A stretch of 32,000 bases of DNA from Halomicronema hongdechloris C2206 (lineage in GTDB: Bacteria > Cyanobacteriota > Cyanobacteriia > Phormidesmidales > Phormidesmidaceae), in NCBI RefSeq assembly GCF_002075285.3, contig NZ_CP021983.2:3660001-3692000 (forward strand), given 5' to 3'. The notes below the pieces were generated by a model that was given only the letters and a program-made list of their open reading frames with translations, ran no database searches and had not been told where the DNA came from. Every line of letters begins with the position of its first letter. Position 1 is the first letter of the stretch. Below, one piece after another: positions 1 to 32,000 of the stretch. A program made the position numbers and the translations under genes.

Positions 1-2679
1 GTTCCACCAGCGGTCGAAGTGAAAGACGCGGTTAGCTTTAGTGAGGGTGATGCCCACACCCCCCGCTTTCAGGGACAGCACAAAGGCCGAGGGTTCCGTC
101 TCCGGATCCTGAAACTGGGTGATCATGGCTTCCCGCTTTTTCCGGGAGGTGCCGCCGTGTAAGTAGTAGGTGTTGAAGTGGCAGGTGTGGCGCAGGTACT
201 TTTCCAGGGCGGCTCCCAGCTCGGTGAACTGGGTAAAAATCAGCAGGCTTTCCTCCTCAGCCATGGCTTCTTCCACCATCTCGGTGAGGCGGGTGAGCTT
301 GTGGGAGCGGGCCGCCGTAAAGTCGCTACCGTCTTGTAGAAACTGCATGGGATGGTTGCAAACCTGCTTCAGCTTCATTAAAGTGCTGAGGATCAAGCCC
401 TTACGTTGGATACCTTCGCTGCCCTGCAACTGCTCTTCCACGTCCTTCACCACGGCTTCGTAGAGGGAGGCCTGTTCTTTGGTTAAGTTGCAGAAGAGTT
501 TTTGCTCCACCTTATCGGGCAGGTCTTTGATGATGGACTGATCCGTCTTCACCCGCCGCAGAATGAAGGGTTCCACTAGCTTCTTGAGAGTGGCAGACTG
601 CCGGGGGCTATTGTCTTTCTGGATCGGCAGCTCAAAACCGCGACGAAACTGGGCCTGGGTACCCAAATAGCCCGGATTCAAAAAGTTGAAGATAGACCAC
701 AGGTCCATGAGTCGATTTTCGATGGGGGTGCCGGTGAGGGCCAGCCGATGGGGTGAGGAGAATTTAAGGATGGCCTTGGTCAACGCTGCCTTGGGATTTT
801 TGATGTTCTGGGCCTCGTCCAGCACAATCCGGTGCCACTCGATGCCGTTGAACAGCTTGGCATCCTTACGGGCCAAGGCGAAGGAGGTAATCACGATGTC
901 GTGGTCCCGGCAGAGTTGTTTGAAGTGCTTGGATTCCTTGGCCCGATCGCTACCATGATGCACCACCGCCCGAATCTCCGGGGCAAACTTGTGGATTTCG
1001 TGAAACCAGTTGCCGATGACAGAAGTAGGAGCAACTAGCAGGGTGGGAGGGATTCTTTGCCCCTGCTCCGCCTGAGCCTGTTCCCGCTCCTGCAGCAGGC
1101 GGGCGATCACCTGCACGGTTTTCCCCAATCCCATATCATCGGCCAGACAGCCGTTGAGACCCAACTGCTCCAGGTATTGCAACCAGGAAACGCCCCGCTT
1201 CTGGTATTCCCGTAGGTTGCCCTGGAAGGTTTCAGGATCGTCCACCGGCTGCAGCTGACCCTTGTTACTGAGCTTCTCCAGCATCTCGGCCAGGGCATCG
1301 TTGCGATCGCACTCGACCTCGAGCTCGTCGCCATCTCCCTCCGCCGTCAGCTTGATGAAGTCCATCAGGCTCATTTCCGGATTCTCCGCCTGCTGGGTCT
1401 GCCAAAACTCCAGCATCTGCCGCATTTTGTCCTGGTCCAGCTCCATCCACTGGCCGCGAAACTTAACCAAGGGGGTCTTGGCATTGACTAACTGGTTCCA
1501 CTCCTGCTCGGTCACCCGTTCCCCGCCAATGGCCAGCTCGTACTGGTACTGCACCAGGGTCTCGAAGGAAAAATAGCTTTTGGCTTTGGTATTGCCCCCG
1601 AGGGATTTGCCCTGGGCCTTGAGGCGGACCTTGGCGCGCTTGCGTCCCTTGGGAGTCCACCAGGCGGGGACGATCACCTTGTACCCGGCGTTCTCCAGCA
1701 CCCAGGCCGATTCCTTCAGGAAATTGAAGGCGGCGTCCAGAGCCAGAGTAATGCCGACGGGCTGGTCCGTCTCCAGTCCCTGCCACAGGTCAGGATAGAT
1801 GCGGGCGGCATAGCCCAGGTTCAGCAGTAGGTTTTGCTCGAACTCACCCCCCAGCTGAGCTTTCACCTGGTTCTGCTGTTTGGGGCGCATGCGCCAGTAG
1901 TCCTCCAGGGAGACTTTCAGAGACGGATCATGCTTGGGGGCCACCTGAAACTGGAGTTGCCAGGGTTCCTCGGGCTTAACCGGGTCTTGCAGATGAAAAT
2001 AGAGGTAAAAAGGCTGGTCGGTCTGGGTGCGGACGATGCGATCGCGCCAGGCCTGCCACTGTTTGAACTGCTCTAGCCGGTCTGCTGTCGTCCAATAGGT
2101 GCCACCGCTGGATTGTTTCAGGCAGGCGTAAATCACTGAATCCGCAATGGTTTTTTCGTAGCCCTGGGTGGCGTAGGTGTGGGTGATGATATCGGTCAGC
2201 AAACAGTCAGAAAAGTGACGCAGCAGGGAGAGGCGATCATAAACTTGTGGCGTGTCTGGGGGCGCTGCGAAGCCCGCCGCACACATCAGCGGCATATAGT
2301 CCACATACTGCTGCAGGGTGGTTTCATAGGCTTCACCGATAAACTCCCAACCGGGATAAATCTGAAACGTACCCACTGCGTCGGACTTGGTTTTGCGCTT
2401 AGCTTTTGCAGCTTTGGGAGCTTGTAGCTGCCGATATTTTAGGGCTGGAATGTATTGATCTTGAAAGATAATGCGCTTCCAGGCCTGGGTGACATGAAAC
2501 CAAAACAGTAGGTCGGCCCCCATCTGGATGTCGCTGAGATGGTGCATGGCGATGAAGTGCACATCATTCAGCAGAGGCACCACATTATTGACCACAGACT
2601 GGCTATAATTACTGGTTTTGGCGGCGGTTAAGGTGGGGTAACAGTCCACCTGCCAGTACTCAAACTCGAAGCGATCCAC
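1..2679 (-). CDS. SNF2/SWI2-family helicase. The C-terminus runs off the left edge and the N-terminus is disrupted (see 2628..2750).
   Basis: The track omits it because no stop codon lies inside the window. My minus-strand translation is open from GTG at 2679 down to position 1. It contains ADDMGLGKT (1117-1143), VLDEAQNIKNP (793-825) and LSLKAGGVGITLTKANRVFHFDRWWN (1-78), which are SNF2 motifs I, II and V/VI. Confidence 0.85.
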   Translation of the reverse strand, partial: MDRFEFEYWQVDCYPTLTAAKTSNYSQSVVNNVVPLLNDVHFIAMHHLSDIQMGADLLFWFHVTQAWKRIIFQDQYIPALKYRQLQAPKAAKAKRKTKSDAVGTFQIYPGWEFIGEAYETTLQQYVDYMPLMCAAGFAAPPDTPQVYDRLSLLRHFSDCLLTDIITHTYATQGYEKTIADSVIYACLKQSSGGTYWTTADRLEQFKQWQAWRDRIVRTQTDQPFYLYFHLQDPVKPEEPWQLQFQVAPKHDPSLKVSLEDYWRMRPKQQNQVKAQLGGEFEQNLLLNLGYAARIYPDLWQGLETDQPVGITLALDAAFNFLKESAWVLENAGYKVIVPAWWTPKGRKRAKVRLKAQGKSLGGNTKAKSYFSFETLVQYQYELAIGGERVTEQEWNQLVNAKTPLVKFRGQWMELDQDKMRQMLEFWQTQQAENPEMSLMDFIKLTAEGDGDELEVECDRNDALAEMLEKLSNKGQLQPVDDPETFQGNLREYQKRGVSWLQYLEQLGLNGCLADDMGLGKTVQVIARLLQEREQAQAEQGQRIPPTLLVAPTSVIGNWFHEIHKFAPEIRAVVHHGSDRAKESKHFKQLCRDHDIVITSFALARKDAKLFNGIEWHRIVLDEAQNIKNPKAALTKAILKFSSPHRLALTGTPIENRLMDLWSIFNFLNPGYLGTQAQFRRGFELPIQKDNSPRQSATLKKLVEPFILRRVKTDQSIIKDLPDKVEQKLFCNLTKEQASLYEAVVKDVEEQLQGSEGIQRKGLILSTLMKLKQVCNHPMQFLQDGSDFTAARSHKLTRLTEMVEEAMAEEESLLIFTQFTELGAALEKYLRHTCHFNTYYLHGGTSRKKREAMITQFQDPETEPSAFVLSLKAGGVGITLTKANRVFHFDRWWN

Positions 2680-2750
2680 AGGTAAAATGCACCCGATTGA
2701 ATAAACTCAGGCTTCGCATCCGGAATCCAGGTACCGTGAAGAATCTGCAT
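2628..2750 (-). pseudogene. Detached N-terminal exon-like fragment of the SNF2 helicase, in a different frame from the body
   Basis: ATG at 2750 opens MQILHGTWIPDAKPEFIQSGAFYLWIASSLSTGRWTVTPP*. The first 24 residues match the N-terminus I remember for cyanobacterial SNF2 helicases (M-x-ILHG-[ST]-W ... FYLW). The main body continues in the adjacent frame from about 2679. Confidence 0.55.
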
Positions 2751-2914
2751 ACAGCGTTTTTGAAGCTAGTGAGGCACACGGATGACCATGAAACTCCTTG
2801 ATATCAGGAGGTAAGTTATACCTCACCCAGCAAGGAAATGCTGTAGCCATCCTGACTCTTTCAGCATCCAGGGGAACTGACCATGAAGACATTCCCACTC
2901 AACCGATATCCTAA

Positions 2915-2938
2915 TCATACTGACTCTCATACTGACTC
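2915..2938. repeat. Perfect tandem duplication of a 12-nt unit, TCATACTGACTC x2
   Basis: Read directly from the sequence, in AT-richer intergenic DNA between the DUF2993 gene end and the SNF2 start. Confidence 0.8.
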
Positions 2939-3147
2939 ATACAGAGTACTGGCTTTCATCATGACGGCCGTCCCATGGGTAAACAACAAAAGCAATTTGG
3001 TCATCAACCTCCTCTGCACAACTTCTTCTTCAATCCTTCTGAACCGTTACATCTGGGTCAAGGAAGAGTGATGACGGCCAGCGCCTTGCCCTACGGTTGA
3101 CCCACGTTGGTTCCTGGCTCTCCGTTCTCTGCCCTTCGCTCACCGAC

Positions 3148-3942
3148 CTACTCCATTAACCAAGGAGACGATGGTTCTACTTTGACAAACATGACTATGT
3201 CCAGACTGTTGTCTTGGATGGCAAACTGCAGTACCCGCATCCCTATGCCTGAGTCTTCTAATTGGCGTAGACTCAGCCGAGATTGCATCCCCCCTAGCAA
3301 CGAGCGCAATACTTGCGCCGGAACCACTTGCCCATCCACAGTGAGGACAGGATCGAGCAATTGCAGCTGGTGGCCCGATGCGATCGCAACCCCCACCTCC
3401 AGCTCAATGGGCAAGGTATCCGCAGAAACCGTATCCTGCAGATCCAGAGCCAACTGCAGGCGGTTATCCGGAAGGAGGGCCAAGCGAGGATTCGTGAACT
3501 CGTAACGATTAGCCTCGCGAGCAGTTTGCCCCGGCAGAGCAAATTCCAACGCCTGCAGTTGCTGCTGCAGCCACGCCGACTGTAAGAACTGATTGAGATC
3601 TGCTTCTCGCAATTCCAGATGCATGGCGGCCTGCAGGGGCCGATCCAGTGCAATCTCTCCCCGACGCAATGCCCCTATACTCACATCGATGGGATCGCTC
3701 TCCAATGCAAATCGATTGATGCGGAAATCCGCCACCGGATACAGACCTTGGCCCGCAATCCGCACCCGCTCCAAGCGGCCATTCAGCAGCTGCAAAGTCG
3801 AGGCATTATCCACCCGCACCTGCAGCGCTTCTGCAGCCACCAGTTGATCTCGAATGGCATCCGCCGCCAATTTGTCGACCACAACCCCCACCGGGGACCC
3901 TAGGGCCAATAGGCTAGCCAACACCACTGCGATCGCATCCAT
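3148..3942 (-). CDS. DUF2993 / LmeA-like family protein (hypothetical)
   Basis: 264-aa ORF with an N-terminal hydrophobic anchor (MDAIAVVLASLLALG). Repeated segments such as VRVDNASTLQLLNGRLERVRIAGQG and FALESDPIDV are typical of DUF2993 as I remember it. It lies 45 nt downstream of proS on the same strand. Confidence 0.6.
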   Translation of the reverse strand: MDAIAVVLASLLALGSPVGVVVDKLAADAIRDQLVAAEALQVRVDNASTLQLLNGRLERVRIAGQGLYPVADFRINRFALESDPIDVSIGALRRGEIALDRPLQAAMHLELREADLNQFLQSAWLQQQLQALEFALPGQTAREANRYEFTNPRLALLPDNRLQLALDLQDTVSADTLPIELEVGVAIASGHQLQLLDPVLTVDGQVVPAQVLRSLLGGMQSRLSLRQLEDSGIGMRVLQFAIQDNSLDIVMFVKVEPSSPWLME

Positions 3943-3987
3943 TGCCCTGCCCTCGTATTAATTCCATCTCTTAATCACAGCCCCACG

Positions 3988-5799
3988 CTACGCCGCCAGG
4001 GCCTCATCTAGCCACTGCTTCACCGTCGTCACCACCGCCGCCACAGGGATTTCCTCCGACTCATGGCTTCTCCGTTTCACCACCTCCACCCGGCCCTGCT
4101 TCAAGGAACGGCCAGTGACAATGCGAAACGGGATGCCAATCAGATCGGCATCCTTAAACTTAACCCCGGCCCGTTCCTGGCGATCGTCCAGCAAGGTTTC
4201 CACTCCGGCCGCGGTCAAATCGCGATAGAGCGTCTCCGCCGCCGCCACCTGGTCGGCAGCAGCCTGGTTGGGAATGACCACAATGGCCTGGTACGGGGCA
4301 ATAGCCACCGGCCAGATGATGCCATCCTTGTCGTAAGACTGCTCCACCGCCGCCTGGGCCAGTCGAGACACCCCCACGCCATAACAGCCCATCCACAAAG
4401 GCACTTCTTCCCCCGATTCCGCCGTGTACGTGGCCCCCATGGCTTCAGAATACTTCTGCCCCAGTTGAAAAATATGGCCGATTTCAATGCCCCGCGCCGT
4501 TTTCAGCGTCTGAGCCGGATCATGGACGGCCCGATCCCCCACCTTAGCTGCCCGCACATCCACCACTAGCTTGGGGATTGCATACTCTTGGTTCCAGTTC
4601 CCGCCGACGGTGTGATAGCCCGCTTCATTCGCCCCAGTGACAAAATTCTTGAGGTCCACCACCGTCTGGTCTGCCATCCGCAGAAACCTGGGCTCCAGAT
4701 GCTTTACCCCAGAGCGAATATAGTCGTCCGAGAGATCCGGCGCGATGTACCCCAACGGCAATGGTTTAGCTGTCCACTTCCCTTGAGCCGCCTGATCCGG
4801 GACATCCAACCCAATTACCGTGCTGGCACCATAGTTGGTAGCTAGCTGCGACAGCTCGTTTTGCAGCTTAGTGTCATTGACATCCTGATCACCCCGAATG
4901 CTGACCAGCACCAAGACAGTGCGGCCATTGTCGTAGACTACTTGGTACAGCACGTTCTTAACGATCTGCGTCGGTGAACACTGCAAGAAATTAGCTAGGG
5001 TCTCAATGGTGGGCGTGTTGGGGGTCTCCAGCTTCTCGTAGGTCTTAAAGGGAGACGGCACTACCTCGGCGGGGAGAGACACGGCTTTCTCCACATTGGC
5101 GGCATACTGACCATCGTCGGTGTACAGTACCTCATCTTCTCCGGCTGCGGCCAGCACCATAAACTCCGTCGAGCCAGAGCCTCCAATGGCACCAGAATCG
5201 GCATCCACGGCTCGGAACTGGAGCCCACACCGCTGCAGGATCTTCGTGTAGACAATATACATATCGGTGTAGGTTCGCTTGAGGCTGTCCTCATCGACGT
5301 GGAACGAGTAGGCGTCTTTCATGATGAACTCGCGCCCCCGCATCAAACCAAAGCGGGAGCGAATCTCATCTCGAAACTTAGTCTGGATCTGATATAGATT
5401 CAGAGGCAGTTGCCGGTAGGAGCGAATCATGTCCCGGGCAATGGCCGTGATCACCTCTTCGTGGGTCGGTCCCAATCCCATTTCCTGATCGCGGCGGTCG
5501 ATTAGGGAAAACATGATGCCCTCGGCCTTGGTATAGGTCTCCCAGCGCCCCGACTCTCGCCACAGCTCCGACGGTTGTAACTGGGGTAGCAAGCATTCCT
5601 GAGCCCCGGTGGCATTCATCTCGTCCCGCACGATAGCCGATACCTTATTCAGCACTCGCCACAGCAATGGCAAGTAGGCATAGACACCATTGGCAATACG
5701 ACGCATATAGCCAGCCCGTAGCAACAGCTTGTGACTGGGAATTTCCGCCTCTGCCGGATCCTCCCGCAGGGTAACAAAGAGCATTTGCGACAGTCGCAT
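3988..5799 (-). CDS. proS: Proline--tRNA ligase (bacterial type)
   Basis: 603-aa ORF beginning [31 protein letters not shown]. It has the class II aaRS motifs ([35 protein letters not shown]) and an internal editing-domain-sized insertion. Confidence 0.95.
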
Positions 5800-6178
5800 A
5801 GATGGGTCCCTTCCCGTTGACAGCGCCTATTTCAGTTAAGTCTAGACCATCACCCATGACCTAAACCGTTAGACACAGCTTCGATTCGACGGCAGTTTAC
5901 TAATGAGTTCGCAAAAAAAGTTTACATTTCCACTGCTAGCCCCATATCCAAGGGGGTAAACCAGTCAACCTCCCATCAATCAAGGCACTTACGGAGGGGA
6001 ACTTGCTTACGCACTCACTCAGCTACAGAAGATGCGCCACTAAAACCTCAGTGGATATACAGAGCTCTCCGCTGGGGGCGCTTGAGAATCCCGTAGATCA
6101 ACGATGGTGGCCTAGCGTCAATCTTTCGAGAATGGATGCAGTTCTCAATGGAACGTCCTTAAGCAAGGTTACTGGACA

Positions 6179-6967
6179 ATGGCTACTCAAACCCCTTCCC
6201 TCCGCTCCCGTGGTATCGAACTATTGATGGAATACCAGCATAATCCATCGGTGCAGTTGCGCAATCGTCTCGTTCGCTTAAACGCAGGGCTGGTTCGCAA
6301 AATAGCTCATCGAGTCAGCCATCAATGTTCAGAACCCTACGAAGACCTAGAACAAATCGGCTTCATCGGACTGATTCGAGCTATCGAACGCTTCGATCCC
6401 AGCCAGGGCTGTGCCTTCAGTTCCTTCGCAGTCCCCTATATCCGGGGTGAGATTCTTCACTTCTTGCGGGATCGGGGCAACACCATCAAGATCCCTCGCC
6501 GTTGGCAAGACTTGCAAAAGGAAGCGCAGAAGAAACAACTCGATTTAATCCATCAGCTTGGCCGCAATCCTAGCGATGATGAAATGGCCAACGTCTTGAA
6601 GATTTCAGTCGCAGAATGGCAAGAGGTCAAGATCGCTCATAAGAATCGCACGCCCCTGAGCCTAGATGCGTCGGTGAGACCTCAAGATGAGCCCCATCCC
6701 ACCACCTTGGGCGATACCTTACCCGATGCCCACTACGAAGTTCTGCAGAGTTTAGACGAAGACCGGCAACAGCTGCAACGGGCCATGAGCCAACTCGAAG
6801 AGACAAGCCGGGCTGCCATCGAGCATGTATTTTTGCATGGCCTTTCCCGCAAAGAAGTTGCCGAGCAAATCGGGGTCAGCCCCATGACGGTCACCCGCCG
6901 CATTCATCGGGGCCTGAAGGATATGGTAGATCTCTTACAACCCCAAGTACTCCAAACCGATCCATAA
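6179..6967 (+). CDS. RNA polymerase sigma factor, sigma-70 family group 3 (SigF-type)
   Basis: 262 aa. Region 2 reads DLEQIGFIGLIRAIERFDPSQGCAFSSFAVPYIRGEILHFLRD. The region 4.2 HTH reads LSRKEVAEQIGVSPMTVTRRIHRGL. There is no region 1.1 or long N-terminal extension. Confidence 0.85.
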   Translation: MATQTPSLRSRGIELLMEYQHNPSVQLRNRLVRLNAGLVRKIAHRVSHQCSEPYEDLEQIGFIGLIRAIERFDPSQGCAFSSFAVPYIRGEILHFLRDRGNTIKIPRRWQDLQKEAQKKQLDLIHQLGRNPSDDEMANVLKISVAEWQEVKIAHKNRTPLSLDASVRPQDEPHPTTLGDTLPDAHYEVLQSLDEDRQQLQRAMSQLEETSRAAIEHVFLHGLSRKEVAEQIGVSPMTVTRRIHRGLKDMVDLLQPQVLQTDP

Positions 6968-7024
6968 TCCTGAATCGGCTCCCCGGCTAGGTGGACCCGG
7001 TAGTTCCTCAGTGAGTTGCTAGAG

Positions 7025-7765
7025 TCAGTTATTGGGAGCAGGTTCTACGGCATCCGGCTGTACGGGTAATTCTCCTGTCCTTAGATAGTTGGCTTGCTCT
7101 CGCAAGGAGTCGGCCCATTCATCATTCCCAGCCGCTTGGATCAAGTCGGCTGCCGCTTCAAAATCTCGAATCAGGGCAGAGCGAATCAACGGCGGTAAGT
7201 CTTGGGGGCCTGTAAACCGATCGCCCATAGTCAGATAGGCTTGCCCCAGGTAAGCATCGGCTCGCCCTAGATAGGCGGAGGGCTGTTCAGCATCAATGGC
7301 AATCGCCTCACCAAAGGCCTCGATGGCCGCCTCATAGTCTTGTTGCTGAGCCAGCGTCGCCGCCTGGTTATAAGCCACTTCGAAGGGGGTGGCGTCTCTG
7401 ACAACGAGTGAATAGTCTCCTCCGGAGCCTGAGAAAGACCGGGTCACGACGGTGTAGCTGCCGTCGGTGGGTAGGGTAATGATGATGGTGGAGTTAAGGG
7501 TGCCGCCGTAGTCATCGTTGTAGGCAATTTCTTCGCCGTCGGGCGCCTGCAAAGACAGCACCGGATCAAACTCATCACTCTCTAGAACGATAGTAACGGC
7601 TTGCTCGGCTTTGCCCTCAAAGGTATAGGTGTGTTGGGCAGGTGGCAGGTCATTGTCTTGGCGCAGAATATCCTCTGCCTTCACGGGGGCCAGACTGGTT
7701 GCGATCGCACCCGCTGAGCAGAGGGCAACGGTAGCAAATCTCAGCCAAACACGGGATGTAACCAT
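7025..7765 (-). CDS. Secreted protein with a pre-peptidase C-terminal (PPC)-like beta domain and TPR-like repeats (hypothetical)
   Basis: Signal peptide MVTSRVWLRFATVALCSAGAIATSLAPVKA. The segment YTFEGKAEQAVTIVLESDEFDPVLSLQAPDGEEIAYNDDYGG...DGSYTVVT...GGDYSLVV resembles PPC domains. The C-terminal half has Ala/Tyr-rich TPR-like helices. Confidence 0.6.
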   Translation of the reverse strand: MVTSRVWLRFATVALCSAGAIATSLAPVKAEDILRQDNDLPPAQHTYTFEGKAEQAVTIVLESDEFDPVLSLQAPDGEEIAYNDDYGGTLNSTIIITLPTDGSYTVVTRSFSGSGGDYSLVVRDATPFEVAYNQAATLAQQQDYEAAIEAFGEAIAIDAEQPSAYLGRADAYLGQAYLTMGDRFTGPQDLPPLIRSALIRDFEAAADLIQAAGNDEWADSLREQANYLRTGELPVQPDAVEPAPNN

Positions 7766-8295
7766 AATGGATAGTCTCCTATATAGGCTCCTGCAGACAT
7801 ATCAAGCCGTTGAGCGGACGCACGAACATGGTTACGACCAATTGCTAAGGGCAGTGACGCGGCCGGCAGGTCGCTACTCCCAAAGCGTTATACAGAATGC
7901 GTCTCTACTAGCTTATCCAGCCAGTCTCGTAATCACTAACGCCCTCCACTAACATCCCCTCAGCGGACCTATGAACCGTGACCCTGCAGTCAGGCTTAGT
8001 CAGAGCCATTCATCGTCCCGATTACTACTGGGTTTTCTAGGGTATCTGAGGCTGTTTCTGGCGGCAACATGACTTTCCTAGCAAGGGCTCTGGTCCAACA
8101 GTGGCTCGGGAGATAGGCAACCTGAATATACCTCTGAGACCATAGGGTCCGAGGCAAAAGGGTAGCTCAAGCTTAACCCTAGATATTCGATGGCAACCAC
8201 TAAAGCCTGATTAATAGGCAACCGTTGCTGTCCCCAAATAGAATACACATTGGCCGGGGTGATGACACGCGTTCCCCTCTGATTGACCAGGCTGC

Positions 8296-9423
8296 ATGTA
8301 TTTGAAGACTCTGCATTTGAAGCACTTTCGCAACTACAGTGAGCAGGCGGTCGAGTTTTCGGCAGCAAAAACCATCCTGGTCGGAGCAAATGCCCAGGGT
8401 AAGTCCAATTTGCTGGAATCGGTGGAGCTATTAGCCACCCTCAAGTCTCACCGCACCAGTCGCGATGGAGACTTGATTCAGGAGGGGAAGTCCCTAAGCC
8501 AAATTGCGGCCACGGTACAGCGGCAACTGGGACCAGTGAATCTGGGCTTGGTGCTGCGACAGGGCAGCCGTCGCACTGCCACAGTGCATGGGGAGAAGCT
8601 GCGGCGGCAGTTGGATTTTTTAGGCCACATCAATGCGGTGCAGTTCTCGTCCTTAGACCTGGAGCTAGTACGAGGCGGACCAGGGGTGAGGCGACAGTGG
8701 CTAGATACTCTCTTGATGCAGCTAGAACCAGTGTATGCCTATATTTTGGGTCAGTATCAGCAGGCCCTGAAGCAACGCAATGCCCTGCTGCGGCAGGCGG
8801 ATAGTGATGGTCCGTCTGATAGGCAAATTGATGCTCAGCAACTGGCCCTATGGGATGCCCAATTGGCTGCCCTTGGCACTCGGGTAATGCGGCGGCGGGC
8901 CAGGGGGCTGGAGCGATTAGCCCCCATCGCTGGCGCTTGGCATCAGGCCATTAGTGGGGAGACTGAGGTGCTGGACACTCGCTATCAGCCCAATGTGCCA
9001 GTGGAGCAGGATGATGCCAGTCACATTCAGGCGGCGTTTTTGGATAAGATCCGGCAGCGTGCGATCGCAGAACAGCATCAGCACACGACGCTGGTGGGTC
9101 CCCATCGCGACAACATTGACTTCACCATCAACGGCACTCCCGCCCGTCAATACGGATCCCAGGGGCAACAGCGAACGCTGGTATTGGCCCTGAAACTGGC
9201 AGAACTGAATCTGATTGATGAGGTGATTGCAGATCCACCGCTGTTGTTACTGGACGATGTGCTGGCAGAACTCGACCTAAGTCGCCAGAACCAGCTATTG
9301 GATGCCATCCAAGACCGCTTCCAAACCCTGATCACCACCACCCACTTAGGCTCCTTCGATGCTCAATGGCTGCAGTCCTCCCAGATTTTAAAGGTGACAG
9401 CAGGGCAGATTGTGAGCGAGTAG
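8296..9423 (+). CDS. recF: DNA replication and repair protein RecF
   Basis: 375 aa beginning MYLKTLHLKHFRNY. It has Walker A GANAQGKSNLLES, the signature-like GSQGQQRTLVLALKLAE and Walker B LLLLDDVLAELD. Confidence 0.95.
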   Translation: MYLKTLHLKHFRNYSEQAVEFSAAKTILVGANAQGKSNLLESVELLATLKSHRTSRDGDLIQEGKSLSQIAATVQRQLGPVNLGLVLRQGSRRTATVHGEKLRRQLDFLGHINAVQFSSLDLELVRGGPGVRRQWLDTLLMQLEPVYAYILGQYQQALKQRNALLRQADSDGPSDRQIDAQQLALWDAQLAALGTRVMRRRARGLERLAPIAGAWHQAISGETEVLDTRYQPNVPVEQDDASHIQAAFLDKIRQRAIAEQHQHTTLVGPHRDNIDFTINGTPARQYGSQGQQRTLVLALKLAELNLIDEVIADPPLLLLDDVLAELDLSRQNQLLDAIQDRFQTLITTTHLGSFDAQWLQSSQILKVTAGQIVSE

Positions 9424-9430
9424 GGCAGTG

Positions 9431-9504
9431 GGGGAGTTTTGAATGTTAAGTTTTGAATTAAAGCACTACTGAGAGAATTCAAACCTAAGAACTTAAAACT
9501 CAAC
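9431..9504. terminator. AT-rich imperfect inverted repeat between the convergent recF and radC genes (possible bidirectional terminator or MITE-like remnant)
   Basis: The arms at 9431-9459 and 9476-9504 are 29 nt each. By my hand alignment 21 of 29 positions are complementary, with a 16-nt loop. The left arm also contains GTTTTGAAT twice. Confidence 0.35.
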
Positions 9505-9640
9505 ACTATCTCCTTGCCCCTGTACTCCATCACCCATCTACTGCTTTTCCGCTCTCCCTATGCCCTCCGGGCAGGCAAAGCCTTTCATGTCGCTTGGCGA
9601 AACGACACCGCTCAGGGCAAGCCGTTCGCCGTTCGCCCCA

Positions 9641-10363
9641 TCACTCTTCTTCCTGCCAAAGATTGGTACTCTGCCGTAGACTGCGAAAGTCGCCGTTGCC
9701 GAGAATCAGGTGATCGAGGACGGGAATGCCGAGGATTTTGGCGCCTTCCAGCAGTTGTTGGGTGAGGGATAGATCGTCGGCACTGGGTTCCAGGTTGCCA
9801 CTGGGATGGTTATGGGCCACGATGCAGCGCACGGCACCGTGGCGAATGACTTCTCGGAAAATATCTCGTGGGTGGGCTAGGGTTTCGGTGGCAGTGCCGA
9901 TGGTGATGACGCGGATGCCCAGAATCCGATGCTTGATGTCGAGCAGTAAGACGGCGAAGCGTTCTTGGCTCTGCCACATCAAGTCGGCACTGAGGGCGGC
10001 GGCGGCAACGGCGGGATCATCCACGACGGCCCGGTCGGCAGGTTTGCTTTGCAGCACCCGTCGGCCCAATTCGATAGCGGCTAGGATGGTGGTGGCTTTG
10101 GCGGCACCAACTCCAGAAATCTGCATCAGATCATGGGCTGACACCGTCCGTAGAGTATCCAAGGCGTCTCGCTGATCGCGGCTGAGTTCTTGCAAAATTA
10201 ATTGTCCCAGGCCAACGGCTGACAGCTTGCCCGGGCCTTGCCCCGTGCCCATGAGGATGGCCAGAAGTTCGGCGGTGGAAAGGGTGCGGGCTCCATAGTG
10301 TAATAGCCGTTCCCGAGGCCGCTCCTCGGATGGCATGTCCATGACCCGTACGTGGTATGTCAT
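9641..10363 (-). CDS. radC: RadC-family (UPF0758, JAB/MPN domain) protein
   Basis: 240 aa with [32 protein letters not shown], a helix-hairpin-helix segment ([21 protein letters not shown]), and the JAMM-like motif HNHPSG followed by PSADD. The start could instead be the internal MDMPSEE. Confidence 0.9.
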
Positions 10364-10449
10364 TATGGCCCTCTGGCAGTAGGGTAGAGGGAGAGGCTAC
10401 TGTCCCTTTGCTAGTAATCCCGCTGGGATGCGATCGCATCACACATCAC

Positions 10450-10869
10450 ATGACTATGGCTGGTTCTACTGAAATTACGGCCCTGCGCCGCCATCTGGCT
10501 CGCTTCAGCTGTCTAGAGGTGCCGCCCACTCTATCACCGCAGGAGCGACAGACCCTACGAGAGGAGTTATTACAGTTCAACCAGCTCTCAGACTATCAGA
10601 CCCTGGGGATCTGCGTGGAGTCTTTAGATAAAGCGCAGGCAGCCCTGGAGGCCTATGTCGCAGCCTTGGGAGGACAGTGCACACTCACCCTCACGGCCGA
10701 TCACGCTGGGCCTTTCTACATCAAATTCAATACCCTCAATGACAAGGGCTATGTTAATCGCTACGACGGTCCCTCCCGGGGGGTTTTAATTACCTACCAC
10801 GCCTCTGAGGTGGATGAGGTGAATGGCACCTATGGACCATTTCCGTTGGATCTCTTCAGTGGTAATTGA
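10450..10869 (+). CDS. Conserved cyanobacterial hypothetical protein (probably DUF1824)
   Basis: The track ORF begins at 10357 but would overlap the radC start. ATG at 10450 (MTMAGSTEITALRRHL...) is the first start clear of radC. The family name is from memory only. Confidence 0.5.
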   Translation: MTMAGSTEITALRRHLARFSCLEVPPTLSPQERQTLREELLQFNQLSDYQTLGICVESLDKAQAALEAYVAALGGQCTLTLTADHAGPFYIKFNTLNDKGYVNRYDGPSRGVLITYHASEVDEVNGTYGPFPLDLFSGN

Positions 10870-10894
10870 ATCAGTGGCGATTGCAGCTGCCCGA

Positions 10895-11593
10895 TCAGGT
10901 GCTAATGAGCCCATGTTCTAGGGCATAACGTACCAGCTCGGTGCGGCTATTGGTGCCGGTTTTGCTGAACAGGCGACTGACATACTTCTCGACATTGCGG
11001 ACGCTAGTGTCGAGGCGGCGGGCGATTTCCTTATTCATTAGGCCTTCCGCCACCAGATCTAAAACACTCTGTTCCCGTGGGGTGAGATCGATGCGGATAG
11101 GGGTGGGGGACTGAGAGACGCTTCCTTTTTGGGAGAGTAGAGCTCGAATTTCTTCGATCTGACGAGCCATGGTAGCCATGTCTGGGGGCGTGCCTGCCTC
11201 TGGCGATTGGGCCACCCGCCGCTGCATCAAGTTACCTACAATGGCGACTAATTCCTCGGGGTCAAAGGGTTTGGGCAAATAGGCATCACAGCCAGCGTTG
11301 TAGCCCTGGATGCGATCGCTAGTCATACCACGAGCTGTCAGAAAGACGACAGGTAGTCCCTTGAAACGAGGATCTTCGCGCACCTGAGCCAGAAACTGAT
11401 AGCCATCTACCTGGGGCATCATGATGTCGGAAATCAGCACGTCTGGCATCCGTTCTTGCAGCCGCTGCCATCCCTCTTGGGCATTACTAGCCACCTCAAC
11501 GCTGAAACCACTGTCCTCGAGATAGGCCTGAACCGCCTCCCGCAACCCGGGCTCATCATCGACCAAAAGCACATGTCCAGTCTCGTCTGCCAT
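10895..11593 (-). CDS. Two-component response regulator, NarL/LuxR family (Ycf29/Rre1-like)
   Basis: The receiver carries all key residues (LLVDDEPG, VLISDIMMP, VVFLTA, YLPKPF). The C-terminal GerE/LuxR HTH reads LTPREQSVLDLVAEGLMNKEIARRLDTSVRNVEKYVSRLFSK. Confidence 0.9.
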   Translation of the reverse strand: MADETGHVLLVDDEPGLREAVQAYLEDSGFSVEVASNAQEGWQRLQERMPDVLISDIMMPQVDGYQFLAQVREDPRFKGLPVVFLTARGMTSDRIQGYNAGCDAYLPKPFDPEELVAIVGNLMQRRVAQSPEAGTPPDMATMARQIEEIRALLSQKGSVSQSPTPIRIDLTPREQSVLDLVAEGLMNKEIARRLDTSVRNVEKYVSRLFSKTGTNSRTELVRYALEHGLIST

Positions 11594-11716
11594 AGCTGAT
11601 TCCGATGCTACATGCCCACTTTAGCGTTTTCTGATACCGAGCAGAACGCAGACCTCAGCAGGGGAAAACCGTTACCAAAGTAGGGGAAGCACGATAGCAT
11701 AATTAAGAAAACCTCT

Positions 11717-11742
11717 AAACTCCGACCGAAATACCGGAGTTT
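11717..11742 (+). other. Perfect 8-bp stem-loop in the likely peroxiredoxin 5' leader
   Basis: AAACTCCG (11717-11724) pairs with CGGAGTTT (11735-11742) across a 10-nt loop, about 70 nt upstream of the ATG at 11814. No function can be assigned. Confidence 0.25.
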
Positions 11743-11813
11743 ATGGCAAACTCATGATGCGCGTGCCTGAGTGGGCCACGCAACATCGACTGAATTCACG
11801 GAGAGGCTTCACG

Positions 11814-12449
11814 ATGACACTGCAATTAGGCGACACAATACCGAATTTCACCCAGCAAACCACCGAGGGTGAAATCAACTTTTACGACTGGGCTGGGGAT
11901 AGTTGGGTGGTGCTGTTTTCGCACCCCGCCGACTATACGCCTGTCTGCACTACCGAGTTGGGCAGTGTAGCCAAGCTCAAGTCTGAATTTGAAAAGCGCG
12001 GCGCTAAGGTCATTGCCCTGAGTGTAGATGATGCCGATTCCCACCAAGGTTGGATTGGTGACATCAACGAGACCCAGAGCACGACGGTGAACTATCCCAT
12101 CATTGCCGATGTGGATAAAAAGGTGTCGAATCTGTACGGCATGATTCATCCCAATGCCGACGCCAAGGTGACAGTGCGGACAGTATTTGTGATTGATCCC
12201 CAGAAGAAGCTGCGGCTCACCATTACCTATCCCCCTAGCACGGGTCGTAACTTCAACGAGATCTTGCGGGTGCTGGATTCTCTGCAGCTGACCGATAACT
12301 ACAGTGTGGCCACGCCTGTGGATTGGCAGGACGGCGAAGATGTAGTGGTATCGCCCAAGATCCCTACCGATGAGGCTAAGCAGAGATTCCCGAAGGGAGT
12401 CACCGAGGTGAAGTCCTATCTGCGCATGACCCCCCAACCCAATAAGTAA
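11814..12449 (+). CDS. 1-Cys peroxiredoxin (Prx6-type)
   Basis: MTLQLGDTIPNFTQQTTEGEINFYDWAGDSWVVLFSHPADYTPVCTTELG carries the peroxidatic Cys motif PVCTTE. I chose the start at 11814 because homologues begin at M-x-LxLGD. The upstream 20 codons of the track ORF look like read-through. Confidence 0.9.
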   Translation: MTLQLGDTIPNFTQQTTEGEINFYDWAGDSWVVLFSHPADYTPVCTTELGSVAKLKSEFEKRGAKVIALSVDDADSHQGWIGDINETQSTTVNYPIIADVDKKVSNLYGMIHPNADAKVTVRTVFVIDPQKKLRLTITYPPSTGRNFNEILRVLDSLQLTDNYSVATPVDWQDGEDVVVSPKIPTDEAKQRFPKGVTEVKSYLRMTPQPNK

Positions 12450-12457
12450 CGCCAGTG

Positions 12458-12479
12458 GGGACACGGTAAGTCGTGTCCC
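12458..12479. terminator. Hairpin between the convergent peroxiredoxin and rhomboid genes (candidate bidirectional terminator)
   Basis: GGGACACG-GTAAGT-CGTGTCCC is a perfect 8-bp GC-rich stem lying 9 nt after the prx stop. The U-tract is weak (TAATTCC). Confidence 0.45.
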
Positions 12480-12546
12480 TAATTCCCTAGTTCTAATGTC
12501 GTGACGGGTTTCTATGCCCTGCTTTGACGGGTTACACTCTGACTCG

Positions 12547-13161
12547 TTATAGCGGTGTCATGAACCAGGGATGGAGCTGGGGCAAGGCTTGGGCCACCAA
12601 AATGCCACCGGCGAAGCCAAACAGGTGGCCGGTCCAGGAGCGCCCTCGCCGTAGAGGCAGTAGTCCCCAGAGCAAACTGCTGTAGGTGAGGCCCACAATT
12701 AATGCGATCGCAATGGCCATGAGGCTACGCTCGAAGTAGCCCATTCCCAGCAAAAATCCCAGATAGCCAAATACCAAACCACTGGCACCTAAATGATTGG
12801 TCTTGGGACGTCCCAGCAACCAAACCCCAAGGCCACTGATTACCCAGACAGCCAGAGTAATCGTCCAGAATAACGCCGTCTTCTGCCATAGGATCAGGCC
12901 CCCCAATACGGCTAGAGGCGCAGTATTGGCTGTTAAGTGGCCTAAATTGCCATGGAGTAACGGCGCCCATAGAATGCCCCAAAGTCCCCCCAATTGCCGG
13001 GGGCGAATGCCCATCTGGTCGAGGCTGCCTCGCAACGCCAGGGTATCTGTCAGCTCTAACATCCATAGCAGGATGATGAATCCCAGAAAGCCATGGGCTT
13101 CAGGAGGCAGCTGCCAAAGCCACTGTATCAACCACGTGCGCATTTCCTCAGGGCTGGGCAT
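12547..13161 (-). CDS. Rhomboid-family intramembrane serine protease
   Basis: 204 aa and polytopic. It has LLHGNLGHLTANT (HxxxN), GASGLVFGYLG (the GxSG catalytic Ser) and a later His in TGHLFGFAGG. It overlaps the nnr stop by 14 nt, or starts at the internal MRTWL. Confidence 0.85.
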   Translation of the reverse strand: MPSPEEMRTWLIQWLWQLPPEAHGFLGFIILLWMLELTDTLALRGSLDQMGIRPRQLGGLWGILWAPLLHGNLGHLTANTAPLAVLGGLILWQKTALFWTITLAVWVISGLGVWLLGRPKTNHLGASGLVFGYLGFLLGMGYFERSLMAIAIALIVGLTYSSLLWGLLPLRRGRSWTGHLFGFAGGILVAQALPQLHPWFMTPL

Positions 13162-14713
13162 CGGCCATCTCCCGTACTAGGGTTGGTGTCAGATGGTGTA
13201 GTAGAGTCAACGGATCCACCCCCAATTCACTATGGACTGCGGCGGCCGCCCGCCCGGCCTGGGCATGCCACCAGACACCACTCAGGGCAGCGTTCATTAG
13301 CGCCAAGTCATGGCTGGCTGCAGCGCCTCCCACGACTTTTTGGGCGGCGAGACCACCGAGTAGACCGGTGAGGATATCCCCGCTACCTCCCCGGGCCAAG
13401 GCCGGAGTGCTATCGGGGGTCAACCACAGATGTCCGCGGGGATGGGCGATGACGGTGCGAGCCCCCTTGAGTACCACGATGGCTTGGCTGTAGTGGGCAG
13501 CGGCTTGGGCTTGACTCCCTGGCCAATCGGGGGCCTCCAACCCCTTGAAAAGGCGCTTGAATTCACCGGGATGGGGCGTCAGCAGGGTAGGCGCCGAGCG
13601 CTGCTTTAAGGCCGGGATGGGGGTCAACGTCGCTAGAATATTGAGGCCATCCGCATCCAGCAGTAGGGGCGATGGGGTAGCGATCACACGCTGCACACAG
13701 GCATTGGCAGCCAACGAGAGCCCCGGCCCACAGGCAATGACATCATAGGACTCCAGATCCATCGAGTCTGGTAGCTGGGCAATGGCACCATCAGGGGTTC
13801 TGGGCACGGAATCATCAAGGCCTCGGGTAGGGAGGCCGTCAGGACTGGCTTTCAGGGAAGCGGGTACAGCCAGGGTAACCATGCCGACGCCACTGGCCCG
13901 GGCCCCTAGTCCAGCTAGCAGGGCAGCTCCACTGTAGGTCTGGGAACCGGCTACTAACAGCAGGTGGCCGACGCGATACTTATGGGTATTAGCCAGGCGA
14001 GGCAGGGGTAGGCCCTCCCGGGCTATGGCCGCCGTGATTCGACCGACTTGGGGGCGTTGGCCTAGCACTGCCTCAATGTCGGACCAGGGAATATCAAAGT
14101 CGATTAGATGAACGCGCCCCAGTAAGGGTAGCGCTGAGTCTTGGAAACATCCCCGTTTCCACAGGCCTAGACAGAGGGTATGGCTGGCTCGAATAGCGGT
14201 GCCCAGGACATTGCCGCTATCGGTGTGGAGGCCTGAGGGTAGGTCAATGCTGACCACGGGCTGTGACCATTGGTTGATCTGCTCGACATCGGTTGCGATC
14301 GCACCCTCGATCGGTCGCTCCAGGCCAAAGCCAAACAGCCCATCGACAAGCAGATCACAGTCCGCAAGAGCCGCCAGCGATTCGGCCCAAAGAATACCGA
14401 GATGTTTAATATACTCGGCATGGGCCTGGGTCAGGTCCTTAAACTTTGCCAATGGCGCATAGACCCGCACATCATAGCCCCGACTGTGTAATTCCCGGGC
14501 CACCACCAGAGCATCACCGCCATTGTGCCCTGGTCCTGCAACCACTCCTATCCGAGGATAAATCCTCAAATCAAAGTGATCCTCTAGCCAAGTCGTGATG
14601 CGCTGGGCCACCTTCTCCATCAACGCGGCCACTGGCATCCCGGCGGCAAACAGACGCCCCTCAATCTGGCGCATCTGCTCCGCGGTTACGACACACTGCT
14701 GAATTGGCACCAT
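13148..14713 (-). CDS. nnr: Bifunctional NAD(P)H-hydrate repair enzyme Nnr (epimerase plus ADP-dependent dehydratase)
   Basis: 521 aa. The YjeF_N part has GPGHNGGDALVVAREL. The YjeF_C part has HKYRVGHLLLVAGSQTYSGAALLAGLGA, LTPHPGEF, VLKGARTVI and GGSGDILTGLLGG. It contains a locally out-of-frame stretch (see findings). Confidence 0.9.
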   Translation of the reverse strand: MVPIQQCVVTAEQMRQIEGRLFAAGMPVAALMEKVAQRITTWLEDHFDLRIYPRIGVVAGPGHNGGDALVVARELHSRGYDVRVYAPLAKFKDLTQAHAEYIKHLGILWAESLAALADCDLLVDGLFGFGLERPIEGAIATDVEQINQWSQPVVSIDLPSGLHTDSGNVLGTAIRASHTLCLGLWKRGCFQDSALPLLGRVHLIDFDIPWSDIEAVLGQRPQVGRITAAIAREGLPLPRLANTHKYRVGHLLLVAGSQTYSGAALLAGLGARASGVGMVTLAVPASLKASPDGLPTRGLDDSVPRTPDGAIAQLPDSMDLESYDVIACGPGLSLAANACVQRVIATPSPLLLDADGLNILATLTPIPALKQRSAPTLLTPHPGEFKRLFKGLEAPDWPGSQAQAAAHYSQAIVVLKGARTVIAHPRGHLWLTPDSTPALARGGSGDILTGLLGGLAAQKVVGGAAASHDLALMNAALSGVWWHAQAGRAAAAVHSELGVDPLTLLHHLTPTLVREMADAQP

Positions 14714-14813
14714 AGCTCGGGAATGAGTCTAAACCTGACAGGTTAGGGGGGAAATCGCTCTGGCGCTAGAGTCACAATAGACACCAGACCAGCTTGCTCC
14801 CACCATAGGATGC

Positions 14814-15704
14814 TCAGGGCTCATAGTGTACCCGAGCTGACCGCCACCCAGCATCCCGCAGATAATCCGTCCACTCAGCGGCTAACCCTCGATCGCTAAA
14901 CGGACCAACGGCCACATGGGGACCGCGGGGAGACTGACGAGCATGCACTTGATCCGCGGGAGTCCCTAATTGAATAATCTGGCTCCGCAGCTCCGCCAAT
15001 TCTTGGGACCTTGCCGGGATCACCACATAGTAGGGAGCATTGGCCACTTGGGGAGGCGCCGTGGCTGTCGTCTCCGAGACAGGGGCCGCAGGAGAAGCCC
15101 CCTGCAAAGATTGGCCAAACTCTATATTTTGAGGTGTTGCCGCCACCGGTAGGGGCGGCAGGCTACCAGAGCTGCTGCTGGTGCTGATCGTAGGGGCTGG
15201 GGGAGTGTTATAGGTCATAGCTGCCGGAACGGTTGCAATCCTGGCTTCGATTCCCAGCATCGACAGCTCACTGGCGCGGGTCTGGGCATTATCGGCATGG
15301 TTAAATCGACCCACCTGGATCACCGAGCGACCTTCATGGCGGCTGAGAAAGGCTTCCGGCTCCACTTGGCGGATTTGATCGAGCAGCAGCGGACTATTGC
15401 CATTCACAAAGACGATGTATTGCTCGCCGCTGGTTGGCAGGGGGGCACTACCGACACTCGATGCCGGTGGTGGCGGTGGCGTATCTAAGACTTGGGCCAG
15501 GGGTTCTGCCAGAGGTTCTGTAAGACGCTGGGCTTTGGCAGCCCTATCTAAGATGAGTCCCCAACTACCGACTAGCAGCAATAGGAGTATCCCCAGTCTG
15601 ACCTGGCGGCCAAATGGGCTGTAGCTATGCTCGCAGGAGCGCCCTGCCGACTCAAGCGGGAAAGAGGTTACGATGTAAAGGGGTTCCGTCATGATGAGGC
15701 CCAA
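14814..15704 (-). CDS. Membrane-anchored hypothetical protein with two SPOR-like repeats
   Basis: 296 aa with one TM segment (LGILLLLLVGSWGLIL) and Pro/Ser-rich linkers. Two similar modules are present: YIVFVNGNS...VIQVGRFNHADNAQTRASELSMLGIEARI and YYVVIPARS...HVAVGPFSDRGLAAEWTDYLRDAGWRSARV. Confidence 0.5.
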   Translation of the reverse strand: MGLIMTEPLYIVTSFPLESAGRSCEHSYSPFGRQVRLGILLLLLVGSWGLILDRAAKAQRLTEPLAEPLAQVLDTPPPPPASSVGSAPLPTSGEQYIVFVNGNSPLLLDQIRQVEPEAFLSRHEGRSVIQVGRFNHADNAQTRASELSMLGIEARIATVPAAMTYNTPPAPTISTSSSSGSLPPLPVAATPQNIEFGQSLQGASPAAPVSETTATAPPQVANAPYYVVIPARSQELAELRSQIIQLGTPADQVHARQSPRGPHVAVGPFSDRGLAAEWTDYLRDAGWRSARVHYEP

Positions 15705-15985
15705 CTTTAGAAAGCATTAATGATTGCCCGAAAAATATTGACGCAAAGCTTATAACATCATTCCTTCAGATGGACATGTGAATGTTAGCCTAGAGCTGGC
15801 AATTGCAAAACAAAAATTTACAGGTTGACAGAATACGATCCTCGTCGATCTTTGATCTCACGGGACTACTGCCATGGATATCCGGCTTAGGGCCGGCTAT
15901 CGGTGGTTAAGGTCGTCAACTTAGACGTTATAAGCTATGGGTGATAGAGGTCATTGTGCAGAAGGGAAGATAAGTAAGCGAGGCC

Positions 15986-17089
15986 ATGGAGAAAGTAGTC
16001 GTCGGCCTTTCCGGAGGAGTAGATAGTTCTGTCGCAGCTGCGACCCTACATCATCAGGGATATGACGTGATTGGACTGACCCTGTGGCTGATGAAGGGAA
16101 AAGGGCAATGCTGCTCAGAAGGTATGGTAGATGCGGTGCGCCTCTGTGATGAGCTGGGAATTCCCCATCATCTAGTCGATAGTCGCGATGTCTTCGAACA
16201 GCAGATCGTTAACTATCTCGTATCTGGCTATCAACAGGGGGTTACCCCACTGCCGTGCTCTCAATGCAATCGAGCCGTTAAATTCGCTCCCATGTTGGCC
16301 TATGCCCAACAGCATCTCGGGGCAGAGAAAATCGCCACCGGGCACTATGCCCGCATTGCCCAAGACGCCCATACGGGGCGCTGGCAACTGCGCCGGGCGA
16401 TAGACCTGAGCAAGGATCAATCCTATTTCCTTTACGACTTGCCTCAAGAGCTCCTAGCTGCATCCTACTTTCCGCTAGGCAACCAAACTAAAGCCGAGAC
16501 TCGTCGCACTGCCGCTGATCTGGGTCTTCACACAGCGGCCAAGCCCGATAGCCAAGATCTTTGCCTGATCGAGCATCACGGCTCCATGCAGAGCTTCCTG
16601 GATAAGTACTTAGCTCCGACCCCTGGCGATATTGTCGATACTCAAGGCCGGATCTTGGGGCAACATGATGGGGTTCACCACTACACCATCGGTCAGCGGA
16701 AAGGGCTGGGTATCGCCGCTCCCCATCCCCTATACGTGCTTGACATTGATGTTGGGCGCAATCAGGTTGTAGTGGGAGAGCGAGATCAGGTTCACCAGCC
16801 TGACTGTGAGGTCAAGCAGGTCAATTGGGTATCCATTGCTCCCCCTAGCGCCCCCATTCGGGTACAGGTGCAAATCCGTTACCGTTCTCCAGCGGTAGCG
16901 GCTACTGTGGTGCCGCTGACTGATCCAAGCACCCCAGCGACGGGAGCGCGGGTAAAACTGGTGTTTGATGAGCCCCAGTTTGGGGTGACGCCAGGACAGG
17001 CAGCCGTCTGGTATGACCATGATCTGATTTTGGGCGGTGGTATCATCACAGCTCGGAACCAGGCCGCAATGACTGAGGTCAATCCTTAG
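15986..17089 (+). CDS. mnmA: tRNA 2-thiouridine(34) synthase MnmA
   Basis: 367 aa with the PP-loop [34 protein letters not shown] and DQSYFLY. Confidence 0.95.
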
Positions 17090-17111
17090 CAGCGGTGGCA
17101 ACGTCGACCGT

Positions 17112-17139
17112 GATCTAGGAAACCACTGGTTTCTAGATC
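17112..17139 (+). terminator. Stem-loop just downstream of mnmA
   Basis: GATCTAGGAAACC-ACT-GGTTTCTAGATC forms 12 bp with one bulged G and a 3-nt loop, starting 23 nt after the stop. There is no clear U-tract. Confidence 0.4.
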
Positions 17140-17190
17140 AATTCGGTGCGTCGATATGAATTAATTGTCTAGGAAGAAGAGGATATTCAC

Positions 17191-18360
17191 GTGAAAGATG
17201 GAATTGCGCCCCACGGCGGTACATTGATCAACCGACTGACGAGTCCTGAACAGCGCCAGACCTTTCTGGACAAGGCCGATACCTTGCCTCAGATTACCCT
17301 TGATGAACGGGCTTTTTCTGATTTGGTCATGATTGCCATCGGCGGCTTTAGTCCCCTGACAGGTTTCATGGGGCAGGCCGACTACGCCACGGTGGTCACC
17401 GATATGCGCTTAGCCAATGGCTTGCCCTGGAGCATTCCCATTACCCTATCGGTGGATGAAGCAGTGGCGGCTGAGCTGACGGAAGGACAGTTGGTACGGT
17501 TGGATGATCCCACCGGTCGCTTTGTGGGAGTGTTAGAACTCACGGAAAAATATACTTACGATAAGCAGCACCAGGCAATCCATGTGTATCGCACGGATGA
17601 GGAGAAGCATCCTGGGGTAAAAGTGGTCTATGAGCAGGGGCCGATCAATCTGGCGGGACCTGTTTGGCTGCTACAGCGCGATCCCCATCCCCTATTCCCC
17701 AACTACCAGGTTGACCCGGCCGACTCTCGGGCCATGTTCCGTCAGAGAGGGTGGAAGACCGTGGTCGGTTTCCAGACGCGCAACCCGATCCACCGAGCCC
17801 ACGAGTATATTCAAAAATGTGCCCTGGAAACCGTAGATGGCTTGTTTCTGCATCCGTTGGTGGGGGCCACTAAAAAGGATGACATTCCCGCTGATGTGCG
17901 GATGCGTTGCTATGAAATTATGCTGGAACATTATTTTCCCCAAGACCGCGTAATTTTAGCGATTAACCCTTCTGCAATGCGGTACGCTGGTCCTAGGGAA
18001 GCTATCTTCCACGCCTTGATCCGTAAAAATTACGGTTGCACTCACTTCATTGTGGGCCGCGATCATGCTGGAGTTGGCGATTACTACGGTACCTATGATG
18101 CTCAGCACATCTTTGGTGAGTTTGAACCCGAAGAGCTAGGTATCATTCCCATGAAGTTCGAGCATGCCTTTTACTGCACTCGAACTGGGACAATGGCCAC
18201 CACTAAGACCAGCCCCAGTACTCCGGAGGAACGTATTCATCTGTCGGGTACGAAGGTGCGGGAAATGCTACGCCGGGGCGAGTTACCGCCGGCCCAATTC
18301 TCTCGGCCAGAAGTGGCGGCAGAGTTGGTCAAGGCGATGCGAGTGCCCCAGGAAGTCTAA
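17191..18360 (+). CDS. sat: Sulfate adenylyltransferase (ATP sulfurylase)
   Basis: 389 aa with a GTG start. It has [24 protein letters not shown] and [17 protein letters not shown]. Confidence 0.95.
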
Positions 18361-18380
18361 GAAGTGGATATAAAGACTCT

Positions 18381-20663
18381 GTGGGACTAAACCGACGGGC
18401 CTTTCTACAGCAGGTAGGCTTAGCGCTGTTGGCGTTGGGCGTGAGTGAATCCACGCTCATGGGTTGGGCTGGGCGCTATCAACAGGCGCTAGCCCAGCCG
18501 GCTCGTCGCAAGTTGGCATTGTTGGTGGGCATCAATGAGTATCCGGCTACGGTGCTGGAGGTGTCGGGGACTCAGCCCTTGGGGCTACGGGGCACGTTGA
18601 TGGATGTGGAAATGCAGCGGGAATTGCTGATCCACCGCTTTGGCTTTTCTGCTAGCGATATTGTGCTTTTAACCAATGCCCAAGCGACCCGGACGGGGAT
18701 CATTGATGCCTTCCAGCACCATTTAATCGATCAGGCTCAGCCAGGGGATGCAGTTCTATTTCACTTTAGTGGCTATGGCAGCCAGATTCGCTTAGCCGAC
18801 CAGCCCGATGTCTGTCGGCGCAGTTTGGTGCCAGTGGATGGGCAGCTTCCCACTGAAAAACAGCCACAAATTGCCGATCTGATGGAAGATAGCTTGCATC
18901 AGTTGTTGCGGGCTCTTAATACCAGCCGAGTAACCACTGTGCTTGATGTGGGCTACCGCGAGTTGGGCCAGGTGCGTTGGGGTAATCTGCGGTCGCGATC
19001 GCGTCCCAATGCTCCCACGGGACAGCTAGATGACGCCACTCGTCAGCTCTGGGAGCGCTTGGGTCAGGGAGCTGATCCCTCAAACTCCTTGGGAGTGATA
19101 TTACAGGCCAGTGGGGAGAATCAGATTGCCTTAGAAGGCGAGTGGCCTGACTTCAGTGCGGGGATTTTTACCTACGCGCTGACTCAACAGCTGTGGGAGT
19201 CTCTACCTAGTATCGATCTCAGAGTGGTGATGAGTCGGACTGGAACCACTGTCCAGCGTTGGACTGGCCCGGATCAGCAGCCCCAACTTCAAAGCCAAGC
19301 GTCTAGTTCTATGGCCATGACTCCTTACGGAGTGCCTTTGAAACTAACTCGCCCTGCTGATGGCATCGTTACGGACACTATGCCAGCAGACCACCGGGTG
19401 AAGCTCTGGTTGGGGGGATTACCTCCGGCGGTCTTGGCCTATTTAGGGGATCGCTCGGTGTTCAGTTGGGGAGATACCGATCAAGCCGAGGCAACGCTGG
19501 CAACCACTCTACAGATTCAGTCCCGTCAGGGATTAGTGGCGGTGGGTCAACCAAGAACGGCGGAGATGTCTTTGCCGCAGGTGGGCGAGCGCGTGTATGA
19601 ACGGGTGCGAGTGTTACCGCGACAGTTGGATTTGGTGGTGGCTCTGGATAAAAGTCTGGAGCGTATCGAGCGGGTAGATGCGACCAGTGCCCTTTCTGGG
19701 ATTCCTTTCGTGTCTTCTACGGTGGCCGGGGAACAACCGGCCGACTGTTTGTTTGGTCGCTTGCCTGCTAAGGCTAGGCAACTGTTGGCGTCAGCCCTGC
19801 CCAATTTCCATGAGACTAGTGACGCGATGCTTTCGATGGCTCAGGGGGACAGTGAGGCTGATCCGGCGGGAGGCTATGGATTATTTTCGCCTAATCGGAC
19901 TCTTATGCCTGAGACCCTGGCCGACCATGAGGAGGCGGTAAAAACCGCGGTCAGCCGGATGACGCCCTATCTGCAGACCCTCTTGGCGGCTAAGTTATTG
20001 CGCCTAACCGATAACCAAACGGCGTCGCGGGTGGCGGTGCGGGCGAGTCTAGAGATGGTGGCTCCCCGGGAACGATTGTTGATGCAACAGCAAACGGTGC
20101 GATCGCATCCAGCTTTGCCTGAGAGTCGCTTAGCTCGCTTAATGCGGGATAATGGCTCGGCGGTGGCCCTCTCTGCCGACAGCCGTGTGCGCTATCGCAT
20201 CGATAACTTTGGTCAACAGCCCCTCTATCTCACCCTCATGACCATCGACAGCAGTGGTCGGGCAGCTGTCTTTTCTCCGGGTATTTTTCAGGCTCGCCGA
20301 GGCGAGGAAGGATTAATTATCGATACGGATACGGCCGCGATCCCAGCCGGAGGCAACCTAGTCTTGCCAGATGCTAATGGCAACTGGGGTCTACCCAAAT
20401 CAACAGCCTGGGTCGATACCTATCTATTGCTCAGTGTCCAACCCTTTCGCCGTACCTGGGAACGGCTGTGGACTCTCTTCGAAGGCTCTGGAGACCGCCG
20501 TCAGTTACGATCCCTAGAGGATCCCCTGACCATTGCCCGAGATATTTTGGCCGACCTGAACGCGGCTAGCCAGTCCCAAGAGGAAGAGACTAGTTCCTCC
20601 ACTCCCTATCGTCTGAATATGGACACCTGGGCAACGCTGGCATTTCGATATCAGGTGGTGTAG
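18381..20663 (+). CDS. Caspase-family (peptidase C14, orthocaspase-like) protein with a Tat signal and a DUF4384-like C-terminal domain. The catalytic dyad is apparently substituted.
   Basis: 760 aa with a GTG start. MGLNRRAFLQQVGLALLALG is a twin-arginine signal. The p20-like core reads KLALLVGINEYP...VLFHFSGYGSQ...VTTVLDVGY. The C-terminal part (VRYRIDNFGQQPLYLTLMTIDSSGRAAVFSPG) resembles DUF4384. Confidence 0.8.
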   Translation: MGLNRRAFLQQVGLALLALGVSESTLMGWAGRYQQALAQPARRKLALLVGINEYPATVLEVSGTQPLGLRGTLMDVEMQRELLIHRFGFSASDIVLLTNAQATRTGIIDAFQHHLIDQAQPGDAVLFHFSGYGSQIRLADQPDVCRRSLVPVDGQLPTEKQPQIADLMEDSLHQLLRALNTSRVTTVLDVGYRELGQVRWGNLRSRSRPNAPTGQLDDATRQLWERLGQGADPSNSLGVILQASGENQIALEGEWPDFSAGIFTYALTQQLWESLPSIDLRVVMSRTGTTVQRWTGPDQQPQLQSQASSSMAMTPYGVPLKLTRPADGIVTDTMPADHRVKLWLGGLPPAVLAYLGDRSVFSWGDTDQAEATLATTLQIQSRQGLVAVGQPRTAEMSLPQVGERVYERVRVLPRQLDLVVALDKSLERIERVDATSALSGIPFVSSTVAGEQPADCLFGRLPAKARQLLASALPNFHETSDAMLSMAQGDSEADPAGGYGLFSPNRTLMPETLADHEEAVKTAVSRMTPYLQTLLAAKLLRLTDNQTASRVAVRASLEMVAPRERLLMQQQTVRSHPALPESRLARLMRDNGSAVALSADSRVRYRIDNFGQQPLYLTLMTIDSSGRAAVFSPGIFQARRGEEGLIIDTDTAAIPAGGNLVLPDANGNWGLPKSTAWVDTYLLLSVQPFRRTWERLWTLFEGSGDRRQLRSLEDPLTIARDILADLNAASQSQEEETSSSTPYRLNMDTWATLAFRYQVV

Positions 20664-20752
20664 ACAGGGCCTATACCCAGAGTTGGAGGGTCACGGCCCA
20701 GCCCCCTTGTCGATTCGAAGCGGGCTAGGCTGGACCGGGCGAGATCGGTTGG

Positions 20753-21316
20753 TTAAACCGTGGTGGGACTAACCGCTAAGCCAATTAGCCCCCCCAGACC
20801 CAAGCCCAAGACACTTAAGGCAGCCAAAATTAAACTGGTCTGCAGGCGGCTGAACACCTGCAACAGCCGGTCACCAACTTCAGTGCTGATGACGGCACAG
20901 AGGGCGGCTACCACTAGGGCAACCAGACTCAGCTGCATCACTTGCCAGACTGCCGCTGTTGCTGAGACTTGGTCGAGATCATCGCTACCAGCGTAGTTTA
21001 GGGCGATGGCTAAGGCGGCGACGAAAGCACCACTACCCACCATGGCTAGCAGAGTCAGCAGGTTAGCCGGTAGCCAACGAAACTGAGCGAGGGCTCTCGC
21101 ACCCGCCAATGCCAGGGCTTGGGCTAAAATTCCGGCCAAGGCTAAGGTCCAAATCCAGTAGGGGGCGGGAAATGTCGCTAAGATCAGGCCTGCTACCCCA
21201 TACAGGAGCAAGGTGCCTGCAATCCAGCCCTTCGGCAGCCCTGGGGCGGCTAGTAGATGCCGTAGTCGCTTATTACCTTGAACGCCGCGGGTGGATCGCT
21301 TAGGAGATGGTTTCAT
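20753..21316 (-). CDS. Hypothetical polytopic membrane protein
   Basis: 187 aa with a basic N-terminus followed by about 5 hydrophobic Ala/Leu/Gly-rich segments. I recognised no family motif. Confidence 0.5.
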   Translation of the reverse strand: MKPSPKRSTRGVQGNKRLRHLLAAPGLPKGWIAGTLLLYGVAGLILATFPAPYWIWTLALAGILAQALALAGARALAQFRWLPANLLTLLAMVGSGAFVAALAIALNYAGSDDLDQVSATAAVWQVMQLSLVALVVAALCAVISTEVGDRLLQVFSRLQTSLILAALSVLGLGLGGLIGLAVSPTTV

Positions 21317-21817
21317 GACCGATAGAGGATCATAGTGAACAGCTGCCTGAGTCAGTCAAGCATGTCAGGATTTAAACCTCGTCCAAGTATCCTAGGCTCA
21401 CTCGTTGTTTATCAGGTAAGCCGTCATGGCTAAACTTGGCCGCCTCTAAACATTATCGAGGATGGGGGGTCACCATTGTGATGCTTGATGCAGTTGCCCT
21501 CCATGGGAGCAATTTAGCTGAGGACTCATCGGGCAGGCATGGGGGAACGGCTGTTAGAAGGTGCCAGGCCTCCTTGGCGCAATGTTGATTGGCAGACTGT
21601 GGTTGCCATGGTGCGGCATAGGGTGGCTTGGTAGTGGCTAATCCGTCTTAATTGAAACCGACTCGAGTTTGCCGCAAGATAGGTAGGATTAGCTGGCGAT
21701 GGCTGCCATAATGCTTGAGGCGTTTATGGACTAGATAGCTCTAACACTAGGGTCTGGTCTGTGTTTCCCCAAGCCATCTGGCTGAGACGATGATGATCGC
21801 CACTAGGGCAACTGATT

Positions 21818-23095
21818 ATGCTCACCGTGCCTGTTATCGCATTGCTGCAGGGATTGCTGGGGGCATCCAGTCTATTGATTGGAGCCATCGTCGGCATTAT
21901 CTGGCAACCTGCGCGCACCTTCACGGCTGCTATCATGGCCTTCGGCAGTGGCACGCTGTTATCTGCGATCGCATTTGACATTACCGCTCCAGTCTTCGCC
22001 AGCAGTGGATTTTGGCCGTTGGTTGTGGGCTTTATCCTGGGAGGCACCCTATTCACTGTCATCATTCAATACATCGATGAGCGCGGCGGTTTCATTCGGC
22101 ATCCCTCCTCCTCGCGGCGGTTCCTCTACCATCATCGCCAGGAAGCTGCCTCAGAGGTCCTCGACCGCATTGGTCATATCGAAATGCTGCACAGCCTGAC
22201 GCCCTCCGAGATGCAGGCTATCATTCCTCTGCTCAAGCCATTGTCGGTGGGAGCTGGCACTATCCTTTGTCAGGAAGGAACGGCGGGCGATGCTCTATTT
22301 TTGATCGTCAGTGGCGAAGCTGAGATTCGTAAAGGGAATCAACGGTTGGCCATCTTAGGGGCTGGCGAGATGTTTGGGGAAATGGCGCTACTCACGGGAG
22401 AAGAACGGTCTGCCACGGTGCTGGCCCTGACCCCGATGGAGCTGTATGAACTGGATAAAATCGACTTCGATGGCATGCTGACCCGTTCTCCTCACTTGGC
22501 TAGCGGCCTCAGCCGAATTTTGGCCCGGCGTTTACGGGAGACCACCCAAGCTAAGCTGATCCGGATTGAATCGCCGGATCATTGGCGGCAACGGGTGTTA
22601 GATAGTGTCGAAGTCGATCTACCCATCTCCGAGCATCAGTTTCAGCAGCTAGCTCAGCGGTCGACACCGGTGGCTATTTTAGTCGGCACCCTGATCGATA
22701 ACATTCCGGAGGCCTTGGTGATTGGATTCAATGCCGGGATTGGTCACCTCAATAGCGCCTTTCTAATGGCGGTGTTTATTTCCAATATTCCGGAAGCCCT
22801 ATCCAGCTCCATTGGCATGAAACAGGCGGGAACGACGGCCCGGCGCATCCTGGCCCTGTGGGTTGGGGCGGTGCTGCTCAGCGGCCTTAGCGCCATGGCA
22901 GGTACGGCCTTAATGCACATCACCAGTGACTGGCTGGTGGGAGTGGCCCAGGCCATTGCCGGTGGGGCTATTCTAGCCATGCTCTCCAGCACTATGATGC
23001 CCGAGGCCTATGAAATGGGGGGCGGGTCTGTCACCTTCTCTACCATTGCCGGGTTCTTGGTGGGGTTCTGGGTCACCTCATCGCCTCTGGGCTGA
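21818..23095 (+). CDS. ZIP-family (ZupT-like) metal transporter with a cyclic-nucleotide-binding domain in the central cytoplasmic loop
   Basis: 425 aa. N-terminal TM segments are followed by a cNMP domain at about 22169-22543 (AGDALFLIVSGEAEI...GAGEMFGEMALLTGEERSATVLA). Then come two ZIP-type helices, LIDNIPEALVIGF and FISNIPEALSSSIG, and further TM segments. Confidence 0.75.
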   Translation: MLTVPVIALLQGLLGASSLLIGAIVGIIWQPARTFTAAIMAFGSGTLLSAIAFDITAPVFASSGFWPLVVGFILGGTLFTVIIQYIDERGGFIRHPSSSRRFLYHHRQEAASEVLDRIGHIEMLHSLTPSEMQAIIPLLKPLSVGAGTILCQEGTAGDALFLIVSGEAEIRKGNQRLAILGAGEMFGEMALLTGEERSATVLALTPMELYELDKIDFDGMLTRSPHLASGLSRILARRLRETTQAKLIRIESPDHWRQRVLDSVEVDLPISEHQFQQLAQRSTPVAILVGTLIDNIPEALVIGFNAGIGHLNSAFLMAVFISNIPEALSSSIGMKQAGTTARRILALWVGAVLLSGLSAMAGTALMHITSDWLVGVAQAIAGGAILAMLSSTMMPEAYEMGGGSVTFSTIAGFLVGFWVTSSPLG

Positions 23096-23274
23096 GCCAT
23101 GGTAGGGCCGACACGAGAAGGCATGGGAAGCCCTGGGAAGCAGCAGATAGATGGTGGCTGGGGTCGGTGTCAGCAGGGGCAGCCAAGATGGACTCGACGA
23201 TAGTCTTTGAAATGGACCCACTTTAGGTCATGCTATAGACCGGACGCGATGACACTCAGCCAGGAGGTATCAAT

Positions 23275-23973
23275 ATGGATCCCGTTAAGTTGATGAAGCA
23301 GGAAGTGGGCCAGGCGGCAGCCGCTAAGGTCACTTCTGGGAGCATCGTCGGTCTGGGAACGGGATCGACCACGGCCTTTGCAATTCAGTTTATTGGCGAA
23401 CGGCTAGCATCCGGTCAACTTACCGACATCAAGGGAATACCAACCTCCTTTCAAGCCTCGGTGCTGGCCAAGCAGCATGGCATTCCCTTGACCACCCTAG
23501 ATGAAGTTGACCGGATTGATATCGCCATTGATGGCGCCGATGAGGTCGATCCGCAGCATAATCTGATTAAGGGAGGCGGGGCCGCTCACACCCGCGAGAA
23601 AGTCGTCGACTCCTTGGCTGACCAGTTCATTGTGGTGGTCGATAATTCTAAATTGGTAGACGTGCTGGGCAGTACGTTCCCCCTGCCTGTGGAAGTGTTG
23701 CCCATGGCTGTGGCTCCAGTGACTCGGGCGTTGCAGGCGCTGGGGGGACAGCCGGAGTTGCGCCTGGGAGTGCGTAAGGATGGCCCAGTCATTACTGACC
23801 AGGGCAATATGATCCTGGATGTTAAGTTCAACGCTATTTCGGATCCGGCCGCCCTGGAGAAAACCCTCAACAATATTCCAGGAGTGCTCGAGAATGGTCT
23901 CTTCGTCGGGGTCGCCGACGTGGTCTTGGTCGGAGAAGTTCAGGGTGACAGCGCCACTGTCCGCACCCTCTAG
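23275..23973 (+). CDS. rpiA: Ribose-5-phosphate isomerase A
   Basis: 232 aa with [20 protein letters not shown] and [15 protein letters not shown]. Confidence 0.95.
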
Positions 23974-24102
23974 TCTAGAGGGAAATTGGTTGATGGCAGC
24001 CATCGGGGGGAGCGGCGTGGTTTAATACAGGATCGATTGGCCTCTGCAGCGTCATGGCTGTCTGGAGTGGACTGGCGACACTAGTGAGTGTGATATAGAG
24101 TT

Positions 24103-24918
24103 GTGGCACAGCATACCTGGCATTCTTCCCGCCATCGGTCCCCCTGGAATCAGGTGTTGCGTCAACTGGTACAGGCCTTTGGCTGGTTTGGTTTGGATCG
24201 CATAGCCGGGGCGGTGGCCCCAGGAATCCTACTGTGGCTGGTCGCCCTGACCGGGGGGGTGTTGTGGTTGCTGCATTGGCAGTTGGTAGTTGCGATCGCA
24301 ACTGGGCTAGGGGGCGTCTATGGCATGAAATACTGGCCTCAGCTCACGCCTGAGCCGATCCCTCGACTGCAGCAATGGCTAGCCGCGTCCTGTCAGACTG
24401 CCTGGGCCCAGGGACTCGGGCTCATGGTCGGCACCTATGGCTTGTTGGCCCTAGGCACCAGCAGTGGCAGCGTCTGGCTACCGATCATCATCGCGGCCCA
24501 GATAGGTGGAATCCTACTGCTGCGGGACTGGCCATGGCCAAAAGCCAACCGCAGACTGTCCTATCCAGGCGATGGCCTTACCGCTGCGGAGGATATCGAG
24601 CCGCTATTGGAGCGCCTCAGCAACGAGGATCCCATGATCCGCCTAGTGACGGTGCGGCAGGTACTGCGCCAGCTCAGCCATCTACCCCAAGACAGGATTT
24701 ATGTCCCCGGCACCGCTATTACAATTCACTCCCACGTCATTGACTGCCTCCACCTCATGCTGGCTCAGGAAACCGAGCCCCTGGTGCGCACTGCCATTCG
24801 AGATGGGGTGCGTCATTTGTATCCCCTGCCTCGGCTGCAACAGGGTAAACCGCCAGTGCAGCTTCACCGCCAGTCCCTATCGGTGCATCGTCACGCCGTG
24901 GAATACGTCGAGCCCTAA
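24103..24918 (+). CDS. Hypothetical membrane protein with a HEAT-like C-terminal region
   Basis: 271 aa with a GTG start. Several TM segments are followed by LERLSNEDPMIRLVTVRQVLRQL...EPLVRTAIRDGVRHL. It ends 9 nt before thyX on the same strand. Confidence 0.5.
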   Translation: MAQHTWHSSRHRSPWNQVLRQLVQAFGWFGLDRIAGAVAPGILLWLVALTGGVLWLLHWQLVVAIATGLGGVYGMKYWPQLTPEPIPRLQQWLAASCQTAWAQGLGLMVGTYGLLALGTSSGSVWLPIIIAAQIGGILLLRDWPWPKANRRLSYPGDGLTAAEDIEPLLERLSNEDPMIRLVTVRQVLRQLSHLPQDRIYVPGTAITIHSHVIDCLHLMLAQETEPLVRTAIRDGVRHLYPLPRLQQGKPPVQLHRQSLSVHRHAVEYVEP

Positions 24919-24927
24919 TCAGCTGCC

Positions 24928-27009
24928 ATGGATCGCTTCACCGTCGAAGTCATCTCCCAAACCTCCAATCCGCAGCAGGTCATTTATGCGGCCATGCACC
25001 AAGACTACGCCGAAGGCTTCGTGACCCATGAGCGGGAGCAATGGCCCAGCGAAGAGCGCTGCGGTGCGATCATTATTAATCACCTGCTAAAAGGGGGACG
25101 AGGCCATTACGGTCCCCTAGAGCATCCCCAAATTGTGCTCAATATCGGTTGGTTCCCCCACTCCACCATGCAGCAGATACGGACCCATCGGGTGGGCGTC
25201 AGTTTCGATGTTCAGTGTCTGGCTGGAGATACCGAAGTGACCTTTGTTAAGGCCTCCGGGGAGTTGAGAAAGATTCAAATTGCCGAGCTGCATGACCTGT
25301 GGACCAATGGGGAGAAAGCTATTCGTGAACGTAAGATTAGAGGCCGTAACGGTGAGCCTCCGGGACAATATCGTCGCGATTGCAAAAAGCGTCTCAAAGC
25401 CATGCGCCTACGCCTCTTGAATGAAGCAACCAGCCATTTTGAGACTGGTCATATTCGGGACATCATGTGTAGCGGCCTCCAACCGATCTATCGGATGACC
25501 TTTGAGGATGGCAGAACCCTAGACTGCACGACAAATCATCGTTTACTAACCACTGAAGGTTGGCAAACCATGAGGAAGGCGATTGGATTAGAAACTGCTC
25601 CGGATGGCGAAGTTTTAGCAATGACTCGACAGTGTAGAGTCATTTCAAATGGCATCGTTGCGGCAGGTAAAGGAATTTATCGTGATAAGACCTGGCTGGC
25701 TCGACATATTGAACTGGGACTGTCAACTAAAGAAATTGCTAATCTGGCGGAATGCTCAGAGACAGCGGTCAGAGATTGGGCAAAACGACTGGGGCTTGAA
25801 CTCAACCAAAGAGATACCCGATTTCAGGAGGGCCAAAAGCCCTGGAATTACAATCCCAATGCTCTATATAGAGACAAGCAATGGCTGGAAAAGCAGCTGC
25901 AGCAGGGCTTACCCGTTGATCAAATAGCTCAAGCTGCTGATTGCTCGATAGAAGCAATCAAAAAGTGGGTTTATCAATATGGGCTGTCGTTAAACAAGCG
26001 ACCAACGCCTTTTCAAAAAGGAGAGCCCCCCTGGAATAAAGGAAAGCCTGGGTATCAGCTGAATTTATCGCCTGAAAGCCTTAAAAAGCGTAGAGAAAAT
26101 GCTGCTTGTTATACTAAGCGAGGGCCTGAATCAAATTTTTGGAAGGGGGGTACCTCTGACCAGCGAGAACTGATTGGAGCCTGGACGCGGCAAAATGCTC
26201 CCCAAGTCCATGAGAAGTTCAACTATATTTGCCAGAGATGCGGTTGCAGGGGAGGAGAGCTTCAAGCCTATCACCTAGTGCCTGTGTTTGCTGATAAGTC
26301 GCTGGCTTATGAATTTGAAAACCTGGTCAGCCTTTGTAAGAGCTGTCATGAAAACATTCACCACAATCACTTAGAGATTGAATTTGCTGAAAATTTCCAG
26401 CCAATAACTAAACCTACCGATTGGCAGCCCAAACCCAAACCTCTGGGGCGAAAGCTAAGAGCCCATCCACTCAAAGTCATTGGCGTCGAGTATTTGGGGT
26501 TTCAAATGACCTACGATCTGGAGGTCGAAGGTCCCTGGCATAATTTTGTCGCAAATGGTTTAGTCGTTCATAATTCCTTCCGCTATACAGGTAAGCGTAT
26601 CCTCGACGTGGTTGAAGGCAAGCGGGATGTGGAAGATGTGTTCTACCTGCGGCCTGTGGGCAGCTACAGTGACCGCCAGGGTAAAAAGTATGACTACACC
26701 GCTGACCAGCGGCAGCAAGATCTGGAGTGGTGTTTAGAGGCCAGCCGTCGCTACCAGCAGCGGATCGAGGCTGGGTTTGCCGAAGAACATGCCCGCGGCT
26801 TAATTCCTTTTGATATTCGCCAGCACTGGGTGATGTCGGCCAATGTGCGATCGCTAATGCATTTACTGGACCTACGCTGGAAGGGCGATGCCCAACTTGA
26901 GGCCCAGAAACTCTGTGAAGCAATCTGGCCCCATTTTCAGGCCTGGGTACCGGCCATTGCCACCTGGTACGAAGATAGCCGCCTCAAGAAAGCCCGCCTA
27001 GCTCCCTGA
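24928..27009 (+). CDS. thyX: FAD-dependent thymidylate synthase ThyX precursor, interrupted by an intein
   Basis: The N-extein is 96 aa (...GRGHYGPLEHPQIVLNIGWFPHSTMQQIRTHRVGVSFDVQ). The C-extein is 144 aa (SFRYTGKRIL...EHARGLIPFDIRQHWVMSANVRSLMHLLDLRW...). Joined, they give a 240-aa ThyX with an intact RTHR-x8-S-x-RY signature. Confidence 0.92.
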   Translation: MDRFTVEVISQTSNPQQVIYAAMHQDYAEGFVTHEREQWPSEERCGAIIINHLLKGGRGHYGPLEHPQIVLNIGWFPHSTMQQIRTHRVGVSFDVQCLAGDTEVTFVKASGELRKIQIAELHDLWTNGEKAIRERKIRGRNGEPPGQYRRDCKKRLKAMRLRLLNEATSHFETGHIRDIMCSGLQPIYRMTFEDGRTLDCTTNHRLLTTEGWQTMRKAIGLETAPDGEVLAMTRQCRVISNGIVAAGKGIYRDKTWLARHIELGLSTKEIANLAECSETAVRDWAKRLGLELNQRDTRFQEGQKPWNYNPNALYRDKQWLEKQLQQGLPVDQIAQAADCSIEAIKKWVYQYGLSLNKRPTPFQKGEPPWNKGKPGYQLNLSPESLKKRRENAACYTKRGPESNFWKGGTSDQRELIGAWTRQNAPQVHEKFNYICQRCGCRGGELQAYHLVPVFADKSLAYEFENLVSLCKSCHENIHHNHLEIEFAENFQPITKPTDWQPKPKPLGRKLRAHPLKVIGVEYLGFQMTYDLEVEGPWHNFVANGLVVHNSFRYTGKRILDVVEGKRDVEDVFYLRPVGSYSDRQGKKYDYTADQRQQDLEWCLEASRRYQQRIEAGFAEEHARGLIPFDIRQHWVMSANVRSLMHLLDLRWKGDAQLEAQKLCEAIWPHFQAWVPAIATWYEDSRLKKARLAP
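25216..26574 (+). mobile_element. ThyX intein (453 aa) with an HNH-type homing endonuclease
   Basis: Block A is CLAGDTEVTF (Cys1 at 25216-25218). Block B is TLDCTTNH. Blocks F and G are YDLEVEGPWHNFVANGLVVHN, ending at 26574. The +1 Ser codon is at 26575-26577. Confidence 0.9.
26224..26370 (+). other. HNH nuclease module inside the intein
   Basis: YICQRCGCRGGELQAYHLVPVFADKSLAYEFENLVSLCKSCHENIHHN has paired CxxC zinc ligands flanking the His...Asn...His pattern. Confidence 0.8.
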
Positions 27010-27558
27010 ACTCACGGGGGTAGCCTTGGCCACCGAGCCGTTGCCGGGTCCGAGGGTGAGCTCGAGGGCTTGGTTTTGGGCATAGGCTTTCACAGCCTGG
27101 CGGTAGACCCGCTCATTGCTAGGCAGATCGACGAGTTGCCCTTGGTAGTCGAAGCTGAAAGCATACTCGACGGATTTTAGTAATTGTGGATCGGTGCGCT
27201 TTTCCCGAGGTTTTTGTCGGGCTTCTAGGTCATCGACTGTAGGACGGGGCGGTAAAGCTGGCCACCACAGTCCCTGATCATCAGGTCCCGTGACCGCCGC
27301 CGCCGGTTCTAGACCGTTGCGATTCACTAGAGTATTGCTGGCGAAGGTTTCTCGCCGGATACGCCGCTCCCGATCGAAATTTTCCCGGGCGTATTCTACC
27401 TGCCAGGTATAGACCACCGTGGCAGTGGCGGTGTAGTCCTCAACGGTGACGGTGTCTCCAACCGCCAGACGATGGCAACCACTGCTGCCGGTTAATAACC
27501 AAGGGAGCACGGTAACTCCCAGCAGTAGGGAGTAACGACGAGGATGATAAGACATCAT
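26998..27558 (-). CDS. Hypothetical lipoprotein
   Basis: I moved the start from 27801 to the internal ATG at 27558. MMSYHPRRYSLLLGVTVLPWLLTGSSGC is a signal peptide with a lipobox-like SSGC. The upstream 81 codons of the track ORF run through a tandem repeat. The 3' end overlaps the thyX stop by 12 nt, convergently. Confidence 0.55.
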   Translation of the reverse strand: MMSYHPRRYSLLLGVTVLPWLLTGSSGCHRLAVGDTVTVEDYTATATVVYTWQVEYARENFDRERRIRRETFASNTLVNRNGLEPAAAVTGPDDQGLWWPALPPRPTVDDLEARQKPREKRTDPQLLKSVEYAFSFDYQGQLVDLPSNERVYRQAVKAYAQNQALELTLGPGNGSVAKATPVSSGS

Positions 27559-27769
27559 TATCTGCCATCGGCATTGCTGGATGGATACAGCATTTCCTGG
27601 CCGGGTGAGGTAAAGACCACGTACCACTTCCTGCATTTCAAGGGCTTCATGGCTATCTGTGTACCTCACTAGCTTCAGAAACGCTGTAGTTAAGTTACTC
27701 ATCTTAAGAGACAACTCAAAGAGATTATTAGAAATCCTTTCGCTAGCGCAACGACTGCTTACAATCAAT

Positions 27770-27824
27770 GGATACATCCGGGGATACATCCGGGGATACA
27801 TCCGGGGATACCCATCCGGGGATT
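27770..27824. repeat. Tandem array of a 12-nt unit, GGATACATCCGG: three perfect copies, one copy with a 2-nt insertion, and a partial copy
   Basis: Perfect copies sit at 27770-27781, 27782-27793 and 27794-27805. A degenerate copy, GGATACCCATCCGG, is at 27806-27819, followed by GGATT. A HIP1 site follows at 27836. Confidence 0.9.
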
Positions 27825-28165
27825 GACTTGAGGATGCGATCGCACCCTTTAGATACTTCGTTGAGAATTCAGGAGGGTTAAGCGCTAAATCGTAAAGCTT
27901 TATTTCAAAACATTACAGCCTATGATTTCCAGCTGTAATTCCTCACTAAGCGTCATCTTCTTTAAGGTTGTGACCTGATCAGGTCGCAGCATTGCCATTG
28001 CCTGTGATCTAATAGCTGATGCAGCTTGACACACCTCCTAGGGCAAAGCTAGCCCAACATCGAGCAGTAATCTGTGGGTCAGCGTCAGAACTAGGCTTGG
28101 CCAAGGCATGACATTGTTATCCGGGTGATCAGGCATTGATTGAACGGTCGTCTTAATCCGCTGCC

Positions 28166-28191
28166 TATGCTCATTACTTATGCTCATTACT
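28166..28191. repeat. Perfect tandem duplication of a 13-nt unit, TATGCTCATTACT x2
   Basis: Read directly from the sequence, about 60 nt upstream of the ATG at 28252. Confidence 0.8.
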
Positions 28192-28251
28192 TGAGTGATT
28201 TAACCGGCTTCAAGCCGCATTTACCTAAGATTGTTACCATGGCCATTCCCG

Positions 28252-28638
28252 ATGAAATTCTCCCAAGCATACATCCTGGTTCTAGATTCTTCCCGGCGTG
28301 ATACTCAAGCCATTTATACCCTGTTAAAACAACTGCGCTGTCCAGTGTTTGTGGCCGAAACGATCGACCAAGCCGTTGCTAAAGCCAAGCAATGCTCTCC
28401 CTATCTAGTCATCCTGAGGGGAGACTATCAAGAGGGTGCTCCTGGCCTCATAGAACAACTGCGGCAAACCATGCAGGCAGCTGAGGTAACCATTGTGGCT
28501 TTAACTGAATCTAGCAAGCCGAGTTGGGGAGATCACATAGAGCAACTGGGGCTTGATGGTGTCTTTGTCGAACCCCTCAACGGCGATGTCCTCAACCTAT
28601 TGGTGGATTCAGCCATGGCTAAACAAGCCTATGCTTAG
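28252..28638 (+). CDS. Stand-alone CheY-like receiver with degenerate phosphorylation residues (pseudo-receiver)
   Basis: MKFSQAYILVLDSS...YLVILRGDYQ...TIVALTESS...GVFVEPL has the receiver fold pattern. Against CheY, it reads DS for DD, R at the phospho-Asp position, and EP for KP. The track ORF starts at TTG 28231; ATG 28252 is more plausible. Confidence 0.6.
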   Translation: MKFSQAYILVLDSSRRDTQAIYTLLKQLRCPVFVAETIDQAVAKAKQCSPYLVILRGDYQEGAPGLIEQLRQTMQAAEVTIVALTESSKPSWGDHIEQLGLDGVFVEPLNGDVLNLLVDSAMAKQAYA

Positions 28639-28932
28639 AGCTAGCGTTAACGTGCCTGGATGAATTACTCATGCAGGTGGCCCCTCAACATCTCCATGTG
28701 GCGGTAATCATTTACTCGTCCTGAGACAACTGCAGTGAGGGGAGTTCGGTGATGGGGGCGGCTCATTTGAAGGCCGTTTCCAGGGCAAACAGCATCAACT
28801 CCAAGACTGACTCAGGCCTCAGCCAATCCCCAGTATTGCTTCAGTTCCCAAGAGGATACGTTAGGATCAGGTGTCGATAGACTGTATCCAGAGGCGATCT
28901 GACTGACATCTCCTGCCTTGTCCCCCTTGTGG

Positions 28933-28960
28933 CAGTAGGGCTACGGACAGTAGGGCTACG
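28933..28960. repeat. Direct repeat CAGTAGGGCTACG x2 with a 15-nt period
   Basis: Copies at 28933-28945 and 28948-28960, in the long non-coding region upstream of sigA. Confidence 0.8.
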
Positions 28961-29351
28961 TCATTAAGGTAGACAAGAAGGCACGGCAAGATGGGGCTCA
29001 CCCTATAAGCAGGCATTCCCTATGGATGTTGCAAAATCCGCATTTAGGAAGATTGACGTTACAGTGGTGCATCGTTTGTCGGAGAGGCTACAATCGGGGA
29101 AGCCTTTAGTCGCTGCTATCGATAGAGCGTTACTGCTCAATCCGACGAAGGCAGTCCCAAGGCTAGCATTGCGGCCTACCCACAGGAACTTGCCTCCTCA
29201 ATAGTGAGCTTGACCGGCGTCACCCAGCTGATAGACCCATCTCATCCATGAGTGTGCCTAGCAGTATGGAGATCAGCAAGATTCACCTTGGTTTGCAGTG
29301 CTAACGTGTACGAAGGTTTGATTTGAATTAGAGGAGCACTAGGAACGCGGC

Positions 29352-30470
29352 ATGACCCAAGCGAATGACCTACTCGGAAAACTTGAGCCTAGTAATGAAC
29401 TAGATGTCCTGATTGAACCGGATAGTAATGCTGGTTTTGACGCTCAAGAAGAAGAGGAACAGGGCAAAGCGGCCAAAGGGAAAACGAGCCGCCGTCGTGG
29501 CACCAGCCCAGATAAAAAGAAGCACTATACCGAAGATTCTATTCGTCTTTACCTGCAAGAAATTGGTCGCATCCGACTGCTGCGTGCGGAAGAAGAGATT
29601 GAGCTGGCTCGAAAAATTGCCGATTTGCTTGAATTAGAGCGGATCCGCGATGATCTCGTCGATAGCTTGGAGCGTGAGCCTCGAGATGATGAGTGGGCCG
29701 AAGCTGTGGATATGGCCTTGCCTGCCTTCCGTCGTCGCCTGCATCAGGGTCGTCGCGCTAAAGACAAAATGGTGCAGTCTAATTTGCGCTTGGTAGTGTC
29801 CATCGCCAAGAAATACATGAACCGCGGTCTGTCCTTCCAAGATCTGATTCAGGAAGGGAGTTTAGGCTTGATTCGGGCGGCTGAGAAGTTTGACCACGAA
29901 AAGGGGTACAAGTTTTCTACCTATGCAACCTGGTGGATCCGTCAGGCCATTACCCGTGCGATCGCAGATCAGTCCCGCACCATTCGACTCCCTGTCCATC
30001 TATACGAAACCATTTCCCGCATCAAGAAAACCACCAAACTCTTATCCCAAGAGCTAGGGCGTAAGCCGACCGAAGAAGAAATCGCCACTCGCATGGAAAT
30101 GACCATCGAGAAATTGCGATTCATTGCCAAATCGGCCCAACTCCCCATCTCTCTGGAAACCCCCATCGGTAAAGAAGAAGATTCTCGTCTGGGTGACTTT
30201 ATTGAATCTGATGGGGAAACCCCAGAGGATGAAGTCTCCAAGAGTTTGTTACGGGAAGATCTCGAGAGTGTCCTTGGCACTCTCAGCCCTCGGGAGCGCG
30301 ATGTTCTACGGCTGCGCTATGGGCTCGATGACGGTCGTATGAAGACGTTGGAAGAAATCGGTCAGATCTTCAACGTGACTCGGGAGCGCATTCGGCAGAT
30401 CGAAGCCAAGGCCCTACGCAAGCTACGCCATCCCAACCGTAATAGCATCCTGAAGGAATATATTCGCTAG
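29352..30470 (+). CDS. sigA: Principal (group 1) RNA polymerase sigma factor SigA/RpoD1. A group 2 factor is not fully excluded.
   Basis: 372 aa with an acidic/basic N-terminal tail. It has [32 protein letters not shown], region 2 ([38 protein letters not shown]), and region 4.2 ([41 protein letters not shown]). I remember that last ending as typical of cyanobacterial SigA. Confidence 0.85.
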
Positions 30471-30482
30471 GCTCAACCGGCC

Positions 30483-30533
30483 CAGGCCAGCCCCAGCCGC
30501 AGTGCCCTCGGTAGCGACTTCAGGGCTGGCCTG
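30483..30533 (+). terminator. Long-range perfect 11-bp inverted repeat just after sigA
   Basis: CAGGCCAGCCC (30483-30493) pairs with GGGCTGGCCTG (30523-30533) across a 29-nt loop, starting 13 nt after the stop. There is no U-tract. Confidence 0.3.
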
Positions 30534-30656
30534 ACCAAAGATTAAATAGACGTCAATAGTTATGGCCAACTGGTGTGCTAGGGCTTGATCCCTCAAGCTC
30601 CTATTCAACCAGGATAAAAAAATGTGCAGTTCAGTAGACAGATAGCCAGCTGTTTT

Positions 30657-30670
30657 GGTACGGTTGTTCT
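30657..30670 (+). promoter_or_regulatory. Candidate LexA box upstream of lexA
   Basis: GGTACGGTTGTTCT fits every position of the cyanobacterial LexA-box consensus RGTACNNNDGTWCB as I recall it. It ends 27 nt before the lexA ATG. Confidence 0.55.
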
Positions 30671-30697
30671 GATGGTTATGCGGTATGCATTTCTCCC

Positions 30698-31315
30698 ATG
30701 GAACCCCTCACTGCAGCCCAGCAAGAGCTATACGACTGGTTGGTAGATTACATTCGCCAACATCAGCACTCCCCCTCGATTCGGCAAATGATGCGAGCCA
30801 TGGGGCTCAATTCCCCTGCACCGGTTCAGAGTCGTCTTGATCATCTCAAAAGAAAGGGATACATCGACTGGACCGAAGGAAAAGCCCGCACTATCCGTAT
30901 CTTACATGCAGCCCGTGGTGTGCCAATCATGGGAACCATTGCCGCGGGTTTTGTCCACGATGTCTTTACAGACATTGTTGAGCGTCTAGACCTATCAGGG
31001 CTTCCCCTAAAACCCAGCGACTACGCCCTGAAAGTGACTGGTGACAGTATGATTGGAGCCCAGATTTGTGACGGTGATATCGTGATCATGCGTCCCGTCT
31101 CCGATCCCCAGTCTGTGCGAGATGGCACTATCGTGGCAGCTCGGGTTGAGAGTGGGACCACACTGAAATCCCTGCATCGTCAAGGGCGTGACGTGCAGCT
31201 CAAGCCTGCAAACCCAGACTATCCAGTGATGAAATTTCCGGCAGAGCAGGTCGATATCCAAGGTCGTCTTATTGGAGTCTGGCGAGGTATCGATGCCTCC
31301 TTGCTGGGAGCTTAA
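30698..31315 (+). CDS. lexA: LexA repressor (S24 peptidase family)
   Basis: 205 aa with a winged-HTH N-domain (SPSIRQMMRAMGLNSPAPVQSRLDHLKRKGYI), an Ala-Gly cleavage site in GTIAAGF, Ser in VTGDSM and Lys in TTLKSL. Confidence 0.92.
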   Translation: MEPLTAAQQELYDWLVDYIRQHQHSPSIRQMMRAMGLNSPAPVQSRLDHLKRKGYIDWTEGKARTIRILHAARGVPIMGTIAAGFVHDVFTDIVERLDLSGLPLKPSDYALKVTGDSMIGAQICDGDIVIMRPVSDPQSVRDGTIVAARVESGTTLKSLHRQGRDVQLKPANPDYPVMKFPAEQVDIQGRLIGVWRGIDASLLGA

Positions 31316-31631
31316 TGCGGCTGAGACTGAACCTTGGGGGTCAATGTCCTCGCCTTACAAATCTTAATCCTCACAAGTTTTAACAATTTCTTGGCCAAGC
31401 ATGGCTTGGTAGGGGAACCTGCGGTAATACACTAACACTTAGCGCTAGCCTCCAAGAGAGTTCGTGGGACGGCCATTAAATGGCCTAATCTTAGTGAACT
31501 TCTCGCGGTACCGCTGGCCTAGAGCACAGGCTGAGATCACTCTAGAATCTCATTCAGACTATTCGAACCGCTGTTAAGGGTAGTCGTATCTGCAGTGCTG
31601 ATATGCCCCTGTACCATCATTCTTGGTCTTG

Positions 31632-32000
31632 ATGAAATTTCGTACGTTTCTTACGGGTCTGCTAGCCATCACCTTGGTGATATTCATAGTAGGCGTGGGT
31701 GGCTTTATTGGATTGACCGCCCAGAGTCCTCTAGGGTTGCTGCGGGGAAGCTCCCAATTACAACCGACAGCTGCTCTCTTTGTGCCCAAACAGGCACCTT
31801 TGATGGTCTCCCTTCTGACCCGGCCAGAACGGTTGACCGATCTATGGCGGCTCTTAGCCAATCCAGGACAACGGAGGCAGGTCAAGGCCGAAATAGCCCG
31901 CTTAGAGACTAGCCTGTTGGCCAATACAGGGCTCTCCTACGAACAAGATATTCGACCTTGGCTAGGCCAAGAAATTACCTTTGCGGTCACCACTGCCGAC
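31632..32000 (+). CDS. DUF3352-family protein, N-terminal part (continues past the right edge)
   Basis: Not in the track because no stop lies in the window. My translation from ATG 31632 reads MKFRTFLTGLLAITLVIFIVGVGGFIGLTAQSPLGLLRGSSQLQPTAALFVPKQAPLMVSLLTRPERLTDLWRLLANPGQRRQVKAEIARLETSLLANTGLSYEQDIRPWLGQEITFAVTTAD. It is open for 123 codons to the window end. The family name is from memory. Confidence 0.6.
   Translation, partial: MKFRTFLTGLLAITLVIFIVGVGGFIGLTAQSPLGLLRGSSQLQPTAALFVPKQAPLMVSLLTRPERLTDLWRLLANPGQRRQVKAEIARLETSLLANTGLSYEQDIRPWLGQEITFAVTTAD

Follow-up and report, generated by a model that had tools for sequence, protein, structure and literature searches.

The thyX open reading frame lies at 24928 to 27009 on the + strand of the window, by which we mean the whole 32,000-nucleotide stretch of Halomicronema hongdechloris C2206 DNA that was analyzed, and encodes a protein of 693 residues. 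Positions 25216 to 26574 translate into exactly 453 codons (CLAGDTEVTF...ANGLVVHN). This segment, an intein as described below, corresponds to residues 97-549 of the precursor; it starts with a cysteine (Cys1), ends with His-Asn and is followed by the serine (Ser+1) of SFRY. It is preceded by ...RTHRVGVSFDVQ and followed by SFRYTGKR, and the codons at its limits are TGT for Cys1 (25216-25218), AAT for Asn453 (26572-26574) and TCC for Ser+1 (26575-26577). The features of the locus are the following; residue numbers are those of the precursor, except that Cys1, His452 and Asn453 are counted within the intein.

24928..25215, + strand: thyX N-extein, residues 1-96, with C-terminal ...RTHRVGVSFDVQ; runs on into the C-extein without a break in 120 orthologues that lack the intein
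25216..26574, + strand: whole intein of 453 codons, Cys1 through His452-Asn453; based on profiles, conservation, AlphaFold2/Foldseek and G+C content
25216..25659, + strand: HINT N-terminal lobe, residues 97-244; beta-strands in the model (pLDDT about 85-90), Foldseek, conservation
25672..25860, + strand: HTH DNA-binding module, copy 1, residues 249-311; sub-threshold Pfam matches to HTH_28, HTH_23 and Sigma70_r4_2
25861..26049, + strand: HTH DNA-binding module, copy 2, residues 312-374; follows copy 1 in tandem without a gap
26050..26217, + strand: linker and helical region, residues 375-430; SNFWKGG...IGAWTRQ motif, kept across the wider family
26218..26373, + strand: HNH nuclease domain, residues 431-482; match to Pfam PF01844 with 27-28 bits (cut-off 21.4) and E 2e-6
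26263..26271, + strand: Q446-A447-Y448, codons CAA-GCC-TAT, just before catalytic His449; family consensus H-A-H
26413..26574, + strand: HINT C-terminal lobe, residues 496-549, with blocks F and G, TYDLEVEGPWHNFVANGLVVHN; TIGR01443, conservation
26575..27009, + strand: thyX C-extein, residues 550-693 and stop codon; its first residue is Ser+1 of S-F-R-Y

In agreement with the initial annotation, which had placed a 453-residue intein at 25216..26574 within thyX, the boundaries proved exact to the base and blocks A, B, F and G were all found. The Pfam Intein_splicing profile (PF14890) matched with an E value of 1e-10 and 40-42 bits (cut-off 35.8), and TIGR01443, which describes the intein C-terminus, with 26 bits (cut-off 15.6). 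With the 693-residue precursor the ThyX profile TIGR02170 gave a two-part match (157 bits) that restarts at residue 549 and profile position 86, but it matched the in silico spliced product of 240 residues in one stretch covering positions 2-211 of 211, with 180.7 bits (cut-off 87.9). The similarity is thus far above chance: the Intein_splicing, HNH and TIGR01443 profiles all exceed their cut-offs, and the ThyX profile is split by the segment and restored by its removal. G+C content is 0.44-0.50 within the intein and 0.56-0.59 in its flanks, a drop of about 10 points. A chance fusion of open reading frames was ruled out by the more than 100 orthologues that have identical junctions. The exact protein is already present in public databases, where it is named thymidylate synthase only; its Pfam intein and HNH domains are precomputed in the collection that was searched.

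The spliced product matches full-length ThyX, the flavin-dependent thymidylate synthase (TIGR02170, PF02511), and is 78-94% identical to the best 120 intein-less cyanobacterial ThyX proteins, which likewise have 240 residues. All 120 of these are gap-free across the junction (THRVG[VIL]SxDVQSxRY), so that removal of the intein does restore a normal ThyX, and the gap boundaries expected at residues 97 and 549 were borne out in every case. The empty site is present in 80 cyanobacterial genomes, among them two uncultured Halomicronema MAGs. After splicing the motif reads T86-H87-R88-VGVSFDVQ-S-F-R-Y. Excision therefore rebuilds the ThyX motif RHR-X7-8-S(-x-RY), as had been claimed, except that the rebuilt motif has its cyanobacterial form, in which Thr replaces the first Arg and the spacing is X8. 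Ser+1 is the serine of the S-x-R-Y signature, and the motif serine, as proposed, would double as the +1 nucleophile; this residue (S550) is kept in 86 of 86 relatives. Motif spacing suggests that it is equivalent to S88 of the Thermotoga maritima enzyme (FDTS), which was also found by Foldseek with the structural model. Phmmer and profile searches of the PDB sequences gave a confident ThyX alignment in the C-terminal half only, and the motif region aligned weakly with T. maritima (domain score -1.8); given this weak pairwise alignment, the proposed equivalence derives mainly from the motif pattern and the continuity of the TIGR02170 profile.

The characteristics of a class-1 intein, namely Cys1, block B T-x-x-H, His-Asn/Ser+1, a HINT fold and a host protein that is contiguous after removal, are all present. 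Block A (CLAGDTEVTF) and block B (C200-T201-T-N-H204) both fall in the N-terminal lobe, which also has an insertion peculiar to the family near residues 118-160 (ELHDLWTNGEK...). Blocks F and G (...TYDLEVEGPWHNFVANGLVVH548-N549) run directly into S550. Residues Cys97 (Cys1), T201, H204, D530, H538, H548, N549 and S550 (Ser+1) are invariant (86/86 relatives). In an AlphaFold2 model (pLDDT 79.6) the HINT lobes are accompanied by two units of three helices each and by a beta-beta-alpha unit, and in Foldseek searches this model matched DnaB, RecA and DnaE inteins with E values of 8e-8 to 1e-4; the best DnaB mini-intein match, 6frg, had a target-normalised TM-score of 0.81. Together the blocks and the fold identify the element as an intein.

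The initial annotation did not name the type of endonuclease. We found that the region between the HINT lobes contains an HNH nuclease domain preceded by a tandemly duplicated HTH module. A LAGLIDADG endonuclease was ruled out, since no such Pfam match was obtained and the HNH match exceeds its cut-off. The HTH module is 63 residues long and its two copies are 46% identical (E 3e-22); three helices of copy 1 are visible at residues 254-287 of the model. Only one copy is present in the consensus of the wider intein family, and one relative (P0012) lacks copy 2. The linker is partly disordered in the model (pLDDT below 50 at residues 359-376 and 397-412), with helices at 382-395 and 411-430. The beta-beta-alpha elements of the HNH domain are also visible in the model, and its signature residues are C435-x-x-C438, L-Q446-A-Y448-H449, N465 and C470-x-x-C473-H474-x-x-x-H478. 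Both CxxC zinc knuckles are present in 86 of 86 relatives, and the other Cys, His and Asn positions are likewise invariant, with the exception of positions 446 and 448.

ThyX inteins had been thought to occur in a few cyanobacteria. The class is indeed known, but it is not rare: at 90% identity there are more than 100 clusters of proteins, drawn from numerous cyanobacterial genera, in which this intein occupies this site, and its presence among close relatives is sporadic. Extein and intein identities conflict in both directions. Thus, the exteins of P0005 and P0017 are 96% identical and their inteins 63%, while for P0044 and P0118 the values are 67% and 83%, respectively. In addition, decayed forms were found among the relatives: a 558-residue class without HTH copy 2 and half of the HNH domain, a 599-residue form and a 647-residue form. 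The drop in G+C content, the identity conflicts and the decay products are signs of mobility. The first two, together with the sporadic distribution, are indirect evidence of homing and of site-specific cutting of the intein-less allele, which the family presumably carries out. Alternatively, the strong conservation of the nuclease across the 85 relatives could reflect a role that benefits the host instead of homing.

The Halomicronema copy differs from its relatives in the active-site motif of the HNH domain, which reads LQAYH as opposed to the consensus LHAHH. Position 448 is His in 85 of the 86 copies and Tyr in the Halomicronema copy alone; in the far more divergent wider family, at least 90% have His at the equivalent position. 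Gln446 occurs in 3 of 86 relatives, and the joint replacement of two of the three histidines of LHAHH was seen in the Halomicronema copy only. The HNH domain departs from conservation at two of 28 columns, both within this motif, and the other parts of the endonuclease show no excess of departures (linker 0/30, HTH 1/29). Other HNH nucleases have a D/H-H dyad. By analogy, substitutions H448Y and H446Q in the motif may impair the nuclease of this copy. However, Tyr at position 448 might be tolerated, the general base His449 and the remaining nuclease residues being intact. The element could be fully active, splicing normally, with an HNH endonuclease that still cuts intein-less thyX alleles and a copy that is still mobile. 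Such activity would fit the retention of catalytic His449, N465, H474, H478 and both zinc knuckles, the rest of the endonuclease with its few departures, and the combination of family-wide purifying selection on the nuclease with horizontal transfer. Since 448 is His in all 85 other cyanobacterial copies and the double change is confined to this one, we consider full activity unlikely, if a contender to be reckoned with. As the splicing residues are intact and two nuclease-motif histidines are substituted, it is most likely that the Halomicronema copy can still splice and that its endonuclease is weakened or dead.

Taken jointly, the results are very probably best explained by a splicing-competent class-1 HNH intein in thyX that belongs to a large ThyX-specific lineage and whose nuclease is likely to be weakened. 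The intein interrupts the chromosomal thyX gene in frame; Gln96 precedes it and the serine of S-x-R-Y follows. A 693-residue precursor would be translated first, from which the HINT domain would excise itself by an N-S acyl shift at Cys1, trans-esterification onto the hydroxyl of Ser+1, cyclisation of Asn453 assisted by His452, and an O-N shift, yielding the 240-residue ThyX and a free intein of 453 residues. The module between the HINT lobes, composed of two tandem HTH units, the conserved linker and the zinc-knuckle HNH nuclease, would constitute a homing endonuclease. Family members presumably use this module to recognise alleles that lack the intein and to cut them in the strongly conserved DNA of the ThyX motif, after which repair would copy the intein in. 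The Halomicronema intein is one member of this ThyX-specific HNH-intein lineage, most likely at a post-fixation stage of the homing cycle.

A different role would be that of a conditional, regulatory intein, in which splicing is gated by redox or another signal and dTMP synthesis is thereby tied to physiology. The intein is inserted within the active-site motif of the enzyme, and the precursor is therefore expected to be inactive until it is spliced. Besides Cys1 there are two further candidate cysteines, Cys152 (at least 90% conserved) and Cys200 (85/86), the latter a neighbour of block B and confined to the cyanobacterial clade, and long retention at one site in many genera would fit a benefit to the host. 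On the other hand, many close relatives do without the intein, and the decay forms and the extein/intein conflict suit a selfish element, which makes a regulatory function improbable. An insertion that does not splice, or a decaying pseudogene, with the 693-residue product left unprocessed and thymidylate supplied by another enzyme, hardly deserves credence: the 32-kb window is silent on a thyA or a second thyX elsewhere in the 5.6-Mb genome, but no stop interrupts the 693 codons, the exteins agree with the conserved residue at all 122 conserved columns and the splicing residues have all been kept, which indicates continuing selection on both ThyX and splicing. Whether ThyX is essential in H. 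hongdechloris depends on the absence of thyA. The splicing-competent intein with a weakened nuclease is thus the reading that we retain.

The primary description of a cyanobacterial ThyX intein, the Ter ThyX intein of Trichodesmium erythraeum IMS101, is reportedly that of Liu and Yang in 2004 (J Bacteriol 186:6316); the intein is catalogued in InBase. Its junction is IGC/SFD, i.e. THRIGC|SFDVQS (PMC7090010 supplement). The Ter intein shares with that of Halomicronema the host protein, the phylum, the ThyX motif and the HINT family, and each is a class-1 intein that starts with Cys1, ends with His-Asn and is followed by Ser+1. The two inteins were aligned lobe by lobe, as a global alignment of the mini-intein misplaced the N-lobe. 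The C-lobes are 51% identical over 43 residues (ITYDLEVEHPEHNFIANGLVVHN and MTYDLEVEGPWHNFVANGLVVHN) and the N-lobes 26% over 114 residues, with a ...LW..G.K insertion common to both; the Ter junction and sequence were taken from the machine-read PDF supplement of PMC7090010, with one Val restored in ...NGLVVHN, and small errors are possible in that text. The Ter intein differs in being much smaller (the mini-intein has about 163-170 residues after a 134-residue deletion) and in its endonuclease region, which is described just as putative, complete or partial. Moreover, the Ter site is located five codons upstream of the Halomicronema DVQ|SFR site, so that the nomenclature of inteins does not treat the two as alleles. 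This agrees with the view that the class is known and the allele perhaps new. In E. coli, the mini-intein form of the Ter intein splices to about 100% (PMC3620165; PMC7090010). Its relatedness (26-51% identity in the HINT lobes) and the conserved residues lead us to infer that the Halomicronema precursor is likewise spliced.

In cyanobacterial ThyX two insertion points are occupied, the Ter site and the Halomicronema site. Related inteins were found at no fewer than four neighbouring positions of the ThyX motif in bacteria and mycobacteriophages; among representatives at 50% identity the motif serine is offset from the +1 residue by -1, 0, +3, +4, +5 or +6, sites being classed by their C-junction only, because an N-junction HMM built from cyanobacteria missed many distant representatives. 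It is conceivable, though we put it slightly below an even chance, that the ThyX-motif HNH inteins form one lineage whose insertion point has repeatedly moved from one Ser or Cys codon of the motif to another, over distances of one to six codons. Such shifts, if real, would imply that recognition and cleavage of the motif DNA are uncoupled from the exact point of integration; they would provide a natural series in which to study how inteins colonise new sites, with the Halomicronema copy as one fixed, nuclease-decaying endpoint. By itself a single locus carries little weight: the element is a genuine intein, and both ThyX inteins and HNH inteins are already documented. It does mark a second insertion point in cyanobacterial ThyX, one with many occupants, next to that of the Ter intein already used in biotechnology, and its different junction (DVQ/SFR) and HINT sequence may be of interest for orthogonal split inteins. 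The family illustrates the homing cycle through its many natural states (intact, nuclease point-mutated, with HTH or HNH parts deleted, and empty sites), and the way in which related inteins crowd onto neighbouring codons of a single active-site motif is relevant to the question of how new sites are reached.

Among other known inteins, the solved HINT structures nearest to this one are those of the cyanobacterial DnaB mini-inteins (Ssp DnaB, 1mi8/6frg; Npu DnaB, 4o1r), with phmmer E values between 1e-9 and 1e-8. Their block F/G is nearly identical (HNFVAN..VHN), but they reside in another host protein and lack the HTH duplication. The native endonuclease of DnaB inteins, where present, is of the LAGLIDADG and not the HNH type. 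HNH-type inteins have been reported in the ThyX-like thymidylate synthases of cluster C1 mycobacteriophages (Kelley et al. 2016, PMC5050341; bioRxiv 10.1101/2025.01.02.630785). Like the Halomicronema intein, these sit in a ThyX host and carry an HNH endonuclease in frame, and their C-terminal half is related to its own; intein residues 317-453 were 32-36% identical to 15 mycobacteriophage genome records by tblastn, which detected no similarity in the HTH region or N-lobe. They differ in their phage host and in the distant ThyX subfamily concerned. As far as the accounts in PMC5050341 and bioRxiv 10.1101/2025.01.02.630785 go, the first HNH intein to be described is that of Dalgaard et al. (1997, NAR 25:4626). 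It is located in another host protein and is likened to the present one by architecture alone, the principle shared by both being an in-frame HNH nuclease that replaces LAGLIDADG between the HINT lobes.

The thyX ORF (24928..27009, + strand) encodes a precursor of 693 aa. Within it, the 453 residues encoded by 25216..26574 (CLAGDTEVTF...FVANGLVVHN in translation) lie between ...QQIRTHRVGVSFDVQ on the N-terminal side and SFRYTGKR on the C-terminal side. The intein that the initial annotation had placed at these positions was borne out by profile searches. Pfam matched Thy1 in two pieces on the precursor, together with two domains that exceed their cut-offs: Intein_splicing at 40-42 bits (35.8 required) and HNH at 27-28 bits (21.4 required). 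The NCBIfam models for intein N- and C-termini both matched as well, and TIGR02170 (thyX) did so in two stretches, the second starting from residue 549 at profile position 86. In silico removal of the 453 codons gave a 240-aa product that matched TIGR02170 in one stretch (positions 2-211 of 211), the score rising from 157 to 180.7 bits. The proposed alignment to intein-less ThyX proteins gave the same answer: the best 120 matches to the spliced extein all lack an intein (78-94% identity; 114 are exactly 240 aa long), and all 120 read THRVG[VIL]SxDVQSxRY without a gap at the junction. The insertion is a genuine and well-delimited class-1 intein of the HNH type, located at the serine of the ThyX motif.

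This serine had also been proposed to double as the +1 splicing nucleophile. In a weak alignment, R78-H79-R80 of T. maritima ThyX (chain numbering adjusted for a 12-residue tag) pairs with T86-H87-R88 of Halomicronema ThyX. Once the X8 spacing of the cyanobacterial motif is allowed for, S88 of the T. maritima S-G-R-Y is matched by Ser97 in the spliced protein, which is S550 in precursor numbering. This correspondence supports a dual role for the motif serine, which would act as the +1 nucleophile, the support coming chiefly from motif pattern and profile continuity.

The precursor was modelled with AlphaFold2 on an alignment of 86 sequences (mean pLDDT 79.6), and the model has the following parts.

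Residues 1-96: ThyX N-terminal part
Residues 97-244: beta-rich N-lobe of the splicing (HINT) domain
Residues 254-287: first three-helix unit
Residues 317-350: second three-helix unit
Residues about 351-430: linker, with low confidence at 359-376 and 397-412 and helices at 382-395 and 411-430
Residues 445-479: beta-beta-alpha unit
Residues 510-549: HINT C-lobe
Residues 550-693: ThyX C-terminal part

Foldseek matched the HINT part to DnaB, RecA and DnaE inteins (target-normalised TM-score 0.81 for 6frg) and the exteins to T. maritima FDTS. Each helix-turn-helix (HTH) unit belongs to one copy of a 63-residue segment duplicated in exact tandem (249-311 and 312-374; 46% identity between the copies, E 3e-22); the wider intein family has a single HTH copy. 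Invariant among 86 cyanobacterial copies are the splicing residues C97, T201, H204, D530, H548, N549 and S550, and the nuclease residues C435, C438, H449, N465, C470, C473, H474 and H478. These residues, together with the fold, identify the endonuclease of this class-1 intein as a zinc-knuckle HNH enzyme. A LAGLIDADG enzyme was considered for this role and rejected, as Pfam gave no match of that type.

The HNH motif reads L-Q-A-Y-H in the window copy, versus L-H-A-H-H in 82-85 of the 86 sequences. Y448 (TAT, 26269-26271) occurs only in the window copy among the 86, and Q446 is shared with two others. Departures of the window copy at columns that are at least 90% conserved were counted region by region.

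Extein: 0 of 122
Linker: 0 of 30
HTH: 1 of 29
HINT: 4 of 100 (Y122H, V163L, G169S, V179I)
HNH: 2 of 28

In the HNH columns, just two relatives depart more often. In HNH nucleases the residue preceding the general-base histidine helps to hold the catalytic metal. By analogy with these enzymes, we infer from the changed motif that the nuclease would be weakened or inactive and splicing retained; the window copy probably carries a decaying nuclease.

The thyX intein is widespread in cyanobacteria. The window precursor is 100% identical to an H. hongdechloris C2206 protein named only "thymidylate synthase, flavin-dependent", and the same arrangement is present in more than 100 clusters (90% identity; 684-695 aa) from Nostoc, Leptolyngbya, Oscillatoria, Microcoleus, Lusitaniella, Mastigocoleus, Nodosilinea, Phormidesmis and others. 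All of these clusters have the junctions ...SFDVQ/C...HN/S.RY. Many close relatives lack the intein, and an empty thyX site was found in 80 genomes of cyanobacterial species, including two uncultured Halomicronema MAGs; in empty-site DNA the first and second codon positions are nearly invariant across at least 70 bp. In one case (P0056, 66% identical) the intein-bearing thyX is assigned by annotation to a plasmid, in Nostoc sp. NIES-4103, and a plasmid of this kind could carry the intein from one cyanobacterium to another.

In the window, the neighbours of thyX are ordinary chromosomal genes (proS, sigma factors, recF-like, radC, response regulator, nnr, mnmA, sat, caspase-domain protein, rpiA and lexA). 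No transposase or integrase was found among the 18 larger ORFs tested, consistent with the earlier remark that the intein is the sole obvious selfish element. A putative 271-aa ORF (24103..24918, +) ends 10 bp upstream of the thyX start codon, and a putative 267-aa ORF (26998..27801, -; N-terminus MYPRMYPRMYP) overlaps the thyX stop by 12 bp; neither had a Pfam match. The caspase domain (Peptidase_C14, E 6e-14) is N-terminal in a 760-aa ORF (18381..20663, +), whose other ~450 residues have no domain assignment. Downstream of thyX, G+C falls to 0.43-0.48 at 27500..28400, a dip as deep as that within the intein; the low-G+C stretch takes in the 3' portion of the minus-strand ORF plus the intergenic DNA that follows.

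Within the intein G+C is 0.44-0.50, versus 0.56-0.59 in the flanks. Intein and extein identities are loosely correlated in the family (Spearman 0.44): the pair P0005/P0017 has exteins 96% and inteins 63% identical, and the pair P0044/P0118 has exteins 67% and inteins 83% identical. Near-identical hosts harbour two intein sub-lineages, of 453 and 444 aa. The same intein also exists in three shorter forms that arose naturally by deletion. The 558-aa class (P0075-P0104; 22 clusters, including Nodosilinea) has a 135-aa deletion and lacks HTH2 and the N-half of HNH; the 599-aa form (P0046) has lost both HTH units and has Gln aligned at the otherwise invariant His449 (AHQ vs AHH); and the 647-aa form (P0012) has lost HTH2. 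Splicing residues are kept in all three derivative sequences inspected. The G+C dip, extein/intein conflicts, sub-lineages and decay forms are sequence-based evidence for an intein that would be, or would have been, mobile.

With the intein alone as query, 50%-identity representatives were searched exhaustively; 7883 matched at E <= 1e-3, and 150 of these reached E <= 1e-30. Thy1 was present in 67 and HNH in 60 of the 68 best representatives scanned. Intact C-junctions (132) were classed by the offset of the motif serine from the +1 residue, those lacking an S-x-R-[YFA] match being put at -1 by inspection (SRAxP-type junctions).

Offset -1: about 8 representatives
Offset 0: 34 representatives
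Offset +3: 11 representatives
Offset +4: 2 representatives
Offset +5: 73 representatives
Offset +6: 3 representatives

The +1 residue at classified junctions is Ser or, in a minority, Cys. Related HTH+HNH inteins (P0121-P0269) thus occupy at least four adjacent insertion points in the ThyX motif (-1, 0, +3 and +5; +4 and +6 are rare), in very diverse ThyX subfamilies. Of 127 inteins compared with their nearest neighbour, 106 fall in the same site class as that neighbour and 21 do not; 39% agreement would be expected by chance. In the clearest pair, P0207/P0255 (inteins 51%, exteins 46% identical), the spliced motifs RHRIA^SYTQESTRY and RHRVASY^SQESTRY align without gaps, and therefore the insertion points lie two codons apart. 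The possible movement of insertion points across the family, inside a single active-site motif, is a more interesting lead than the Halomicronema locus.

The first HNH intein was reportedly described by Dalgaard et al. 1997. The Ter ThyX intein of Trichodesmium erythraeum IMS101 was described by Liu & Yang 2004, according to its citation in PMC4143802; its mini-intein splices to ~100% (PMC3620165), and the intein was used later in PMC7090010, whose supplement gives the mini-intein sequence and the native junction IGC/SFD. This junction places it at THRIGC/SFDVQS, five codons upstream of the Halomicronema site. The HINT lobes of the two inteins are 51% (C-lobe) and 26% (N-lobe) identical, with a common N-lobe insertion. 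They are members of one family but not alleles, in line with the initial supposition that the class was known and this allele perhaps not. Reports from actinobacteriophages include inteins in thymidylate synthases and inteins whose endonucleases are non-canonical (PMC5050341; bioRxiv 10.1101/2025.01.02.630785), and by tblastn the ThyX-like genes of 15 mycobacteriophage genome records hold related HNH and HINT-C regions. Besides its HNH intein, a cyanobacterial ThyX of 1024 aa (P0050) has a second, unrelated intein upstream (RGHYG/CYSADTEVLT...VMVCGN/CTEHPQ). The start of this second intein resembles that of the Corynebacterium phage P1201 Thy1 intein (CYSSDTEVLT..., junction KHH/SVL; PMC7090010 supplement), which points to a second intein hot spot in ThyX.
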